From IMG/VR virus record IMGVR_UViG_637000207_000006: 64,000 nucleotides of DNA, one strand, 5' to 3'. The stretch comes from a virus. Positions 1 through 64,000 of this stretch are shown here, one piece after another. Under the pieces are notes generated by a model that searched no databases, was not told the origin of the DNA, and saw nothing but the letters and a program-made list of their open reading frames with translations. Positions within the stretch are counted from its first letter, which is position 1. Each line of letters begins with the position of its first letter. Both the position numbers and the translations under genes were made by a program.

Positions 1-1648
1 ACACAGCATACTGATTGCCTCCCGATTCCGTCATGGCAACACTACGTAACAAACCCTCCGGTAACCCGAACTGCTGCTCAAGTTGTGCTAATTTTGGTGA
101 TAGCCAACCCAGTAATTTCATGCCGGTAGTGTTCGGTGACATTTCAGCGGCTGCGACTTGAGGAACGAGCGAATCAATCAGTTTATTAATTGAATCGGTC
201 AGCTTATCTAACGCGGCTTTTAACCAATTATTGCTGTATTCTAGCCGCTGTTGTCGTTCATCCTCGGCCCGAATGATACGGTCATTTTCGCTGCGCTTTT
301 CTTCCTTTTTGACCTCTTTGACTACGGTCGTATCTGGCTTAGAGGTTTTACCATCCAGTTTTGCCTGATAGGCTTCATACTCTTTTTTACTAAAAAAGGG
401 TGTCCAGTCGCTTGCCAGATACAATCCATATGAATCAAGTGTATTTTTTGTCTCTTCCCCAACAATCGAAGTCGCAACTGACTCCACAGGATCATATAAC
501 GCATATGTGATAGCGCCATATATTCCGGCTTTCCCGGCAATCCCTTTTCCCGGTAACCCGCCGCCTTTCCCCATTTTCAGCATGGACGAAGCCACGCGAT
601 AAATTCCCCATAACCACCCCGCAAACTTCAACCCGATCAGACCAATGATGACATTACCCCAACCGCCTACCGCATCTGCGGCCTGATTAGCGACTGAAAT
701 AATAAAACTCATCTTATCGAGAAAACCACTGACCGCTTTTTTAATCTCTTCTGGGTGCTTATTCATCCAATCAGCTAGGTTTTTTAGCCAGATATTGAAA
801 TCATTGATATATGGTAAAAGGGCATTAAACAGAATGTAGCCTGTTTTCTCAAAACTCTGGCTTATCTCTGTCCACTGTTCACGAAAACGACGCGCGGCGG
901 CAACAGATTTATCATCCACACCCGAATTAGCTGTAAATTTATCCACATCTTTGAGTACGTGACCGGATGAGAACCACTGTTGCGCGGCGTACCCGACCCC
1001 AAGTTCACCACCGTAAGCTTGCTGTTGATCTTTATTAAGTCTGGGAAAAACACCGCTCAGCTTACGCATGATAGATTCGGTGCTTTCTGAGGCAATATCA
1101 ATATCGACACCCGCTTGTGATGCCGTTTTTAACAGCGTCTCAAGAGCCGGATCAAGCGCAACACCTGATTTTAGTCGGGCTTTAGCATCATTAATGCGTG
1201 AAAATGCCCCCACAATCTCATTTGCGCTGACACCAAATGCTTGACCTGCTTTTGTCCAGCCATCAAGCGCTTTAGCCGACATGCCGAACGCATCAGCGGC
1301 AGTACTTAACTGATTGAGATTGCCGGCAAAACTGGTCACAAAACTTTTCAGTCCACCGAGTGAGACCGTGACACCCGCCAAAGCCAAGATCTGACTCTTT
1401 ATGCTGGAAAAGAAAGAGGAAGCTTTCTTTCCTGCCGCCTCCATTTCTTTTGCCACTTTTTCGGTTTTCTTACCGGTTTTGTCTAATGATTTGCTGGTTT
1501 TCTTTTCACCATCATTAAACGAGTCAATCAGTTTTTGCATAACCTGAGCCAACCCACCGATCCCGGCAATCACTGCGGTTTCACCTGCGCTAAATTCAGC
1601 CGCATCAAGCCCCAGCGTTATAACAAGTTCATCTATAATGTTTGCCAT
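1..1648 (-). CDS. Tape measure protein with lytic transglycosylase (SLT) domain, 3' end runs off the window
   Basis: Hand translation from ATG 1648 (MANIIDELVITLGLD...) stays open to position 1 and ends in LEQQFGLPEGLLRSVAMTESGGNQYAV, an SLT catalytic-Glu motif. It is absent from the ORF track because its stop lies outside the window. Confidence 0.9.
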   Translation of the reverse strand, partial: MANIIDELVITLGLDAAEFSAGETAVIAGIGGLAQVMQKLIDSFNDGEKKTSKSLDKTGKKTEKVAKEMEAAGKKASSFFSSIKSQILALAGVTVSLGGLKSFVTSFAGNLNQLSTAADAFGMSAKALDGWTKAGQAFGVSANEIVGAFSRINDAKARLKSGVALDPALETLLKTASQAGVDIDIASESTESIMRKLSGVFPRLNKDQQQAYGGELGVGYAAQQWFSSGHVLKDVDKFTANSGVDDKSVAAARRFREQWTEISQSFEKTGYILFNALLPYINDFNIWLKNLADWMNKHPEEIKKAVSGFLDKMSFIISVANQAADAVGGWGNVIIGLIGLKFAGWLWGIYRVASSMLKMGKGGGLPGKGIAGKAGIYGAITYALYDPVESVATSIVGEETKNTLDSYGLYLASDWTPFFSKKEYEAYQAKLDGKTSKPDTTVVKEVKKEEKRSENDRIIRAEDERQQRLEYSNNWLKAALDKLTDSINKLIDSLVPQVAAAEMSPNTTGMKLLGWLSPKLAQLEQQFGLPEGLLRSVAMTESGGNQYAV

Positions 1649-1884
1649 CAGTTTTTACCCTGCTGTAAAACGTAAGCATTGTGATTATCGACCTGAATAA
1701 TCTCTATTAACTGCCAAAGGTCCTCCACGCCATAAACTGTATCCAGCTCATGGAGCGTTGCCTTTCCTGATGAGATAACGGTCGCTATTGTGCCTGGGAC
1801 ATTTGTATAACTGATGATACCGAATGGCTTTGAGATGCTGGAATAGCGCGGCGGGATTACGATTGGTCGGCGGTTTTGAAAAAA
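1648..1884 (-). CDS. -1 frameshift extension of the tail assembly chaperone (gpGT-like)
   Basis: Slippery T TTT TTC at 1884-1878 near the end of the chaperone ORF. The -1 frame is open (…YTNVPGTIATVISSGKATLHELDTVYGVEDLWQLIEIIQVDNHNAYVLQQGKN) to a TGA overlapping the tape measure ATG. Confidence 0.8.
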   Translation of the reverse strand, partial: FFQNRRPIVIPPRYSSISKPFGIISYTNVPGTIATVISSGKATLHELDTVYGVEDLWQLIEIIQVDNHNAYVLQQGKN

Positions 1885-2264
1885 TCCACGTGTAACTTAA
1901 GCACCTCTGCACGTAATTTCAGCCGGGTAACAATTTCTTCAATGTCACTGTCGATCAGCTCGCGTTTGATTTTTTTATCTACCTGATTCGGAACCATCTG
2001 CACACAACCCATCAGTTCATCAAGTAGTGGCCTGGCTTCATCAGGAGCAATGCGAGAAATTGCTTTCAATCCAACCACCGCTAATGCAGCCATGCCCAAA
2101 TCCCGAAAATTATCGGGGATAGACAACCCCTCTCTCCCCATTGCCATCAATGCACGAATAGCCCACCATTCAGCCTGCGAAGCGGGCATTTCCTGAATGT
2201 AAAAAAGCTTTCCTTTGTCGCGATTATCATCATTCATAGTGATGAAGGTTTCTTTACGTGCCAT
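1857..2264 (-). CDS. Tail assembly chaperone (gpG-like)
   Basis: 135 aa ORF between tube and tape measure genes, with a slippery site near its end. Confidence 0.8.
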   Translation of the reverse strand: MARKETFITMNDDNRDKGKLFYIQEMPASQAEWWAIRALMAMGREGLSIPDNFRDLGMAALAVVGLKAISRIAPDEARPLLDELMGCVQMVPNQVDKKIKRELIDSDIEEIVTRLKLRAEVLKLHVDFFKTADQS

Positions 2265-2701
2265 TAGCTATATGCCTCACCTGTTATTGATTCCCACTCA
2301 ATGACGGCCTGCGCCGCTTGTAAAACCTTTCCTGCGTCCGGCATGGTTTTCCATTGCTTCAGAACGCCGTTCACCAATGTGTATTTACGCCCGATGGCTG
2401 GAAGAATAACCGTCGCATTACATCTGAACACCGAGACGCTAGTACGTGATGTCGTTGCCCAGGTATCAAAAATGGTGCGACTTTCCGAATCAGGCATAAT
2501 ATGAATCGTCTGATTGATATTGCCGTAGATAAAACCCGCTGACAGTTTACCGTCCGCCCCACGTACCGTTTCAGCCAAATCCAACGCCTCAGTTTCGAAA
2601 ATGTTGTCGGCAGCAAATCCCTGTAATTGCACACCAGACGGGTATAAATTGGTCACAGTCAGGGTAATTACCGCATCAGCAGAAGTGATTGTGTCTGACA
2701 T
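2264..2701 (-). CDS. Tail tube protein
   Basis: Follows the sheath gene. Likely start is ATG 2701 ([14 protein letters not shown]), 145 aa, with a GADGKLSAG motif typical of tubes in DUF3383-type phages. Confidence 0.8.
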   Translation of the reverse strand: MSDTITSADAVITLTVTNLYPSGVQLQGFAADNIFETEALDLAETVRGADGKLSAGFIYGNINQTIHIMPDSESRTIFDTWATTSRTSVSVFRCNATVILPAIGRKYTLVNGVLKQWKTMPDAGKVLQAAQAVIEWESITGEAYS

Positions 2702-4188
2702 TATTGAACCTCCGTAGATGCCATTTCGAATTTCTGAATACTGCCACCGTCGCAATACCACAGTGTACAGCTTGGGCTGGTGCGATTTGCACGCATAGAG
2801 GCAGACATTTCCCCAATATACAAGTAATAACCCTTCGCGATTATTGACGTTGAAACATCAGATCCCACAGCGTTAATAATTTCCAGTTTTTGTGCAGCCG
2901 ATAATGTTACGCCTGCTCGGATACCGCCCCACAACTTAAACCGCTGGATAACATCACTCATTGAGGCTTCCACCAGCGCACGGCCAGCCGTGTTATAAGG
3001 GATAGTCTTGTTGGATTTGAACAAGGCAATAACCGCGCCTTGCAAGTTCGCATTCAGCCAGATTTGACCACAGAAGGAATCTAGCCACTTAAAATCACCG
3101 GTTATTGTGCCATCAGCCCAATAATTTTCGGTGATATTATTGGCGGCATAATTGCCATAGAAGTTATACCCATTAGCAATCAGCGCATCATAAACATCAG
3201 AATCGATCACATCAGGACTGAGGCCGCTCAATTCTCTGAATTTAAACGGAACACGCCCCTCAGTTCGCTCAAAATCCAGCACCGCCGCATAACCCAATAC
3301 TGCTGCCGGTTTCATATTATCAGAGCAGAAAACAGGAACGACACTCCCGTAGCTGTGAATGCCAATAATTTTATGGGCGATAGTTTCCTGACTGCCTTTC
3401 ACTTTTGCCGTGCCGCTTGTTGTCCAGGCAACATAGAAATAGCGATATACCTGACTACTAGCCCACGCGGATAATGCAAGATGCTGTTCATCTGTACATT
3501 CAAATACCGTCGTAAAACATGCCCATTGCTGAGACTGCGTTTTAATCACAGCGAATAGATCAGGAACCGCCGACACTGTAGCCCCCTGAGAAACCGTTGC
3601 CCCTAGTGCGCCAGTGAACTTAAGAGCCTCGGCCCCATCACCAGTACCATAGGTGATATTTGTATCTTCCGGTTTAATGCTGCCAGAGGCAACATTGATG
3701 ATAAAAGCTTTACGGGTGGTATCGAACACAACCGTTACCGCCTTGCCAATCACTGTTTCAATGCTCTTTGCTGCATCCGCAAAGGATTTAACCCCATCAA
3801 GATTGATTGCGGCGTTTATTGCTGTACCATTGATATTGAGTTTCAATGTACCGGACATTTTTTGCAGATCGGTAATAGCTACCTCATTAAAAGAACCTGA
3901 ACGTAACCAGGCCGATACTGCCGCTCGATTAAATCGGGAAAACAGCAATTGACCGGGCGTCTTTGTACAATTGTTGTACCCTGAAAAATAAATAGCCGCC
4001 ATGCTATATTCTTCGGATGCACCACCGAAATATGCCGCCACATCCTCTTTAGTCGAGAACGACAACACCACACCAACAGGTGCATATATATTATCTGTCA
4101 GTAATAATCCATTGAGATCAACAGCATTACCCACTGCCGACAGCACCCCCGGATTAATTCTCACGTCTTTACTGATTGGAATTGCCAT
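2701..4188 (-). CDS. Tail sheath protein (DUF3383 family)
   Basis: 495 aa; N-terminal [20 protein letters not shown] and C-terminal WYCDGGSIQ are typical of this family. Confidence 0.88.
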
Positions 4189-4711
4189 GAATAGACTCCA
4201 CTGTTTTAGTGTTCAGCGTAATACTGTCAAAAAATAGTTGTTCTGTTGTCACAACAGGGTTGATTTGAGCAGTAAATTCAAATGTCCAACGCGACTCATA
4301 TTGCTGTTCACCATTAATCATCGTCGTCTGAATCGGGTCGCTGGCATAAAGTGGTGCCATATCGATACCTGATCTCTTGAATAGCTCAATCGCATATTCA
4401 GTGCGCACCGTCGTTGCAATAATGTGAGCATCCTCATGAGCGAACTGACCGTAACAGTCAATTTGACATGTCCAGCGTGTCGTCCGAGTGATTAGACTTT
4501 TTCCCATACCTGCCGCTGTTGGTGCGTTATAGATCACTACACTTGTTGATAAACCCGTGCTGTTCAATGGTGTCATAACAATAAAATCGCCATCTGACAT
4601 CGGTGAGCGATTTATCTGAGACAAAATAACGCTACGCCTGGGTATTAAGGCCATTAAAAAACCGCGTAATGCGGTTGTTATATCGTCTTGCGTTACACTT
4701 ATCGTCACCAC
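4169..4711 (-). CDS. Tail terminator / neck protein
   Basis: Immediately before the sheath gene. Probable GTG start at 4711 overlaps the upstream stop; the track ORF begins at 4789. Confidence 0.65.
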
Positions 4712-5082
4712 TATTGTTCCCCACGCTGCAATGTAACAGCGAATTTGCACCAATTCGGCCACTCTTCCAAAATCTGCACTATCAACCACTCTTCACCATT
4801 AATAATCAACAGATCACCCCCTTGCTGTCTGGGGCGGTTGACGGCATTAAAATTGCCATTCACATAAGCCGCTTTGAGCATGCCCTGAATATTCAAGCCG
4901 TTCGTATGTTGTAGATCAGTAAAAGTCAGTGGCTGGATTTGTGCGGTAACGGGTGTTGTAATGTAGCGCGGGACTTGCTTACCACTGGGTGCAATATCAT
5001 ATCCCACACTTACCCGTATCTCTCCAGGTGAGTGAGGATTAACAACCCCAACAGCACCAGATACAATATTGTGCAGGTTCAT
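4711..5082 (-). CDS. Head-closure / head-tail joining protein
   Basis: 123 aa, MNLHNIVSGAVGVVNP, in the neck gene cluster. Confidence 0.6.
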   Translation of the reverse strand: MNLHNIVSGAVGVVNPHSPGEIRVSVGYDIAPSGKQVPRYITTPVTAQIQPLTFTDLQHTNGLNIQGMLKAAYVNGNFNAVNRPRQQGGDLLIINGEEWLIVQILEEWPNWCKFAVTLQRGEQ

Positions 5083-5537
5083 TCGTTCCCCTCATCAATC
5101 ACATAATCAACACTGTTCAGCATGTGTTTGGTGTGACGTAGCGGCGCATCAAATCCCTTTTTAGCTATAGTGGATTTTTTATTAGCCGGTGAAGTGAAAG
5201 AACGAATAGATTGTTGAATTTGCCCCTTGATAACTTCCCCGGTCATCCGTAACGCTGCATCCCCATTCATATCGTTAGCACTCAGGCCCTGTGCAAGCAC
5301 ATCACCCCATTCATTAGCATGTTCGTTGATAGTGTTACGAAAAAACGGACGGGGTCGCCTATTACGCCTCGGATCGCCAATCTCGTTACTAATTGCCACC
5401 ATTGCAACTGAGGTGCCATCGGGATAAGTCGCGTCTTTGAAAAAACCAACCCGCAATTTTTGGCCTTCACCCACTCTTTTAGCTAATTGCTTTAAGTAGC
5501 GTTTTGCTGCATCACCGCCCTTGATACTGTTCGACAT
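5079..5537 (-). CDS. Tail completion protein (HK97 gp10-like)
   Basis: LRVGFFKDATYPDG...RPRPFFR...KKGFDAPLRHT motifs; start at ATG 5537. Confidence 0.65.
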   Translation of the reverse strand: MSNSIKGGDAAKRYLKQLAKRVGEGQKLRVGFFKDATYPDGTSVAMVAISNEIGDPRRNRRPRPFFRNTINEHANEWGDVLAQGLSANDMNGDAALRMTGEVIKGQIQQSIRSFTSPANKKSTIAKKGFDAPLRHTKHMLNSVDYVIDEGNE

Positions 5538-5986
5538 TAGCGCCTCCATTGAGTCCGTGGATAGTAATATGACGGATAGTGAGAGGGAGAGCTGCCGGGG
5601 ACGTAACGCATAATTCTATATTGCGCTGTTGCCTGCCAGTACATAGCCCCGTATTTTGTCTGCAAGAACCAAGCAGCACGTTCACTCACAACGCCCATAT
5701 CAGCCGAAACGGAAACAGATCCCTCACTTGCGCTGCTAACCCGCCCCACGAGCGGATTGGCCGCTGTTCCGCTAACAGATAAACGATTAAGTTCGGCAAT
5801 ATGAGCAACAAGCATATTCAACAACAGTATTCGTTGTTCAAGATCACTAACTGGGCTTTGGGCCGTATTGTTAAGATAGAGTGTTGCTTCAATAAAATAG
5901 GTATCCAGCAGGACATCACTGATAGAAGAAAACTCCGGGTAACGAGTGCGAAATTTCACGACATCAAAAACGACAACAAAGCCCAT
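5537..5986 (-). CDS. Head-tail adaptor (DUF4054 family)
   Basis: FRTRYPEF...LVAHIAEL...[14 protein letters not shown]...[12 protein letters not shown] motifs. Confidence 0.8.
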
Positions 5987-5990
5987 TAGC

Positions 5991-6317
5991 TTAATCCTCT
6001 TCTTTTCGCTGCTCGATATTTTTACCCGGTTTTTGGGGATCGATAGGCTCTAACCCGTTCTTTAACCCGGCTTTTTCCTCAGCTTCCGTCCGAGCCTCTT
6101 TGAGTTTTTCTTGGGCAAAAATAAGCCCATTTTTGACTAATTCCGTATCTGCATAGAGTTCCAGATATTTGTCAAAAAACGCTTTATCAACATCATATGT
6201 CAGCCCATAACCACCAATAATTGTTGATGAATTTATCCCGTTTAGCGTCACGCGATTCCCATCAATTTCAATCGTTAACCCGTGAGGCAATTTACACCCC
6301 ACAATGACTGTCACCAT
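5991..6317 (-). CDS. Conserved phage protein after the major capsid gene
   Basis: 108 aa, VGCKLPHGL...GGYGLT motif, tightly packed in the head operon. Confidence 0.7.
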
Positions 6318-7352
6318 TTAAACCCCCAACATTTGTGCAATAGCGTGTGGATAACGAATAATCGCACCCCACGTACCGGCTGATTTCTTTTGTTTAAAAC
6401 TGGATGAGCTCACAACAACCGCGTGTGCCCGCATTTTTTCAGTAAATGAGGCATAAGCCGTTTTTTCACCATCAAGCGTATCAGCAATCAATTGAACCAG
6501 TTCCCCCGCTTCCGTACTGTATTCAACCGCCGTTTCAATCGTCAGATTCGGAAAATTCTTTTTCAATTGATCGGTAACATTAACGTTGTACTGGTTAGTT
6601 TTTGTCAGATTAACTTCCGCTGTTGGCGACATGCAAAGTTTCAATGGCTCTGTTCGTTCCACCAACCCTTCTGTTTGTTTTGTAAGCTGCTTAAATAGGC
6701 GTTGGGAAATATCGTCATAAATTGCCTGCCCGTCTTTGGTTTCCCACGTTGTACCATTGGATTTTCCGTTTGCAGCCGGTACCACCGGTGCGCTTAACCC
6801 CGGATCATTCAACAGTCCATAGTTTTTAAGCCCCGCAATACCATAGAAATAAGACTTGTTCATAAACTTGTTTAGGGTTAATGCGCTTGCGGTGTTAAGT
6901 TGCGCTGCTCGATTGATACGGGCCGTACCGTACATATCCAGCTCACGCTCCCCCCAGACAGTAAATGTTTGGAAATGATAGCTCTGGCGTTCCACCCAAT
7001 TCACGTTAGCATCTGACATGCCGTTATTGCTGTGATCACCGTATGAGCTCACTTCACCCGTTGATTCTTCAACCGGGAACTGGGTTGTCAGCGTTGTCCA
7101 GTCACCTTTTTTATTTTCACCGATAATTTCAGCCGCTCTCATCGGCGTGACCAACACACGAACCAGCTCAGGATCGAGATAGTTAGTCAGATACGCAGGA
7201 ACACCGGCATTACTCACAGTCACCATAGCTGGCTGTGCATCCATAGCTAACGTATAGTTACGAGCATATTGGGGATTTAAGTAATCGACGGCCTGTGGTA
7301 CTACAATGCCGTATTCCCCTTCAATATATTGAAAATCTGTGTGTCGTTTCAT
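6318..7352 (-). CDS. Major capsid protein (DUF2184 family)
   Basis: 344 aa, position and sequence ([17 protein letters not shown]) of DUF2184/encapsulin-like capsids. Confidence 0.88.
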
Positions 7353-7828
7353 TAGCTCCAGGTCCCCATTTTGACTAATTCACTCTCACCAGCAGCAGTA
7401 CCGGCAACGAATTTAGTTTCGATAAAATCAGTGATAGTTTTTCCCGCTGCGGCGGCCTGCACCTCACCCGTTTTTAAGGATGCGTAAATCTTATCCCCAA
7501 CTTTTGCGGGAGTGCTTGTTCGTACCGTAAAATCACCCGCAGTAAATAAAGTGACTTCACGTCCGGGTTGGATCAGCATGGATGCTTCTCCCAACCAAAG
7601 AGTGATAGACGCTTGTCCGTCACGCCCCACAAAACCAGACGGTGCACCCGCCCCCTTGTTCGAAACAACACCATCAATCACCCAGGCAAAACGCCCAACA
7701 GTTACTCCATCGTTACCCGCAATCAGCGTGCCGTCCCTTGCTAACAAAGTGGCGCTAGGGTTAGTACTGGCAAATGCTCCCTCAATGCCGGGGGCTGGAT
7801 AGTGATTAATTTTGTTCGGAAAACCCAT
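7352..7828 (-). CDS. Head decoration / cement protein
   Basis: 158 aa Gly/Ala-rich ORF between protease-scaffold and capsid genes. Confidence 0.7.
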
Positions 7829-7830
7829 AG

Positions 7831-9156
7831 TTAAATCCTCACTAATTTAGATGCGGTGGGAAAACGTTTTTCAAAAGAATCTATAGCAGCAGAATCCATT
7901 GCTAGGTGGGCTTTAAGTTTTGCTGACTCTGCTATGCCGATCTGCATTTTCACTAAAGAGCGATAAGCGGACGGATGAACGCCGGTTGTATCAACACCCA
8001 CCTCATCAAGCGCAACCTTGTAAATTTCGTCAGCAGAATCCATTGCTACTACATCACCGATGAGGGGTTTAACCTCAGCCTCAGCAATGCGAATAGCATT
8101 AATGCGATTCACTGTGTCTTTTTCTGCCTTTCGAGTAGCTGCACGAATAGCAGCATCCATTGCGGGCTTACTGACGCTATCCTCTTCCTTTGGTTCTGGT
8201 TTATTATCGGGATCATCGTCTTGCGCGGGAGTGCCTGAAATTAACGCCCGGATTTTTGCCAAGTCTTCCTCTGGCAATTTACCCGCAAGCAGTTCAAGTA
8301 CTTGTGCACAGATATCATCGTCCTGCGCGGGTAACTCCGCAGGCTCCTGTGTCTCCGCATCATCAGCAACAGCTTCAATGATTGAGGCAAGCTCCGCTGA
8401 GTCGATTTCCATATCCTGAGCCAGAAGGGTACCGAATTTGTTTTTCGCCGCTTCCGCTATACTTTTCGCGCTACCACCCGCTTTCAGTAATGAGGCAATT
8501 TCTTTTGGTGCAGCATCTTGTGCTAATTTCGGCTGCAAGTATGCCCCCAGCGCCGCACGTACAGCGACAGCCACCATTTTTTTATTTAACTTCATGTGTT
8601 TTAACTCCAGAGGGAGGGAATCGCAGACAACAACATCTGCACCGACTCGCCCTTCTTCAACAAGAGCGACATGGTTCCCGACGATATCGCGCATAACGCC
8701 ATCATGATGAATGCCGTCATACATGCCGGGGGTCATATCAGCGACGTAGTGATACGCCGCTGACAATTCTTTTTGTTCATCCGATTCAATACCCGCTATG
8801 GATTCAGCATCCCAAATTGCCAGGCTGTTTTTCAGGTATGTACCATCGAACATGGAATCTGATCCCGTTGTACCGACAATCAATTCTGTTGAAGGTTTGG
8901 CCGCCGTGACGGGAATGTGTTTTTTCAATAACGGCAGGTTATTGAAAGTTGCAACCCCTTTCTCTAATTCATCAGGGGCACGCAACAGTTTGTAGATACG
9001 ATTAGGATCAAGCCTTAACCCTTGCCAGTTCGGGATTTCTCTTCCGTAATACGATGATACCGTCGCCTTAGAGATAGGACTTTCAGTAACATGCAAACGC
9101 CCATCTCTGTCGTATGAGCGTACAGAAGCCCGATCTAACGCCAGACCGTGATTCAT
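7831..9156 (-). CDS. Prohead protease-scaffold (DUF2213), with probable internal scaffold start at 8595
   Basis: LDRASVRSYDRDGRL...NHVALVEEGRVG motifs; in-frame ATG 8595 (MKLNKK) preceded by GGAG. Confidence 0.85.
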   Translation of the reverse strand: MNHGLALDRASVRSYDRDGRLHVTESPISKATVSSYYGREIPNWQGLRLDPNRIYKLLRAPDELEKGVATFNNLPLLKKHIPVTAAKPSTELIVGTTGSDSMFDGTYLKNSLAIWDAESIAGIESDEQKELSAAYHYVADMTPGMYDGIHHDGVMRDIVGNHVALVEEGRVGADVVVCDSLPLELKHMKLNKKMVAVAVRAALGAYLQPKLAQDAAPKEIASLLKAGGSAKSIAEAAKNKFGTLLAQDMEIDSAELASIIEAVADDAETQEPAELPAQDDDICAQVLELLAGKLPEEDLAKIRALISGTPAQDDDPDNKPEPKEEDSVSKPAMDAAIRAATRKAEKDTVNRINAIRIAEAEVKPLIGDVVAMDSADEIYKVALDEVGVDTTGVHPSAYRSLVKMQIGIAESAKLKAHLAMDSAAIDSFEKRFPTASKLVRI

Positions 9157-9173
9157 AATATTTCTCGGATTAA

Positions 9174-10046
9174 TTAATTGGTTAGTTTAGGAATGACGAC
9201 CTGCCAACCACACCCGCAATTGATTTCTTCACCAGGCATGATCCATTTTCCGTCAATATAAAGCCCTTTTGATAAATCGAACTCTTTACCATCCGCTTTC
9301 AAGTGTGATTGACGAAATTTTTTTGCTGCATGACTGTGCCGCCAGATACCCGTTTTAAAACCCATTGAACGCTGCCGGGCAGATTGCATAACAAAAGTCG
9401 CTTTGTTGTTCTGGTCACGAGCAATCAGGACTGCTCGGCGCTTAGTAATGTCGTAACGCTCTTGCAAGGCTTTTGTCAACGTTCCAAGATCACGCCCCCT
9501 TGCTACTGATTGCATCACTAGCGTTTCAACTTGGGATAAATATTGCCGTGGAATACTTTTAATCAACCCAACATTCTCACCAATGACCGTCTGTAGCGCG
9601 TTATTCATTTCTGTCGTCATCGTGAACGGTATCGAAATATGTGCCGCATCTAACGCATGATTTAACGAGGCATCCATGTTGTCCATTGATAAAGCCGCGA
9701 ATTTTTTCGCCAGCTTGTCAGCTAAAGCATCAAACTGCTTTAACCAACGCCGGGTTAATTTTCGCATTGCTGAACGCATCAACATCTCCGGGCTAACATC
9801 CATTGCCATTGCTGCACCGCTGTTCTTATAGTTGGCGGATACCCAGTAAATCACCGAGTTATTCATCTCATCCACCAGCTTATATAACTGCTTGCTGTAC
9901 CACACCCGAACACCGGCATTAGGTTTAATTTGTCGGAGTGTTTGAAGGGGATCAGATGATGTTTTCCGTGTTGCCCTCTTCTTCGATGTCGTCTTCTTTG
10001 TCGATTTCATCATTGATTTCCAGAGAGTGATACGGGCTGTTTTCAT
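9174..10046 (-). CDS. Minor head morphogenesis protein (SPP1 gp7 / Mu gpF-like)
   Basis: IARDQNNKA and C-terminal PGEEINCGC motifs. Confidence 0.85.
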   Translation of the reverse strand: MKTARITLWKSMMKSTKKTTSKKRATRKTSSDPLQTLRQIKPNAGVRVWYSKQLYKLVDEMNNSVIYWVSANYKNSGAAMAMDVSPEMLMRSAMRKLTRRWLKQFDALADKLAKKFAALSMDNMDASLNHALDAAHISIPFTMTTEMNNALQTVIGENVGLIKSIPRQYLSQVETLVMQSVARGRDLGTLTKALQERYDITKRRAVLIARDQNNKATFVMQSARQRSMGFKTGIWRHSHAAKKFRQSHLKADGKEFDLSKGLYIDGKWIMPGEEINCGCGWQVVIPKLTN

Positions 10047-11457
10047 CGTTGGCTAGACGTTCGCGAGCTTCATCTGTGCTAATCACATTTGCAGCAATTA
10101 ATACTGAATCAGTATCTGCATCGGTCTTACGTATGCTGGCTTTTTGTTCATCATTCATTTGATACAGCGGTTCGAATGTAAAGCTAATATCAGGATCAAT
10201 TTCGCCAAATTCGGATAATTGAATAATATCAATCATTCGTGCCAATCCATCTTTCACTAACATTTGCAAGGTAGCAATGAAGTCATAGAAAACACGGATT
10301 TCCCCATCAGATGACGCATTTAGCCCGCTTGGTGTGATACCTGTAAAAATCACTAACGGTATGCTACTGACTGAACTCATATGTTCCTGAGACTGGGCTT
10401 GCAGTGAATCAAGGCCACTTAGCGGTGTATTGAACTGGAAAAACTCCTCTTCGTTATCCAGCATCATTACCCCTCGGTTATCACGCATCTTGTTAAACAA
10501 TTCTGCACGATAAATTAACTGATCGGGATTCTTCGTCTGTCCTTGCAACGTCGATTGAAGATTGGTTTTAAATCCAGACACAGAGAATGAATGGATCAAA
10601 TCAGATACGCTATCACGTGTCCTATACCAGTTTTGTACATAAGACTCTGCAATCTGAGTCAGTGATAAGCCGCCGAAATTATACGCAGGTTTAAACATAT
10701 CGGTTAATGGCCGGGTGATAAATGTAATCAAACGACTGTCATGTACAGTTTTTGCCATCACATACCAACTTGACGGCTTATAGAAATCATTGCTCAACGG
10801 GTTGCTAGCGTTATAAATCCCCGGATATGTCCATATTGGCTCAATGACGTTAAAGCCAATAAGACTCCCCTTTGTGATTTTTTTGGGTGACAGAAATAAT
10901 CTAGACTCAAGTTCAACCGGATCGGTTGCAGCAAGCACGCCTCTTGACGTGCGAACATCAATGTAAATCTGACCTCGCCCAAAAAAACCATCATGTTCAA
11001 TGGCTTTTTTTAACCGTTCACGAACGTGGAATTTTTCAATAGCCTCATTAAGCGCTTTGATTTTATCTGATTTGTCATTATCCCCCACTGACGTTAGCTT
11101 TATCCACTTACGAGTCATCTCCCCTGCAATAGTGCCGACCATTTTCCGATATTCGGGTAATTGTGACAGTTGGGCCAGATAAGGATAACCGGGGAAACCC
11201 ACATCTCCCGATATACCACCTGTACCCGTCATATATTCATAAGGTGTAGAATCCATTGCCATTAATGCGGATAACTGTTCAGTAGGAACAACACCGGGAG
11301 GGGGCCTGTATGGTTCAACAGGCCGAGCTACTTTTCTCTCTGTTATCGATCCGACAGTATCCGGATGTATGTTCATTGGCTGAGGTGATGCTTGATCAAT
11401 ATCCTGTTCAACTGGCAAAACCTCCGCTTTCTTTTTATGTCTGAATTTGAAAAACAT
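9952..11457 (-). CDS. Portal protein (DUF1073 family)
   Basis: Follows terL; [20 protein letters not shown] motif; likely start ATG 11457 (track ORF starts at 11586). Confidence 0.88.
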
Positions 11458-12640
11458 TAAATTCGCCCAACAGATTTTTAGATATACGAAGTGGGTTGTT
11501 TTTGCCTGTGATATAACCATCCAGCGAATAACGTACCGCATCCCATAAATGGTTATGTTTGTCGAGCACCACCGGCAGGATTTCACCGGTCAGTCGGTCA
11601 GTCTTGTATGAATAGAGTCTTGCCTCATCAATCATGTGCTTACAGCGTTCATGAATAATGATTTCTTCAAAGCCTTTAAGATAAGTGATCCCGTCCTCGA
11701 CACTTCCGGGCCATTTTGTGGCACCATCGATAACGAACCCCTGGCGTGATAAGTAACTGATAGTTTCCGGTCGGCTACTGTCCCCATGAATGGGCCATTT
11801 ACGAGAAAGCGGCACCGAATCATAGAACTGGGGCATTTCATCTAATTCAACGCCTACCCCATAGGCTTCATATTCGATATATAGTTTGGTACCAATAATG
11901 AAGCAGCGAACCAGTGTGGATGGGTCATTAGCGAAACCAAAGTCAGCTCCATAGAAAAGCCGGTCGGCTTCTAGCCATAGCTCATCAGAAAATGCTTCAA
12001 CCCGGTATTTTCCAGAGAAAATAACCGCTTCACTGAGTGCTTTTGGTAATCCAAGCCAAATATGCTCATACGCTTCATAATCGATGCGTTTGCAATATTC
12101 CATTTCCTGCCGGAGTACGTCAGGGAAAAAGGCGTTATCACAATAGTTAACTTTTCGAATAATAACGCCGCCGTCAGAGGGATCTTCCTGATGCCGGGTC
12201 ATCAGTTTGTATGTCGGGTCCTCTTCCTCGCGAGGGTTGAAAGAAACCCAGACTTCGGATTTATTAGCACGTACAGTTGGCCCAAGAATATCCCAACTAT
12301 CTTGCGAAACGGTCTGAGCCTCTTCAACCCAGCAGATCTTAATGCCATGCATCGACTTGATGCTTTGAATATTGTTGCGAAGACCTTTAAACGTGAAACG
12401 AGTGCCGTTCTGACCTTCAATCTCGTTGTTTTTGACCTTATAGAAGTGGGACAGTCCAAGATCAATGATTTGTGCCTCAAGCAGGGCAAGAACAGAATCA
12501 TTGATTGAGTTCTGGAATTCACGGGCACAAAGAATCGTCATTGGTTCTATAGCACCCAACAATACCAGCGCACGAGCAATCTCTACCGATTTACCGCCAC
12601 CACGCCCGCCATATGTCCAACGCCAGCGAACAGAACCCAA
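11435..12640 (-). CDS. terL: Terminase large subunit (PBSX family)
   Basis: Walker A GGRGGGKS, Walker B WVEEAQ, nuclease GADFGF...DAVRY. The only start is a weak TTG; the frame is open upstream through the terS 3' end. Confidence 0.92.
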
Positions 12641-12665
12641 TGCTCGGTCATATAAAACCTCTGTC

Positions 12666-12742
12666 GCCCAGTCACTACTAAAGGCGTACAGAACACCATC
12701 TATGATGACTGGGCTACCTGTTTTCCCTCGCGCAATTTCTCC
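12666..12742 (-). promoter_or_regulatory. Putative programmed -1 frameshift signal between terS and terL
   Basis: GGAG at 12742-12739, then 11 nt, G GGA AAA at 12727-12721, a 6-nt spacer, and a hairpin with a perfect 9-bp base GCCCAGTCA/TGACTGGGC (12714-12706 with 12674-12666). Confidence 0.72.
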
Positions 12743-13419
12743 ATGTGAGAAGCCCAGACATCAGCAGGACAATTGGCGGGAGTGACAATACAGACTTTGC
12801 CATAACTCAGGCCAGCGAGATCAACATTGACCTCAGTTTTATTGCTGCTCATGTCGATACCGGTAAGTTGCGCAGCGTTCTTAATGTTCGGCGCAACCTG
12901 TCCGAACTTCTTATCTGCTAACGCTTCCTTCCCAGCACGAAACGACAATTCAGCCAGGTGTCCAGCATTGAATGAAACAAGCAACGCCGCTTCGTTTCTC
13001 AGTTCTCGAATGCGGGCTTTTATTTCCGGTCTGCGTATCAATATGGATGATTGAGAATCAGCACGGGCTGGAGAGTAACCCGCACAAATTGCCGCCTCTT
13101 TCATCGGCATACCCGCCGCTATGTTTTGAGCAAACTGTTCGTATTGCGGCTTTAGAATCCCTGCGGTTCCTTGCGAACTCTCTGCGAACTTTTCAGACTC
13201 CAAGATATTACTGGTGTTACTTGCTACCTGACTTTCCGCTTGGTTCGCATCAGGTTCGCACTGCGTACTGTCAACAATAGTGCGAACCCATTCCTCAGTC
13301 TTTGCCCTCTTGCGGATTGCGGCATCACTAATACCGTACTTTTTGGCAATCTCCCTGATTGAGAGAAAGCCGGAACGGTAATCACGCTCTATTCCCTCCC
13401 AGTCAGTATTTTTTGCCAT
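12700..13419 (-). CDS. terS: Terminase small subunit
   Basis: N-terminal HTH ([26 protein letters not shown]) plus a second [11 protein letters not shown]; directly upstream of terL. Confidence 0.85.
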
Positions 13420-13430
13420 TTCTTTCCCTT

Positions 13431-13459
13431 AAAATATAAAAACCACCGTGGAAGGTGGT
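13431..13459 (-). terminator. Intrinsic terminator upstream of terS
   Basis: On the minus strand, stem ACCACC/GGTGGT followed by TTTTATATTTT. Confidence 0.6.
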
Positions 13460-13497
13460 CAACATACAATATTTATTCAATAACAAATAATCATCAT

Positions 13498-13818
13498 TCA
13501 GTTATTGCTTAATTCGGCTTTCCGTCTGATATTTACCATTCGAACATAAAAATCATGCATAGATTTATAGTTTTCTTCACGTTTATCAATAGCCTCAAAA
13601 GGCTTAAGCCACTCATCAACCTGAGATTTGCACGTAATAAAAGCATCATCCACTAACTTTTCAGGCAGTATGTCTGCTGATAATTTAGGAAGGACATAAT
13701 CATTTAGACATGTTGTCATAGGATCTACGTATTGGGTTTCCGAGTACCCGATACAAGGTAAAATAAAAACAATCAGCAATCCGATAAATTTTACGCAATT
13801 GAATATTTTTAACATCAC
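13498..13818 (-). CDS. Moron: small exported protein of unknown function
   Basis: 106 aa, hydrophobic signal-peptide-like N-terminus, two Cys, AT-rich. Confidence 0.6.
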   Translation of the reverse strand: MMLKIFNCVKFIGLLIVFILPCIGYSETQYVDPMTTCLNDYVLPKLSADILPEKLVDDAFITCKSQVDEWLKPFEAIDKREENYKSMHDFYVRMVNIRRKAELSNN

Positions 13819-13860
13819 TTCCTCCTTGCATGGAAGGATTATACATCAGCATTATCACTA

Positions 13861-14781
13861 GGGTGTGTCCCGCAATAGGCTGAGATAGAATAATCTATGT
13901 GGCTCTGACTTTCGGAAAAAACATGTTATGGCTCGTTACGACCTTCCTGATGAAGCATGGGAGTTACTGCTCCCCTTATTGCCCCCTGAACATTCTCAAC
14001 GGGCGGGACATCCTTATGTTGAACACCGCCGGGTTATCAACGGCATGTTTTGGATACTCTGTTCCGGTGCCCCCTGGCGGGATTTACCCGAACGTTATGG
14101 TTCCTGGAAAACCGTCTATAATCGCTTTAATCGGTGGGCAAAATCGGGGCTCATTAACCTCATTTTCAATAAGTTATTGTCAATACTGGATGAACAAGGT
14201 TTAGTTGATTGGTCAGCTATATCTCTGGATGGCAGTAACATTCGTGCGGCACATTGTGCGGCGGGCGCCAAAAAAAACATCCCGATGTCACCGAAAATCA
14301 TGGCCTGGGTCGCTCTCAGGGTGGTTATGGCTCCAAAATCCATCTGGCGGTCGATGGAAAAGGCTATCCACTGAATGTGGTACTCAGTGCAGGTCAATGT
14401 CATGAAAGTCAATATGCAGTGCGCCTGCTGGATGGTCTGGGTATTCAGCGTAAAAACGGTTTTATGAAACGTCGTTCAAAAGCGGTGATTGCTGATAAAG
14501 GTTATGCCAGCCACGCATTACGTAACCGGTTAAAAAGTCAGGGAATAAAAGTGATAATTCCCTATAAATCAAATGAAAAAGCGCGGTCAGATGGACGGGT
14601 TAAATTCGACCATGAAACGTATCGAAGAAGAAATGTTGTAGAAAGATGTTTTGGTCGACTCAAAGAGCATCGTCGCATCGCCACCCGTTATGAAAAGACA
14701 GCAAGAAATTATATCGCTATGGTGAAATTAGGTTGTATCCGCTTATTTCTTAAGGCCATAATTTAATTGAGGGACATAACC
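13861..14781 (+). mobile_element. IS5-family (IS427/IS1031-like) insertion sequence, 921 bp
   Basis: Terminal inverted repeats GGGTGTGTCCCGCAAT / ATTGAGGGACATAACC (13/16 match) flanked by a TA duplication at 13859-60 and 14782-83. Confidence 0.9.
13928..14766 (+). CDS. IS5-family transposase, two overlapping ORFs joined by a frameshift at an A-run
   Basis: orfA 13928-14374 (GAPWRDLPERYG, DUF4096-type) and orfB 14254-14766 (DDE: ADKGY, RRNVVERCF); A-tract near 14270-14278. Confidence 0.88.
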
Positions 14782-15208
14782 TAGTATGCGATAGGAACAG
14801 GCAGTAGCATGAATTATCGGTATTAACGTAACTGTTTAAAAGATGAAATTATCATTCTTAGCTTTAATTTCATTAAGTGACTTGTCTCAACTTATTTCAT
14901 GTTAAAAATAGGTAGTTTTATCTTTCCATGAACAAAAACACTCTCAAGGAGTCTGTAATGAGTTTTAAATCAACCATCGAAAAGATAGATGATTCACTAA
15001 AAAAACTACCTCAGCAAGCTGACAACTTCAGTGCACTTATGTCTAAGCTTGCAAGTTACACAGTAGTAAATGGTTTAATCTGTTTTTCTGCCACAAGAGT
15101 TAGTTGCAAATATTCCACTATAAAAAACCACCACAGATGTGATGGATTGGGGTGTTGAGTTTTTAGAGTTATTTACTGGCTATTATGTACCGGAGGAATA
15201 ACCATTCA

Positions 15209-16108
15209 TTAAGATTGATTAACCTTTTTCTTAGAGTTTGTCCTGTATAATGTTTGAGTAATCTGCGAGGTAAAATAATCTTCATCCAGAAAACACAATA
15301 GCCTCTTAATGTGTTTTTTCTCTTGTGGCATTGCAATTTTCCTTTTGCCATTATCTTCGTGTATATCTAAATCAAAAACCACTCCATTTTCATTAGCTGC
15401 TGCTAATAAAGCATCCACAGTATAATTCTCTAAGACTCTTGATTTATTTATTAATGATACTTTCTTTCTTATTACCGTATCAGCAAGACTTGTAAGGTCA
15501 AAATTATTTGAAATATGGAAATGATCATGATTAGAAAACTCTCTTAAATCATCATCAGTGGCCTCTTTAAAATACCCATCAACATCGAATATTCGCCTCA
15601 ACATATGAAAACTTTTAAATTTTAATTTATTACCCTCAAGTATTGCGGTTAGCTTATTATCGATAATCAAACCATCAGAATCAGATAGCTTAAAGGTATT
15701 TTTGTCTTGAAGTATACTATGAAACAATGTTTTTTTATTATCTATTATTTGTCTTTTATCAAAACATTGAAGATAAGCTTTTATATTATCTTCTGTTTCA
15801 GATGAAGTAATTTCACCAGAAAACAGAGCCTTTATATTAAAAATAGATATCTCCTGCGGACTCCACTCTTGAATGGAGGTAGGCGTCTGAATTGCATCAA
15901 GAACACCTATAACATCATCAAAATTATCAATACAAAAATACTCCACAGGACTGGTAATATAACCACCACTAAATTCTACAGATGTCGTATAATTATTTTC
16001 AAAATATTCTTTTTGTTTTTTAAACAAGGCGTTTACAGATTTTTGCGTCTCTGAGTCTGTGACAATTCTCACAATTTTACTAGTGTCGGTTATAGCAAAT
16101 AATTCCAT
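15209..16108 (-). CDS. kwaB: Kiwa anti-phage protein KwaB (DUF4868)
   Basis: ~300 aa, C-terminal LCFLDEDY...LYRTNSKK and FKSFHMLRRIFD motifs; directly downstream of a KwaA-like gene. Confidence 0.82.
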   Translation of the reverse strand: MELFAITDTSKIVRIVTDSETQKSVNALFKKQKEYFENNYTTSVEFSGGYITSPVEYFCIDNFDDVIGVLDAIQTPTSIQEWSPQEISIFNIKALFSGEITSSETEDNIKAYLQCFDKRQIIDNKKTLFHSILQDKNTFKLSDSDGLIIDNKLTAILEGNKLKFKSFHMLRRIFDVDGYFKEATDDDLREFSNHDHFHISNNFDLTSLADTVIRKKVSLINKSRVLENYTVDALLAAANENGVVFDLDIHEDNGKRKIAMPQEKKHIKRLLCFLDEDYFTSQITQTLYRTNSKKKVNQS

Positions 16109-16127
16109 AAGTAATTTCCTTTTTGAA

Positions 16128-16646
16128 TTAAACAACAATGTATGTGTGAGCTGTTAGCTTTATAACATCTAACCTGTCGTTATTCACTAAAAATAAATCC
16201 CTTTTGGTAATCAATACAAAACTAATACCTGTCTCGCCCTCTGCTTCATAAAATTTATAACCGAAGAATGATAATAACGGATTAAAGCTATAACCTTCAG
16301 AGAAAGAAACATAAGCAAGCAAACTAATGTAAAAGAATGCAGCAATTTTCCAGTCAAAAAATGTCCCGGACGCACTAAGCAATGGAAATAAATATGTTAA
16401 AAAGTAATTAGTTACTTCTTTATTAGCTGGAGTAGCTGTTTTTATATTCTTTTTTGTTCGACCTGAATGATGAATAGAATATTTCAATATAATAATACAG
16501 AGAAAGACACTAATCACTCCTATAGTTATATACACACCAAGCATAATGTAGTTTTTTTGAATGAAAGCCAAATAAGCCAATGTGATGCATACAGGAGCCA
16601 CAGAAGTTGCAGTTAATGCAAAGCGAGCAAGTTTGCTTAAAAACAT
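16128..16646 (-). CDS. kwaA: Kiwa anti-phage membrane protein KwaA
   Basis: Four hydrophobic segments, YFLTYLFPL and FNPLLSFFGYKFY motifs; start ATG 16646 has a GGAGGT SD. Confidence 0.82.
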   Translation of the reverse strand: MFLSKLARFALTATSVAPVCITLAYLAFIQKNYIMLGVYITIGVISVFLCIIILKYSIHHSGRTKKNIKTATPANKEVTNYFLTYLFPLLSASGTFFDWKIAAFFYISLLAYVSFSEGYSFNPLLSFFGYKFYEAEGETGISFVLITKRDLFLVNNDRLDVIKLTAHTYIVV

Positions 16647-16776
16647 TTTCCACCTCCCTTCACCATAACTGTATAAAAAAACAGTATACATCAATTTAAC
16701 TCAAAACCGAATAATAAATTTATATTGATAAATAATGCCAATATATTCAAGAAAAAAACATCAGTTATTCAGATGA

Positions 16777-17226
16777 TTATCGGCACTGGGTTCTAACATA
16801 GTCTTGCAAGCCCTCTAATTGTGCCTGCATCATTGTTACCCTTTCGGTGAGAGTGAAATAATCCCTGATAGCGGGGTCTTCCAATCTGGAGCTGGCTGCA
16901 TTAACCATGCCGGAGGGGGAACCTGCTTCACTTTGACTACAGGTTGCCGCGATGCGCAACTTGCGACGACCAGCGGCAACATCACTGCGAAGAGCATCAA
17001 TTTCAGATTTGGCATTAGCAAGTTCCTGAGTGTGTTTCACATCAAGCTCGCGCAGCATAGTGATATGTGAGTTTTGATAATCAAGCGCATCCGTAAGCTG
17101 TTGGATTTCTGATTGCCGCTGTTTTGTAATATGCTGCTCTTTCTGTAACTCAAAGTGATAGTAATACGCTGTCAATGAAATAAGGATCAACGCTAGTATA
17201 GTGTAGTAATGAAAGCTAAATTTCAT
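16777..17226 (-). CDS. Rz: i-spanin (Rz)
   Basis: N-terminal TM, coiled coil, LRIAATC and QDYVRTQC C-terminus typical of lambda Rz. Confidence 0.9.
   Translation of the reverse strand: MKFSFHYYTILALILISLTAYYYHFELQKEQHITKQRQSEIQQLTDALDYQNSHITMLRELDVKHTQELANAKSEIDALRSDVAAGRRKLRIAATCSQSEAGSPSGMVNAASSRLEDPAIRDYFTLTERVTMMQAQLEGLQDYVRTQCR
16836..17021 (-). CDS. Rz1: o-spanin lipoprotein (Rz1), nested in Rz
   Basis: Lipobox VASC, Pro-rich PPPAWLMQPAPDW, out of frame inside Rz. Confidence 0.88.
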   Translation of the reverse strand: MLMPNLKLMLFAVMLPLVVASCASRQPVVKVKQVPPPAWLMQPAPDWKTPLSGIISLSPKG

Positions 17227-17326
17227 AGCAACAACACCCCAGAAACCAGCTCCATCCATCTCTACCTATCAAAGCAAGAAAGAAGCCAAACAGAAACAAT
17301 ATCCTGGCCAACGAATGTCTATTCAT
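17216..17326 (-). CDS. Small hydrophobic ORF (36 aa) between endolysin and Rz
   Basis: Hand translation MNRHSLARILFLFGFFLALIGRDGWSWFLGCCCYEI; its ATG overlaps the endolysin end. Confidence 0.45.
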   Translation of the reverse strand: MNRHSLARILFLFGFFLALIGRDGWSWFLGCCCYEI

Positions 17327-17855
17327 CCAGCCCCCAGCAAGTTAATTCCGATTCCTGGGCACGTCGCTCAACTTGACCATAACAGCCGTTTGCCTGCCCT
17401 TTGGTCTGTCGACAGTCTCGACCATTATCAAATACCCAACGTTTTATCTCAGCACAAGCGCCTTTCTTATCTCCGGCATTCAGCTTTCTATAGAATGTGG
17501 AAGAGAAGCATTTCGATGGGCCAATGTTATATGGGCAAAAGCTGGCAATACCTGCTATCTGAGGTTCAGTTAATGGCACCCGCACATTGCGTTTTACCCA
17601 TGCAATAGCCTGCTTTGCTTCTTGTGCATTGAGGTCACGGCACTGATTCGGCATTAACCTCATCCCCTGACGAGCGGGAGTTCCATCAATCCGAGTAACA
17701 CCTCGGCAGATTGTCCAGACTCCCCCCGCATCTTGATACGCTGATAGCCGGTTACCCTCTTTCTCGTCCAAGAACTGAGACAATATCGCCGTGGCACCTG
17801 CACCAGAAAGAACCAGACCGATAACCGCAGCACTTAACTTACTGGTCTTTGTCAT
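17319..17855 (-). CDS. SAR endolysin (GH24 lysozyme)
   Basis: N-terminal SAR segment AAVIGLVLSGAGATAIL and catalytic E-8x-D-5x-T (EGNRLSAYQDAGGVWT); start ATG 17855. Confidence 0.92.
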   Translation of the reverse strand: MTKTSKLSAAVIGLVLSGAGATAILSQFLDEKEGNRLSAYQDAGGVWTICRGVTRIDGTPARQGMRLMPNQCRDLNAQEAKQAIAWVKRNVRVPLTEPQIAGIASFCPYNIGPSKCFSSTFYRKLNAGDKKGACAEIKRWVFDNGRDCRQTKGQANGCYGQVERRAQESELTCWGLDE

Positions 17856-18021
17856 TGCGGCTAAGCTCCCGATGCTTGTAGTACCAGTTGACCCCAAAGG
17901 TGCCAACAGTGCAGATAATGCCAATAATGATGGCCCAGTCGTTCAGCGACAGAGCACCAAGCATTGCTGTAAATGTGCCCCAAGTGTATGCAGTGGGGCT
18001 GGTGTATTTGTCCATACGCAT
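17839..18021 (-). CDS. Class II holin/pinholin (HP1-like)
   Basis: 60 aa, two TMs, dual-start M-R-M, basic C-terminus, upstream of the SAR endolysin. Confidence 0.85.
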   Translation of the reverse strand: MRMDKYTSPTAYTWGTFTAMLGALSLNDWAIIIGIICTVGTFGVNWYYKHRELSRNDKDQ

Positions 18022-18181
18022 AATTCCATCCCACTGATGGAGTGATCATTTAGTTAATTTAATTACTTGGGCTGATTTGCCCTGTATTGATTTAAAAGAC
18101 TCAATAAGCATCAGACTTCACTGCATTAAGAGAAGAACGTATACTTGCAACAAATTTGAATTACCTGACATACACATTTTT

Positions 18182-18583
18182 ATGAGCTTAATTTACATAC
18201 GACTATATATTAATAAAATTGTTGTTCGCAACGTCAGCACTGGTAAAGAAGTCTCTGGTACCCCCGACACTCCCTTTACCACATCTCGTTTATTACTAGG
18301 GCAAATGATACCTGCAATGTTTTTGCTTAAAAAATTAATAAAGAAAGTGAGAAAAAATACTTGGTATAACTTTTTTTTGTCAAACCATCATGTGATTATT
18401 CAGCCGATGGAAATGAATGAAGGTGGACACAGCCAAGTTGAATTTAGAGCTTATATAGATCTCGCTAAGAGCATTACTTCAAGTCAAAAAGTTAATCTCT
18501 GTTCACCGAGATCACAACCACTTTCTGACAATGAAATCCGTCAAATACTATCCAGCAATTCACTATTTCGCCATAATAACTAA
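18182..18583 (+). CDS. yjaA: YjaA-family stress protein (moron)
   Basis: MSLIYIRLY...EMNEGGHSQVEFR closely matches E. coli YjaA as recalled (EMNEGGLSQVEER); opposite strand to the late operon. Confidence 0.75.
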   Translation: MSLIYIRLYINKIVVRNVSTGKEVSGTPDTPFTTSRLLLGQMIPAMFLLKKLIKKVRKNTWYNFFLSNHHVIIQPMEMNEGGHSQVEFRAYIDLAKSITSSQKVNLCSPRSQPLSDNEIRQILSSNSLFRHNN

Positions 18584-18626
18584 TGAGAGAAACTCAAATA
18601 ACCCCTCACCGCAGCGAGGTAGTTAT

Positions 18627-19199
18627 TCATATCATCACCCCAATTTCCCGCTTAGTTTGGTTAAAGTACTCTTCTTCCAGTTCTACACCCAAGACCCTAC
18701 GATTCAGCTTCAGTGCCGCTTTTAGTGTTGAGCCCGATCCCATAAAGAAGTCCGCCACCAAATCCCCTTCCCGACTACTGGATCGGATAATATGCGCCAT
18801 CAAGTCTGCCGGCTTTTCGCAAGGATGTTTACCTGGGTAATACTGAACAGGTGGAAAAGACCAGACATCAGTATAAGGCACATCTACCGTCACCGAGAAC
18901 GGACGGCGCAGCAGCCCATATTCCAGACTCAATTCCTCATATTGGCGTGACAAAGTAAGATGAGATTCTACTAACTCATGATATGGCCTGTTTAATTCTC
19001 CGTTCTGGTGTTTTTCTCTGGCTATTCGAGCGAACAATATCCGCAGTTTTTGGTAATCCACTTCATTGGGTAATTGCCACTGGCTATCACTGAACCAGTG
19101 ACTGGCCATCTGTTTTCCTGTGGCAGCGTTAATTTCTTTTGCTGTGACACCCAACACCTTTCGTGCATTGCGAAAGTAGTCCACAAGCGGTTTAAAGAC
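18627..19199 (-). pseudogene. DNA methyltransferase (beta class), C-terminal half, separated by the transposable prophage
   Basis: HPCEKP and DFFMGSGS (SAM-binding) motifs; continues in frame (VFKPLVDYFRN) from the N-half at 52694-53164. Confidence 0.93.
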
Positions 19200-19205
19200 A
19201 TATTG
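19200..19205. repeat. Left copy of the 6-bp target-site duplication ATATTG
   Basis: ...tttaaagac ATATTG TGATGCC...; identical copy at 52694-52699. Confidence 0.92.
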
Positions 19206-19999
19206 TGATGCCGCGCGCGATAAATTTCACTTATCCGCTCGATAAATAAAGCGACAATTGCGTTTCATCTATTGAAAATTTTTTACACAACTAGCGTCGT
19301 AAATATGACTGTAATTTATTCAATTTACCCATTTTTCCTTTAAATCTGTAGCACGGTAACCAATTCCGAACAGTTAGGCGGTATATTCTGCACTCATTAA
19401 AATGGGGTTAACACCCCTATCATAATGCACAGTACAGAAACCAAATGAAAATGATTGGAATGCATTCAGCTATGATCTTAGCTGAACTTGAACCTACCTC
19501 TAATGTAAAGCTATCTTAGCCTTATAAACCTCTATCTTGAGACTAAGAAGTTATTAAGAAGCGCCTGACAAATTTACCTAACCGAACGAGAAGAATGAGC
19601 GTATAGACAGGAAAAACGTGAAGTCATTTTCGGAATTCAGCATATAAGTTAGCAATACGCAATGCGTAAAAATCGTTGGTCAAATTAAAGGAGCCGAAGC
19701 TCCGAAAATTGGGGAAATCGCTATAGCTGAAAAGGCCGACCTCATGATCTCATAAACCAGCCCCCTCCAGCCTAGAGCGGAACCGGTTTAGTTACATCTA
19801 TCTGCGCAAAAAGAGCGCAGATAGCTCCAATTAAGTGTTAGCCGAGTAAAATGTGTATAGATACTGCATAACACGGAGTATAAAAAACAACTTTAGGGAT
19901 ATTAAACCCTAATTGTTCTACCACATAGTTAATATAGTTAACTATGTGAATCCCTCTTTAGCTACGCTATCTGATGAAACTAGCGTAGATAGAAAGTTA

Positions 20000-20248
20000 T
20001 CAGCATATCGAGGAATATTTTCTTGGGATTCTTTTTATGAGAACACTTGGTTCTAATGATAACAAATGTGCTATATGAACAAATTCCACAACATCCAATC
20101 TTCTTTCACCATTCTCAACTTTCGCAATAAACGATTGAGGGCGATCTAGCGCTTGAGCTAAATTCTCTTGCGTGACCCCCTTTGCTATACGAGCCTCACG
20201 GAGTGCTTTGATAACTATTTGATATTCATCAGAGTAAATTGAAACCAT
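20000..20248 (-). CDS. XRE-family HTH protein (copy 2)
   Basis: TQENLAQALDRPQSFIAKVENGERRLDVVEF; start ATG 20248. Confidence 0.85.
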   Translation of the reverse strand: MVSIYSDEYQIVIKALREARIAKGVTQENLAQALDRPQSFIAKVENGERRLDVVEFVHIAHLLSLEPSVLIKRIPRKYSSIC

Positions 20249-20336
20249 ATATTTAATCCTACTAAGCATTTAGGATTAAATATCAATCGATTGTTGATTT
20301 ATACCAAAATGGGATTTTTTATTTTATAAGCTCCGA

Positions 20337-20591
20337 TCATTTTAACTTTTTAGGTTGTTTTTTGAACAAAATTTTTTCTAAAATTAGCACATAATCGACA
20401 GATAGCAAGTGTGCTATATGCACAAATTCAACCACATCCAACCTTCTTTCACCATTTTCAATTTTAGCAATAAATGATTGAGGTCGATCTAAGGCTTGAG
20501 CCAAGCTTTTTTGAGTAATACCTTTTTCTATCCTAGCTTTACGAAGAGTGTTTATAACCAATTGATATTCATATGAATAAATCGATGCCAT
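20337..20591 (-). CDS. XRE-family HTH protein (copy 1)
   Basis: TQKSLAQALDRPQSFIAKIENGERRLDVVEF; 53/64 identical to copy 2; start ATG 20591. Confidence 0.85.
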   Translation of the reverse strand: MASIYSYEYQLVINTLRKARIEKGITQKSLAQALDRPQSFIAKIENGERRLDVVEFVHIAHLLSVDYVLILEKILFKKQPKKLK

Positions 20592-20695
20592 TTCTTTAAC
20601 CTTGATTAATATCCCAAAATCGAATATCAACCATTTACTTAAATATCCCAAAATAGGATAATTTATTGCGTTTGTTATATGGAGATATAAAGGAA

Positions 20696-20953
20696 ATGAA
20701 TAAAAAAGATTGGCATACCGCCGACATTATCGCTGCCTTACGTAAGCTCGGCACTACCTTAGCAGCGGTATCACGTAAGGAGGGACTTAGCTCATCTACA
20801 TTAGCTAATGCTCTATCACGACCTTGGCCTAAAGGAGAGTGGATTATTGCGAACAATCTCGGAGTACATCCCTCAGAAATTTGGCCAAGCCGATATTTTG
20901 ACGAGAATGGACAACCTATTGAACGAGTTATCCGAAGTAATTCCTCTAGGTGA
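20696..20953 (+). CDS. Ner/Nlp(SfsB)-family DNA-binding protein
   Basis: DWHTADIIAAL...LANALSRPWPKGEWIIA...IWPSRY is the Ner signature. Confidence 0.9.
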   Translation: MNKKDWHTADIIAALRKLGTTLAAVSRKEGLSSSTLANALSRPWPKGEWIIANNLGVHPSEIWPSRYFDENGQPIERVIRSNSSR

Positions 20954-21053
20954 CTAATTCTCAACTAAATGGTCTAAGTTCGGTATAATATCGAACCTAG
21001 GCCATATTAGCTGCTTAGACTGCCTAACTATTGGGGCCAGTTTATTGCAGCCC

Positions 21054-21506
21054 TTATTCTATTACTCTGGGTTTTTCAGGCCAATAAATATCTGTCGCTA
21101 AGCTAGCATCAACACGGTTCAGCAATACTCTATATTTTTTCAAAGCGGTCAACCGAGAATTTTCCTCATCACTCGCCATCCCCAAATCTACAGCATCTTG
21201 TAATGGAGCTATCTGTTTACTTACAGTGAACATAAGTTGCTGTTTCTTCTGTTCTGCTTGCTGCTGCTGTTCCCGTCTAAGCTTTATTTTATCACTCTCT
21301 GATATTATCCACTTTTCATTATCCCATTTGTGATAAACAGTCGGTGCTTGTTTTGTAAGAATTGGATAACCCTCTTTATCACTAACGATAGCAAAGCCGC
21401 GTGATTGACCGTCAAGTAATTCATTGTGTTTTTCTGCGGTTATTTCAACACATTCTTCATGAGCGTCACTATAAAAAGCGCCTTCTTTTCTGGAGAAATA
21501 AACCAT
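21054..21506 (-). CDS. Tail fibre assembly chaperone
   Basis: IAPLQDAVDLGMA...KYRVLLNRVD...IYWPEKP (Caudo_TAP-like). Confidence 0.9.
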   Translation of the reverse strand: MVYFSRKEGAFYSDAHEECVEITAEKHNELLDGQSRGFAIVSDKEGYPILTKQAPTVYHKWDNEKWIISESDKIKLRREQQQQAEQKKQQLMFTVSKQIAPLQDAVDLGMASDEENSRLTALKKYRVLLNRVDASLATDIYWPEKPRVIE

Positions 21507-22484
21507 TTATACCCCCCAAAATAATATATGAACAACTTTGCCTGGATTCTCATTGTTGTTGGGAGTGCCAGCTTGATATTCAAACGTCGATAACGTTGCA
21601 TTACGTACTAATGTGTGACCCGTTGATGTATTGATACTCGACATGCTTGCAATATAGCCAAAAAACTTATTTTTAAAAGAAATTGGATAATTTACCTTTA
21701 TCCATGATTGCTGACCTGATGGAACTTTAACCCATTGAATAATAATCCCCGTATCTCCACATTGCCACCAGCCATTTTCGGATTTTATGGCTTCATTTTG
21801 TAATGCAAGAGTACCACTTCTCTCAGGCGTTAATATATTGTAACGCCGCTGATTCTTAGGATCGTCAGAATAGATATGCAATAATTTCCCTTCAGAACCG
21901 TTAATTCCCAATATATATCCATCTTTCGATTTGAAACGCAATTTAGGAAAAGGAGTTTTACTATCAATCAATAAACTACCAACGGTTGCAGTTTTATCGC
22001 TAGAAATACGCAAGAAAGTATTATCGCTCTCAGATTTAGCATAACTTCCCACATCCCCGGCATTCAATGAAATATCAGATGACAACGCTTTTCCATTTAC
22101 TTTACGAATGGATGGTACTCGGCTATTAGCGTTGTTATTTGCAGCTACAGCACTTTGATTCGCCGTATCCGTCAGTGATTGCACAAATGCTGTTGTTGCA
22201 ATCTGAGTATTATTAGCGTTTTTAGCCGGTGTGGGGGCGGTTGGTGTTCCTGTGAAAATGGGACTGTCTTTCGGTGCATACTGAGTATGCGGATCTTGCA
22301 CCTCAGAATGTTCCCTCAACTCATTCCCATTTTGTTCTAGTTTCTGTTTAAGATAGTTTGTGCGGTTGACCAACTGTTTAGCCTGCCGATTGGAAATACC
22401 ATCAGGCCCACCTAACACGGGGTCTGAGGTTTCTATTTGATACACGCCCTCTGACCACTGTGGGGTTTCCGGCAAATTAGCCAT
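21507..22484 (-). CDS. Tail fibre protein
   Basis: Start ATG 22484 (MANLPETPQWSEGVYQIETSDPVLGG); FTGTPTAPT repeat; C-terminal GWWQCGDTGIIIQW. Confidence 0.88.
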   Translation of the reverse strand: MANLPETPQWSEGVYQIETSDPVLGGPDGISNRQAKQLVNRTNYLKQKLEQNGNELREHSEVQDPHTQYAPKDSPIFTGTPTAPTPAKNANNTQIATTAFVQSLTDTANQSAVAANNNANSRVPSIRKVNGKALSSDISLNAGDVGSYAKSESDNTFLRISSDKTATVGSLLIDSKTPFPKLRFKSKDGYILGINGSEGKLLHIYSDDPKNQRRYNILTPERSGTLALQNEAIKSENGWWQCGDTGIIIQWVKVPSGQQSWIKVNYPISFKNKFFGYIASMSSINTSTGHTLVRNATLSTFEYQAGTPNNNENPGKVVHILFWGV

Positions 22485-22485
22485 T

Positions 22486-23061
22486 TTAACTGCTCCCATA
22501 ATTGTAACTACCGTCATAACTGACAGTATTGTTGTAACGAATTGATACAGACTGATATTCCAAACTGGCAAGGTGGCAGCGTGCAGGCGCAAACGCTGCC
22601 AGTGTGGTACGCAGTAGCGAGGCTTGATCATTAGTGATAGGTTGCTGAAGTATGACGCGATAAACTGCCCAGGATGTTGAATCTCCATGAACATAATTAC
22701 CGTTATGGCTGGCATGTCCGTCATAATTGATTTGACCAGTGCCTTCAATTAAATCAACTTCACCAAACCCAAAACGACGGATAATTTCACGAATTGACCA
22801 CGGTGTGCCTTTATATCGATGCAATTCTATAGCTGATTTGATTAACGTGCGGCGAGCATTGTCTGATTCGACAAGCTCCCAGCCATCGCCAAATAGGGAG
22901 AATTGATTTGCCAGCCAATGCAGCGTGCTTCTATCGGCAGTATCAATGAGATAAACCATTAATTGGGTTAAATCGATATCATCAAAACGAGAGGCCAACT
23001 GACCTAATGCACGCATACTGATATCAGCTTCTAGTGGAGGTGGTAGATGTAACTTAACCAT
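22486..23061 (-). CDS. Phage tail protein I (P2 gpI-like)
   Basis: AIELHRYKGTPWSI motif; follows baseplate J. Confidence 0.85.
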   Translation of the reverse strand: MVKLHLPPPLEADISMRALGQLASRFDDIDLTQLMVYLIDTADRSTLHWLANQFSLFGDGWELVESDNARRTLIKSAIELHRYKGTPWSIREIIRRFGFGEVDLIEGTGQINYDGHASHNGNYVHGDSTSWAVYRVILQQPITNDQASLLRTTLAAFAPARCHLASLEYQSVSIRYNNTVSYDGSYNYGSS

Positions 23062-24157
23062 CAGCGACTCCAGTGACCACAACAGTGATACCGATACAGT
23101 TCGCCCATTCATTTTCATCTACAATCTGAAACGTGGGAGACTCCAGAACGACTTGATAGACGCCAGAAACAGACAATGTTGAGATGATTTGACTGGGAAC
23201 AATATCCTTTCCTAACGTTGTTGCTCGTTCAGCTACCCATGTTTGTATGGCTTGTTCTGCTGCCGATTGAATACCAGGTGCATTAACGCCACTGTACAAG
23301 GTCAGTTTCGCCTTGATGGTATAATCAACCTTCACGGGAGGTTTTGCATGTACAATGTCAGTCAACGGGCGGATTTTTTCATCAGAGCAAAAGCTTTTTA
23401 CCAGCGTTAAAATGCTTTCATCAGGCAATCCCGTAGCTAATAGTGGAAACAGTTCAACAACGCCCGGAATGGGAGACATGACTGCGACATCAACAATATT
23501 GGGATGGGCACGCATGGCATGAAAACGATAAGCCTGACGACTGCCCGCATTAGTAAACGATTCAGGGGCCATTTTGATTCGTACACGTAGCCTCTCGTCA
23601 CTTTCCTCTGCCGAACCACCACTGCTCACTATTGTGTTGGTCACTTGCGGGTCAATGTCGTCGATTTCATCCAACAATGTACTAATTTGTGCTGGTTGCC
23701 AGCTATTCCCTGATAATCCAGTATCTGTACAAGTAGCTGTGACATTAACGAACCGTGTGCCGGCTTTCAGAACAGCATCTGTATTAGTAGCAAAAATAAT
23801 ACTGTCCGATGCATTAACACGAGTTCCAACTGGAATGAGTACATCTTGCTCTAATGCTTCATCAACACTAAATTGCAATATTGTCTGCGCCGGTTGGGCG
23901 GATAGCCGATATACTCCGACCAATTCCCCTAAGTAGTCCAAAATGGGCGCACGGGCAAACTCGACCAAATTCTGCTTGGCGGCTTCCTGAACTTGCATTC
24001 TGGTTAGTGCTTCACGATATGCAAATAAATTGATCAGCAGGCGTTCTGCCTGTGCTGGGTACAAAGTCTTACCTACATCAGCTTCATATTTTGCGATCAT
24101 TTCGGTTGTGATTTTTTCTACATCACGCTCGATAAAATCAGGTTCTGTCAGCGCCAT
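23054..24157 (-). CDS. Baseplate J-like protein
   Basis: 367 aa, ESDERLR...AGSRQAYRFHA motif. Confidence 0.9.
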   Translation of the reverse strand: MALTEPDFIERDVEKITTEMIAKYEADVGKTLYPAQAERLLINLFAYREALTRMQVQEAAKQNLVEFARAPILDYLGELVGVYRLSAQPAQTILQFSVDEALEQDVLIPVGTRVNASDSIIFATNTDAVLKAGTRFVNVTATCTDTGLSGNSWQPAQISTLLDEIDDIDPQVTNTIVSSGGSAEESDERLRVRIKMAPESFTNAGSRQAYRFHAMRAHPNIVDVAVMSPIPGVVELFPLLATGLPDESILTLVKSFCSDEKIRPLTDIVHAKPPVKVDYTIKAKLTLYSGVNAPGIQSAAEQAIQTWVAERATTLGKDIVPSQIISTLSVSGVYQVVLESPTFQIVDENEWANCIGITVVVTGVADG

Positions 24158-24501
24158 AGCAACTCCGTAGATTGTGTAATGCCATCAACTGCTGTCCAAT
24201 TCACACGCAGAGTTAGATGCTCTCCATTGACAGTTGGTTTCACGGAGAGCAACTGGCAACGAGGTTCCCAACGTGTAATAGCGTCAATAGACTCCCTAAC
24301 AACGTGAGGAATTGCGCGGTCTATGGGGTGATCAATATAAAGGTGTAAATTACTGCCAAACTCAGGTCTATGTGGATCACTGCCACGTGGTGTACGTAGA
24401 ATAATGAGTATTGCTTGGGCGATATCATCCAGCCCACAGGCAATTTTGCCTGAGTTCTGGAGAGCGGGTTGCCAAAAAACAGAATGTGAGTTCGTATTCA
24501 T
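24148..24501 (-). CDS. Baseplate wedge gpW/gp25-like
   Basis: TPRGSDPHRPEFGS, ITRWEPR motifs. Confidence 0.9.
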   Translation of the reverse strand: MNTNSHSVFWQPALQNSGKIACGLDDIAQAILIILRTPRGSDPHRPEFGSNLHLYIDHPIDRAIPHVVRESIDAITRWEPRCQLLSVKPTVNGEHLTLRVNWTAVDGITQSTELLWR

Positions 24502-24507
24502 GGGGGA

Positions 24508-24553
24508 CAGTATTATCCCCTGTAGGTATATCTAATATTAAAGGTGTTTAAAG
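24508..24553 (-). promoter_or_regulatory. Late promoter of the transposable phage (copy upstream of gpW)
   Basis: Plus-strand CAGT at +0 and TTAAAG-N4-TTAAAG at +30; same geometry at 30403, 36144 and 43377. Confidence 0.7.
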
Positions 24554-25153
24554 AAATTCATGAAAATGATGATTCGAGTTACCACCTTCATCCATGATGC
24601 TGCCCGTTGCATGGATGTTGCCATTAACGCTAACATTGCCCTGAATGGTTGCAGCACCACTATTACCACCAGAACCCGACAGCCCATTTTGATAGATTAA
24701 CTGACCTTTCACTAACATATTTCCGGTTACGATTGTTTCCGGCGCATCAATAGTTGCCTGCTGTGCATAAATAACAACATTGGCTCCCGCTGCGATCTTA
24801 ATGTGCTGAATGCCACCATTAATAGTCAGGGTGTGTGAGGTACGATCATAGTAAAAAGCTGCATCATCTGCATAAGTTACACCACGGATATTTTTATTAT
24901 TAGCAGGCGGTTGATCAACACTGGAATAGATAGCACCTAAAATAACACCATCTTCACCATTCGCATCCAATAGCACTTCAACCTGTTCCCCAACATCGGG
25001 CAACCAATAGTCTTTGTTATTCTGGGTATTGCGCTGCAACACATTCAGCCAGTTAGTACGCATATTATCGCATTCAGGCAATCGCACGCGGGCACGAACA
25101 GTAGCAGGATCTACGGCGCTAATCGTACCAACTTGACGAGTTACACTGCTCAT
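24548..25153 (-). CDS. Baseplate spike gpV
   Basis: WLPDVGEQV...GVILGAIYS; C-terminal HHFH metal-binding motif. Confidence 0.9.
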   Translation of the reverse strand: MSSVTRQVGTISAVDPATVRARVRLPECDNMRTNWLNVLQRNTQNNKDYWLPDVGEQVEVLLDANGEDGVILGAIYSSVDQPPANNKNIRGVTYADDAAFYYDRTSHTLTINGGIQHIKIAAGANVVIYAQQATIDAPETIVTGNMLVKGQLIYQNGLSGSGGNSGAATIQGNVSVNGNIHATGSIMDEGGNSNHHFHEFL

Positions 25154-26328
25154 TTGGATTCCTCCTCGATGATCGTGTCGGAAGAACCATCGGGCTTATA
25201 TACAACCAATTTCTGAGTCTTATCTTTTTTATCTTTCTTGGATTTGCTTGATGTAACAGGGCCACGAGCAACTTCAAGTTCGGTTATATATCCGCTATTA
25301 CGATCAAAAGAGTGGTGAGCTGAAGTAATTAACCATTGTCCAGATAACTTGCCAAATTCAATCAACTCAATTTTATTTCCGGCGGTTAACTGAGGGGCTC
25401 CCATCAATGAAAGTGAGCCGTTCTGCTGGTACTCATTATGTAAATCCAGTGCTGACTTAGCCTTTATTTCAGCGCTATCCTTGTTAGCAGCCCGGCTGTT
25501 TACTTTTAAGGTGTCTGCGCTGGTTTCTTTACCGCTATTCTTATCTTTTGGATTGGACTGACTACTTGTACTGGTCGTGCCATCAGCTTCATAGACAATC
25601 AACTTTTTATCATCAGCCTTTTGGTGCTTCACTTTGGCTTTTTTATAGACTTTATTAATCGTGTCCCGTAGTGAAAATTGGGCAACATCACGAGGGTGTA
25701 ATTTTTTTATGGGTTCTTGGCTGCGCAAAGTGGCTAAGTGGGAGAAAATTAGCTGTTCACTGACAACTTTAACGGCATAACCATATTCACTGGCCAGTCG
25801 TTTCAGGAACGCCACATCGGTTTCAGAATATTGCGTCACCCTGTCAATCTTGATGATTTCGATACTGCCGATCAGCTTTAACTGATGTTTCTTAGCGATG
25901 CGGTTAGCAATAGCGGCCAGAGTTGTATTCTCAAATCCACGGTTAGATTTGGTACGCAATGCTGTATTGATAGACGTTGCTACACCTCGAACAGATACAA
26001 TAGAAGGAGGGATACTGACTTCAATTTCATCAATATAGAATGAGCCACAATTCAGTAATCGTTCTCCGAAATAGCCCAACTTCAATGTCAACGTATCACC
26101 TTTTCCCGGATACCATTTATCTAGCCAGAGACCATCAGTATCATCCAACTCTACCTCTATTTCATCGGATTCGCTTTTGATGTTGTCGGTATAGCTGACA
26201 CGAGTGACATAAGGAGTGATGTCATTTGTGATATCTTTTTGCAAATATCGTAACGTGAATGTCGGACTTAAAACCTCTGAGACACCCGTTATAGATGGTG
26301 TTTGCTTGGTATCAATTATCTTAGCCAC
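25150..26328 (-). CDS. Baseplate hub / late control D protein
   Basis: 392 aa, QYSETDVAFLKRLA motif. Confidence 0.87.
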   Translation of the reverse strand: MAKIIDTKQTPSITGVSEVLSPTFTLRYLQKDITNDITPYVTRVSYTDNIKSESDEIEVELDDTDGLWLDKWYPGKGDTLTLKLGYFGERLLNCGSFYIDEIEVSIPPSIVSVRGVATSINTALRTKSNRGFENTTLAAIANRIAKKHQLKLIGSIEIIKIDRVTQYSETDVAFLKRLASEYGYAVKVVSEQLIFSHLATLRSQEPIKKLHPRDVAQFSLRDTINKVYKKAKVKHQKADDKKLIVYEADGTTSTSSQSNPKDKNSGKETSADTLKVNSRAANKDSAEIKAKSALDLHNEYQQNGSLSLMGAPQLTAGNKIELIEFGKLSGQWLITSAHHSFDRNSGYITELEVARGPVTSSKSKKDKKDKTQKLVVYKPDGSSDTIIEEESK

Positions 26329-26534
26329 GGTGGTGTATCCTCTGCAATTACTACATCGTCAGCGTCAATGATGGGGATCAACAATACGATCCCAGATGGC
26401 AATACAGGTGTAACTGCAACGTGCGGATTAGCAGCAATTATGCGAGCGTAACCTAAAGGGTCACCATAATAATGGTGAGCCAATAAATCCCACCTATCGC
26501 CATCTCTTGTAATGTATTCAAGAAACATGATCAA
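26316..26534 (-). CDS. Tail protein X (LysM-like)
   Basis: TRDGDRWDLLAHHYYG...IIAANP. Confidence 0.88.
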   Translation of the reverse strand: MIMFLEYITRDGDRWDLLAHHYYGDPLGYARIIAANPHVAVTPVLPSGIVLLIPIIDADDVVIAEDTPPWLR

Positions 26535-27415
26535 AGCGCCCTTGTGGTAATTTGCGCGGCCATCTTACTAAGCGCGGGTGATATTGATGTAAATGTTGAA
26601 CTGGCTGATTCAAGTTGAGTTGATACAGAATCCAATGCAGCCGCGATATTACAGCTATCTGCACGGCTTAATGACGATTGAGCATTGTTAACAAATGTTA
26701 CTGCTTGCCCCGTTGCTCTGGTCAATTGAATTGCATCTGGCAATGAGTCACCGAGTGATTGAAAAGCCGGATAGCTTTTCCCTAATGGACCAGCAATATT
26801 GTTGAGCCCGGTAAGAAGACTTGGTACGCGGGTTAACGCTACGGCCGGGTTGTCTTTCATCTTCTGTGCAATACGTACCGCACTGATCGTCGTTTGCAGT
26901 GCTGATTGTGCTTGTTTGGCATAATTCACTCCATCCCTGACTTTTTTAGCCATACCTGATGGTTTCGGTATTGCATTAGACAACGCCTTTGTATTCGGGA
27001 CATGAGATTTAATGGCAGGCGGTTTCAGTGGTTTTTTAGGATCACCGATATATTCACGTAATGTCACCGAGGCATTGAGGGCAAATATATTACCTACTGA
27101 ATCCGTTTGTTCACTGGAGGCTGTCACATCAGTAATAACAAACCAGCCACGGTAATCACCATTTCCGAATATTAGCGCAAGTGCTTGATGTTTCCGCATT
27201 GCTTCACGCAGCCGATTCAATTCAATATCCGGCGTACAATAATGTTGATGAAAGACCAAGCTAATTTGAATTTCATCCGGTTTCTCACCTACAAACTGCA
27301 AGCCGGGCTTACCTTGAATTCGGGCATGTTCGGCATAATCAACACCAAACGTTACATCAAAACCATCCCAATATGTGATTAGCTCAAATTCAATATCACC
27401 TAATACAGCAAACAT
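26531..27415 (-). CDS. Tail tube initiator (P2 gpU-like) with C-terminal extension
   Basis: YAEHARIQGKPGLQFVG motif. Confidence 0.82.
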   Translation of the reverse strand: MFAVLGDIEFELITYWDGFDVTFGVDYAEHARIQGKPGLQFVGEKPDEIQISLVFHQHYCTPDIELNRLREAMRKHQALALIFGNGDYRGWFVITDVTASSEQTDSVGNIFALNASVTLREYIGDPKKPLKPPAIKSHVPNTKALSNAIPKPSGMAKKVRDGVNYAKQAQSALQTTISAVRIAQKMKDNPAVALTRVPSLLTGLNNIAGPLGKSYPAFQSLGDSLPDAIQLTRATGQAVTFVNNAQSSLSRADSCNIAAALDSVSTQLESASSTFTSISPALSKMAAQITTRAL

Positions 27416-29967
27416 TATCCGTACCTCCGGCGTTCTCTCTGAATAACAATACGCTCCAGCAGTTTTTCTAATTCACGCATACTCAGGTTTAAAGCTTGAC
27501 TAATATCGGGTATAGCCGTTTGTTGTTTATCACCAATGTATATTTGCGGGGCGAAAGAGATAGAAAAACCATTATTGCTGTTGCTGGCATCTTTATAACC
27601 TGTTCGTTTAATTGGATTGCCCGACATTATCTCAGGAGGTGAGATTTGTGGGACATCTGGGGTCATTCCCTCAGCTAGACGCTGAGTGGCACGAGCAGCC
27701 AACGGCATAGTGCGATCAATACCAACAACCGCACCTTGCACAATATTATCGCCAAATCCCATAAATACTCGACTGGGGGATTGAATACCCAACGCTTCTT
27801 TAAACCAGCTAGAAACTTTGCCACCAAAGTTTTTAATGGTGTCCTTAGCCGTGGTCAGCATATTAGAAATACCATTAACCAACCCATTAACGATATTTTT
27901 ACCAAAGTCAGTAAAATTATCGGGCATATCAATGCCAAACCATTTCATAACGTCAGCGAATGTTTTATAGAACAATCCCAATGGCGACCAATTTAAAATT
28001 AATTTACTGACCTCAAATATTCCGCCATCAAACGCATTAGTAATGTCATTCCATCGAGCTGTAAACCAACCTTTGACGTTAGACCAAATATTTTTGATTC
28101 CCTGCCATCCCATTTGGAAAGCGAATTTCACTAAGATCCAAAGCGGTTTAAAGAAATTACTGATGGGCTTCCAATAGCGATAGATAAGATAAGCGGCCAC
28201 TGCAATACCAGTGATGATCAATCCGATAGGATTCATTAATAGTACGCGTCCAATCCACAAAATAGCTCTGCCAGCTACCATCAAGCCCTTATAGAGAGCA
28301 CTACCGAGGATTCTACCCAACCAGAGAGCTGCTCCGGCTATTTTTCCCAAGATGTTTGCAACGACACCAAATCTGCCGCCACTGCCGATAGCCATTCGAA
28401 GCAGTAACCACCGTGTGCGCATTAACATTGCACCTTTCCAGATATCAGTTATAGGGGAAAGCAAAAGATTAAGACCTAATCTGACACCGATTGAAGCTGC
28501 TTTGAATGCCAAGAACCCACCGACCAGCGTGACAACATTGCTGATGAGTTCAGGATTAGCGGCCAGCCATTTTCCGGTCTTGTCCATCAATGGAATAAAG
28601 GTTTCGGCTAACTGTATTAATGCTGGGCGCAGCGACTGACCAATGCTAATAGCCGAATCATTAAATTCAATTTGAGTACGCCGCCACTGTGCTTCTAAGG
28701 TATCATTCTGTTTATCAAAATCGGTATCAACAGATTTTTGTGCCGAATCAGTTCCCATGCCTGTTTTGATACGCTGATAATCTCCCCAACGTTGCTGCAT
28801 GGCCAAGAGATGGTTGACTGTCTGTACGTCGGTGAAAATAGAGGATAGCCCGAAGGATTCCATGAGCATACGCTGTGCATCTTCATCACCTCTGGCTCCC
28901 GCTTTTTTCCACTCTTTCATGAGATCAGCGCCTTTACTCTTGATAAAGCGGTCTGCGATCATGATTGAGGCTTCATATTGTGAGTACCCCGAAGAAACAT
29001 ATCTGCTCATTGAGGTTTGATAATCGACGTCAGCTTCAGCGTATCTTTTGGCAATATCACCACGTCCCATTGAAGCTAGCCAGTTCCTCATATTGGTAGC
29101 TGCTTCACCTTCCGTTCCTGCGCCTTCACGGCCAACTTCCAAGCTGGCAATAATCTGTGAAACTGCCTCCTGACCATATATTCCCTTACCAGCAAATTGC
29201 TGCGCCATTTCTGGAAAGTATTGGGCGAGATCTTTTAATTCAAAACGACCCGATTTAGCACCGAAAACGGCTCGGTTAAAGGCTTCCTTGAGCGCTTGAT
29301 CACCTCCAATTTTCAGGGACTCAAAGGATAGAGCCATTTTGGCTAAGTCATTAATATTAGCTTTGGACGCCGTGGCGACGCGGCCCAATAATCCACTCAT
29401 ATCGGTCGATTTCATGGGAGATTTTCCGGCGGCAACCAATGTGCTAACACCTTCCAACAGGGTTTCTTGTAATTGGTTTGTTTGCTTGGCGTTCTGGCGC
29501 AAGATGATTCCGATTTTTTGCTCTTCTTTCGGAGACAGATTGCCAGTGACAGCTATGTCCCTTAATCCTGATTCAAAAGAGGCATACTTTGTTACGGACT
29601 GAACAACGGGAGAGGATATCGTGTGAGTTAATGCATAGGTTTCGGCTCCCTGTGCATATAGCGCCATACGATTCGCTTTGGCTGCATCACTCATGCTAGC
29701 CGCAGACTGTAAGCGCTGTTGCTGGCGGTTCAACTGTTCCAGCGTTCGACTGATGCGTTGTAGATCCGCATTCAAACGCTGGGCACTACGGGAACCAAGT
29801 TGACCGTAACGTTCAACAGCACGGTTCAGTGCCTGCTGTCGGTTCTCCAGTTGGCGAGTCGTTTCTCCCAGTGTTCCTAGAGTACGGCGTGTACCAGACA
29901 TGGCAGAACTGAACGCACTACTAATGGCCCCACCAATAATGACACCAATGGAAAATTCTGTTGACAC
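27415..29967 (-). CDS. Tape measure protein
   Basis: 850 aa, GRFELKDLA, TP901-like core, LGIQSPSRVF near the C-terminus. Confidence 0.92.
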   Translation of the reverse strand: MSTEFSIGVIIGGAISSAFSSAMSGTRRTLGTLGETTRQLENRQQALNRAVERYGQLGSRSAQRLNADLQRISRTLEQLNRQQQRLQSAASMSDAAKANRMALYAQGAETYALTHTISSPVVQSVTKYASFESGLRDIAVTGNLSPKEEQKIGIILRQNAKQTNQLQETLLEGVSTLVAAGKSPMKSTDMSGLLGRVATASKANINDLAKMALSFESLKIGGDQALKEAFNRAVFGAKSGRFELKDLAQYFPEMAQQFAGKGIYGQEAVSQIIASLEVGREGAGTEGEAATNMRNWLASMGRGDIAKRYAEADVDYQTSMSRYVSSGYSQYEASIMIADRFIKSKGADLMKEWKKAGARGDEDAQRMLMESFGLSSIFTDVQTVNHLLAMQQRWGDYQRIKTGMGTDSAQKSVDTDFDKQNDTLEAQWRRTQIEFNDSAISIGQSLRPALIQLAETFIPLMDKTGKWLAANPELISNVVTLVGGFLAFKAASIGVRLGLNLLLSPITDIWKGAMLMRTRWLLLRMAIGSGGRFGVVANILGKIAGAALWLGRILGSALYKGLMVAGRAILWIGRVLLMNPIGLIITGIAVAAYLIYRYWKPISNFFKPLWILVKFAFQMGWQGIKNIWSNVKGWFTARWNDITNAFDGGIFEVSKLILNWSPLGLFYKTFADVMKWFGIDMPDNFTDFGKNIVNGLVNGISNMLTTAKDTIKNFGGKVSSWFKEALGIQSPSRVFMGFGDNIVQGAVVGIDRTMPLAARATQRLAEGMTPDVPQISPPEIMSGNPIKRTGYKDASNSNNGFSISFAPQIYIGDKQQTAIPDISQALNLSMRELEKLLERIVIQRERRRYG

Positions 29968-29970
29968 GAA

Positions 29971-30180
29971 TTAACCGCCTCCATTCTCGCGTTTGATTTG
30001 GGTGTTGGCCTCATTCAACCAACATTCAAATTCATCCAGCGCCAGATTATCAATCTCGCTCGGCTGGAACCGGAACCATCGTGCCAACATCGCCGATGCT
30101 TGCCACACTGTTTTTATTTCCCTGATCCAATCCGATAACTTGCTGAAATCGTTTCTGTAATGCCAGATAATCAGCAACAT
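29971..30180 (-). CDS. gpE'-like chaperone extension
   Basis: LARWFRFQPSEIDNL motif; overlaps the chaperone gene in the +1/-2 frame; true start uncertain. Confidence 0.7.
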   Translation of the reverse strand: MLLIIWHYRNDFSKLSDWIREIKTVWQASAMLARWFRFQPSEIDNLALDEFECWLNEANTQIKRENGGG

Positions 30181-30376
30181 CCATCTGTTCGATATCTTCT
30201 GGTAACAATCCTGTCGAACGTGCTATCAAAATATCATCCCAGTCAGTAGGATTTTCGCTGGCTCGCCGGGCAGCCTTGATATCTTTAACTTTCAAACGTG
30301 ATAACTGAAGCTCTTCAATGCGAACGCCAGCAGCCGTGGTATAGGGAAATTGAAGATGGTAAGTCGTGGTTGACAT
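30050..30376 (-). CDS. Tail assembly chaperone (Mu gp41 / P2 gpE-like)
   Basis: LKVKDIK...GLLPEDIEQMDVADY motif. Confidence 0.85.
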   Translation of the reverse strand: MSTTTYHLQFPYTTAAGVRIEELQLSRLKVKDIKAARRASENPTDWDDILIARSTGLLPEDIEQMDVADYLALQKRFQQVIGLDQGNKNSVASIGDVGTMVPVPAERD

Positions 30377-30402
30377 GATGATACTCCTCTGTAAGTTTCA
30401 TT

Positions 30403-30448
30403 CAGTATCATCCATGTATGGAAACGGAAATATTAAAGGGGATTAAAG
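30403..30448 (-). promoter_or_regulatory. Late promoter (copy upstream of the tail chaperone gene)
   Basis: CAGT at 30403, TTAAAG-GGGA-TTAAAG at 30433. Confidence 0.7.
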
Positions 30449-30633
30449 AAGAAAGGGGCTGATGCCCCTGTCATTAGTGAGTGCGAAAGCCTCTACAGTT
30501 ACGGAAAAAGTCTATCAGATATTCTTTCCCTTTCGCTGCACCGATATCGGAAAACCAACCTTCCGGAGGAGTCCACTTATCAATCAAGTCGGCAAGCTTT
30601 CTGGCTTTGGAGCGAGTGCAGTCATGATTTAGT

Positions 30634-31158
30634 TTAACCTCCAATATTGATGCGATAATCGGTCAGTTGATCAATGCCGCCAACACGGAAGATATTGGCC
30701 AGATAATCCAGTTCTAACAGCTCCTCACCATCCAGTACCTGCTTAATATAGGTACTGGTAAAGCTACTGGAAAAATCAGCATTTTCATGTTGCTTAAATG
30801 TGCCCAGCGGATTCTTCTTAAATAAAATGGTCAGATATGTCACCAATGGCACTTCATCAATGCGCCCCTGTGAACTGAATTTCTGGACGCTGGAACGGCA
30901 CTGCAATGCCAGAGACTTATAGGGATTGGCAGCAGATAACATGGCGTCACGGTAGAAACTGTTCCACTTGATCTCGCCTTCCAGTTTATCGAAGCCTGCC
31001 GGTAGCTCCACTTTGCCGACCATCCCCAGCGCCTTATGCTCCTGCATGGTCATGGAAACGTCTGGCAGTTTCACTTCTTCAGCCCGTCCCAACAGGTTAT
31101 TGCCGTCAATATAAATATTGGCGTTGGTGATGCGGTTAATCTCTATTTTTCCGGCCAT
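30634..31158 (-). CDS. Tail tube protein (P2 FII-like)
   Basis: 174 aa, ANIYIDGNNLLGRAEEVKLP. Confidence 0.9.
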   Translation of the reverse strand: MAGKIEINRITNANIYIDGNNLLGRAEEVKLPDVSMTMQEHKALGMVGKVELPAGFDKLEGEIKWNSFYRDAMLSAANPYKSLALQCRSSVQKFSSQGRIDEVPLVTYLTILFKKNPLGTFKQHENADFSSSFTSTYIKQVLDGEELLELDYLANIFRVGGIDQLTDYRINIGG

Positions 31159-32585
31159 TAATTATTTCCCTTTAAATTCAGCAAATATTCAGAGGTAATT
31201 TCGGTCTCAAATGTCAGCCGTTCCAGTGGTGGTGGCGGTGTGTACTTATAACTGAGTAACAGATGACCTGATGCCAGCTCCGTTTCTTCGTTATGGGTCG
31301 GATCAAACCAGCATTTGAATCCCAACAAAGCGCCATCAGCAATCAATTTACGACCATAGGCATTCACAGATTCTGTCAGGGCATCTATCAGCGCTGGCGT
31401 GATCGGCATATCGATATATTGCTGACTGAAGTAACGCAGGGATTCATTAATCACGTCGCCCGTTCTGCGCACGTTCTCGAAGTTACGCATGTGTGTCACA
31501 GTTGGCCACGCGGCGGTACGGTTGCCCCATAAGCGCAAACCAGAGCCATAATTATTGAACACTGTAGTAATCCCTTGTTCATTGAGCTGGTTCACTTCAC
31601 TTTGTGGATCGTCAATTATGGCGGATAGCTGGCGCTCAATACCTGTGATCCCCATAATTTCTTGATTGGAGGATGACCACCAAAAACCTTTGTCTGCATC
31701 AATCTTGGCACGCAGCCCTGCTGCACGAGATGACAAGGGTTCCAGGCGCTCGCTATTGCTTTCCGCATCATAGACTTTGACGTGTGGGTAACACAGCCGG
31801 ACACGATCAGAACTGGTATTAAAATTGATTGTGCCAGACGGGCCGCGGCCACTGATAGCCTGAACAAAAGTGGTGCCTATCGGGGCATCAATATAGGTCA
31901 TGGCACCCAATTTAGTTGCAAGGGCAATCAGTTCTGTTGTCACACTTAACTGGGTACAGTAGACAGGAGCCAGCAAAATCTTGGCAAAGAACCCATACAG
32001 GTTATAAGTATCATTCAGTAACTTCATACCTGTACGGTTACCCGCTGCACTGATGCTGCCAATAATGTCAGCAGGCGTCACTAATGTAGGATCGGCAAAG
32101 TCATAGCTGGCAATCACGGTTGCGCCCGCAGCAATGTTTTTACCGATATTCTTGAGGCTGCCTGTTTGAGCATCCAAAGAATAATCTTGCCCTTCTACAT
32201 AAGGGGCACTACCAGAGGTGGATTTTAGTAAGACATTACTGACCACGGGATTAGCCAGTTTCGCTGTTCCTGTGGTTTTATCAAAGCTAATGCTTTCACT
32301 GGCAACATTAGCTTTATGCACCTCAGGATCAAGAACGTTAATAACCAGCACAGTTCCCGCCCCATGATCATAAATAGCATCCAGTGCTTGTGGGATGGTA
32401 AAACCATTCATTTGAGTACCAAATTGAGCGGCATCTTTTTCTGACAGACAAAGTGTCACTGCATTTACTGGCCCTATCGGTGCAGTACCAATTAAGCCGA
32501 TCACGGCGGATTTCACTGTCTTGACAGGACGCGAGCCTTTTTCGATTTCGATAGTTTCGACGCCATGCAAATAATTAGCGGCCAT
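31158..32585 (-). CDS. Tail sheath protein (P2 FI-like)
   Basis: MAANYLHGVETIE...LWGNRT...PPPPLERLTF. Confidence 0.93.
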   Translation of the reverse strand: MAANYLHGVETIEIEKGSRPVKTVKSAVIGLIGTAPIGPVNAVTLCLSEKDAAQFGTQMNGFTIPQALDAIYDHGAGTVLVINVLDPEVHKANVASESISFDKTTGTAKLANPVVSNVLLKSTSGSAPYVEGQDYSLDAQTGSLKNIGKNIAAGATVIASYDFADPTLVTPADIIGSISAAGNRTGMKLLNDTYNLYGFFAKILLAPVYCTQLSVTTELIALATKLGAMTYIDAPIGTTFVQAISGRGPSGTINFNTSSDRVRLCYPHVKVYDAESNSERLEPLSSRAAGLRAKIDADKGFWWSSSNQEIMGITGIERQLSAIIDDPQSEVNQLNEQGITTVFNNYGSGLRLWGNRTAAWPTVTHMRNFENVRRTGDVINESLRYFSQQYIDMPITPALIDALTESVNAYGRKLIADGALLGFKCWFDPTHNEETELASGHLLLSYKYTPPPPLERLTFETEITSEYLLNLKGNN

Positions 32586-32787
32586 CAGTGGCCTCCTCAG
32601 GCTTTTCTTTTTTCTTCAGGGGATTTTTTTGCTGTTCTGACAGTGGATGAAGATATCTCAGCGCGATCAATGTTTTCACATAATCATGCTGCTCTGGTAA
32701 ATCAACAGTTTTTTCTGACCAGAGCAAAACTTCAGTGCCATCAGCTAAAGTGACGCCGCTTGCTGGGCCTGTATAGAGGTATTTCAT
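32575..32787 (-). CDS. Small phage protein (Mu gp38-like position)
   Basis: 70 aa, YTGPASGVTL, between tail terminator and sheath. Confidence 0.65.
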   Translation of the reverse strand: MKYLYTGPASGVTLADGTEVLLWSEKTVDLPEQHDYVKTLIALRYLHPLSEQQKNPLKKKEKPEEATDGR

Positions 32788-33251
32788 TGTTCAGTTCCCT
32801 CATAATTGATTTGGGCTAACGGCGAACCATTCGGTAACTCACAGTCTTCGATAAATACACTTTCAGTCGCAAAATCCAGCGTGTATTGCCACAAACCAGC
32901 TATCTCACCGAGAAATGTATCCCGTACCAGCCAACATTTTCGTTGGCAGTTCGGTGGTTGGAATCCGCCGAGAACCCGGCGTACATCATCTAATGTGGCA
33001 ACGGCACCGTGACGTCCATTAAGCTGACGAAAAACTATGGTGGCATTGAGCATGACAGTTTGTGTCTGCAATACCGCCCCAACATCTTCAGGCTTGTCGA
33101 AGCGAGAACCGGGATAGCTGATTAAAATGGCTCCCACCGGATGGTTCAGCCTGAATTCAGTTGGCCTTTCAGGGAAATACTCCACCTGTAAGCCAGGTAG
33201 TTTTTCTCTTAGCCTCATGATAATGGCATCAATGATCGGCGAAACATCCAT
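32784..33251 (-). CDS. Mu gp37-like tail terminator
   Basis: VEYFPERP..FRLNHPVGAILISY motif. Confidence 0.8.
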   Translation of the reverse strand: MDVSPIIDAIIMRLREKLPGLQVEYFPERPTEFRLNHPVGAILISYPGSRFDKPEDVGAVLQTQTVMLNATIVFRQLNGRHGAVATLDDVRRVLGGFQPPNCQRKCWLVRDTFLGEIAGLWQYTLDFATESVFIEDCELPNGSPLAQINYEGTEQ

Positions 33252-33688
33252 CAGTATTTCTCCAACATTCCTTTACTCCCTCCAAAGGTGGGACGACGCG
33301 CCCGAACACGAAACTCCCCCGGTTCAGGGGCATCTTTTCCTGTGGAAAGCAGGCCCAGTGTTAGTTTGGCATCTCGGATGTCAGCCAGTTGGCGCAAAAC
33401 AATTTTGTAATCATCTATCACGGCTTCAGGAATAGAACCCTCTGGACGGCGGGCATACAGCCGATAGCGTGTTAACGTAATGGCGGCATCACGTAATACC
33501 GTGGGAACTTCCGCCAGAGGCAGGATATAACGCCCACGTAAATGGGCATCGATGAGTTCATCGGCATAGCGGATGGCACTGTTAACCACAGGCTCATTGA
33601 TCGTCTGAGCATTAGGTTCTTCGTTAGACAGCCATATCAATGATTGCGTTGGTATCTGCTCTTGCAAATCTTTCAGTGAGCAATACAT
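33251..33688 (-). CDS. Mu gp36-like head-tail adaptor (DUF1320)
   Basis: MYCSLKDL...IDAHLRGRYILPL; start ATG 33688. Confidence 0.85.
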   Translation of the reverse strand: MYCSLKDLQEQIPTQSLIWLSNEEPNAQTINEPVVNSAIRYADELIDAHLRGRYILPLAEVPTVLRDAAITLTRYRLYARRPEGSIPEAVIDDYKIVLRQLADIRDAKLTLGLLSTGKDAPEPGEFRVRARRPTFGGSKGMLEKY

Positions 33689-33689
33689 G

Positions 33690-34040
33690 TCATATGCCAC
33701 GTAAGATGCGAATGATATTACCTGCCGCTGTGGCATCATCCAGCGCAAACCCGACAGATGTTCCGGCAGCATTTTCAGCCGAACTCAGTGGTACCACACA
33801 GGCATCCTTATCCGACTGTACGACTTGCCCACGGGTTATTGGCCCACCAGCTTCAACAGCAATAATGCCCAATACATTAACAGGAACGACATCTCCAGCC
33901 TTCGCATCCACCTCTGCTATACCAAGTGCAACGGCTCCAGCCTGACACGGTGCATTATCAGTACTAACTAAACGATGCTGGATGATGTTCGCACTGGCGA
34001 TAATTGTTGTCGTCAATACGGATTGTTGTGTTACTGCCAT
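33690..34040 (-). CDS. Capsid cement protein (DUF2190)
   Basis: GIIAVEAGGPITRGQVVQSD. Confidence 0.8.
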   Translation of the reverse strand: MAVTQQSVLTTTIIASANIIQHRLVSTDNAPCQAGAVALGIAEVDAKAGDVVPVNVLGIIAVEAGGPITRGQVVQSDKDACVVPLSSAENAAGTSVGFALDDATAAGNIIRILRGI

Positions 34041-34053
34041 GATGATGTCTCCC

Positions 34054-34989
34054 TTACTTCACAATATTGGTAATCAGATAGCCGGCATCACCGCCAACAA
34101 CCGCAACTTTATAAATATCGGTATAACGACAGTAATTGACCTTACCGCCCACACCTTCATATTTATCCGCTACAGGCATTCCTTTGCGGCGGAACGTATA
34201 GCCAAAGGAGGGTTCATGCTCATCAGCACTTTCTGCTCCTGCCTGCGGAGGTGATACGTAATGCAACATCAAATTATCAGCCCAGATATCAACGGGATTT
34301 TCTTTAATGCTTGGAGTAGAAACAGGTTCACCAACGACAACGTTTTGGATTTGGAAAAGGTCTTTGAGTATTTCTATTGTGATACGTTTACGTTCGTTGG
34401 CTCCAATAGCTGCCTGAATTTCAGGATGAAATTTTAACAGTGACATCACGCTAGCCCCCATTGTCATGAGGTTTGGACGTACACCAATGGTAGTACGAAC
34501 AGCATCAACTCCAGCTTCAATGACTTTGATTGGATTACCTTTGCCACCAGCCCAACGTTCATTAGCTGTCAGACTCTTCACCGAGTCACTAAGATAAACT
34601 TCAGGGTCTTGTGCCAATCGAGCTGCATACAGTTCGCGCTTGAGGTTCACACCATTGGTGGAACGACGGATTGCCTTTGCTTCTTCATTAAATAAGGATT
34701 CTGATTTCTCACGATAATCAACAGGTGCAGCTAGATCATGTTCGTTGAGCACAATATCTAACGAAGAGCCTTTCTCACGGATCAAAACGTTACTGTTGGC
34801 ACCAACGGCACGCGTGGTGTCATATTCCACAAAAGCACTTTTGCCAAATGTCGGCACACTAGCACCTTCTTTCTCCATTTCGACGACGGGGAAAAGATGT
34901 TCGCCGATGAATGCCGCATTTTTATAACCACGAGCAACACTGGTTAGCACAGGATCAACAATACGTTTGCCTTTCAAATAATCAGACAT
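34054..34989 (-). CDS. Major capsid protein
   Basis: 311 aa after protease-scaffold; RIVDPVLTSVARGYKN. Confidence 0.87.
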   Translation of the reverse strand: MSDYLKGKRIVDPVLTSVARGYKNAAFIGEHLFPVVEMEKEGASVPTFGKSAFVEYDTTRAVGANSNVLIREKGSSLDIVLNEHDLAAPVDYREKSESLFNEEAKAIRRSTNGVNLKRELYAARLAQDPEVYLSDSVKSLTANERWAGGKGNPIKVIEAGVDAVRTTIGVRPNLMTMGASVMSLLKFHPEIQAAIGANERKRITIEILKDLFQIQNVVVGEPVSTPSIKENPVDIWADNLMLHYVSPPQAGAESADEHEPSFGYTFRRKGMPVADKYEGVGGKVNYCRYTDIYKVAVVGGDAGYLITNIVK

Positions 34990-35020
34990 TTATTTCTCCT
35001 CAATAATTACGTCCCTAGTG

Positions 35021-36115
35021 TTACAGGCAGCGGGTAACGGCTACGTCGTAACTGATGCCTTCTTTCTTCACCAGAGCGACGGCTTTTTGATGCAACGCCA
35101 GACGTTCAGGATCTGCATCAGAAAACTCAGCAATATCTGATGATGTGTTTTGGTCTACCCGGTCTTTTGTTGCATGTTCACCAAAATCAATAACAGGCTG
35201 GACAGAACTCAGCAGATCTTTAAACGCAGTAGCCAATGGTTTTTTCACATCACCTTCAGCAAACTCGACAGGGGAATCTCCTTGGGTTACAGCGTCCAGC
35301 AAGGCGATCACGATAGATTGAGCAGCTGGCGCCAATTTGCCGTCTGTGATCAGCTTTTCGGCAAATGCCACGTTTCCGGCATGTTGCTCAGTTTGTTTGC
35401 GCTTTGCGTCGGCAGCATCACGGGCAGTAAGCTGTTCTTTCAGGCGAGTGTTTTCATCTTTGAGCGCCTTTTTTTCTTCATTTGTCACGATGTTTTCCTC
35501 ATGTTGATGTGTGTTATTGGGTTCATGAAAGGCAGGAGCAGGCTGAGTCGTGCTATAAGCTTCTTCACGTAATGAATCTACCTGCCAAGAAGGAAGCGCT
35601 TTGTCTGCTTCGTCCATACCGAATTTACTAATCAAAAATTCTCGCAAACGCCCCCAAAGTGAAGCGTTGGTGATATCACTCCAATCAGAGAACTCGACGA
35701 CACCATATTCTTGTTCACTGAATTCAACCTGTCTCAATCCTTTAATGGCGGGTGGCTTCGCCCCCAAAAAGCCGACATGACGCAAATAGAGCACGCCGGG
35801 TTTAGGGTTGTTTGGGGAATCAGGTAAATAGAAAGAAGCAGAAATTTTTTTATAGCGGCCTGCATCGACCAATTCAGCGAACTGAACATCAACCTGTTGA
35901 GGCTCCGCAATCAAGTCATCACCGGAAGATGTCAGCGATTTAACCCAACCATAGGCGGGCAAATTGTCTTTTGGATGCCCAATCACAATCGGTGCTTCAT
36001 GCAACGATGAGTCATAAGCCTTTGCACAAGCTTGCAAATCTGCGGGGCTGAACGGCAATTGTTTGCCATTCATATCGGTATGTGTACCGGATTTGAAAAT
36101 GTGAAGTGACTTCAT
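35021..36115 (-). CDS. Protease-scaffold (Mu gpI/Z-like), internal scaffold start GTG 35488
   Basis: APIVIGHP...LRHVGFLGAKPPAIKGL; in-frame GTG with GAGGA SD 7 nt upstream. Confidence 0.87.
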   Translation of the reverse strand: MKSLHIFKSGTHTDMNGKQLPFSPADLQACAKAYDSSLHEAPIVIGHPKDNLPAYGWVKSLTSSGDDLIAEPQQVDVQFAELVDAGRYKKISASFYLPDSPNNPKPGVLYLRHVGFLGAKPPAIKGLRQVEFSEQEYGVVEFSDWSDITNASLWGRLREFLISKFGMDEADKALPSWQVDSLREEAYSTTQPAPAFHEPNNTHQHEENIVTNEEKKALKDENTRLKEQLTARDAADAKRKQTEQHAGNVAFAEKLITDGKLAPAAQSIVIALLDAVTQGDSPVEFAEGDVKKPLATAFKDLLSSVQPVIDFGEHATKDRVDQNTSSDIAEFSDADPERLALHQKAVALVKKEGISYDVAVTRCL

Positions 36116-36143
36116 TTTACTGCCTCTATTACGTTAATAGAGA

Positions 36144-36189
36144 CAGTTTCACTACAATCAGAAAAAACGACTTTTAATCTGCTTTAGAA
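36144..36189 (-). promoter_or_regulatory. Late promoter (copy upstream of the protease gene)
   Basis: CAGT at 36144, degenerate TTAATC-TGCT-TTAGAA at 36174. Confidence 0.55.
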
Positions 36190-36319
36190 AAGGATTGGGG
36201 AAGGAAATAGAAAAGTGGAGAACTGCATGCAATTAGATACCGAAAATTTGAGTCTGTAAACGCTTTATAAAGTTTTTTGCGGATGACAATGATAAATCAC
36301 CCGCATAGGGAAGCACAGT

Positions 36320-36769
36320 TTAACGATGCGCCGCTGATTCAAGATGTCGTTGAATGGTACTTAATACGGCTCTTACTGCTTCTGGTGATAATTCGCCTTG
36401 TTCTGTTACGGGCAGATAAGGCCGGGCTGGTAACAATACAGATTGATCGCGGCCAGTTTTACCTCCCAATTGATGAATACGCCCGTAGACTAAGTTTGTA
36501 CCGACAATTGCCGTGTGAGCATCATATCGGGTACTGACTGAACGCATCAAACGAGCAGTTTTTTGCAGTGTCTGACCACCACGTTCTTTTGCCGCCACTG
36601 AGGGTATCCATGCCGGGCGTCCTTCGGCTTCAAAGTTAAAAGCGGTTTCTGCTGACAATGTTCCAGCAATTTTACGCATGGCAAGTGTCAGATCATTAGT
36701 AGCCAATTCTAATGCCCGCAGTCCACGTCTTAGGTCTCCATCATTAATGGTGATAGTGATATTACTCAT
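36320..36769 (-). CDS. Virion morphogenesis protein (Mu gpG-like)
   Basis: VGTNLVYGRIHQLGG...LPARPYL. Confidence 0.88.
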   Translation of the reverse strand: MSNITITINDGDLRRGLRALELATNDLTLAMRKIAGTLSAETAFNFEAEGRPAWIPSVAAKERGGQTLQKTARLMRSVSTRYDAHTAIVGTNLVYGRIHQLGGKTGRDQSVLLPARPYLPVTEQGELSPEAVRAVLSTIQRHLESAAHR

Positions 36770-37592
36770 TCTGTCTTCCCAGTTCGCGACGGGCCAGTCC
36801 AGATAGCTCCCCATGATATCTGGCCAAATCGGGACGATATGCTGCCCCCGGCGAATATGACCAACCTACATCAGTCGCTACTTTTGTTATGCCGGTATTG
36901 AATGTAGCAACAGGCTGCATCTCACCTGTTTTTTGTGAAACCAATTTCAACTCCCAGCCCATTGCTTTACCTGAATGCATAACTTTCACCCCTCTGGCAC
37001 GAACATCATCATGACTGAGGGCAATCACACTGCAACGGCAACGCCAACCATTGGGAGGATAGAAGGCTTGCCAAAAAGGGTCGTCAGAGCGAAATACCAA
37101 ACCATGCAATGCGAGATGGCTCTTGCGTGTATGGTTATCGTTGATCCCTGTATACATCCAGTACGGTCGGTCATCAATATTTTCCATTTGTTCGGCCCAA
37201 CGGCCTGCACTGTACAGCACCGACATGTTGGTACGAAAGATAGTCTCAAGGTGCCACGGGCTACCTTGCTGAACAGTGACACGTTCCCCTGTAACGGGGT
37301 CATCGGTTTCTTTCGTTCCCCACCACCCCTTACGTCTTAATGTTGGCTCCAGCTCCTGACGAAACCAACGATCAGTCTTGCCTTCATCCAGTGCCTGCTG
37401 TAGCGCCTGGCGAATATCTTCCAGAATATCCAGACGCGTGACTTTCGCCACCGTGAATGCACGGGCATGAGTCTCTTGCCAAAGTTCTTCCCAATCCCAC
37501 GTTATCTTGTAGCCCTTAGATTGCAGATAACCAATGGCTCGCTTGGGAGGTAATGTCATGCAATACGCCAGTTCAGGCGTGGTTATGCTCAT
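36762..37592 (-). CDS. Minor head protein (Mu gpF-like)
   Basis: RAFTVAKVTRLDIL, YPPNGWRCRCSV. Confidence 0.9.
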   Translation of the reverse strand: MSITTPELAYCMTLPPKRAIGYLQSKGYKITWDWEELWQETHARAFTVAKVTRLDILEDIRQALQQALDEGKTDRWFRQELEPTLRRKGWWGTKETDDPVTGERVTVQQGSPWHLETIFRTNMSVLYSAGRWAEQMENIDDRPYWMYTGINDNHTRKSHLALHGLVFRSDDPFWQAFYPPNGWRCRCSVIALSHDDVRARGVKVMHSGKAMGWELKLVSQKTGEMQPVATFNTGITKVATDVGWSYSPGAAYRPDLARYHGELSGLARRELGRQNE

Positions 37593-39066
37593 GCAAGCGC
37601 CCCCAGATGTTAGACACAAACAAAACCCGTGCTAACTGCTCTTGCAAACCCTCTGCGTCCATGTGTGGATAAAGCTCGGCTAACTCTCCTGTTAGATCGC
37701 TGGGATTAACACCGTTTTGAACACGATAGAACAAAGGAAGCAGCAGAGATTCCAATGATTCATTCAATGATCCTTCATTCATCAAAATATCCAGTGCTTC
37801 ATCTAAGGTGTCTTGTGCTGCTAAATCTGCGTGAACAGCTTCAGAGAACGCCAGTGGGAGTGGTGGAATAGGCGTGGTTGACAAGGTTGTTTCATCAATA
37901 TCCCCATCCTGCAATTGATATTCGCGTTTCCAGTATTGCGGAGTAAATCTGACACCAGCCTGACTCAACTTAACATCACGATTAGCCTGTGTTTCATCTA
38001 CCGATTGCTGTTCCCAAAGACGATAGACCGGACATTCAACGTTACCGAAGTTCAGTTCTACAACCCAGCGTATAGTCTGATTAATGGCGCTGGTGATAAC
38101 GTCAGCATCAGCATCACGAATATCATCCGTTACCTCCAATCCCGCTTGTGCAGAGGCTTTATTGCTGTTTGCTTCGGTTGTTTGGTTTTGTCCCAGTAAC
38201 GCAATAGAGATCTCACTGCGAGCAACGGTAATTAAGTTCTGGTAAATATCACTGCTGTCTGATTTACCTGCTGCCTCTTTAATCTCAACGGAGGAATCAT
38301 CAGGAATGGCGGCAACTGCATCATCAATCATCGCTTCCATCGAATCCAATAACAGATCAATTTCACTTTGTGGCGTACCTCGTGGATGTTTTCCAATCAC
38401 CCACGGTGAACCATACTTCTCAGCAAAGCGTACCCAAAACTTCATGCCGCCTTTCTTAAAGGTGACGGGCCAGAAGCACATGGATAAATCTGGAAATCCA
38501 TAAGGGTTGTCATAAGTAGCATCTTGACGTGGTGTTACAAATTTATAGAGAGGAACCCGTTCTCCTTCTACGCCTGCATCACGGGCACGAAAACGCAGTT
38601 GGTTATCACGGTCATAGTGGAACCAGTCAGGCGGTTTGCTAACAATATCCGTCACTGACCATGATTGATTCTGGTTCCACATCAATTCACAAGGCTGATA
38701 GCCGTATAGAACAGCGTCATGCATTTCGCCAATGATACGTGACATATCCAAGTCCGCGAGCATGTCACGGATAAAGTTAAAGACTCGCACAGGGGCATTA
38801 CTACGTTCTACACCACGCTCCAGTGCTTTCACTCCGGCCTTGCGGCGGCGAATACATCCACCAACTAAAGGATCAGTACGTAATTCACGATAGACACGAA
38901 TATCCCGCCCTTGGGCTTTGAGAATAGTATCAGGGTTAGGTAGATATGTGCCCAGACTGTAGAAGTCAATGGAACGGCTACGCGATGCAATTTGTTCAGT
39001 GAATGACTGCTTTGATTCGGAAAAGTTAATAAATTCTGTTGGTGAAACCCAGATACCACGAGCCAT
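37573..39066 (-). CDS. Portal protein (DUF935, Mu gp29-like)
   Basis: FAEKYGSPWVIGKHP...IALLGQNQTT. Confidence 0.92.
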   Translation of the reverse strand: MARGIWVSPTEFINFSESKQSFTEQIASRSRSIDFYSLGTYLPNPDTILKAQGRDIRVYRELRTDPLVGGCIRRRKAGVKALERGVERSNAPVRVFNFIRDMLADLDMSRIIGEMHDAVLYGYQPCELMWNQNQSWSVTDIVSKPPDWFHYDRDNQLRFRARDAGVEGERVPLYKFVTPRQDATYDNPYGFPDLSMCFWPVTFKKGGMKFWVRFAEKYGSPWVIGKHPRGTPQSEIDLLLDSMEAMIDDAVAAIPDDSSVEIKEAAGKSDSSDIYQNLITVARSEISIALLGQNQTTEANSNKASAQAGLEVTDDIRDADADVITSAINQTIRWVVELNFGNVECPVYRLWEQQSVDETQANRDVKLSQAGVRFTPQYWKREYQLQDGDIDETTLSTTPIPPLPLAFSEAVHADLAAQDTLDEALDILMNEGSLNESLESLLLPLFYRVQNGVNPSDLTGELAELYPHMDAEGLQEQLARVLFVSNIWGRLHEHNHA

Positions 39067-40589
39067 TAGTATCCCTCCAGCATACGTGCAGACTGACGGC
39101 GTCGGCGGGAATTTGCCTTCACCGGACCTTTGTTAATTTCACGGCTGGCGAAGTACGCTAGGGCAAGGGCTATCGCTGCATCACCGTGGCGCTTGCCACC
39201 GTCCGCTTTTGCTTTTGAGCGCTGATCAGGTACACGGGGAACACCGTTAATGACCTGTACTGCTCTCAGGTCATCCAAAGTGTCTTCATCCTTTGGTAGA
39301 GCCTCCAGATTGCCGTCTTCCAGCGCAGCCTTCACCGGGGGCATATTGTCACGGTACCAACCTTCGGTGAGCATGACTTGCTGCACACGGCTGACGCCAT
39401 ATTTTTGCACGGCATATTCGGCCAGATAAGCACCGTTACCACGGGCATCAAAGGCTGCACCCAGCAGATTAGGAAGTCCATCCATTAGATACCAAGTGAT
39501 TTGCTCCTGTTGTTTAAATGGCACGTTGCGCAGCTCCAGCACAAACGGCACTCTGCGTACCAGATTTTTTTGTTGCAGCAATGGATAATCCACGGACAAA
39601 TCACCACTGCGGCCAAAATCGCGTCCCAGAAACGAACGAGCATCAGAAGGCAATGCATCTAACAACGGTTTCAGATTGGCTTTTAGCCACTCTTCGGTAT
39701 CTGTGCGGCGTATTTCATCGGATTTAAGCTCATATCCTTTCGGGCAAGTCAGTCGCAGCAGTGGCGTATCGGGAGACATCCGAGATTCAATCAGAGCGCG
39801 GGACAACCATGCTCCACCACCATTAGCAGGAATACAGTCCAATTCTTCTGATGCTCCAGCTCCGTAGAACTTGTACACCGACATCATCCACTGTTGTTCA
39901 ACCTCTTGTGACCATTCACGTCCGGTACGTAAGCAGACACGGTGAAATAGTCCTTCAGCCACAGCTTCCTTAAAGGTAATACGGTGGATAACGCCGTCCC
40001 TGCGTCCTGCCCGGATATCGTTCAGCAACTCATTAAACAAGTTGCTATCCCCGTTATGGGTGGAGATCACTCGCACTTTACCGCCCCAGATAAGCATGGC
40101 TAGCGCCGCTTTCAGTAATTCATCGAGCTGTTCGTGGAAAGCAGCTTCATCAATGACAATGATCCCCTGACGGCCACGCAAGTTAGACGGACGGCTAGAA
40201 AGCGCCACTACACGGAATCCAGAATCTGGAAATTTGATAGTGAAAGTTTTGATGTGCTTATCATCTTCGTCTTCTTCCCAGAACCCTTCTTCAATTTCAC
40301 TGGCTGCATAGTTGAAAGCACGAGCCCACATTGCACAGGCTTGAATATATTCAATGGTCATATCTTGGTTATAGGCGATGTAATACACATTCATGCCACC
40401 CGCAGCGGCAGAAGATGCGGCGATGAGTACATTATCTGACGCTTCAGCCCAAGTAATTCCCGTTCGACGACTCTTCTCATTGACTTTAAAAGAAGACGAG
40501 TCGGCCACCCATCGTTGCTGGTATGGCAATAAGACGACAGGTGCTGCTATTGAGGAAGTATCTGGTAGAACAGGTGCAAGCTGACTCAT
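39066..40589 (-). CDS. terL: Terminase large subunit (Mu gp28-like)
   Basis: LLPYQQRW...EKSRRTGITW, VIDEAAFH, GRDFGRSGD, HGDAAIA. Confidence 0.93.
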   Translation of the reverse strand: MSQLAPVLPDTSSIAAPVVLLPYQQRWVADSSSFKVNEKSRRTGITWAEASDNVLIAASSAAAGGMNVYYIAYNQDMTIEYIQACAMWARAFNYAASEIEEGFWEEDEDDKHIKTFTIKFPDSGFRVVALSSRPSNLRGRQGIIVIDEAAFHEQLDELLKAALAMLIWGGKVRVISTHNGDSNLFNELLNDIRAGRRDGVIHRITFKEAVAEGLFHRVCLRTGREWSQEVEQQWMMSVYKFYGAGASEELDCIPANGGGAWLSRALIESRMSPDTPLLRLTCPKGYELKSDEIRRTDTEEWLKANLKPLLDALPSDARSFLGRDFGRSGDLSVDYPLLQQKNLVRRVPFVLELRNVPFKQQEQITWYLMDGLPNLLGAAFDARGNGAYLAEYAVQKYGVSRVQQVMLTEGWYRDNMPPVKAALEDGNLEALPKDEDTLDDLRAVQVINGVPRVPDQRSKAKADGGKRHGDAAIALALAYFASREINKGPVKANSRRRRQSARMLEGY

Positions 40590-41131
40590 GTCGCAATTCC
40601 CAATATTTCCCGACGTAATGCAGCAACTGCTTCGGCAGATAATCCACCTTTGCGTGCAATTTTCTCTGCATTACTTGCAGCAGCTTCAGTTCGTGCCCGG
40701 ACTTCAGATTGGAATTTTTTCAGATTCACGCTAGCACGAGAAAGTGTAGCTACGTTTTTTGCCACCGTTGAAAGCAGTGTGACGCGCTCTTTTGGCGCAA
40801 TCTCTCCGTTTTCAGCTTCCTGAAGTTGAATAATACTTTCAAAAAGTTCAGTCTGAATTAAAGCAATCACAGCCTCAGAACGTGCATCTTGATCATCCAC
40901 GGCACCTTCTGTGAGCATCCGAGCTGCTTCTGTTGCTGCCCGTATTGCACCGTATCGCTTTTCTATTTTTTGTCCATAACGGTGAATAGCAGACTTACTG
41001 ATTACATAACCTTGATCACGCAGCAAGGTTTCGAGTTCCTGGTATCCACTAAATCCTGATTCAGTCAAAGCCCGTTCCAACCAACGCCGAACGTCTTCAG
41101 GGAGTTTATCAATAGTGCTTCGACGCGCCAT
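40586..41131 (-). CDS. terS: Terminase small subunit (DUF3486, Mu gp27-like)
   Basis: MARRSTIDKLP...ISKSAIHRYG. Confidence 0.88.
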   Translation of the reverse strand: MARRSTIDKLPEDVRRWLERALTESGFSGYQELETLLRDQGYVISKSAIHRYGQKIEKRYGAIRAATEAARMLTEGAVDDQDARSEAVIALIQTELFESIIQLQEAENGEIAPKERVTLLSTVAKNVATLSRASVNLKKFQSEVRARTEAAASNAEKIARKGGLSAEAVAALRREILGIAT

Positions 41132-41442
41132 TATTCACTCCAGTACTTTTCAGGACGAGCAATACCAAGGCTGCATTCGACCGTATATTCAACAACATCA
41201 ACACCAATACGAGTTAAGTCAGCAAACCAACTACCCGATGGCTGTTTATTGAGGTCAATTAATTTACGGTCTGCCAGATAATCCAATTCCTTCCGTAATT
41301 CCAATGCAGTGACGTCAGGATAAATCGCGCGAGATATATCCAATAACAAAGTTTCACTGGCGGTATATGGGCGGGTTTTATTCAGTGCGACCAACAGACT
41401 CCAGCGCAATGATTCACGACGAACACGAGCAACATCAATCAT
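41131..41442 (-). CDS. Mu gp26-like winged-helix protein
   Basis: ELDYLADRKL...LTRIGVDVVEYTV. Confidence 0.8.
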   Translation of the reverse strand: MIDVARVRRESLRWSLLVALNKTRPYTASETLLLDISRAIYPDVTALELRKELDYLADRKLIDLNKQPSGSWFADLTRIGVDVVEYTVECSLGIARPEKYWSE

Positions 41443-41767
41443 TTTTACCTCCGGCAATTCGGTGCTGCTGCACCATCTCTAATTTGCTGTAAAGCGCATC
41501 CAGCTTGGCTTCAATTACTGTTTGACCACGAATATAATCTTCACGGCGCACGTAATTCAGCGGCAAGTCAGCCTTAAACTGCATAAACTCACGTTCGAGC
41601 TGAGACCAATTGTCTACGGAATTTTTAAGCGCTTGCTCTAACGAGGCGTGTCTTTCCTCCTGTCGCTCTTCGGCTTTGCTGAATAACCACTTTGCGATAC
41701 CAAAAACGAAACCAAGGAAAGAGAGCAGAAAACCTACGGCAGCCCAAAATTCAATCTGTAGTGTCAT
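41435..41767 (-). CDS. Mu gp25-like membrane protein (DUF2730-like)
   Basis: N-terminal TM; LPLNYVRREDY. Confidence 0.75.
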   Translation of the reverse strand: MTLQIEFWAAVGFLLSFLGFVFGIAKWLFSKAEERQEERHASLEQALKNSVDNWSQLEREFMQFKADLPLNYVRREDYIRGQTVIEAKLDALYSKLEMVQQHRIAGGKND

Positions 41768-42387
41768 TGTTGTAATCCTTCGATGTAATCCAGCAGGCCA
41801 TTGACCTGCGCTTTCAATGCAAGACACTGTTCTCCGTTATCGATGATATTGGCAAGGATATCTCGTTGTGTGATACCGGATGGCCGTAGTTGGGCATCAG
41901 AGCTTTCATTTCCACGGAACGTTTCATCAGCGCCGGAGGTAACGGAGACAGAGCGAGTTTGTTCACTGGACAGGCCGAGGGCGGCGTTGTATTGCTGCAT
42001 GAAGCCACGAGTAAACACACAATTAACAGGATGAAACTGTTGTTTTTCATCCATCCAACTCTGGGTAACATGGTCAATTTTCCTCTTCAGTTGTTGGTTC
42101 TGAGTGCGGAGTTGTTCAATATCGTTGAGATAATTGGCTTCTGCCTGATGCGCTGAGTTGACCTGCATTTGGTAACGTTGCTGCAAGGCATTGAGTGCCG
42201 CCAGTTCCCGCTCTGTCCGTTGCTTTTCCAGCTGAAGAAATTCGGCTTTCTGCTGTGCTAATGCAGTGTTTCCTGTCTCCGTTGCTTTCTGAAAGCCTAT
42301 GGTATGGCCTCTCCAGTGGGCCAAAGCGAACATGCCAATTAGCGACAAAATCAATACAACAGGTTTAGCCCATAATTTAATTGGCAC
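41764..42387 (-). CDS. i-spanin
   Basis: Probable GTG start 42387 overlapping the endolysin end; TM then coiled coil. Confidence 0.75.
   Translation of the reverse strand: MPIKLWAKPVVLILSLIGMFALAHWRGHTIGFQKATETGNTALAQQKAEFLQLEKQRTERELAALNALQQRYQMQVNSAHQAEANYLNDIEQLRTQNQQLKRKIDHVTQSWMDEKQQFHPVNCVFTRGFMQQYNAALGLSSEQTRSVSVTSGADETFRGNESSDAQLRPSGITQRDILANIIDNGEQCLALKAQVNGLLDYIEGLQQ
41814..42050 (-). CDS. o-spanin lipoprotein, nested
   Basis: MKNNSFILLIVCLLVASC lipobox, Pro-rich, inside the i-spanin gene. Confidence 0.75.
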   Translation of the reverse strand: MKNNSFILLIVCLLVASCSNTTPPSACPVNKLALSPLPPALMKRSVEMKALMPNYGHPVSHNEISLPISSITENSVLH

Positions 42388-43000
42388 AGCTGGTACCTCC
42401 CCAAGCCAAATAACGAGGCGCGAGTTCCAGTAATATGCGTTTGGAATAATGTCGATTTTCTTTCCATGCTGACGCTCTACGCCCAGCATTCTGAGATTCA
42501 ACATGACCGAACCAGACCCACGGATTGAGACCAACTGCCTCGGTTTTCTTCTTATCCCGTAGTAACCATCCTAAGCCCCCATTATAGGAAGACAGCGCCA
42601 TCGCCATTCTTTGGCACTTATCGGCAGCTTTAATGCGTTGCCATAGCCAATAGTCATAGTGAACCATTGCCCGTATAGACCAGATTGGGTTGAAGGGATC
42701 TTTATTGGATAATTCAGGAATGCGTTGACTAATCCAATCCGCTGTTGCGGGCATAAACTGGGCCATACCCTGAGCACCAACAGGAGAAATAGCTCGTGAT
42801 TTCCAGTCACTCTCCTGATGCAACTGAGCGGCAAAATCAGCTACAGGCGCATTCAATCCCCAGATCACACGAGAAGCACGTATTAAGTCATTGCGGTATT
42901 GCCGCGAACGGTGTGGCAGTTCGTCAGCCAATGCTAGGCTGACCATACCACTACACCACAACAAAACAATTCCGATAATCTGCCGCCAATTCATAATCAC
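42377..43000 (-). CDS. Endolysin, SLT lytic transglycosylase
   Basis: AAQLHQES...GAQGMAQFMP...SYNGGLG; N-terminal signal-like segment. Confidence 0.9.
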   Translation of the reverse strand: MIMNWRQIIGIVLLWCSGMVSLALADELPHRSRQYRNDLIRASRVIWGLNAPVADFAAQLHQESDWKSRAISPVGAQGMAQFMPATADWISQRIPELSNKDPFNPIWSIRAMVHYDYWLWQRIKAADKCQRMAMALSSYNGGLGWLLRDKKKTEAVGLNPWVWFGHVESQNAGRRASAWKENRHYSKRILLELAPRYLAWGGTSCAN

Positions 43001-43347
43001 AACCCTGTAGCTACGCTCAGACAGGTAGCGGCAACAATCAGTGCACGGCGTATCAGAACGGCAGCAAATACCATATGGTAGCCAGTCTGAACGGGATATT
43101 TTCCTTCTTTCATGAGTATTTCATCATATTTCAGATACTGACCGGGCCTTGCTTTCGGGAATAAACTGCGGTCAAGCCAGTACCCCAAGACAACAGCCAG
43201 AGCAATAAGCGACAATTTGTAAATCACAACAGGGACTTGTTGAGGGGAAACTAAACCGATAGTGATCAGCAATAGAACAGCTGTTAACAACCAGCCACCG
43301 AGGCGTAATTTTTTGATAAGTGATACAAACGATTTGAAAGTTTTCAC
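42997..43347 (-). CDS. Putative holin (2/3-TM family)
   Basis: VVLGYWLDRSLFPKARP; first gene of the late operon. Confidence 0.82.
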   Translation of the reverse strand: MKTFKSFVSLIKKLRLGGWLLTAVLLLITIGLVSPQQVPVVIYKLSLIALAVVLGYWLDRSLFPKARPGQYLKYDEILMKEGKYPVQTGYHMVFAAVLIRRALIVAATCLSVATGL

Positions 43348-43376
43348 TGAACTGTCTCCGTAGTCGTTGATGGAAA

Positions 43377-43422
43377 CAGTTTTGCAAATTTATCGGGAAA
43401 AGGATTTTAAAGGGCGTTAAGA
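43377..43422 (-). promoter_or_regulatory. Late promoter (Plys-like)
   Basis: CAGT at 43377, TTAAAG-GGCG-TTAAGA at 43407. Confidence 0.7.
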
Positions 43423-43597
43423 GCGCATCAGAAAAGTAAAAGACAGGATAAGAGCGACCTGCCTAACACTCGAATACTGGGTAGGCTATCAACTCACAGG
43501 TATGTACTGTGAGTCAACCGAGGCTCTTTCCGCTATTGATTATTGATGACCGGGAAAGCCTAACTCATTTTCAGCTAATGGAAAAGGCTTACGGATA

Positions 43598-44368
43598 ATG
43601 AAAGAACAATCTTTACCTATCGTTCCGTGGATCGGTGGTAAACGCCGATTAGCAAAACATATTTTACCGTTATTTCCTGAGCATACCTGTTATGTCGAAC
43701 CGTTCTGTGGTGCTGCCGCGCTGTATTTCCTAAAAGTACCGAGCAAATGTGAAGTGATTAATGATCTTAATGGTGAGTTGGTGAATCTTTATCGCGTAAT
43801 AAAACATCACTTGGAAGAGTTTGTCCGGCAATTTAAATGGGCATTGGTCAGCCGCCAAATATATAAATGGTTGCAGATTACCCCCGAAGAAACGCTAACC
43901 GATATTCAGAGAGCAGCACGTTTCTACTATCTCCAAAAGCAGGCGTTTAGCGGTAAGGTTGCTGAACATACTTTCGGTACTTCCACCACCAGCCCACCGC
44001 GATTTAATTTACTCAGAATAGAAGAAGAGCTATCAATGGCTCACCTACGACTAGCAAGAACGATCATTGAAAATATGAACTGGACACAATGCGTCCAACG
44101 GTACGACAGGCCACATACGCTGTTTTACTGTGATCCGCCGTATTGGGGTACCGAAGGATATGGCATAGATTTCGGACTTGAGAACTATGATCTATTAGCA
44201 GAACTAGCACATACCATCCGAGGGGAAATGGTAATTTCGGTGAACGATATTCCAGAAATGCGTAAGGCATTCAAAGGATTGAAAATGCAAGTAGTCAATA
44301 TCGGTTACAACTTGAAAGTTACGGGGAAAGCTAAACAGAGTAAAGAGCTGATTATTTGTAATTTCTAA
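43598..44368 (+). CDS. DNA adenine methyltransferase (Dam/D12 class)
   Basis: PWIGGK, YVEPFCGAAA, INDLN, YCDPPY. Confidence 0.93.
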   Translation: MKEQSLPIVPWIGGKRRLAKHILPLFPEHTCYVEPFCGAAALYFLKVPSKCEVINDLNGELVNLYRVIKHHLEEFVRQFKWALVSRQIYKWLQITPEETLTDIQRAARFYYLQKQAFSGKVAEHTFGTSTTSPPRFNLLRIEEELSMAHLRLARTIIENMNWTQCVQRYDRPHTLFYCDPPYWGTEGYGIDFGLENYDLLAELAHTIRGEMVISVNDIPEMRKAFKGLKMQVVNIGYNLKVTGKAKQSKELIICNF

Positions 44369-44415
44369 TAACCGAGAATGGCAAGGCAATATATTTGCTT
44401 TGCCATTTTTTACCT

Positions 44416-44853
44416 TTAACCTAAGCCAATAGAACGGGATACAAACTGTAAACCTATTCCGAGAGTTTGGCTAATTAAAGACCTTAATGCTTCTTTACTT
44501 TCAGTCTTCAGTGTTTCCTTAATACGATCACCTAATGGGGTTTCTAAGCTGTCAGGGATTACTTTAAGAACTTCTAAACCTTCAGCCGTTAATACGGCTC
44601 TATGACAACCTTCAGAGCTCATAGTCCCTGCCAAATAACCATTCGTTATGAGCCAATCCACTGTATCCAGAAAAAATCTATGATCTTCTACTGTAGTACA
44701 AAGTTCGTCAGAGTATGTTCCATCAGAATATTGAAGGGGTTCACCGATTACCTCTATAGATAAAAGATCTATCTTTAAAGGAAATGACTCATATAGTTTC
44801 CCAAATATAATACCTACAATTTCATTAAACTTTTCTATGTTTGTAGTAGACAT
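44416..44853 (-). CDS. Hypothetical protein, winged-helix-like
   Basis: 145 aa from ATG 44853; DWLITNGYL...AVLTAEGLEVL; AT-rich. Confidence 0.65.
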   Translation of the reverse strand: MSTTNIEKFNEIVGIIFGKLYESFPLKIDLLSIEVIGEPLQYSDGTYSDELCTTVEDHRFFLDTVDWLITNGYLAGTMSSEGCHRAVLTAEGLEVLKVIPDSLETPLGDRIKETLKTESKEALRSLISQTLGIGLQFVSRSIGLG

Positions 44854-44870
44854 AAATATCCTATTTGTTT

Positions 44871-45299
44871 CTAAAGTTTCAATTTCAATGTTCCACCAGG
44901 TACATTCTGTTGATCTAAACAAACAGATTGGCAAGCTGATTTAGATATGGATAAAACTGTTTCGTTATCCTCTATATCAAGAAAACAATTATTTCCATGA
45001 GCCATATAATCATTAGACAGTTTGGCATTTTCATCAATATGAAATTTGATAGTTGTGCGTGAAGGATAACTGTTTTCGTAAACTGTGATGTCAGTAAATT
45101 GATCAGAGTATTTATCCAATCCTGGGCACATTTCCCTAATAGTTGGCAATAATTTTTGGACTAACGGATTATCTGTTTTGACTATAAATTTCAATGTAGA
45201 AATAGTAGATGTATCTGTTATTTCCTGTGTATTCATTTCACCACAACCAAATATCAGAAATACGAAAATTATCGTAACTGAACCGTGTAACGTCAACAT
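44871..45299 (-). CDS. Putative lipoprotein
   Basis: MLTLHGSVTIIFVFLIFG-C lipobox-like signal; four further Cys. Confidence 0.6.
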   Translation of the reverse strand: MLTLHGSVTIIFVFLIFGCGEMNTQEITDTSTISTLKFIVKTDNPLVQKLLPTIREMCPGLDKYSDQFTDITVYENSYPSRTTIKFHIDENAKLSNDYMAHGNNCFLDIEDNETVLSISKSACQSVCLDQQNVPGGTLKLKL

Positions 45300-45336
45300 A
45301 GATGTTATCCCCAAAGTGAAATGATAAATAATAAAT

Positions 45337-45681
45337 CTACAATTGATGTTTCCGTAATATAGATACTATAACGAAAAAACACCCCCCCATCCCCAGTGCA
45401 GCTCCTGCCTGCCATTCTTCTGGACCAAACTTAAAAAGTAAAAGAAATATAGCTCCTATACAAAAAACAGCAACAATCAATATCAACGCAAATCGTAGAT
45501 CTATTTCCTGATTTCTACGTTGTTGTTCCGCATCTTCAAACTCAGCTTCACAATGTCGGCAATATTGTCGACCTGGTGTCAAATATCGCTGTTCACAATA
45601 TGGGCATGGCTCTGGGCCATTATAATTATACTCATGATAATCATTAGCCGCGACCCGATTGTTATCCCCGTTAATTTTCAA
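45337..45681 (-). CDS. Zn-ribbon two-TM membrane protein
   Basis: TTG start 45681 with GGAGGT SD; CPYC...CRHC; two C-terminal hydrophobic segments. Confidence 0.72.
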   Translation of the reverse strand: MKINGDNNRVAANDYHEYNYNGPEPCPYCEQRYLTPGRQYCRHCEAEFEDAEQQRRNQEIDLRFALILIVAVFCIGAIFLLLFKFGPEEWQAGAALGMGGCFFVIVSILRKHQL

Positions 45682-45716
45682 ATGAGACCTCCATTGCAAC
45701 TACATTTTTACCACAA

Positions 45717-46115
45717 CTACTTTTTATGCTCGTTATAGTCCCTACCTGCAATTCGGTTTCCATTACCTGTTATTTTTTGCTTTGTTGAACTAACGTTCGA
45801 GAGTCCTGACTGTAAGGCCGCTACTGCAGCAACCTTAAGAGCTAATGGTGCTTGTCTATAGTATTGAACCAACTCAGATTCATCTGGAGATAATACAACA
45901 TTGGAGGAGGATGTACCTGTAAGAATAAACTGAACATTCGCTCCAGCCAATGCAAATGCAACCCATACATCACCACCAGGAACGGCTACACCACGTTCGT
46001 ATTTGCTCCACATCTCACGTGATACACCACACATTTGAGCCGCCTCATCTTGTTTTAAAGACAGGCGTTTTCTTTCTTTTTTTAGACGAGCCGCACAAAG
46101 AGAATCAAAGTTCAC
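45717..46115 (-). CDS. Prophage repressor (XRE HTH)
   Basis: RLKKERKRLSLKQDEAAQMCGVSREMWSKYERG; divergent from the early operon. Confidence 0.88.
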   Translation of the reverse strand: MNFDSLCAARLKKERKRLSLKQDEAAQMCGVSREMWSKYERGVAVPGGDVWVAFALAGANVQFILTGTSSSNVVLSPDESELVQYYRQAPLALKVAAVAALQSGLSNVSSTKQKITGNGNRIAGRDYNEHKK

Positions 46116-46154
46116 AAATCCACCATTGACAAAGAGAATAAAAGTTCACATAAT
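46095..46154 (+). promoter_or_regulatory. Early promoter with two 22-bp direct repeats (operators)
   Basis: TTGACA 46126 - 17 nt - CATAAT 46149; repeats ACAAAGAGAAT(C/A)AAAGTTCACA at 46095 and 46129. Confidence 0.75.
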
Positions 46155-46200
46155 TTGGCATATATCAAAACACTATCATTGCACGACTGGAGATAAAACA

Positions 46201-46386
46201 ATGACACCGGAGAAAATCAAACAGCGCTTTCAGCAAGACGGTATCACAGTTACTCAATGGGCAAACGAGAACGGTTATTCGCGCGAGGCTGTATACCGCG
46301 TTCTTAATGGGCAATCCAAAGCTAATTACGGAAAAGCCCATGAGATAGCCGTAAAACTTGGCCTAAAAACTCCAAATATAGGCTAA
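46201..46386 (+). CDS. Cro/Ner-analogous DNA-binding protein (BcepMu gp16 family)
   Basis: 61 aa, ITVTQWANENGY...GKAHEIAVKLGLK. Confidence 0.85.
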   Translation: MTPEKIKQRFQQDGITVTQWANENGYSREAVYRVLNGQSKANYGKAHEIAVKLGLKTPNIG

Positions 46387-46441
46387 CTATTTTATCACTC
46401 TATGTAACAGATTATCACATATTGAAAAGGGAGAATGTGAC

Positions 46442-46750
46442 ATGCGCAAAATTAACGTTTCCAGTTCTGGTACGCGCATATTACGAGTTCTTAAGGCTCT
46501 ACGTGGTCATTCCTTGTCTGGGATGAGTAATGGTGAATTAGCGGAATTACTGGAGGAATCTCCTACAAATATTAATCGTGCACTAAATACATTAATAGAA
46601 GAAGGGCTGGCGCAAAAACTGGGTAGCGGCAGATATGCACCCGGTATGCAATTACTGCAAATAGCACAATCGTTCTCTAATGAAATGGCTAACACCCAAG
46701 CCAAAATTACAGAAATGAATCAGCGCGTTTTGGCTGGTAGCAGAAATTAA
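46442..46750 (+). CDS. IclR-type winged HTH protein
   Basis: RILRVLKALRGH...INRALNTLIEEGLA. Confidence 0.8.
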   Translation: MRKINVSSSGTRILRVLKALRGHSLSGMSNGELAELLEESPTNINRALNTLIEEGLAQKLGSGRYAPGMQLLQIAQSFSNEMANTQAKITEMNQRVLAGSRN

Positions 46751-46769
46751 TTAACAAGAGATTCATACA

Positions 46770-47726
46770 ATGGCACGCTCAAAAAATACAACATCAGTAA
46801 AACTGGCCGAAGATGTTCAACTTGCCGACGATCTACAGGTCAATCTCAACGCTATGACAACACACCGCCTGCAAATCATGGAACAGTTTGGTGATGGTTT
46901 GCCGTATGAACGTGATCGCATCGTCCATGAAACCCGTTTCTACATGGCTCAGAGTGCTGAAGCGATGTTAGAAGCTGGGAAGCGTCTCATTATTCTTAAA
47001 GAGAATGAACCTCATGGCGAGTTTGTTAACATCGTTAAGGATCAACTCGGTCTGGAACCCCGTATTGCCCAAAAAATGGCACAAGCTGCACTCAAATTTC
47101 TTTCACCTGGATTAGAAACAAAAGCGAAAACGTTTTCGCTTTTGGGACGTTCCAAACTGTATGAGTTGATGCTTGAAGATGATGATGAACTGTCAGAATT
47201 GGCTGAAGGTGGCACTGTAGCTGGTCTGACATTAGATGATATTGATCGCATGTCTGTCCGCGAACTACGTAAGACCCTGCGTGATACACGCGCTGATCTG
47301 GAAATCTCACGCCAGACGGTGCAGGAAAAAAAGGAACTTGTTAGTAATTTGATTGAGGAGAAATCTGCAATCCAGCACAAACTTCAGCGCCGAATTAATC
47401 ATGAAAAACCTGAAGAGGAAGGTGCAGCTTTGACACAAGAGGTTAATTCATTGTCTTTTGCTATTGATGCCGCTATCACCAATCTTTTCAATGGATTTGA
47501 AACACTTAATGACCATACCACACGCACCGATATTAGTCATGTTGGGTTTATGGCAGGCGTACTCGATGACCTTGAAGTCAAAATTCGTAACCTACGTAAT
47601 CACTTTAATCTGCCTGAGTACAGAGAACACAGCATTGTTCCTGATTGGGCTAAAGAAAGTGCGGAAGCAGAAGAGGAAAAATTCGAACGACCAGAATGGA
47701 TGGATAAGGAAGAGGCACATGAATAA
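46770..47726 (+). CDS. DUF3102-domain early protein
   Basis: EAGKRLIILKENEPHGEF motif. Confidence 0.78.
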   Translation: MARSKNTTSVKLAEDVQLADDLQVNLNAMTTHRLQIMEQFGDGLPYERDRIVHETRFYMAQSAEAMLEAGKRLIILKENEPHGEFVNIVKDQLGLEPRIAQKMAQAALKFLSPGLETKAKTFSLLGRSKLYELMLEDDDELSELAEGGTVAGLTLDDIDRMSVRELRKTLRDTRADLEISRQTVQEKKELVSNLIEEKSAIQHKLQRRINHEKPEEEGAALTQEVNSLSFAIDAAITNLFNGFETLNDHTTRTDISHVGFMAGVLDDLEVKIRNLRNHFNLPEYREHSIVPDWAKESAEAEEEKFERPEWMDKEEAHE

Positions 47727-47779
47727 ATCTGAGTTGAAAAAAATGCTTGAAAAGAAACTGAAGAAATAAGGGCAATAAC

Positions 47780-49564
47780 ATGAATACCACAATGACCGAA
47801 CGATTAGTTTCTATTGCACAGGCAGCACATAAAGCCGGACATGGCAGTAAAGAAGCAATATATCGGGCGGCTTGTGAAGAGCTGTGTATGTCACGTTCAA
47901 CATTGATTAAAAAACTTGGTGAAGTTTCTGGCAAAAAGCCACGCAAGAAACGTTCTGATGCAGGTAATAGCGCGCTGACACGTGAAGAAGCAACTTTGAT
48001 CTCAGGGGTATTGATGGAGGCCACTCGTAATACAGGGAAACGGTTATATAGCCTCGAACAGGCCGTTAATGATCTGCGTTCAAATGGCCTGATTAATGCA
48101 GGCCATATTGATACCAAAACAGGCGAATTTTCTCCGTTATCCATTGACGCGATTAGTCGTGCATTGCGCCAGTACAAACTTCATCCTGAACAGTTGAAAA
48201 TGCCTGCGCCCAGCCTACAATTGGCTAGCCTGCATCCCAATCATGTCTGGGAATTAGACGCCTCAATTTGTGTGTTGTATTACCTAAAAAACCCTAATAA
48301 AAACAATGGGGTTGACAGTGGATTACGCATGATGCCTGTGGCTGAATTTAATAAAAATAAGCCGAAAAATCTGGCTCGTATCATTAATGATCGCGTCTGG
48401 TCGTTTGAATTAACAGATCACACAAGTGGCTGGATATATGTTGAATACTTATTTGGCGGTGAAACCAGTCAGAATTTTACTTCTGTGTTGATTAACGCAA
48501 TGCAAGATCGTGGTGACGCAGATGTATTACACGGTGTACCCCAAATTTTATTTACTGACCCCGGTTCTGCTTTGACAGCACCTACACTACGTAACTTGTG
48601 TAAGGTCCTAGGCATTCAAATGATACAACACAAGGCCCGTAACGCCCGTGCTACGGGCTCTGTTGAAAAAGCACGTGACATCATCGAACGCAATTTCGAA
48701 TCCGGTTTACGCTTTCGACAGGTTGATAATATTGATGAACTTAACCGTCTGGCACGGCTATGGCGTATGAAGTTTAACCGCAGTGCAATACATAGCCGAC
48801 ATGGACAAACCCGTACAGATTGCTGGCTAAAAATCACAGCAGAACAGTTAGTAAAAGCACCTGCCATTAACGTTTGTCGTGAATTGGCAATTAGCACCCC
48901 AGAAAGCCGTAAAGTACAGGCAACCTTGCGAGTATCTTTCAGGGGACGTGAGTATGACGTCAGTACTGTTCCTGGGGTGAGTGTTGGTGATTCAATCATG
49001 ATCACCCGCAATCCGTGGCGTGACGAAGAGGCACAGGTAGTCATTACTGGTGAAGATGGCTTTGAGGCTTTTCATCTTGTTAATGAAGTTACTAAAGATG
49101 AGTACGGCTTTGCCATCGGCGCACCTGTAATTGGTAGTGAATTCCAAGCCATTCCTCAAACAATTGCACAACGTAATTTAGCCGAAGTTGAACAGAAAAT
49201 CATGGGGACAAACAACACGGCTGAAACTGAAATAGCACGTAAATTGAAAACACTTCCCCTCAATGGTCGGTTTGATCCATATTTGGATATTGAACGTAAT
49301 GATGCACCAACGTATATGCCAAAACGTGGACAAGCCTCTACGGTACATAGTCCACGAATTGAACAGCTTATGAACCCCGTTGATGTTGTCAAAATTTTAC
49401 GTGAACGGTTCCAATCACATGGTAAGACATGGCGTGGTGAATTTTATCAGCAAATAGTTAAACGCTTTCCTAATGGTGTTCCAACAGATCAAATTGATGA
49501 GTTGGTTGATGAATTCATAGGGAAATCAACAACTGTTGTATGCAATATTGTTAACGGTAATTAA
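47780..49564 (+). CDS. DDE transposase (MuA analogue, Tn552/TnsB-related)
   Basis: 594 aa; WELDAS, FTDPGS, GSVEKARDIIE catalytic triad. Confidence 0.93.
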   Translation: MNTTMTERLVSIAQAAHKAGHGSKEAIYRAACEELCMSRSTLIKKLGEVSGKKPRKKRSDAGNSALTREEATLISGVLMEATRNTGKRLYSLEQAVNDLRSNGLINAGHIDTKTGEFSPLSIDAISRALRQYKLHPEQLKMPAPSLQLASLHPNHVWELDASICVLYYLKNPNKNNGVDSGLRMMPVAEFNKNKPKNLARIINDRVWSFELTDHTSGWIYVEYLFGGETSQNFTSVLINAMQDRGDADVLHGVPQILFTDPGSALTAPTLRNLCKVLGIQMIQHKARNARATGSVEKARDIIERNFESGLRFRQVDNIDELNRLARLWRMKFNRSAIHSRHGQTRTDCWLKITAEQLVKAPAINVCRELAISTPESRKVQATLRVSFRGREYDVSTVPGVSVGDSIMITRNPWRDEEAQVVITGEDGFEAFHLVNEVTKDEYGFAIGAPVIGSEFQAIPQTIAQRNLAEVEQKIMGTNNTAETEIARKLKTLPLNGRFDPYLDIERNDAPTYMPKRGQASTVHSPRIEQLMNPVDVVKILRERFQSHGKTWRGEFYQQIVKRFPNGVPTDQIDELVDEFIGKSTTVVCNIVNGN

Positions 49565-49802
49565 TTTTTCATGGTGTATATTAAGGAAAAGAAAAATAGC
49601 AATTAAAATTCATGATCCACTGCTTTCACTGACAACTCAAAATACAACTGAGGTTTATTTATAAAAGTGATCCAGTTTGTTTTCGTGAAACTCATCATAA
49701 CGTAAGAAATATAAAGGATGTTTTTCCAGGGAATGATGTTGCTATCTCTTATTATCAATGGAATATGCAGAAATAAAAATAGCCGCTTAACGGGGGATTA
49801 TT

Positions 49803-50975
49803 ATGCTGGTGTTTAAACAGCAGTTACAGGTACATCAGTTAACACAAAGTGCAGCAGCAAGTGCGGCAGGAATTTCAGCGGCGGCGTTGGCTCAAATTGT
49901 TAATCACAATATATGGCCACGACAGAACGCAGATGCAATTCGTCAGCGTATTACTGATTTCTTGGCAAAAAGAGGTATCGATACCGCAAAAAGTTTTGAG
50001 GTGGTACAAACAACCAATAAATCAGATATCTATACCGATAATAAAAATACAACCCTCATTTCTGAGGAGGAAAACATGTTACTAAAAAAACAAGTGTTAT
50101 TTCCAGCTACGAAAAAGCACTTTGGTTTATTTCGTGATCCATTTGAAGATAGTGCAATTCAAAGTGCTGAAGATGTTTTTGTGACTCCAGATAGCCGTTA
50201 TGTACGGGAAGCCATGTATCAAACAGCCCGCTATGGTGGTTTTCTGGCAGTATCAGGGGAATCGGGTTCAGGTAAAACGACACTGCGTCGTGATCTTATT
50301 GACCGTATTAACAGGGAAAATACCCCCGTTATTGTTATTGAACCCTACGTATTAGCAATGGAAGACAATGATGTAAAAGGTAAAACCTTGAAAGCATCAA
50401 ACATTGTTGAAGCTATTGTGAATACCTTAGCGCCATTGGAAAACTTGAAACGATCGCCTGAAGCACGCTTCCGCCAGTTGCACAAGATATTGAAAGACAG
50501 TTCACGCGCTGGCTATCAACATGTGTTAATAATAGAAGAAGCACACTCGTTGCCTTTACCGACATTAAAACACCTTAAACGATTCTTTGAACTGGAAGAT
50601 GGATTTAAAAAACTGTTATCGATCATTTTGATTGGTCAGTCTGAACTGGAATTGAAGCTATCTGAACGTAATCAAGAGGTTCGTGAAGTAGTGCAACGTT
50701 GTGAAGTTGTTAATTTGTTTCCTCTTAATGATTATCTGGAAACATTTCTGGATTTTAAATTTAGTCGCGTAGGCATGAAGACTAACAAGATTTTAGATAA
50801 TAGCGTTATTGGTGCTATCCGTGACCGTTTATGTCTTAGTCGGCATAGTGGTAAAGAAACTGTTAGTTTATTATATCCATTAGCTATCGGAAACTTGATT
50901 ATTGCAGCTATGAACATGGCTGCAATTAATGAGATACCTATGGTTGATGCCAATATTATTCGCAGTGTTAGCTAA
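49803..50975 (+). CDS. Transposition AAA+ ATPase (MuB analogue) with N-terminal HTH
   Basis: GESGSGKT Walker A, IIEEAH Walker B. Confidence 0.92.
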   Translation: MLVFKQQLQVHQLTQSAAASAAGISAAALAQIVNHNIWPRQNADAIRQRITDFLAKRGIDTAKSFEVVQTTNKSDIYTDNKNTTLISEEENMLLKKQVLFPATKKHFGLFRDPFEDSAIQSAEDVFVTPDSRYVREAMYQTARYGGFLAVSGESGSGKTTLRRDLIDRINRENTPVIVIEPYVLAMEDNDVKGKTLKASNIVEAIVNTLAPLENLKRSPEARFRQLHKILKDSSRAGYQHVLIIEEAHSLPLPTLKHLKRFFELEDGFKKLLSIILIGQSELELKLSERNQEVREVVQRCEVVNLFPLNDYLETFLDFKFSRVGMKTNKILDNSVIGAIRDRLCLSRHSGKETVSLLYPLAIGNLIIAAMNMAAINEIPMVDANIIRSVS

Positions 50976-51433
50976 AGATATCATTATGATAAAAAATTCT
51001 ATTCAGCAATTAATATTGAAAATATTCATATTAAAACTTCCTTATCACAAATTAAATATTCAAGGCGGATTCGACTAATTTCTGATTTTATTAATTTCAA
51101 GTTGGTTACAACAAGGGCGGAACATACCATAACCAAAGAAATGGAAGTCTTGTAAATATTAAGTTCGGAATTTCATTGTCGATCTACTTGCAAAAATTTC
51201 TTTGTTGAGGAAAAGAAGAAAATATATTGGTATTAATAAAAGCATTCATTAAGTAACAGGTAATTAAATATGGTAGAAAGAAAAGTTATGTTTAAAGCGA
51301 CTGCGGCTTCTTACACCCCGTAATTATTTAAATAAAGCTGTTATAAAAGATATTAATTAAATATCAATTAATTCAGGTAAAGAAAATTTTTCAATTATCC
51401 ATTTGAATAGAAAATTAAGTAAGGAGCACATTT

Positions 51434-51625
51434 ATGAAAATAACATGTAATCACTGCAAACAACCTGTTGAAAAAATGAATCTAAAACAAGCCAATGTTA
51501 TCCAAACTCCTGAATTTGGTGAGTGGGTTGTCGATTTAATCTTAGTTTGTCCACATTGTAGTCAGCAATACGGTGTATCTGTGGCAACATGGGATTTACA
51601 GCCACTGGAGACCACTCATGGATAA
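51434..51625 (+). CDS. Small CxxC...CxxC protein
   Basis: 63 aa, CNHC and CPHC, AAGGAG SD. Confidence 0.6.
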   Translation: MKITCNHCKQPVEKMNLKQANVIQTPEFGEWVVDLILVCPHCSQQYGVSVATWDLQPLETTHG

Positions 51626-51723
51626 AACGGCCTTATACCGAAAAGCCAAGCTCAGTAGTATCAAGTTAATGCTGGCTATTTTGGTTTACTTAATTCAAGA
51701 GTACATAGCAGAGGATGAATAAG

Positions 51724-52163
51724 ATGGCAAAACAGAAACTTATTCAGCTTACTTTCATATTGCACGTAGTGATCTAAAACTAGACGAGGATACGTATCGC
51801 CAGATGTTACTTTCAGAAACCGGAAAAGCCTCTACGCGGGAAATGGATATCCCGCAGTTAACTCGCGTTTTGGAAGCTATGAAAAAGCGCGGTTTTAAAA
51901 TTCAATCCTTTAGGAAATCCAAAAAATCACGTCCATTAGATAGTCATCCCCAATCAAAGAAGATACGTGCATTGTGGCTGGAAATGGCATCTATAGGTAT
52001 TGTTCGTAATGGTTCTGAACAAGCCTTAGCTCACTGGATTAAGCGTGAAACGAATATTGATGGTTTACAGTGGTTAGATTCAGACCAAGCCAGCAGCATT
52101 ATTGAAAAACTGAAGAAGTGGCAGAACCGTGTCACGAGGAAAAAGTATGAATGGTGTGAATAA
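51724..52163 (+). pseudogene. gemA: GemA (gp16/DUF1018), frameshifted near the 5' end
   Basis: ATG 51724 gives MAKQKLIQL then TAA; the canonical continuation HIARSDLKLDEDTYRQML is in another frame after CTT ACT TT CAT. Confidence 0.8.
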
Positions 52164-52515
52164 CTTTCGTAGCAAAGGTCCTGAGTTGCTAGTCGAACTG
52201 GCACAGCATACAGCTTGCACGGTCAGTGAAATAATCCATGTTGAGCCTGCGTTAGCCGAACAAATTGGTGAAGCTGTTGCGAACCATATGATGCAGGTTT
52301 GGGGCGGTCAGAATGTCTATTTTCCTATGGGCATGGTTTGGAAAGTCAGCCTCCGTGATCGTGAGATTTTCAACGAATTTAACGGTAAAAATCATCATGA
52401 CCTGGCTCGTAAGTTTGGTGTTTCTATTCAATGGATTTACAGCGTAGTGAAACGTATTCGAAAGGAGGAACTGGATCGCCTGCAAGGTAAGTTATTCGAT
52501 AACGAGTCTGAATAG
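52147..52515 (+). CDS. mor: Mor/C-family transcription activator
   Basis: WGGQNVYFP...RDREIFNEFNGKNHHDLARKFGVSIQWIY. Confidence 0.9.
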   Translation: MNGVNNFRSKGPELLVELAQHTACTVSEIIHVEPALAEQIGEAVANHMMQVWGGQNVYFPMGMVWKVSLRDREIFNEFNGKNHHDLARKFGVSIQWIYSVVKRIRKEELDRLQGKLFDNESE

Positions 52516-52693
52516 GCAGGTCAAACTAATTGAGCTTAGTAAAATCAGATGGCAGACTAAACATGATTCTCGTTCGGTCTGCCTTTCAAATACTGAAAAG
52601 GATTTACAATTGAATCTCCATAACTTCCCATTTAGTCCAAGTTTTTCCCATAATTATCTTTCAGTTCCCTGTCAAATATCTTACTTATGATCA

Positions 52694-52699
52694 ATATTG
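52694..52699. repeat. Right copy of the 6-bp target-site duplication ATATTG
   Basis: ...TATGATCA ATATTG cttaag... Confidence 0.92.
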
Positions 52700-53164
52700 C
52701 TTAAGTTCGCGGCATTTGTGGAAATACCCATCACCTTTAGGTTGATAAGGCCCCTGATAATGTTCAGCAAATATGATCCGTTCAGTAGAAGGGAAATAAG
52801 CCCTTAAACTTTCTTTATTCTGCCTGCGCCACGGACCAGAAGGTTTTGCCCAGATAATGTGGTTAAGCACATTGAACCGTTCACGAACAAGGATTTCCGT
52901 ATCAGACGCCAAACGCGAACCACAAAATATATACAAACTGCCGTTGGGTTTCAGCACACGCCAGAATTCAGTCAGTACTTCATCCAGCCACGCAAGATAA
53001 GCCGTTACATCCTCCCATTGTCTGTCCCAACCACACTCTTTTACCCGAAAATAGGGGGGATCGGTGGCGATTAAGTCTATGCAGTTGTCTGGTAACGTTT
53101 TGATAAATCGTAGAGAGTCGTCATTAATTAATGTGATACCACTTAAATTCACAATATTTTCCAT
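52694..53164 (-). pseudogene. DNA methyltransferase (beta class), N-terminal half
   Basis: IDLIATDPPY catalytic motif; ends ...ELKQY and is stopped by the TGA of the prophage end. Confidence 0.93.
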
Positions 53165-53264
53165 AATCGATACTAGCTTACTCTCTGGTTAGCACAGAAC
53201 AGGCGAATGGCTGGTGTCGTCAACTCCACCAGCCATCCATTTCACCGCTTAAGAAGTCACCCCA

Positions 53265-53465
53265 TCAAAGGCAACGCTTGAAAAAGGTGTCGTTGTCCCG
53301 GCTTTCCATCAAGCCAGCCAGACAAAATTGAGTTAAAAGTAATTGGCAACGCGGTGTTGATAGCCCCGTCAGAGTTGAAACATCGGGAATAGAAACCCAG
53401 TCATACATTGGTACTGTTTCTAAAACACATGAGGCTGTTGTTGTCATATCTTCATGTTTTAGCAT
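53265..53465 (-). CDS. Small winged-helix protein typical of lambdoid Q-methylase intervals
   Basis: MLKHEDMTTTA...RCQLLLTQFCLAGL. Confidence 0.7.
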   Translation of the reverse strand: MLKHEDMTTTASCVLETVPMYDWVSIPDVSTLTGLSTPRCQLLLTQFCLAGLMESRDNDTFFKRCL

Positions 53466-53555
53466 GATAATTTAAACCTTTGGTCAGTTATTGTGCATAG
53501 ACACACATGTAACTCTGACCAATGACAACAGCAAGTCTTATCTGAATTTCAGGCA

Positions 53556-53580
53556 ATAAAAAACCCCGCACTGGGCGAGG
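53556..53580 (-). terminator. Intrinsic terminator tR'-like
   Basis: CCTCGC-CCAGT-GCGGGG followed by TTTTTTATT on the minus strand, just downstream of Q. Confidence 0.75.
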
Positions 53581-53609
53581 CTATCAGTCACGAATACTAC
53601 TATCACAAC

Positions 53610-53648
53610 ATATACTGAAATAGTGGCTCATAAGTTCAAAGATGTCAA
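53610..53648 (-). promoter_or_regulatory. Possible late promoter pR'
   Basis: Perfect -35 TTGACA at 53648-53643 overlapping the Q stop; the -10 is poor. Confidence 0.4.
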
Positions 53649-54160
53649 CACGTTCGTGACAAAAGTCTTGATTTTCTTTCCTGTTCCCGTCTTATAAAGG
53701 CATCTTGCAATGGTTGATAAATCAAATATTCCGTTGCTCTTAATATTTCCTCAACCTCACGCCGACAAGTTGACATTGATGGCTTTCGCTTACGCAACAT
53801 ACCATTTCTGCGGATCATAATTCTTGGCTGAACCGTTGCATGATAATGTTTGGCAATTGCTCTATCAGATACACAATAAACATATCGACTAAGCAACATC
53901 CCAAATGCAACCCGATCAATGTGGTAAATATGGTCTACTACCCTAGCGATTAACATTCCGTCATCATCATTGCATATCGGACGTTCTGGATAACCTCTCA
54001 GCTATACCGTCGCCATAAGCTCAGCAATCATACTGCTCTGACGTTTATCAAGCCTGCCAGAATACACCCATGCACCGAACTTGGATAACCAGTCCTGCAA
54101 CCAAATTTCTTGTGCCTGAGTCAATTGCAGCCCATCCGTTGAAAATATCACACCCGACAT
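53645..54160 (-). pseudogene. Q: Antiterminator Q with in-frame TAG at codon 53
   Basis: ATG 54160 ...WLSKFGAWVYSGRLDKRQSSMIAELMATV*LRGYPERPICNDDDGMLIA...; TAG at 54004-54002. Confidence 0.85.
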
Positions 54161-54445
54161 AACCGTACCTCTTCAACTTCCCTTTTAACTTGGGGCAATA
54201 GTTCCGTTGCCATACTGTGGATTGCTTGCCATGTCTTCGGTGCCGCATGAAAGCCCGTGGGATGCAAACGCTCGATGATAGCGAGGATGCAGCAGAATGG
54301 AGAAATGAGCAGCCCTTTGGGCCATATCTTGTACCGCTCCCACATGATGAATTTCCGCAAGTATTACTCCCAACCCCATATTCCGACAACAGATACATCC
54401 CAGTAATGTCACATTAGAAAGCCACTGTTTTTCACTTTTAGCCAT
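54148..54445 (-). pseudogene. Ref-like (recombination enhancement, HNH-type) protein, frameshifted
   Basis: GCICCRNMGLG..AEIHHV in one frame, PTGFHAAPKTWQAIH..TELL in another. Confidence 0.72.
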
Positions 54446-54460
54446 TGGCTCTGCCTCTCA

Positions 54461-55054
54461 TTACATAAAATCGGACAACTGAGAAGCTGCATGTTCAGCG
54501 GCGTTTCGGGTCGGGAAATTGCGATACAAAATAAAGTTCCAAAGCACGTTTAATGTATCTTTATAAAGCTCCTGAAATTCCATCTCTTCCATTTTGGCGA
54601 AACTGACTGAACGAGGTTCACGGTACAGACTGCCGTTGGGCATTTCGTAAATGTCATAGTGCCCTGATTCCACTGTTGCCCAGCGCCGAAAGGCATCAAA
54701 GGATTTGGTGGCAGTAATATTCTGGGCTCGGTTTTTAGATATGCCAGCAAGATATTCATCCGCAGCGGATTGTAAGACATCTTCACTGCCCGCGAAGTGT
54801 GCAAGAAATTGTACGTAGCCACGCACAAGCGCTTTCTCTTCCGGGGAAATGGTACCCCCAGCAGGTTCCCAGTATTCATAGCCGAGATTCAGAAGGGCAA
54901 AATATTTACGATGGAAACGTGGGTTACGTGCTTTCTTAAAATCCGCATAGAGCACATCGCCCCACTTCACTTTGGAGTGCAGGTATTCCCTGGCTGCGGG
55001 AGTCGCAGGTCTCAGGGTGTCATTCGAAATTTTGATAAAACTATGCTGCGTCAT
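54461..55054 (-). CDS. DUF1367-family nin-region protein
   Basis: RNPRFHRKYFALLNLGYEYWEP, PRSVSFAKM. Confidence 0.85.
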   Translation of the reverse strand: MTQHSFIKISNDTLRPATPAAREYLHSKVKWGDVLYADFKKARNPRFHRKYFALLNLGYEYWEPAGGTISPEEKALVRGYVQFLAHFAGSEDVLQSAADEYLAGISKNRAQNITATKSFDAFRRWATVESGHYDIYEMPNGSLYREPRSVSFAKMEEMEFQELYKDTLNVLWNFILYRNFPTRNAAEHAASQLSDFM

Positions 55055-55154
55055 TACTTATCCTCAAAGTTATGACACAGCAGCTTTTGTTTAGGTTATC
55101 AGATGTTCAGGCCGATACGAACAGAATAACAGGTGTTAGTATTAATTCCCAATT

Positions 55155-56354
55155 TTACTTTCTATTAAATAAATTGACGACGTTTGTATCTTGTTGTGTA
55201 GTAGATATATTAATACTATTCTTCAATTGTATTCTGGATTGGAAATCAAGTACCTGTGATTCTGACAAGAATCCCTTAGGAACTGAACATAAATCCTCTA
55301 AATCTCCTTTTGGGAAACCAAATTCCTCAAGAAGTGTTTTTTTACTAAAAGTTCTAGAATCCAATAATAGATTTAAGCACCTAGGTAACAAACGAACCGA
55401 CTCTGGTTTTCTAAGATCATCAAGCGGCTCTCCTTTTCGCCAACCTCTAGCAGAAATATTTTTATATAACCTCTGATATTCCAGAGAAGATATTAATTCT
55501 AAATTTCTCGCTCTAAGGATCATAAATTGTGCCGACATCCCCCAGCGATTTTTTAGAGATATGAAATTCTGCAATGTAGGATATGGAGGAAGCTCTACAG
55601 AAAATGACTCTTCCGGCAGCATGAAACTCGACGCAAACTTATGTGCTTGCTCTTCTATTGGATTAAAATTGATATTATCAAATTTATTTATATATCGATG
55701 TAAGACTATATGACCTAATTCATGAGCAGCATCAAATCGACTACGATAATAGTTATCTTTATCACTAGCTAAAACCACATACGGTCTATTCTCTAAATCA
55801 TTCCATTGAGAATAGCCATCCATTACAGAACTACCTTGTTCAAATCTGGAACAGACTATCCCCGCATTCTCCATTACCAGTAATAGATCATCTATCGGTG
55901 CAATACCTAATCCCCAAGCTTTCCTACACTCAAAAGCCATTCTTTCAATCAATTGATCATCTATCGCTCTGTAATCCTTTACGTTAAGATGAGGAATGTT
56001 AACCTCTGGATAATCAAGATATTCTTGCATCTTACATGATAACTCTTGAAACCACCCCATGTATCGCTCTGAGGCGATACATAAGTCTTTTGCCGTGGTT
56101 GAAAGTGTTCGGAAGAATACTGGTTTTTTTTCGTACTTAACAATAGGCTTTGTGAACCAACTTACCGGGCAATTAAGAATCTGACTTAAGCTATGCAATA
56201 CTTCTGCATCGGGGGAATGATTACCGTTTTCCCATTTGGTAATAGTTGATGGCGAACGATCTACTAACCTACCAAGGTTAATTTTCGATAATCCCCTCGC
56301 TTCTCTTATCTGTGTCAACCTTTCAGATTGGAAACCAGAAATTCCCACTCTCAT
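55155..56354 (-). CDS. XRE-HTH plus ImmA/IrrE metallopeptidase (RmrA-like antitoxin)
   Basis: N-terminal HTH; RFDAAHELGH (HExxH) and EEQAHKFASSFMLP. Confidence 0.88.
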   Translation of the reverse strand: MRVGISGFQSERLTQIREARGLSKINLGRLVDRSPSTITKWENGNHSPDAEVLHSLSQILNCPVSWFTKPIVKYEKKPVFFRTLSTTAKDLCIASERYMGWFQELSCKMQEYLDYPEVNIPHLNVKDYRAIDDQLIERMAFECRKAWGLGIAPIDDLLLVMENAGIVCSRFEQGSSVMDGYSQWNDLENRPYVVLASDKDNYYRSRFDAAHELGHIVLHRYINKFDNINFNPIEEQAHKFASSFMLPEESFSVELPPYPTLQNFISLKNRWGMSAQFMILRARNLELISSLEYQRLYKNISARGWRKGEPLDDLRKPESVRLLPRCLNLLLDSRTFSKKTLLEEFGFPKGDLEDLCSVPKGFLSESQVLDFQSRIQLKNSINISTTQQDTNVVNLFNRK

Positions 56355-56369
56355 AATGTCTCACCTATT

Positions 56370-57040
56370 CTATTTTTCCTGATCCTTCAGGCGCTTCTTG
56401 AGCTTAGGTAAAACCATATCAGGAATGACTATCTTCTTCTCTCCAGTATAGAGGGCTAAAAGCTCCGTTACAGATTTATTATAGTGAAAACCTTTCATAT
56501 TGGTAAAAGGAACCACAATCCTTAAATCCATCATGCTGGCCTGAGATTCATGATATGGTGGATTAATATTTATTAACAACACACCTAACGTATCAATGTC
56601 ATTATGATGTTTACTATCTTCTTCTCTAAAAAGATCTGGAGTATAGCCTTCAAATTTTTCATTCAATTGGGCTATCAATGAACGATGTTTAGCACCTCTT
56701 ATATGGCGCTCATCGTGATTTAACCCAATACGGCTAATTTTAACACCTTCTGAATCGATAATAATGTAATGCTCCCCTTTCGGGGATGTATCAGCATCGT
56801 AACAAAGATAACCAGAGCGACTTGCGGCCTCCCTCAATGCTGAATTAAGGCCATAGTGCCTAGCCTGAGGCCTAAATCTACGTTGCTCCGATTCACCAAG
56901 TTTTAATATATTGCTACAGTTACTTCCTGTGCTGCAGCATACTTAGCATATAATGCATCTTGTACGTTAAGCCAAAAATCACGCCTGAAAGCGTTTATTA
57001 TCAAATCGGTAATATCACTTTGTGTGTCGTTAATGCTCAT
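56370..57040 (-). pseudogene. Partner/toxin gene (RmrT-like), split by a 1-nt frameshift near 56916
   Basis: ATG 57040 reads 45 codons to TAA 56905; the -1 frame (NILKLGESEQRRFRPQARHYGLNSALREAAS...) is continuous with the 155-aa track ORF. Confidence 0.72.
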
Positions 57041-57466
57041 TTAGATACCCTGATTGCGTTAAGCAGATTTTATGGTATTTTTTTTTCGTTTTGAACGCAA
57101 GCAATATACTTGATATGTAATTTGTACGTTACAAATACAACTTCAACTCTTATACCATCCCAGTGTGTTCCATCAGGCCACTTCACTAGAAAAACAATAT
57201 TCAGCTACAGAAAGGCTTTCTCCCGCCTTCGAAGAGTACAATTGCGCTTCAGCATCTCCAGCTCCTAGTTATCCACCAGCAATTTTGGTAAAGCCAGCAT
57301 CCTGCTGGCGTTTACGTTGAATCGACTAGCTTTTAAGTCTAAATTTGTAAGATAACGATGCTTTCAGCACTGCACCCAAAACGGGATAATTCATAACTAC
57401 CCAAATTATCTAATAAAATCAGTTTACTGTTTATGGTCATTTTGATCTGCCTCTTTTGGTCTTTAG

Positions 57467-58867
57467 TTAAAATGCTTTGTCTGCGTATCGGCGCTCTTTT
57501 TGTTTAGCCTGTTGCTGTGTACGACATATTTCAGCAGCAACAATTTGATCAGTTGGTAAGTAATGCCCGTTTTTAAATTCCTGGAATATCGTTCCGGTTT
57601 CACCGTGACGATTCTTATCCAAAATAATCTCGGCATAATTTCTGGCTGGACTTAGTGGGTTATAAACAACATCACGATAAGTAAAAATAATTCGATCTGC
57701 ATCTTGCTCTAGGCTACCTGAGTCTCGTAAATCCGCTGCAACAGGGCGACGCTGATGTATAGGCCGTTTATCAACGTCTCTTGATAACTGACTCAATGCT
57801 GTAACAGGTGTATGCAATCGCTTAGCTAGTCCCTTGAGGGCCCTGGATATTTGAGCGATAGCAAGGTCATTACGCTCGGCTTTGGGCCTTTCTATCAACC
57901 CAAGATAATCAACAAAAATACCTTTCAGATTCGGGTACCTGCGCTTATGCGTTTCACTGATAGCACATATCTGTTCAGCGCTTAATTCACTAGCATCAAG
58001 AATATGAATATCGCGATCTATTAACTCGCTTATTGCGTTAGATATACGAGCCCAATCTTCATCATAAAATTCACCACGTCTCAATTTCGAAACTGACAAC
58101 TGGGCAGAACCAGCAACTATACGTTCTGTAATTTGTTGTGCTGCCATTTCCATTGAAAACAGCAATACCGCCCCTCCATTCCTAGTCATACCCTCAATCA
58201 TGCAAAGTGCCAGTTCTGTTTTGCCCATGCCGGGACGACCACCGATGAGAATTAAATCAGTTGGGTTAAATCCCCCTGTCAACGAGTCAAATGGCTCAAT
58301 ACCTGTCATAATCATCCCGCGACTATCCTCACCTAAGTTACGCCTCCCCAGTATGTCAATGTACCCTTCAATCAATGTCTTGATGTGCACGGGAGCCAGG
58401 TTGCCAGTATCTCGTATTAGCTCCCCCATAGTGGACATAAAGCCCGTTATGACATGCTGTGCTTGAGTATGATTTTTAGTTTCCAGTAACGCCTGTTGGC
58501 CAGCGTTGATCACTGCTGTAACCCGCCGAACATACCAATATTCACTAACTTTATTGGCATAGCCTTTCAGGTTTGCATTCCAAACAGGACTCTTACTCAA
58601 CTCCAGGATATTAGCTAATGTATTACCATCTTCACTCATAGCCTCAGCGATGAATATCGGATCAATCAGGGAACTACTGAACGCTTGTTTTTTGATTTCA
58701 ACGTAGACACGACGCAAAAAACTTGAACTAAACGCCTCTTCTGACAACGTTGCAAAAACATCATAAGCATCCTGCGTTGCACCACCTGACAACAATCCGC
58801 TTATAACCGCAGACTCTAGATTGAGCTCATTCATACTACTGCCCCCTCCGGTAACTATCCCAGTCAA
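57467..58867 (-). CDS. dnaB: Replicative DNA helicase, DnaB family
   Basis: [45 protein letters not shown]. Confidence 0.95.
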
Positions 58868-59420
58868 AAGCCAACACTACCCCACCCTGTAACACACGAT
58901 CTAATACTCGGTCCCCTAAAAACACCGGCAGGTCATTCATTGGCAAATTACTGATCAGGATCGTTGGTAATAAATCTTCATATCGGTTATTAATCACCTC
59001 AAACAAGATATTTCGCTCTGATTCAGTGCCGTATTGAACGCCAATCTCATCGATGATCAGCAAATCCAACTCACTGTAAAACCTCAGTGTCTCGAACTCG
59101 TTGGTGTCAGCATCATTACTCCATGAACGACGAAATGCCCTGATAATACGTGATGCGGTTGTAATAAACGCACTGATACCGTTCTGAGTGACTATTTCAC
59201 GGCATGTCGCAACAGCCAGATGAGTTTTCCCGGTACCAAGACGGCCACACATGATGATCCCCTCACCCGCAACTTTGCGTTCTTTCCAAGTCTGAACATA
59301 ACTTTGGCAGATCTTCAGATTATGTTGAGCAGCTTTGTTTATAGGCTGATAATTTTCAAAGCTGGCATGTTCAAAACGTGGGGCAATGTTGATACTGTCA
59401 AGTAAGCTATTAGAGTTCAT
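58836..59420 (-). CDS. DnaC/IstB-like AAA ATPase helicase loader
   Basis: [35 protein letters not shown]. Confidence 0.9.
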
Positions 59421-59428
59421 TTCTCCCC

Positions 59429-60187
59429 CTAATCAATATTTTCTGACCAATAAGAATCCTGTGGTTCGTAGGTTATACCCTCATAGCTTGTATGCGTATT
59501 TTGAGTAAATTTAGGTTTGATGTTTTGAGACTTTTCAGGAAACAACCCTTGCCACCCATTCGCAATTGACGTGCAAATCACTGAATCAGGATTCGTGCAA
59601 TCTGCTAGTTTTTTCTCTTGCTGCTTACACATGGTTTCTGTCAGCGGCTTTTTAATTTCTAGCCGAAAAGTGACCCAATCAGCCCATACTTCATCGCTAA
59701 CGTTTTTAGGCTTTGCCGTGATGGGATCGAATTTTAATTTCTCCCGTTTCCCCTTACGGGGGGTAAGGGGGGTTTTAGGTTCCGTGACTGGTTCAAAAGG
59801 GTGACTGGTTCTGGGTGCATCTCCTGCACCACTAACCCCCGCAGAATTTGCACCACTGGGTGCAAGAGATGCACCATATGGTGCAACATTTTCACTATAG
59901 CCATGACTGGATTTATCCAGATTCAGGAAATAGACATTTGATTGATTCAGTCCATTTTGTGTCTTCCGTTCTGCAACACAGACAATGCCATCTTTTACCA
60001 ATTGCTTAATGTGATTTTGAACAGAACGTTCTGATATTTCGCATTGTTCAGCAATGTAAGCAACTGACGGCCAGCACTCTCCCTGGTCATTAGCGTTATC
60101 AGCCAACTTAATCAGTACCAATTTACGAAGAGGATTACCAACTTTGATACTCATAGCTTTTACCATCAATGACATACTCATAATCAA
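59429..60187 (-). CDS. Replication initiator (O-like, N-terminal HTH)
   Basis: KLVLIKLADNANDQGECWPS; C-terminal SIANGWQGLF; iterons inside the gene. Confidence 0.9.
   Translation of the reverse strand: MIMSMSLMVKAMSIKVGNPLRKLVLIKLADNANDQGECWPSVAYIAEQCEISERSVQNHIKQLVKDGIVCVAERKTQNGLNQSNVYFLNLDKSSHGYSENVAPYGASLAPSGANSAGVSGAGDAPRTSHPFEPVTEPKTPLTPRKGKREKLKFDPITAKPKNVSDEVWADWVTFRLEIKKPLTETMCKQQEKKLADCTNPDSVICTSIANGWQGLFPEKSQNIKPKFTQNTHTSYEGITYEPQDSYWSENID
59814..59896. repeat. Origin iterons, four copies of GGTGCA-N5-TGCACC
   Basis: Copies start at 59814, 59838, 59859, 59880 (spacing 24, 21, 21); adjacent GTGACTGGTT direct repeats at 59784 and 59801. Confidence 0.8.
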
Positions 60188-60408
60188 GCTCCAAGTATTT
60201 TAGCAATCTGACGGCAAACTGACTTACACCGTTCAAAGGTAAGAGACTCCTCCAGCAATTTGGCCTTTTGCCGTTCATACTGTTCCCAGATATTTAACTC
60301 AGCTTCTCTACATCCTTCATAAATTTCTGAGATTTGTTCTATAGTTACAAGCTCACCATTCAGACGAAACTTATTACAATAGGTGATCTTTTCTATGGTT
60401 TTAAGCAT
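60184..60408 (-). CDS. Hypothetical phage protein
   Basis: 74 aa, coupled between the YdaT-like and initiator genes. Confidence 0.6.
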   Translation of the reverse strand: MLKTIEKITYCNKFRLNGELVTIEQISEIYEGCREAELNIWEQYERQKAKLLEESLTFERCKSVCRQIAKILGA

Positions 60409-60422
60409 TGGTCTTGCCTCTT

Positions 60423-60872
60423 TTAAACGTTTGTCAAAGCATTCAGTGCTGATATCGCAACGGTTATTTGTTGTGATACGTCACTACCTCCTAAACCTCC
60501 CAATAGGATTGCAATTATCACCGCCGTAAATTCACGAATCGCAACAGATATCAAATAATTAGTTGTTTCACCGTTAATTCTGGCTTTGCGTTCAAGTGGA
60601 AGGGCTGATTGGATAGCGGGTAACAACTCTGATACTTTTCTTCGTGCAGCCCTTGAATCACTGCGCAACCACCTGAAAATTTGCTGCCTGTTGTTATTGA
60701 TAGCTTTCCAATTAGCATTCCCATTTATTTCAATGGGATGCAACTTGGCTGATACCGTTCTTTCACAAAGCAAGAAGTACATTCGGCTTATTTCGATTGC
60801 TACATACTCCTGCCCCTTCTCTGCCGCCCACGCCTCAACTTCGGCTTTCAGGGCGTTGATGTTTTGTTCCAC
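60423..60872 (-). CDS. CII-like / YdaT-family regulator
   Basis: AWAAEKGQEYVAIEI...NNRQQIFRWLRSDS. Confidence 0.78.
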   Translation of the reverse strand: MEQNINALKAEVEAWAAEKGQEYVAIEISRMYFLLCERTVSAKLHPIEINGNANWKAINNNRQQIFRWLRSDSRAARRKVSELLPAIQSALPLERKARINGETTNYLISVAIREFTAVIIAILLGGLGGSDVSQQITVAISALNALTNV

Positions 60873-60929
60873 TGTTTACGTCTCCTGTCGCAATATTGAT
60901 TATTGAGAATCAGTTTTTATACTGACTGC

Positions 60930-61157
60930 TCAGTTAGCATTTATTTCAGGCCATATTTTCTGCCAGTCATGGGGACGAAGATCTTGTCTTGTCACTTTTC
61001 CATTGGTTGCATTTTCTATATCAAAACATCTGGCGGGAGGAACTGGAGCATAACCATGTGCCATTTGCGATAAATAGGAACTGGATACCCCAAGCTTCTC
61101 AGCAAGAAGTTTGGCTTCACCTCGCTTTAAATTAGAAATGTAATCATTTAGTTTCAT
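60930..61157 (-). CDS. Cro-like / YdaS-family HTH
   Basis: LAEKLGVSSSYLSQMAHG...VTRQDLRPHDWQKIWPE; start ATG 61157. Confidence 0.87.
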   Translation of the reverse strand: MKLNDYISNLKRGEAKLLAEKLGVSSSYLSQMAHGYAPVPPARCFDIENATNGKVTRQDLRPHDWQKIWPEINAN

Positions 61158-61184
61158 AACTACCCCTTTTAGAAATACAGAAAG

Positions 61185-61237
61185 TTTAATAAATACTAAA
61201 CATTTGTCAAGCATTTGCTTATTTAGTGAATACTAAT
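61185..61237. promoter_or_regulatory. oR-like operators and pR
   Basis: Dyads TTTAAT-AAAT-ACTAAA (61185) and TTTAGT-GAAT-ACTAAT (61222) flank a minus-strand TTGACA at 61210-61205. Confidence 0.65.
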
Positions 61238-61297
61238 CACAATTTAACTGGTAGAAAAATAGTGAAATCCCTAGATATATAGGTTCTTATAAATAAA

Positions 61298-61669
61298 ATG
61301 AGCATGAAGAACATCAGGCAACAACGCCTAAGAGATTGGTTTTCCGATAAAACTCTTCCTGAAAAAGAGAAGAGTTATTTGTCACAGCTTATGAATGGTA
61401 AAGCATCTTTCGGCGAAAAAGCCGCGAGACGTTTAGAACAAGACTATCGAATGCCAGATGGTTATTTAGACGCCGATACAAACACCCACCAATTAGGAAA
61501 TCCACTACAAGTAACATTGACTCCTAAGCAAAAAGTTCTTCTAGAGCTATTCGACGAACTGCCAGATAGTGATGCCGATGATCTAATAAAAAATCTTGAA
61601 GATAAAAAACGGCATTATGATAATTTACTAGAAGAATTATTACATAAAAAGAGGCAAAAGAAAGCATAG
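61298..61669 (+). CDS. Prophage repressor (CI/RacR-like, no peptidase domain)
   Basis: SYLSQLMNGKASFGEKAARRLEQDYRMPDGYLD; divergent from the cro-like gene. Confidence 0.82.
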   Translation: MSMKNIRQQRLRDWFSDKTLPEKEKSYLSQLMNGKASFGEKAARRLEQDYRMPDGYLDADTNTHQLGNPLQVTLTPKQKVLLELFDELPDSDADDLIKNLEDKKRHYDNLLEELLHKKRQKKA

Positions 61670-61977
61670 AAAAAAGTCGCCATCCGACTTTTTTCTTATT
61701 TATCAACAAGATTTTTATCTTACCCTGAACCCTACGGAATAAACCGTTAACCTCAATCACCCAATCCAAAAATTAATTAACCTTCAGCCAACACCCAAAA
61801 ACTATCATGCTATATGCATAGCGAATCTCTAAAACTATCTTGGCCATCCTATTTCACAGTGCTATCACCAAGGGAAAATTCATTCAGTTCACACCTTGAA
61901 ATAAATATAAAAATTAAAATAAATCAAATGGTTAAACTTAACACTTTGATAAGCCCCTCTTATTATTTAATTTTTAC

Positions 61978-62006
61978 TTTACTTTTCGTTTATCAATTAC
62001 TAAACT
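61978..62006 (+). promoter_or_regulatory. pL-like promoter with overlapping operator
   Basis: TTTACT 61978 - 17 nt - TAAACT 62001; dyad TTTATC-AATT-ACTAAA at 61989-62004. Confidence 0.55.
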
Positions 62007-62023
62007 CAATTTCAACAGCAAAC

Positions 62024-62072
62024 AGGCAGGACGCCCACGCAGTAGTCGCTACCGACATACGAAGAGGTAGAT
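62024..62072 (+). ncRNA. Candidate put-like antiterminator RNA at the start of the pL transcript
   Basis: Two adjacent hairpins separated by one G (GAC/GTC, weak; then CTACC/GGTAG); no N-like gene seen. Confidence 0.35.
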
Positions 62073-62547
62073 GATTTGCTAATCAGTAGCACGGCACAGC
62101 AGCCGTTTAGGTTAAGTGTTCAAAACCGAATTTACAGTTTCAATTGTCATGAGGGAGGAGAAGAGCAGGGTTCAATGTGACCTGCCATGATTACCACATA
62201 TAACAACTGTATTTACCAGAAAGTGGAACAGGAAAGATCAACCAACACCAGGATTCCCCAGCCAGCGGTGGGAATGGTACAAAAACACTGGCAGTTGATG
62301 CGTTACGGTTCTTCTTGCCGGGTTTCTTAGAAACTGCGTGAATCAACGGACGGCGGGGAAAGACCCGCACATTAACCAATCGAACAACAGTTCTTATGTG
62401 TAATGATATGCAGAATATCAAATTAGGCCAATTCATCGGTCTGTTTGAAACATTTATTAAAACCATAACCTCTGAATGGTATTTATCGTTGATCAATCCG
62501 TACCAACTAATACCAATATGGGGAAAAACTAAGAATCAACAGATGTA

Positions 62548-62577
62548 AAAAAACCCACCGAAGTGGCGGGTTCTTTT
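62548..62577 (+). terminator. Intrinsic terminator (possibly bidirectional)
   Basis: A-tract, AACCCAC-CGAA-GTGGCGGGTT hairpin, CTTTT. Confidence 0.6.
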
Positions 62578-62664
62578 ACCCCGGATCGCCGACCAAAGCT
62601 AACCGGGAGTTTCTACTAACGAGGACCAACTCGTTAGAAGAGGCAAGACCAATGATTTCCATCA

Positions 62665-63039
62665 TTGATCGCTAACAATATATCAGGAGTTGCTATGAAA
62701 GCACAACAAGAAACAATACAAGTAAAGCTCTATGTTCACGCTATCGAAAATAATATTTCACGAAAAATGAACATCACAGTCTTACCACATGACGCAAGTA
62801 AACACGGAAATGCATCGATCTTTGGTACAGTTGTCGCTATTCATGATATAGAAATCCCATATCCAAATATTAGTCGTCCAGACTTTATAAACTCACAAAT
62901 TGATACTCTAAAGAAAGAACAAAATAAAGTTCTTGCGGAAGCTCATGCTAAAGCCTCTGAACTTGAGGGCCATATTCAATCATTGTTATGCATTGAAGAA
63001 AAACCAATGTCTAAATCTGATGAAAAAATACCTGATTAA
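62665..63039 (+). CDS. Hypothetical early-left phage protein
   Basis: Likely start ATG 62695 with AGGAG SD (MKAQQETIQVKLYVH); C-terminal coiled coil. Confidence 0.65.
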   Translation: MIANNISGVAMKAQQETIQVKLYVHAIENNISRKMNITVLPHDASKHGNASIFGTVVAIHDIEIPYPNISRPDFINSQIDTLKKEQNKVLAEAHAKASELEGHIQSLLCIEEKPMSKSDEKIPD

Positions 63040-63054
63040 GGCTCAGGTGTATTT

Positions 63055-63156
63055 ATGAAAAACATAAATGATGTAATTAATTTAATCCTAGATAATGGTT
63101 TAATTGCTATTGAGCATGAAAATAATAGAGATACAACAAACGCAACTATACATATA
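63055..63156 (+). pseudogene. 5' fragment of an early gene interrupted by IS630
   Basis: MKNINDVINLILDNGLIAIEHENNRDTTNATIHI runs into the IS end at a TA site. Confidence 0.5.
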
Positions 63157-64000
63157 TACCCGTAATCATTGAAGATGCTTGATTTTATCCGAAATGGAGA
63201 TCATTATCCTCGCTATGAAAATATTCATTACCGATGAACAAAAAGCCGAACTTGAACATCTCCATCACACCTGCCGTGATAAGAGGGAGTGTGATCGCAT
63301 CAAAGCGGTCCTGCTGGCCTCTGAAGGCTGGAGTTCAGTGATGATCGCTCAGGCCCTGCGTCTTCATGAAATGACCGTTAACCGTCATATCAGCGATTAC
63401 CTTAATCAAGGTAAACTTAAATCTGATAATGGGGGGTCTGATAGTTTGCTTTCTCAAGAACAAACTGATTTTTTAATCAATCACTTATCTCAACATCTTT
63501 TCCATCACACCCATGAAATCGTGGCCTATGTTGCTCAGCTCTGGAATATTACCTTTAGCATTCCCGGCATGAATAAATGGCTACACCGTCAGGGTTTTTC
63601 TTATAAAAAACCTTGTGGCGTCCCTCATAAATTCGACGCAGAAAAACAGCGACAATTTATTGAATATTATGAGAATCTTAAAGTCACAGCGAAAGACGAA
63701 CCCATCCTTTTTCTTGATGCTGTTCACCCGACTCAAGGCACCAAACTCGGTTATGGCTGGATGCGAAAAGGCGAGAAAAAAACAGTCAAAACAACAGGAA
63801 GCCGGACTCGCCTGAATATATTGGGCGCGCTCAACCTGAATGCCATTGGTCGTACGGTGTTCCAGGAATATCAAACCATCAATGACTACAACATTTGCTG
63901 TTTTTTCAATGAAATAAGAAAGTCTTATCCTGACTATCATCAAAAAATTCATCTTATTGTGGATGGGGCGGGTTACAACAAAGCTCATCTTGTTAAGGAG
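63157..64000 (+). mobile_element. IS630-family element, partial; transposase CDS 63215 to beyond the window
   Basis: Hand translation MKIFITDEQKAELEHLH...FLDAVHP...IHLIVDGAGYNKA is open for 262 codons; TA target at 63155-56. Confidence 0.9.

Follow-up and report, generated by a model that had tools for sequence, protein, structure and literature searches.

The window, a stretch of 64,000 nucleotides from the virus record IMGVR_UViG_637000207_000006, carries the genes for the small and large terminase subunits on its minus strand. The small subunit gene terS (12700 to 13419), found in the list of open reading frames, encodes a protein of 239 amino acids and is taken here as the zero frame. Its product passes the threshold of the Pfam domain Terminase_2 (PF03592) only marginally, with 27.2 bits against a cutoff of 26.1; the same PF03592 assignment is precomputed for TerS homologs, and terS sits directly upstream of terL. 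The remainder of the large subunit gene terL (11435 to 12640, minus strand) encodes the Terminase_3 ATPase (PF04466, E value 6.7e-42) and the Terminase_3C nuclease (PF17288, E value 3.4e-15), with the Walker A motif GGRGGGKS at 12610-12587. The TerL of the window is 96-98% identical to the TerL proteins of several Photorhabdus species, and the window resembles a Photorhabdus prophage. An IS5-family element is located just 5' of terS in this prophage.

terL is read in the -1 frame of terS, and this frame is open back through the end of terS to a TGA at 12763-12761. This upstream end (12755 to 12763) continues with TGT and with a CTG at 12757-12755, which is the sole upstream NTG codon. After the upstream stop, the only ATG, GTG or TTG in the terL frame is the TTG at 12640, which has no Shine-Dalgarno sequence and lies 10 codons ahead of Walker A, the motif starting at codon 11 counted from this TTG. 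A first-pass annotation of the window, made from its letters alone, had drawn attention to the missing ATG or GTG start and to the exact -1 relation of the two frames, and we confirm both, as well as the slippery heptamer G GGA AAA that it placed at terS codons 232 and 233.

This heptamer (12721 to 12727, minus strand) follows the X XXY YYZ pattern in the phase of terS, its GGA and AAA being the two terS codons, and is the proposed site of a tandem -1 slip. From the heptamer to the TTG the -1 frame runs through 27 codons (12641 to 12721), which had been described as a linker and are conserved as protein. The proposed fusion length of 661 amino acids (233 + 27 + 401) is arithmetically correct. 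A spacer of 6 nucleotides (12715 to 12720), whose sequence differs among relatives, separates the heptamer from a hairpin of 49 nucleotides (12666 to 12714), which has a 10-bp base GCCCAGUCAU/GUGACUGGGC and inner stems and is a candidate frameshift stimulator. An SD-like GGAG (12739 to 12742) lies 11 nucleotides 5' of the heptamer. The sequence GGGAAAR is found 27 times in the window, where about 19 occurrences are expected, so that its occurrence alone is not unusual; the significance of the heptamer comes from its phase, its position and its conservation.

Colinear RNA-seq contigs from two studies (X1/X3 and X9) span the junction and differ from the DNA by 0 mismatches and 0 indels, indicating that the bulk transcript carries the two-frame arrangement, although such contigs would miss a rare slipped transcript, are alone no proof of transcription and are possibly not independent of the assembly of the window. 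The 428-residue product of the -1 frame was modelled with AlphaFold at a mean pLDDT of 86, and among PDB structures the model matches Sf6 gp2 best (E value 5e-29). Within the 27-codon segment, the model folds residues 5-12 into a beta-hairpin and residues 17-24 into a helix, both with moderate confidence, which is consistent with the segment being part of TerL. A protein search with an approximate fusion query, one residue short, returned no in-frame TerS-TerL fusion among the best 120 matches, none of which covers more than 58% of the query.

Slippery heptamer and selected reading frame

Related loci were retrieved by TerL peptide patterns that exclude the junction and the heptamer. They comprise 21 loci from reference genomes, 80 from IMG/VR, the Providencia phage PSTCR3 and an E. 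coli prophage. The TerL N-terminus of the clade is present in 61 loci, which yield 51 distinct terS-terL junction sequences. The hosts or sources of these 61 junctions are Photorhabdus, Xenorhabdus, Serratia-like contigs, Pantoea, Morganella, Escherichia and Providencia (PSTCR3), and protein names extend the family to Serratia, Yersinia, Citrobacter, Salmonella, Mixta and others. The prophages of this clade are thus widespread among enterobacteria. PSTCR3 is a plaque-forming phage and has the same terS/terL layout as the window. A tree was built from 900 nucleotides of the terL body, independent of the junction, and changes were counted on it by Fitch parsimony. The junctions fall into two subclades: subclade 1, to which the window belongs, with 29 of the 51 junctions, and subclade 2 with the other 22.

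The sequence GGGAAA is invariant in all 51 distinct junctions, at the same alignment position and in phase with terS, and is followed, as seventh base, by A in 19 of them and by G in 32. The two terS-synonymous sites within the heptamer (its first G, which closes the preceding codon, and the third base of GGA) have 0 parsimony changes. Each terS third position further upstream, by contrast, changed 2-23 times, with about 9-10 as the usual figure, apart from those in the non-degenerate Trp and Met codons. The residue preceding the heptamer Gly is Glu, Thr, Ala or Met; its codon is GAG, ACG or GCG and ends in G wherever the DNA was seen, the ATG for Met being deduced from one TerS protein that ends in MGK. 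At the protein level, the TerS C-terminus reads ..KLR[ETAM]GKxx[AT][QR][SQ] in 72 of 73 cluster representatives, and homologs down to about 51% identity keep ..KLR[ETAM]GK, followed by five or six variable residues. The comparison of relatives thereby bears out the conservation of the heptamer that the first-pass annotation had asked about, terS-synonymous sites included, and shows at the level of the alignment that the heptamer is conserved beyond coding needs. A pac site or another DNA-level signal is an unlikely cause, because the invariance covers only the first six bases and adjacent synonymous sites vary; a constraint that is limited to the heptamer and leaves neighbouring synonymous sites free argues against a longer signal of this kind.

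To locate the selected frame, codon changes and amino-acid changes were counted by parsimony for each codon in both frames (given below as codon changes/amino-acid changes). Upstream of the heptamer the terS frame is constrained (Lys 6/0, Leu 11/0, His 10/2), and the -1 frame is unconstrained (15/13, 20/18, 10/10, 12/12, 11/11) and contains stop codons. After the heptamer, the last 6 codons of terS show no protein-level constraint (14/14, 9/8, 2/2, 3/2, 1/1). The -1 frame is constrained from the second codon past the heptamer, with counts of 9/3 for an Asp codon (GAT/GAC), 3/3, 2/0 for Pro and 1/1, continuing with 2/0 and 9/0 for two Ile codons, 9/3, 7/0 for Gly, 7/0 for Val and 8/1 for Leu, and on into Walker A. 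The constraint in the -1 frame thus begins four codons before the Ile-Ile codons. In addition, 50 of 51 junctions share a G at one terS third position just past the heptamer, over codons for six amino acids and a stop, which makes sense only as the first base of an Asp, Gly or Glu codon in the -1 frame. One junction (L006) has a CAG-to-TAG change that ends terS directly after the heptamer, and there DSPVIIDG is kept in the -1 frame. These counts show that protein-level selection, as read from substitutions, passes from the terS frame to the -1 frame of terL at the heptamer. An antisense open reading frame on the plus strand (12465-12785) is not supported as the cause of the conservation, the three-base periodicity fitting first the terS and then the terL frame.

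The conservation of the 27 codons as protein in the -1 frame, with synonymous changes at third positions, speaks for the proposed frameshift, and the segment also aligns to the N-terminus of TerL in a sister clade that has about 65% TerL identity. Judged by these alignments, the "linker" is really the N-terminus of TerL.

The sister clade has an ATG start in 36 of 36 distinct junctions, mostly with GGAG upstream. This ATG is located 19-27 codons before an RYK motif immediately ahead of Walker A, and none of the 36 distinct junctions has the slippery heptamer upstream of the ATG. The canonical TerL N-terminus of the sister clade aligns with the residues of the window just past the heptamer, so that a slip would join a nearly full-length TerS to a full-length TerL. 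The ordinary junctions of this PBSX/Terminase_3 clade, found in Pantoea, Chitiniphilus and Pseudomonas prophages, and of phage ES18 share with the window the gene order, the TerL family and the close spacing of the two genes, which overlap slightly or abut, but differ in having an ATG, no heptamer and two separate polypeptides.

Start codons of terL

The clade of the window has no comparable start. The normal in-frame ATG for terL that the first-pass annotation had named as evidence against a frameshift is absent from the junctions of this clade, and in 9 of 51 junctions there is no ATG, GTG or TTG between the upstream stop and Walker A. The position of TTG 12640 is occupied by TTG in the window and in L012 and L023, by GTG in L011, L014 and L036 and by ATG in L056; most other junctions have no canonical start there, so TTG 12640 is not a conserved start. 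The upstream NTG, CTG 12757-12755 in the window, consists of the third base of a terS codon and the TG of a Trp codon TGG, with C, T, G or A as its first base, and in 12 of 51 junctions it is followed by stops ahead of the heptamer. It is rejected as a general start on both grounds. Four of these distinct junctions (L008, L042, L063, L064) have the -1-frame stop immediately 5' of GGG, and 8 more have it three codons upstream of the heptamer, as does the E. coli copy. An ATG at 12651, which had been considered as an ancestral start disrupted by a local indel, is out of frame and is present only where a Tyr codon is TAT (22 of 51 junctions), which argues against that role. Within a few nucleotides of the terS stop the clade junctions have no AUG, GUG or UUG, only AUA, AUU or AUC, and the terS stop itself sits at three different positions among relatives. 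Taken as sequence, the junctions show that no usable terL start codon is present.

Database annotations reflect this situation. Although the protein is conserved, its entries vary in length between 360 and 454 amino acids, and they disagree on the start Met, for which about a dozen positions are in use, some of them past Walker A. The record of PSTCR3 has terL starting 160 nucleotides after terS, downstream of Walker A, and for the E. coli copy PGAP selects a GTG 20 codons past the heptamer. The slip site is annotated in none of the database records that were examined.

Hairpin and upstream GGAG

The hairpin of the window (12714-12666), which begins 6 nucleotides past the heptamer, has a predicted folding energy of -27.9 kcal/mol and a z score of -4.96, and 0 of 200 shuffled sequences fold as well. 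Four representatives of subclade 1 have the same fold (-28 to -30 kcal/mol, z scores of -4.6 to -6.0), and several synonymous changes in this subclade preserve the pairing. Ten representatives of subclade 2 have no significant fold (z scores of -0.8 to +1.6). Subclade 2 keeps just a stem base of 5-6 bp, RCCCA(A)/(U)UGGGY. The 5-bp stem base pairs in 37 of 37 distinct sequences, with GC-to-AU exchanges at two pairs, and coincides with Pro and Trp codons. Synonymous change is low in the 3' arm of the hairpin, with 3-4 changes against mostly 8-16 further downstream. The hairpin is confirmed in the window and exists in one subclade, conserved in 29 of the 51 junctions, and does not extend to the other 22.

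The heptamer G GGA AAG is found in 21 of 22 junctions of subclade 2 versus 11 of 29 junctions of the subclade with the hairpin. This distribution suggests that the shiftier AAG codon and the hairpin may compensate for each other between the subclades, with few independent events behind the pattern.

The SD-like element had been listed as another component of the site. It is present in the window, but among the 51 junctions its position reads GGAG in 24, GGAA in 18, GGAT in 8 and GGAC in 1. The fourth base is a third position of terS and has undergone 12 parsimony changes, and L011 has GGCT, with C also at the third letter. The free variation of the fourth base leads us to reject the upstream GGAG as a conserved stimulator. 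Such an element characterizes sites of the dnaX type and is no general requirement of -1 frameshifting. With the hairpin absent from 22 of 51 junctions and GGAG not conserved, no stimulator common to all junctions was identified.

Proposed translation of terL and related systems

A programmed -1 ribosomal frameshift at G GGA AAR probably joins terS and terL, a reading in which we have high confidence and which would make the two genes one recoded translational unit. A ribosome translating terS would reach G GGA AAA with the Gly tRNA on GGA in the P site and the Lys tRNA on AAA in the A site, and a fraction of ribosomes would slip back by one base, from GGA to GGG and from AAA to AAA. In the subclade of the window, the hairpin 6 nucleotides downstream would probably aid the slip. 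Slipped ribosomes would go on in the terL frame and produce a TerS(1-233)-TerL(428) fusion of 661 amino acids, and unslipped ribosomes would stop six codons on and release free TerS of 239 amino acids, so that the slip efficiency would fix the TerS:TerL ratio. The lack of a conserved initiation signal for TerL suggests that the slip is probably the main or only route to this protein. The comparison of relatives strongly supports the frameshift interpretation that had been proposed for the window; from it we infer the slip itself, the fusion protein and the co-assembly of the fusion with free TerS.

The main alternative, which we regard as improbable, is that ribosomes reinitiate after terS at the conserved Ile codons (AUA, AUU or AUC) at or near the terS stop and make TerL as a separate protein. 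In its favour, the Ile-Ile pair (ATH ATH) is invariant in 51 of 51 junctions and sits where TerL canonically begins in the sister clade, and every junction has an ATA that shares bases with the terS stop, as ATAG in the window and ATAA in most relatives. This overlap is not independent evidence, since a TAA or TAG in the terS frame that overlaps an Ile codon forces ATA. AUA and AUC are very poor bacterial start codons, and no Shine-Dalgarno sequence lies upstream of the Ile codons. Selection in the -1 frame already starts four codons before them (Asp 9/3, Pro 2/0, G in 50 of 51), the terS stop of L006 is 15 nucleotides earlier, and reinitiation leaves the invariance of the synonymous sites in the heptamer unexplained.

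Lineage-specific ordinary starts, either at the NTG ten codons before the heptamer or at a downstream TTG or GTG such as TTG 12640, are quite unlikely. Databases do call such starts, resulting in the lengths of 360-454 amino acids and in the PGAP choice of a GTG 20 codons past the heptamer in the E. coli copy, and GGAGG precedes the upstream NTG in Pantoea and the upstream GTG in L020 and L011. Against this, the upstream NTG merely combines a synonymous terS base, for which all four bases occur, with the TG of Trp and is cut off by stops before the heptamer in 12 of 51 junctions. A canonical start is missing altogether from nine junctions, initiation at the downstream codons would cost TerL 20-32 residues whose protein sequence is conserved, and no candidate position is common to the whole clade. 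It is even harder to credit transcriptional slippage, in which RNA polymerase would add or drop bases at GGGAAAA and a minor share of the mRNAs would then carry the fusion in frame, although this would yield an identical fusion and would equally conserve the run. Known tracts of transcriptional slippage are far longer than G3 or A3-A5, the only runs present here; an X XXY YYZ phase and a spaced hairpin characterize slippage by ribosomes, and in both studies the RNA-seq contigs follow the DNA base for base, although contigs could miss a rare variant. Finally, the idea that a one-base indel broke the terL start in a dying prophage or a draft assembly, for which the IS5-family element just upstream of terS might be cited, has next to no probability and is effectively refuted by the comparative data. 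The phase relation is the same across 61 loci of many genera and in a phage that forms plaques. Moreover, purifying selection acts on an intact terL, and the RNA-derived contigs from two studies agree with the sequence of the window.

With the frameshift as the preferred reading, a further proposal, to which we give an even chance, is that TerL is never free in this clade. All TerL would then be made as TerS-TerL fusion at a frequency set by the slip and would co-assemble with excess free TerS, so that one signal would fix the stoichiometry of the holoenzyme and tether the motor to the DNA-recognition ring, with the hairpin and the AAG codon as alternative means of tuning the ratio. Two considerations weigh against the frameshift reading as a whole. 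A TerS domain of about 26 kDa on each TerL might hinder the assembly of TerL on the portal. Furthermore, G GGA AAA shifts less than heptamers ending in AAG in E. coli, and little TerL would be made if the slip were its only source.

Among the closest known counterparts is the tail chaperone gene pair G/GT of phage lambda, of which most long-tailed phages have an equivalent. Experiments have established G GGA AAG as the -1 site of this pair. It needs no downstream structure, and the known -1 sites do not all require one. The identical heptamer is found in 32 of the 51 relatives, with G GGA AAA in the window, and subclade 2 resembles lambda G/GT also in having no evident downstream structure. 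Both systems belong to a late operon of a phage; lambda G/GT yields, and terS/terL would yield, a short zero-frame product and a minor fusion with a C-terminal extension, in a ratio set by the slip efficiency. They differ in that lambda G/GT encodes tail chaperones with a short accessory domain in the -1 frame, whereas the -1 frame of terL encodes a complete essential enzyme of 428 amino acids without another expression route, as far as the junctions indicate. One terS/terL subclade also adds a strong hairpin, unlike lambda G/GT.

The architecture of E. coli dnaX (tau/gamma) and of IS911/IS3 orfAB had been invoked for this site. All three of its parts are present in the window (GGAG about 11 nucleotides 5', X XXY YYZ, and a stem-loop 6 nucleotides 3'), so the comparison stands for the window itself. 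It does not carry over to the clade, where the SD-like element is not conserved and the hairpin is only partly conserved, being found in one subclade, unlike the dnaX/IS911 layout. The heptamer of dnaX and IS911 is A AAA AAG, compared with G GGA AAR in terS/terL, and the shifted product of dnaX is the shorter one, whereas that of terS/terL would be the fusion. The likeness to IS3 OrfAB extends to the protein, the trans-frame product joining a DNA-recognition protein to a catalytic enzyme, as the proposed TerS-TerL would.

The frameshift had been thought to be undescribed for terminases, and in the literature searched we likewise found no published TerS-TerL frameshift, only the bypassing in Hau3 and a speculative split terL in a Microbacterium prophage. 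The sole terminase recoding mentioned in a review of recoding is the Hau3 bypassing at UUA (2016, PMC5009743). It takes place inside one gene of an unrelated phage and host and is not a -1 slip between terS and terL. As a mechanism, -1 slippage is known; what the literature searched did not show is a case in which it links the two terminase subunits and is apparently the sole route to an essential enzyme.

The terminase is the best-studied viral DNA-packaging machine, and the TerS/TerL ratio and the physical coupling of the subunits are still debated. A conserved natural frameshift that fuses TerS and TerL would be a new solution to both. If the reading is correct, it would provide a ready-made covalent TerS-TerL complex for structural work, and it would mean that an essential enzyme can rely wholly on recoding for its expression. 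The site would also add a deeply conserved bacterial -1 signal beyond those of tail chaperones, IS elements and dnaX, and the difference in stimulator between its subclades makes it suited to comparative study. Hundreds of TerL database entries in this family have arbitrary, truncated or non-existent starts, which an annotation as ribosomal slippage would correct.

Variation at and around the slip site

The last base of the proposed -1 slip site near the 3' end of terS (G GGA AAR) was compared with the presence of the 49-nt hairpin downstream of it across the terS-terL junctions of loci L001 to L069 (alignment A2). The junctions lacking the hairpin carry G GGA AAG in 21 of 22 cases, whereas those with the hairpin end in AAA (18 junctions) or AAG (11 junctions). 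The seventh base of the heptamer goes along with the presence or absence of the hairpin in this alignment. The pattern suggests that slip-site strength and RNA structure may compensate for each other, with few independent changes underlying it.

Among the TerS representatives, the ..GK.. at the slip site is missing only in P0157, a homolog encoded on a 925-nt Logan contig, which reads ..KLREESRRPSHN. Its sequence is as would be expected if one G had been lost from the GGG run, whether through a mistake in assembly or through a mutation in the slippery run itself.

In the Photorhabdus cinerea locus L006, the heptamer is followed at once by the terS stop codon (G GGA AAA TAG, junction near 2489-2500). 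Because the last 5 to 6 TerS residues are lost through this TAG while the -1 frame is still intact, L006 shows that the TerS tail past the slip site is dispensable. The zero-frame stop adjoining the slip site could itself favour slippage.

Genomic setting of the terminase genes

What remains downstream of terL in the Escherichia coli locus L104 (NZ_AP027788.1, locus 4353-4891) is fragmentary: an Acb1-family gene and an HTH gene, both annotated as partial, and beyond them chromosomal yciI/tonB. This prophage is a remnant, yet terS, the heptamer, and terL are all intact.

In the window, an IS5-family insertion sequence (13928-14766, plus strand) is found roughly 500 bp upstream of terS. Since it sits between terS and the remaining late operon, it may leave the terS-terL pair of this copy disconnected from the late promoter. 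Its transposase is encoded in two different frames, with DUF4096 forming the N-terminal part and DDE_Tnp_1 the C-terminal part, and the overlap of these frames includes an A8 run (at about 14269-14277), a motif typical of -1 frameshifting in IS elements.

Boundaries of terL in ES18-like phages and at the portal gene

The tblastn matches of the window TerL to ES18-like phages (L103) start only at query residues 59 to 63, past the Walker A motif. Gene 2 of phage ES18 is annotated from 416, with a 17-nt overlap with gene 1. In ES18 and its relatives, the N-terminal TerL region has either diverged strongly or is arranged in another way.

The portal open reading frame of the window (Phage_portal_3, 9952-11586, minus strand) is listed from its first GTG and, counted from there, shares about 150 nt with the end of terL; the true start is probably an internal Met directly past the terL stop codon.

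Follow-up and report, generated by a model that had tools for sequence, protein, structure and literature searches.

Terminase genes of the window and their frame relation

The window, by which we mean the whole stretch of 64,000 nucleotides of viral DNA analysed here (IMG/VR record IMGVR_UViG_637000207_000006), carries a small terminase gene, terS, directly upstream of the large terminase gene, terL, both on the minus strand. The adjoining genes form a complete head module encoding a Phage_portal_3 portal protein, a Mu F-like protein, a DUF2213 protein, a cement protein and the major capsid protein. The genome hosting this prophage is assembled as one 5.69-Mb contig. TerS gives a marginal match to Pfam Terminase_2 (27.2 bits for a cut-off of 26.1), and its identity is also backed by its syntenic position upstream of terL and by relatives annotated as terminase small subunit. 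Its sequence is conserved from residue 79 on across the clade of relatives described below, the N-terminal part being mosaic. The product of terL matches Terminase_3 (E-value of 7e-42) and Terminase_3C (E-value of 3e-15, more exactly 3.4e-15); its homologues are TerL proteins of the PBSX family and its nearest relatives, at 95-98% identity, are found in Photorhabdus species. Scanning for promoters and terminators revealed no promoter-like site between terS and terL. The features of the region, all on the minus strand, are the following:

13419-12700, minus strand: terS, small terminase subunit, an ORF in the zero frame encoding 239 residues (26.0 kDa)
12742-12739, minus strand: SD-like GGAG, 11 nt upstream of the heptamer, not conserved
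12727-12721, minus strand: slippery heptamer G GGA AAA (of the X XXY YYZ type), covering terS codons G232-K233 in the terS phase
12727 to 11435, minus strand: terL frame as it would be entered by frameshift, with the Terminase_3 (ATPase) and Terminase_3C (nuclease) domains
12721-12641, minus strand: 27 codons of the -1 frame that lack a canonical start and encode the conserved N-terminal end of TerL
12720-12715, minus strand: 6-nt spacer between heptamer and hairpin, constant in length in all junctions and variable in sequence
12714-12666, minus strand: predicted stimulatory hairpin of 49 nt, composed of an outer stem (12714-12705 paired with 12675-12666) and an inner stem-loop
12691-12689, minus strand: CTG codon in the apical loop of the hairpin, the TerL start chosen by RefSeq in a close relative, not conserved
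12640-12638, minus strand: TTG codon, the window's sole canonical start ahead of Walker A, at a distance of 10 codons and without an SD
12610-12587, minus strand: Walker A motif of TerL, GGRGGGKS

The first-pass annotation of this DNA, made from the letters of the window, had stated that terL has neither an ATG nor a GTG start but only an SD-less TTG 10 codons before Walker A, that its frame is open upstream through the end of terS and lies at -1 relative to it, and that terS codons 232-233 are contained in the heptamer G GGA AAA. These three statements were borne out. The terL frame is exactly -1 relative to terS and is open from 12760 to 11435, and the longest conventional terL ORF, which runs from TTG 12640 to 11435, encodes 401 residues. 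A scan of positions 12400-13000 with Rfam identified no known frameshift element, the matches being sub-threshold and due to chance.

Conservation of the junction among relatives

Relatives of the junction were collected by tblastn against phage records, by scanning one genome per species, from IMG/VR viral contigs and from JGI metagenome contigs. The phage records, the one-genome-per-species scan and IMG/VR yielded one clade of 62 loci with 51 distinct junction sequences, and the JGI contigs provided further cases beyond this set. A megablast search of the phage collection gave no match, whereas tblastn did find relatives; among 401 sampled genomes of the same order, almost no relatives were detected. 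The clade comprises members from Photorhabdus, Xenorhabdus, Serratia, Pantoea, Morganella and Escherichia, uncultivated viral contigs and Providencia phage PSTCR3. It spans at least seven genera, with TerL identities to the window down to about 75-77%. In Escherichia coli, the element was found in 17 of 5,426 complete genomes. PSTCR3 is an isolated temperate myovirus (PMC8065852) with the same terS/terL junction, so that the arrangement occurs in a phage isolated and sequenced as such. Across the relatives the junction region contains no indels, and purifying selection is evident on both sides of it. Some of the relatives are clearly decaying, terS being split in one locus (L014) and two other loci (L118 and L119) being truncated remnants.

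A sister clade, with about 65% TerL identity, includes sequences from Chitiniphilus, other Pantoea and Pseudomonas as well as phage WC36-2. Its members differ in the C-terminus of terS, and their terL begins in the ordinary way with an SD-preceded ATG, located about 27 residues ahead of Walker A. Phage WC36-2, whose match began at residue 51, was considered as a second case of the arrangement and was rejected on account of its ordinary SD-ATG start.

Comparison of related junctions had been proposed by the first-pass annotation as a check on the heptamer, and it gave a uniform picture, synonymous positions included. The sequence GGGAAA followed by A or G is present at the same place and in phase in 51 of 51 distinct junctions (GGGAAAG in 32, GGGAAAA in 19), and it was found again in the further metagenome contigs. 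The Gly codon of the heptamer is GGA in all junctions. The codon preceding it is GAG, ACG or GCG, and hence encodes three different amino acids, and it ends with G in all of them. The third base is invariant for both terS codons of the heptamer as against 0 of the 27 degenerate terS codons located upstream, and the other upstream Gly codons of terS use three or four synonyms. Selection acting on the nucleotide string X XXY YYZ as such would be expected to leave this pattern, and, judged from its identical position in all 51 junctions and in the further contigs, the presence of the heptamer is beyond chance. A point against a frameshift at this site is that in E. coli A AAG generally slips more readily than A AAA.

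The stop codons that border the two frames were also compared. The last stop of the terL frame lies 1 codon before GGG in 4 junctions, 4 codons before it in 7 and 12 codons before it in 28, the other 12 junctions having it at -16, -24 or -38. The four junctions with a stop directly before GGG are L008, L057, L070 and L071, a stop that comes with the use of CGT for the terS Arg. Between the heptamer and Walker A, no terL-frame stop was found in any of the 51 junctions. The terS stop itself is placed 0-6 codons after the Lys codon of the heptamer. In one Photorhabdus relative (L031/L006), terS ends with GGA AAA TAG, directly after the heptamer, and the following residues of the terL frame are intact, indicating that the tail of terS is dispensable and that the terL frame is the one preserved.

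Two stimulatory elements had been put forward for the window in addition to the heptamer: a hairpin 6 nt downstream and a GGAG 11 nt upstream. The hairpin is present and its base even reaches 10 bp (9 Watson-Crick pairs and one U-G). Its predicted stability of -27.9 kcal/mol compares with -15.8 ± 2.7 kcal/mol for 200 dinucleotide shuffles (z-score of -4.5), none of which folded as well. Its full form, however, is restricted to 30 of the 51 junctions, which constitute subgroup A1 (motifs SPV...DWA) and for which folding gave -26 to -33 kcal/mol on single sequences and -23.5 kcal/mol with alifold. The upper stem is lost in the 21 junctions of subgroup A2 (motifs SPT...DWV), leaving a base of 5 bp; these 5 basal pairs are kept in 51 of 51 junctions. 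As for the covariation of the stem, suggested at the same time as a comparison, compensatory changes occur in two pairs (G-C/G-U/A-U and G-C/A-U), but covariation is statistically modest overall. Within A1, the codons AGT, GAC, GCG and ACA of the 3' arm and GTC of the 5' arm have invariant third positions while neighbouring codons vary, whereas in A2 these same third positions vary freely, a contrast which argues for a structural constraint on the hairpin in A1. In an Escherichia-type sublineage, a different strong hairpin with apparent compensatory changes is predicted 18 nt downstream. The GGAG element, although present in the window, is not conserved, the relatives having GGAA, GGAC, GGAT or GGCT at this site. 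The heptamer is universal in the clade; the stimulators seem to be lineage-specific.

The N-terminus of TerL and the start codons available to it

The 27 codons located between the heptamer and TTG 12640, regarded by the first-pass annotation as a linker, are conserved as protein in the terL frame, and they vary mainly at third positions. They are better described as the N-terminus proper of TerL than as a linker. An alignment of 26 TerL sequences, including those of the sister clade with ordinary ATG starts, shows an invariant Phe at 12682-12680 (F21 of the extended translation). Moreover, the segment can be aligned, from residue 23 on, with gp2, the large terminase of Shigella phage Sf6 whose structure is solved and whose chain begins 22 residues further upstream, and the TerL family profile matches Sf6 gp2 at 1.5e-80 over the ATPase domain. 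By comparison with these homologues, a TerL starting at TTG 12640 would be devoid of the entire conserved N-terminal segment, for which we infer a structural role by homology. The AlphaFold2 model of the extended TerL, built from the 26-sequence alignment, has a mean pLDDT of 73.7, but most of residues 1-35 fall below 50 and the model is consequently silent on whether the segment packs against the ATPase domain.

No ATG, GTG or TTG codon was found between the last -1-frame stop and Walker A in 9 of the 51 junctions, nor upstream of the invariant Phe in 22 of 51, the window included. As judged from the aligned junctions, a conserved start codon for terL is absent from the clade.

The main alternative to a frameshift, to which we give a small chance, is that TerL is a separate protein initiated at a non-canonical codon, either CTG 12691 or one of the two conserved Ile codons at 12706-12701 (ATC ATA), in part perhaps by ribosomes that reinitiate once terS has ended. 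RefSeq does start the TerL of locus L008 (P0003) in this way, the protein beginning with MYAFSSDW and the corresponding codon in the L008 DNA being CTG. Another close relative, L030, has an ATG where the window has CTG 12691, which suggests that free TerL made from that position might be tolerated, and the two Ile codons are ATH in 51 of 51 junctions. By contrast, 13 of the 21 junctions of subgroup A2 have CTT or CTC in place of the CTG, neither the CTG nor the Ile codons are preceded by an SD-like sequence at initiation distance, and in 30 junctions both candidates are buried inside the -26 to -33 kcal/mol hairpin. AUA and AUC are in addition very poor initiators. Initiation at these codons would also leave unexplained the invariant heptamer with its synonymous constraint, as well as the open and conserved frame that separates the heptamer from the Ile codons.

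Much less probable is a start in the -1 frame at a codon that precedes the heptamer by 10 codons, from which a TerL overlapping the end of terS would be made. This position is the one chosen by gene callers for TerL homologues of 431-433 residues (P0004-P0008), and it is occupied by a canonical start codon in 37 of the 51 junctions (GTG in 29, TTG in 6, ATG in 2, the remaining 14 having CTG). However, whether it reads as a start depends on the freely varying third base of a terS Val or Ala codon, and in 11 of 51 junctions a stop codon lies between this position and the heptamer. The window itself has CTG there, with a TGA two codons before, and such a start is contradicted for the window and for 22 of the 51 junctions.

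A similarly slim chance is left to initiation at TTG 12640, in which case TerL would work without the 27 upstream residues and the conservation of these codons would reflect RNA structure only. TTG is indeed the sole canonical start in the window, but it has no SD and is not conserved, its place being taken by TTA in the Photorhabdus sequences nearest to the window and by ATC, ATA, GTC or GTG elsewhere. Furthermore, variation concentrated at third positions indicates protein coding upstream of it, F21 is invariant across the wider family and the homologous residues belong to the aligning Sf6 gp2 chain.

Least probable of all, and already contradicted by the relatives, is a broken gene, resulting from a frameshift mutation or a sequencing error in a decaying prophage: the decaying loci L014, L118 and L119 speak for it, whereas the same frame relation is kept in 51 distinct sequences from many genera and one isolated phage, with no indels and with both sides under purifying selection. 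A related possibility, raised by the first-pass annotation against its own proposal, was that of an ancestral in-frame ATG, for example that at 12651, displaced by a local indel. The relatives point the other way, and ATG 12651 proved to be a by-product of a TAT-GAC (Tyr-Asp) pair, being absent where Tyr is encoded by TAC. Transcriptional slippage was rejected as well, as G3A4 falls well short of the runs that are known to cause it.

The annotations deposited for these proteins differ widely. Besides the CTG and the codon at -10, the TerL deposited for PSTCR3 starts at a Met located after Walker A and so lacks this motif, and the E. coli RefSeq TerL starts at a GTG inside the conserved SDWV motif, RefSeq annotating no slippage at this junction. 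Databases are at present giving this TerL four incompatible starts, one of them without Walker A, a situation to be expected if the frame is in truth entered elsewhere than at a start codon.

A predicted TerS-TerL fusion and its relation to known systems

What the compared junctions plainly show is the signal, that it is conserved and that alternative starts are lacking. These findings lead us to favour, with a probability of about 80%, a programmed -1 frameshift at the heptamer which would make both a 26-kDa TerS and a 74-kDa TerS-TerL fusion. Most ribosomes would read terS to its TAG and release the 239-residue TerS. Some would pause when the hairpin reaches the mRNA entrance, with tRNA-Gly on GGA and tRNA-Lys on AAA, and would slip back by one base, tRNA-Gly moving from GGA to GGG and tRNA-Lys from AAR to AAA, before reading the -1 frame through terL. 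The predicted product, TerS(1-233)-TerL, would comprise 233 + 428 = 661 residues (74.3 kDa), in agreement with the fusion of about 661 residues (233+27+401) anticipated by the first-pass annotation, which the comparison of relatives now supports. The efficiency of the shift would fix the ratio of TerS to TerS-TerL, in the manner of Gag/Gag-Pol or of IS3 OrfA/OrfAB. The slippage itself, its efficiency and the function of the fusion as the working enzyme are inferred.

In such a product, the C-terminal end of TerS would run directly into the N-terminal ATPase domain of TerL. TerS proteins carry a TerL-binding domain at their C-terminus and the ATPase is located at the N-terminus of TerL (reviewed in PMC7617512), so that the fusion would join two ends that normally meet. 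In this phage lineage, the conserved TerL N-terminus is not within reach of any conserved start codon, which makes the fusion probably the sole complete form of TerL. The stronger statement, that no free TerL exists in the lineage, that every TerL is the C-terminal part of a trans-frame fusion made at a Gag/Gag-Pol-like ratio and that the motor is covalently tethered to the DNA-recognition ring, has in our estimation an even chance of being correct. On the other side, we know of no phage in which a fusion is the sole form of TerL. Natural in-frame fusions of TerS with TerL were not found when TerL was compared with proteins of near or greater length, and TerS with longer proteins and with 1.84 billion representatives, searches that are limited by length and ranking; the long TerL matches carry intein and homing-endonuclease Pfam domains.

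Among known systems, the orfA/orfAB arrangement of the IS3 family (IS911, IS150) is, by analogy, the closest in logic. It has a heptamer of the X XXA AAG type followed after 5-6 nt by a downstream structure, and a short upstream ORF encoding a helix-turn-helix DNA-recognition protein is followed by a startless -1 ORF encoding the catalytic domain. The active enzyme of this family is the trans-frame fusion, and the ratio of the products is set by slippage. The differences are that a transposase and A AAA AAG are involved there and terminase subunits and G GGA AAR here, and that the upstream SD is not conserved in the terminase junctions. This class of frameshifts is covered in a review on recoding (PMC5009743).

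A second likeness is to lambda G/GT and other tail-assembly-chaperone frameshifts, which share with the terminase junction the use of G GGA AAG (for lambda), the location in a phage morphogenesis operon and a long form that is produced in a fixed proportion. Sharma et al. 2014 (PMC4066793) assign gpG to their cluster G_GGA_AAG_4, and the prophage clusters legible in that work are tail-assembly genes. In lambda, however, both products share the chaperone function and G is the major form, whereas the extension here is a complete ATPase-nuclease enzyme with seemingly no other route of synthesis. The E. coli dnaX signal resembles that of the window in its heptamer, its hairpin after a 6-nt spacer and its SD-like element about 10-11 nt upstream, the last resemblance being limited to the window since the SD is not conserved in the relatives. 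The dnaX shift leads to early termination and so to a shorter protein, whereas here it would extend the product by 428 residues.

Recoding of a terminase has been proposed once in the literature searched, for the large terminase of Streptomyces phage Hau3, where translational bypassing would occur at UUA codons within terL (PMC5009743, PMC10732093). Hau3 differs from the present case in that bypassing rather than -1 slippage is involved and terS takes no part. The TerL studied here is a clear member of the Sf6 gp2/PBSX/Terminase_3 group of large terminases (Terminase_3, Terminase_3C), and it is distinguished from Sf6 gp2 and from the sister clade by its start: these initiate at an SD-preceded ATG of their own, some 27-42 residues ahead of Walker A, a start which has been lost in the clade described here. 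The first-pass annotation knew of no described terS/terL frameshift, and we found none in the literature searched, which included the Atkins 2016 recoding review (PMC5009743), the 2014 survey of E. coli heptamers (PMC4066793), the 2024 PRFect article (PMC10885494) and a 2025 preprint on frameshifting. What seems to be new is that a classical -1 frameshift signal, of an already known type, stands in a gene pair that is new for it and functionally striking.

In textbooks, terminases are enzymes of two subunits. Still open in the field (PMC7617512) are the way in which TerS and TerL meet, the ratio in which they do so and the question whether TerS remains on the motor while DNA is packaged. If the frameshift reading is true, covalent joining would set the geometry of the two subunits, the C-terminus of TerS leading into the N-terminus of TerL, and it would provide both a ratio that can be tuned genetically and a defined complex to be studied by structural methods. 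Few -1 frameshifts of bacteria and phages yield an essential enzyme as their trans-frame product, and this gene pair would be a new addition to them. As the element is present in E. coli genomes and in an isolated phage, the arrangement is directly amenable to test.

Open reading frames next to the packaging genes

Three open reading frames (ORFs) were considered at the two sides of terS and terL:

9952-11586, minus strand: portal ORF (Phage_portal_3, Pfam match)
15209-16138, minus strand: KwaB-like ORF of 309 aa (Pfam KwaB match)
16128-16694, minus strand: ORF of 188 aa, overlapping the KwaB-like ORF and upstream of it

When read from its GTG start, the portal ORF shares about 150 nt with the 3' end of terL, and its match to Phage_portal_3 begins only at residue 135; the true portal start probably lies further downstream than this GTG. 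A homologue of the portal protein in E. coli is annotated as 'anti-CBASS protein Acb1 family', partial. On the other side, the Pfam search matched the 309-aa ORF to KwaB, a Kiwa defence protein (E 5.9e-10), and gave no Pfam match for the 188-aa ORF, which could be its partner. Together, these two ORFs may constitute a defence system borne by the prophage just upstream of the packaging genes.

Exchange and decay among related loci

Comparison of TerS of the window with that of five related loci (L001 and L009-L012) revealed that conservation across the clade is limited to residues from about 79 on, the N-terminal HTH part being exchanged between lineages, as is also seen in the TerS search matches P0178-P0181. 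The swapped N-terminal part is consistent with modular exchange of DNA-recognition specificity.

Some copies of the terS/terL junction belong to decaying prophages. In two metagenome contigs (L118 and L119), about 20 terL-frame codons survive along with terS and the heptamer before the sequence becomes unrelated, so these copies are remnants. In Morganella psychrotolerans (L014), the junction is intact but terS is split into two ORFs.

Hairpins and TerL starts at the junction

The Escherichia-type junctions (L035, L036, L038, L042, L009, L112, L114 and L120) lack the upper stem of the window hairpin and carry a different strong hairpin 18-70 nt after the heptamer, with a predicted energy of -26 to -29 kcal/mol (alifold -36 together with an enclosing long-range stem) and two apparent compensatory changes between variants.

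At least four different TerL starts are found in databases (P0003, P0004-P0008, L001 (MW057855) and L120 (NZ_AP027788)).

Annotated starts of TerL
Start 1: CTG
Start 2: GTG or TTG lying 10 codons upstream of the heptamer
Start 3: GTG within the SDWV motif
Start 4: Met after Walker A

One IMG/VR contig (L030:2501-2617) encodes a TerL 97% identical to that of the window; in it, a single change has turned CTG into ATG, which places a canonical start in the hairpin loop, 12 codons past the heptamer, with both heptamer and hairpin kept. This relative could provide a natural test of tolerance for free TerL.

What the first reader, a model, noticed from the sequence alone, without database searches (positions are those of the whole stretch)
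45337..45780. Repressor C-terminus and downstream membrane protein N-terminus share a 16-residue motif: possible membrane-tethered control of lysogeny
Seen: the repressor ends KITGNGNRIAGRDYNE(HKK). The next gene, from its SD-supported TTG, begins (M)KINGDNNRVAANDYHE, 9/16 identical, then has a CxxC..CxxC ribbon and two TM segments. The repressor has no LexA-type peptidase domain. Inference: the motif is a homotypic (beta-strand) interaction tag letting the membrane protein bind or sequester the repressor, forming a two-part sensor of envelope state or superinfection that gates induction of a non-SOS phage.
Basis: partly seen in the sequence, partly recalled or inferred. Interest (0 to 1): 0.68.

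Follow-up and report, generated by a model that had tools for sequence, protein, structure and literature searches.

The report
Repressor tail matches membrane partner's start
The repressor that keeps this Mu/B3-like prophage silent ends in the same short peptide that begins the small membrane protein encoded right after it. This matched pair recurs and changes in step in many other phages, including phage B3, which points to an undescribed physical link between the lysogeny switch and the cell membrane.

Summary
The 132-aa XRE repressor (45717-46115, minus strand) ends in a 16-residue motif. That motif recurs, 9/16 identical, at residues 2-17 of the next gene, a 114-aa protein with a zinc ribbon and two TM segments that starts at an SD-backed TTG.

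- **Not chance:** loose motif patterns hit only these two ORFs in the 5.69-Mb genome. Six of the nine shared residues use different codons.
- **General:** in an unbiased six-frame scan of related loci, the best match to the repressor tail is the N-terminus of the next gene in about 16 loci.
- **Motif-first check:** of 62 IMG/VR hits, 55 were C-terminal tails, each with a second copy downstream. Five more were partner N-termini preceded by a matching tail.
- **Other phages:** phage B3 (ORF18/ORF20) and P2-like E. coli prophages carry the same module.
- **Co-variation:** motif types differ between loci (one is RHIM-like) but match within a locus, independently of either protein's core.
- **Partners:** their bodies are unrelated to each other, but nearly all are membrane-anchored.

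The best reading is direct motif-to-motif docking that couples the repressor to a membrane-anchored partner. Binding, envelope sensing and control of induction are all untested. The gene-pair logic is that of amyloid-signalling pairs, in a new setting that I did not find in the paper library. This scan has already reported the same phenomenon on other genomes.

The parts
45717..46115 (-). Immunity-type XRE repressor, 132 aa: HTH (residues 1-66), helical hairpin (77-105), flexible tail (105-132)
   Evidence: ORF list. Pfam HTH_31 and HTH_3. Phrog transcriptional repressor families. AF2 model. Homologous to the phage B3 ORF18 and Ps59 repressors, tail included. Divergent from a Ner-like gene.
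45729..45776 (-). Repressor tail motif, 16 residues (core G-x-G-N-R-I-A-G-R-D-Y-x-E), followed by HKK and the stop
   Evidence: Conserved in homologues down to about 40% identity. pLDDT is 43-53 in the monomer model.
45682..45716 (-). 35-nt intergenic spacer with Shine-Dalgarno GGAGGT (45687-45692), 5 nt before the TTG start; no terminator
45337..45681 (-). Partner gene, 114 aa: N-terminal motif, zinc ribbon, two TM segments
   Evidence: Gene-call start in public data, P0001. Family alignment A4. The family profile finds 92 representatives, nearly all with an N-terminal motif.
45631..45678 (-). Partner N-terminal motif, residues 2-17, 9/16 identical to the repressor tail
   Evidence: Residues G5 N8 R9 A11 D14 Y15 E17 are invariant in A4, as conserved as the zinc cysteines.
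45550..45606 (-). CxxC...CxxC zinc ribbon of the partner (residues 26-44)
   Evidence: Weak Pfam Zn_ribbon_3 and DUF7501 hits. C26, C29, C41 and C44 are invariant.
45355..45492 (-). Two predicted TM segments of the partner (residues about 64-82 and 91-109)
   Evidence: Hydropathy scan.
46126..46386 (+). Divergent early promoter-like site (46126-46154, 11/12 match) and Ner-like gene (46201-46386)
   Evidence: Phrog_925, E 8e-30. Syntenic with B3 ORF17.
44871..45314 (-). Next gene on the same strand, 147 aa with a lipoprotein-like signal peptide (context; possibly the same lysogenic operon)
   Evidence: Phrog_10002. Small lipoprotein genes also follow the partner in L003, L004 and B3.

Best explanation
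The repressor tail and the partner's N-terminus are a matched pair of docking peptides.

**Shown.**
- The two copies sit at the facing ends of adjacent, probably co-transcribed genes.
- They are under protein-level selection.
- They recur in many phage lineages.
- They switch motif type together.
- The partner is almost always membrane-anchored, with the motif on its cytoplasmic N-terminus.

**Inferred.**
- The two peptides, disordered on their own, pair directly. The likely form is short beta-strands or rungs stacking on each other, because some partners carry two tandem copies.
- A fraction of the repressor is therefore held at, or converted by, the membrane partner.
- This ties repressor availability, and hence maintenance of or exit from lysogeny, to the state of that partner in a phage without a LexA-type cleavage domain.

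The direction of control is not determined. It could be sequestration, inactivation, stabilisation, or neutralisation of the partner by the repressor.
For: **Specific to this locus.** Only two motif hits occur in the whole genome, and they are adjacent. Only 3 of the 9 identical residues share a codon, which argues against a recent DNA duplication.

**Repressor-first sample.** The best six-frame match to the tail is the N-terminus of the next gene in L001, 2, 4, 11, 14-18, 25, 36, 37, 40 and 47, with weaker matches in L003, 19 and 43.

**Motif-first sample in IMG/VR.** Of 62 hits, 55 are C-terminal tails, and every one has a second copy downstream. Five more are partner N-termini preceded by a matching tail.

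**Co-variation.**
- Cognate pairs score 47.6 against 24.6 for non-cognate pairs. None of 20000 permutations reaches the observed diagonal sum.
- Homologous tail-anchored partner bodies carry type A or type B motifs according to their own repressor.
- The repressor cores closest to this one (68-71% identity) have type B tails, while B3 and L013 (30-34%) have type A.

**Structure.** AF2 gives low confidence for both motif regions next to well-folded domains.

**Partner family.** The motif is as conserved as the zinc-binding cysteines and is present in nearly all family representatives.

**Operon.** There is no terminator and only a 35-nt gap. In beetrevirus Fc02 the repressor and its downstream accessory gene are on one lysogenic mRNA (PMC9936078). 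Whether that gene is homologous to this partner was not checked.

**Precedent for the gene-pair logic.** BASS motifs (bioRxiv 10.1101/2020.01.06.895854) and Bab/Agp in E. coli (bioRxiv 10.1101/2024.11.07.622273).
Against: - No binding was tested. No multimer prediction was available.
- The monomer model of a partner with two tandem motif copies does not fold them into a hairpin.
- The type A core is rich in conserved charged residues (N-R-x-A-G-R-D-Y-x-E). This could equally be a recognition peptide for a third protein.
- Within type A, cognate specificity is slight: 57.6% identity against 54.8% after shuffling.
- A few repressors with G/N-rich tails have no detectable partner motif (L026, L033/34, L042).
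- No fused repressor-partner protein was found, although that search is weak evidence.
- Both genes are probably co-expressed constitutively, so a regulated interaction needs an extra, unknown input.
- A later check of a sibling finding in this scan priced the regulatory reading at only 8/100. That is an AI note, not data.
Confidence: 0.45

Rival explanations
1. Third-party recognition. Both peptides are handles for the same other protein, such as a protease or adaptor (ClpXP, Lon or FtsH type) or a phage-encoded antirepressor. The partner would then compete with, or deliver, the repressor rather than bind it directly.
For: - The type A core is a conserved charged and polar peptide, as expected for a recognition motif.
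- Tails usually end in lysine-rich residues. From memory, the Mu repressor and MuA are controlled through C-terminal ClpX signals.
- Both motifs are disordered in the monomer models.
Against: - Different motif types occur in phages of the same host groups. Enterobacterales phages carry types A and B, and Pseudomonas phages carry type A and a type B-like form. A host factor is therefore an unlikely common reader, and a phage-encoded reader would have to co-vary as a third component.
- No third motif-linked gene is conserved across loci.
Confidence: 0.2
2. Toxin-antitoxin or abortive-infection-like module. The repressor's disordered tail neutralises a membrane-active partner. Loss or inactivation of the repressor frees the partner to damage the membrane, giving addiction, exclusion or help with lysis.
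For: - The layout is the same as type II TA operons: an XRE-HTH protein with a disordered C-terminus, followed by a small downstream protein.
- The HTH gives weak MqsA- and HipB-type antitoxin hits.
- Several partners are small two-TM proteins.
- Lysogenic operons commonly carry exclusion genes (PMC9936078).
Against: - The commonest partner is a Flk-like helical domain with a single tail anchor, which is not pore-like.
- Some partners have no TM segment (L014, L037).
- There are no PADLOC or toxin-family hits.
- Known TA pairs do not use a shared motif.
Confidence: 0.12
3. No function. The similarity is a chance match or a relic of a local duplication.
For: The motif is short, and 9/16 identity alone would be weak evidence.
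Against: - The motif is unique to these two ORFs in the genome.
- Shuffles and permutations reject chance.
- Recurrence is near universal in a motif-first sample.
- Synonymous divergence shows selection at the protein level.
- The two copies switch type together across unrelated partner bodies.
Confidence: 0.02

Closest known systems
Amyloid-signalling gene pairs: fungal HET-S/NWD2, bacterial BASS1-10 Bell/NLR pairs, and Bab/Agp (BASS11) of E. coli prophages
   Same: - The same short G/N-rich motif sits at the C-terminus of one protein and the N-terminus of the protein encoded by the adjacent gene.
- Several motif families exist, and they match within a pair.
- The motif is disordered in the monomer.
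- Some partners have two tandem copies, as HET-s has two rungs.
- One motif type here (L037, L040) has the G-h-Q-h-G core of RHIM/BASS3.
   Different: - The protein with the C-terminal motif is a DNA-binding prophage repressor, not a pore-forming death effector.
- The protein with the N-terminal motif is a small membrane-anchored protein, not an NLR/STAND or TPR sensor.
- The window's type A motif is shorter (about 16 residues) and more charged.
- Amyloid formation is untested.
- The predicted output would be control of lysogeny, not cell death.
Phage lambda RexA/RexB in the cI immunity operon
   Same: Genes co-transcribed with the repressor in the lysogen include a membrane protein. From memory, RexA has been reported to interact with CI and to influence the lysogenic-to-lytic transition.
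   Different: There is no sequence relationship (no PADLOC hit) and no shared terminal motif. Rex has a separate cytoplasmic sensor protein.
Membrane sequestration of transcription regulators (Mlc by PtsG, sigma-E by RseA)
   Same: A membrane-anchored protein with a cytoplasmic docking element would hold a soluble DNA-binding regulator.
   Different: Those systems use folded domain interfaces, not a duplicated terminal peptide. None controls a prophage repressor. This comparison is from general knowledge and was not tested here.
Flk, the tail-anchored flagellar regulator of E. coli and Salmonella
   Same: The commonest partner family in other loci (about 209 aa, tail-anchored) matches the Flk N-terminal domain: NCBIfam PRK10715, E 2e-17, below the curated cut-off. 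Flk is a known tail-anchored protein (PMC6794478).
   Different: The window's own partner (zinc ribbon plus two TM segments) has no Flk similarity. I have not checked whether Flk carries such a motif.

Membership tests
Amyloid-signalling motif pair (BASS/FASS type) | Same short motif at the C-terminus of one protein and the N-terminus of the adjacent gene's product | tested here: met
Amyloid-signalling motif pair (BASS/FASS type) | The protein with the N-terminal motif is an NLR/STAND or comparable oligomerising sensor | tested here: not met
   The partner is a 114-aa protein with a zinc ribbon and two TM segments. There are no NACHT, NB-ARC or TPR hits in Pfam, NCBIfam or PADLOC.
Amyloid-signalling motif pair (BASS/FASS type) | The protein with the C-terminal motif is a membrane-targeting cell-death effector (Bell, HeLo or Bab type) | tested here: not met
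   It is an XRE HTH repressor.
Amyloid-signalling motif pair (BASS/FASS type) | The motif forms cross-beta fibrils and templates its partner | not testable with these tools
   This needs peptide fibrillation assays, GFP-foci assays or multimer modelling. The monomer AF2 models give only low confidence.
LexA / lambda CI-type self-cleaving repressor | C-terminal S24 peptidase domain | tested here: not met
   The protein is 132 aa with only HTH hits. The model shows an HTH plus a helical hairpin.
B3-like (Beetrevirus-type) immunity repressor module | Homology to the B3 ORF18 repressor, and synteny with divergent Ner-like, IclR-like and DUF3102 genes in a transposable prophage | tested here: met
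   tblastn gives 35% identity over residues 22-132, E 4e-7. Gene order matches B3. Window genes. Transposase, B-like ATPase, GemA and Mor lie downstream.
Type II toxin-antitoxin operon | The downstream gene belongs to a known toxin family | tested here: not met
   The partner has no hits in Pfam, PHROGs, PADLOC or NCBIfam.
Flk family | Flk N-terminal helical domain plus a C-terminal tail anchor | tested here: not met
   The window's partner has no NCBIfam hit. Only the 209-aa partner family of other loci matches.

The most novel reading that the evidence does not exclude
The matched peptides are a true amyloid- or prion-like signalling pair. On some membrane or envelope cue, the membrane partner nucleates a cross-beta fold that templates the repressor tails. 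This irreversibly aggregates the repressor and commits a non-SOS prophage to induction. It would extend amyloid signalling from immune cell death to the lysis-lysogeny switch. The diversity of motif types would keep co-resident prophages from cross-talking.
Probability: 0.1. Interest if true: 0.92.

Novelty: new variant of a known kind. Interest (0 to 1): 0.7.

Why it matters
How Mu/B3-like and P2-like prophages without a LexA-type cleavage domain sense when to leave lysogeny is poorly understood.

- A conserved, co-varying peptide pair that links the immunity repressor to a membrane-anchored protein gives a concrete handle on that question. It can be tested genetically, because it is present in the classic phage B3 of P. 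aeruginosa PAO1 and in E. coli prophages.
- If the peptides dock, this is a new way of wiring a genetic switch to the cell envelope.
- If they template each other as amyloids, it carries amyloid signalling into transcription control.
- The motif types could also serve as a simple marker for annotating immunity modules.

Tried and rejected
**Searches that gave nothing useful.**
- Pfam, PHROGs, PADLOC and NCBIfam on the partner and on six other partner types gave no informative family. The one exception is the Flk-like match of the 209-aa family.
- Foldseek against the PDB with the 209-aa partner model found nothing significant.
- ESM Atlas on the window's partner returned only unnamed clusters with scores below 0.9.
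- The search for longer, fused repressor-partner proteins found none, which is weak evidence.
- The word-indexed protein search found only two relatives of the partner. The profile search later showed 92 representatives.
- Plasmids gave one hit, so the module is not plasmid-associated.
- Searches of the paper library for repressor or HTH in the amyloid-signalling literature found nothing.

I redid it from references.
- My first viral-contig pattern had too few specified bases.

**Readings rejected.**
- A recent DNA duplication or a recombination linker (codon data).
- Chance.

Full report
**1. What is in the window**

The finding lies in the immunity region of a transposable, B3-like prophage.

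To the right of the repressor, on the plus strand:
- a promoter-like site with an 11/12 match (46126-46154);
- a Ner-like gene (phrog_925, E 8e-30), an IclR-like HTH gene and a DUF3102 gene;
- an rve-domain transposase, an AAA_22 B-like ATPase, GemA and Mor.

This is the gene order of phage B3 ORF17-ORF13.

On the minus strand:
- The repressor (45717-46115) is 132 aa, with only HTH_31/HTH_3 hits and no S24 peptidase.
- Then comes a 35-nt spacer without a terminator.
- The partner gene follows. Its TTG at 45681 is preceded by GGAGGT at a 5-nt distance. Public gene calls use this start (P0001, 114 aa).
- A lipoprotein-like gene comes next (44871-45314).

**2.

- The repressor ends in a 16-residue motif followed by HKK. 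The partner carries the motif at residues 2-17. Nine of 16 residues are identical.
- The partner then has a CxxC...CxxC ribbon and two hydrophobic segments.
- Three loose motif patterns run on all six frames of the 5.69-Mb genome hit only these two ORFs.
- In a six-frame scan of the locus, the partner N-terminus is the best match to the repressor's last 30 residues (z 7.5, reached by 0 of 100 shuffles).
- Only 3 of the 9 shared residues use the same codon, and 29 of 48 nucleotides match. The similarity is therefore kept at the protein level and is not a recent DNA repeat.

**3. It is a general, co-varying feature**

*Repressor homologues.* Homologues down to about 40% identity keep a G/N-rich tail. 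Others have a different, apparently helical C-terminus.

*Repressor-first loci.* I fetched loci through the repressor from 401 genomes of the order and from species-representative genomes. I then scanned each whole locus in six frames with the repressor's last 30 residues.
- The best hit fell on the same strand, 39-180 nt after the stop, which is the N-terminus of the next gene, in L001, 2, 4, 11, 14-18, 25, 36, 37, 40 and 47.
- The match was weaker in L003, 19 and 43/44.
- Repressors with the helical C-terminus gave nothing.

*Phages B3 and Ps59.* Phage B3 has the pair. ORF18 ends in a type A motif, and ORF20, a two-TM protein, begins with one. Ps59 has the same arrangement.

*Motif-first control.* This control does not depend on the repressor family. 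I scanned IMG/VR with a DNA pattern for G-N-R-[IV]-A-G-R-D-[YF] and obtained 62 loci.
- In 55 loci the hit lies 13-18 residues before the stop of a 127-217-codon frame (shorter where a contig end cuts it). Every one of these has a second copy at the start of a downstream ORF, mostly 51-89 nt after the stop.
- Five more hits are N-termini of zinc-ribbon, two-TM partners, the window's own family. Four of the five are shown to be preceded by a repressor with a matching tail. The fifth (L099) lies at a contig edge.
- Only two hits are unpaired. One is at a contig edge and the other is probably chance.

*Other phage types.* In E. coli chromosomes the module sits in a P2-like prophage, in the order repressor, membrane protein, BRCT protein, integrase, with a replication endonuclease nearby.

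**4. Co-variation**

- The motifs fall into types:
  - type A (N-R-x-A-G-R-D-Y/F), as in the window;
  - type B (G-Q-h-a-a-N/D-I-y-N);
  - type C, a RHIM-like type (G-h-Q-h-G; L037, L040);
  - several singletons.
- In a 19 x 19 matrix of tail against partner, cognate pairs score 47.6 on average and non-cognate pairs 24.6. None of 20000 permutations reaches the observed diagonal sum.
- The type follows neither protein's core:
  - The tail-anchored partner bodies of about 200 aa are homologous across L002 and L016 (type A) and across L003, 15, 17, 19 and 25 (type B and others).
  - The repressor cores closest to the window's (L015 and L017, 68-71% identity) carry type B tails.
  - The distant B3 and L013 repressors (30-34%) carry type A.
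- Within the zinc-ribbon partner family, the motif residues are as invariant as the zinc cysteines.
- A profile search of 1.84 billion representatives found 92 members. Nearly all true members carry an N-terminal motif, mostly type A and some type B.
- Within type A, fine-scale cognate specificity is slight: 57.6% against 54.8% after shuffling, reached in 2 of 5000 shuffles. Relatedness between sequences could account for this.

**5. Anatomy**

- The AF2 model of the repressor gives a confident HTH (1-66) and helical hairpin (77-105). The tail (105-132) has pLDDT 43-53.
- The model of a 209-aa partner gives a low-confidence N-terminus (1-40, which holds two tandem motif-like segments), a confident helical domain (49-167) and a C-terminal TM helix.
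- Partner bodies belong to at least five unrelated architectures. Nearly all are membrane-anchored.
- The shared design is therefore a cytoplasmic N-terminal motif, a variable domain and a membrane anchor.

**6. Interpretation**

*Direct docking.* The most economical reading is that the two peptides dock on each other, which would couple the repressor to a membrane-anchored partner made from the same operon. For co-transcription there is one precedent in a relative: the repressor of beetrevirus Fc02 and its downstream accessory gene share a lysogenic mRNA (PMC9936078). I did not check whether that gene is a homologue of this partner.

*Comparison with amyloid signalling.* The gene-pair logic is that of amyloid-signalling pairs, and one motif type is RHIM-like. 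But neither protein belongs to the classes that define those systems, and fibril formation is untested. I therefore treat this as something that may work like such pairs, not as a member of that family.

*Confidence in each reading:*

| Reading | Confidence |
|---|---|
| Direct docking | 0.45 |
| Amyloid-like templating that gates induction | 0.10 |
| Third-party recognition | 0.20 |
| TA-like or abortive-infection-like module | 0.12 |
| No function | 0.02 |

*Rivals.* Recognition of both peptides by a third protein is weakened because different types coexist in the same host groups. A TA-like module is weakened by the Flk-like, non-pore partners.

**7. Novelty and earlier notes**

- The held paper library has no paper linking amyloid-signalling motifs to HTH repressors or prophage repressors.
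- This scan has already reported the same phenomenon on other genomes. A later check there rated the observation as standing and the regulatory reading as unlikely (8/100).
- My analysis was done independently on this window and its own set of loci before I read those notes, and it agrees with them. I used the later check's odds only as a caution when setting my confidence.

**8. Limits**

- No multimer modelling was available.
- Many viral loci are close relatives, so the counts overstate the number of independent cases.

Noticed in passing
L060:12087-12716 (and L002, L003, L015-L019, L025 partners): The commonest partner family is about 209 aa and tail-anchored. Its central helical domain matches NCBIfam PRK10715, the flagellar regulator Flk (E 2e-17, below the curated cut-off). 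Chromosomal Flk may be related to these prophage proteins.
   Followed up: partly
L014:946-1131 (minus strand): A third motif-bearing gene of 61 aa lies in the divergent, presumably early lytic, operon of this locus. It could be a small antirepressor acting through the same tag. It was seen only in this locus.
   Followed up: no
L025:4726-5118: A second membrane protein with the locus's motif type at its N-terminus lies 1.3 kb downstream of the repressor, after the first partner and a lipoprotein-like gene.
   Followed up: no
L020-L024, L030-L031; L059:2860-3456: Repressors with a different, helical-looking C-terminus are followed by membrane proteins that carry an internal G/N-rich segment after an N-terminal extension of about 30 aa. 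The Ps59 partner has both the N-terminal type A motif and such an internal segment.
   Followed up: no
window 44416-45314 (minus strand): Two further genes follow the partner on the same strand: a lipoprotein-like 147-aa protein (phrog_10002) and a 172-aa protein (phrog_2266). Lipoprotein genes also follow the partner in B3, L003 and L004, so this may be a lysogenic conversion or exclusion operon.
   Followed up: no
L122:7134-8000: In the E. coli P2-like prophage, a BRCT-domain protein is encoded between the partner and the integrase.
   Followed up: no
L026, L033/L034, L042: These repressors have G/N-rich or bactofilin-like tails but no detectable matching motif in the flanking 3 kb. They may be exceptions, or their partners may have diverged beyond ungapped detection.
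   Followed up: partly
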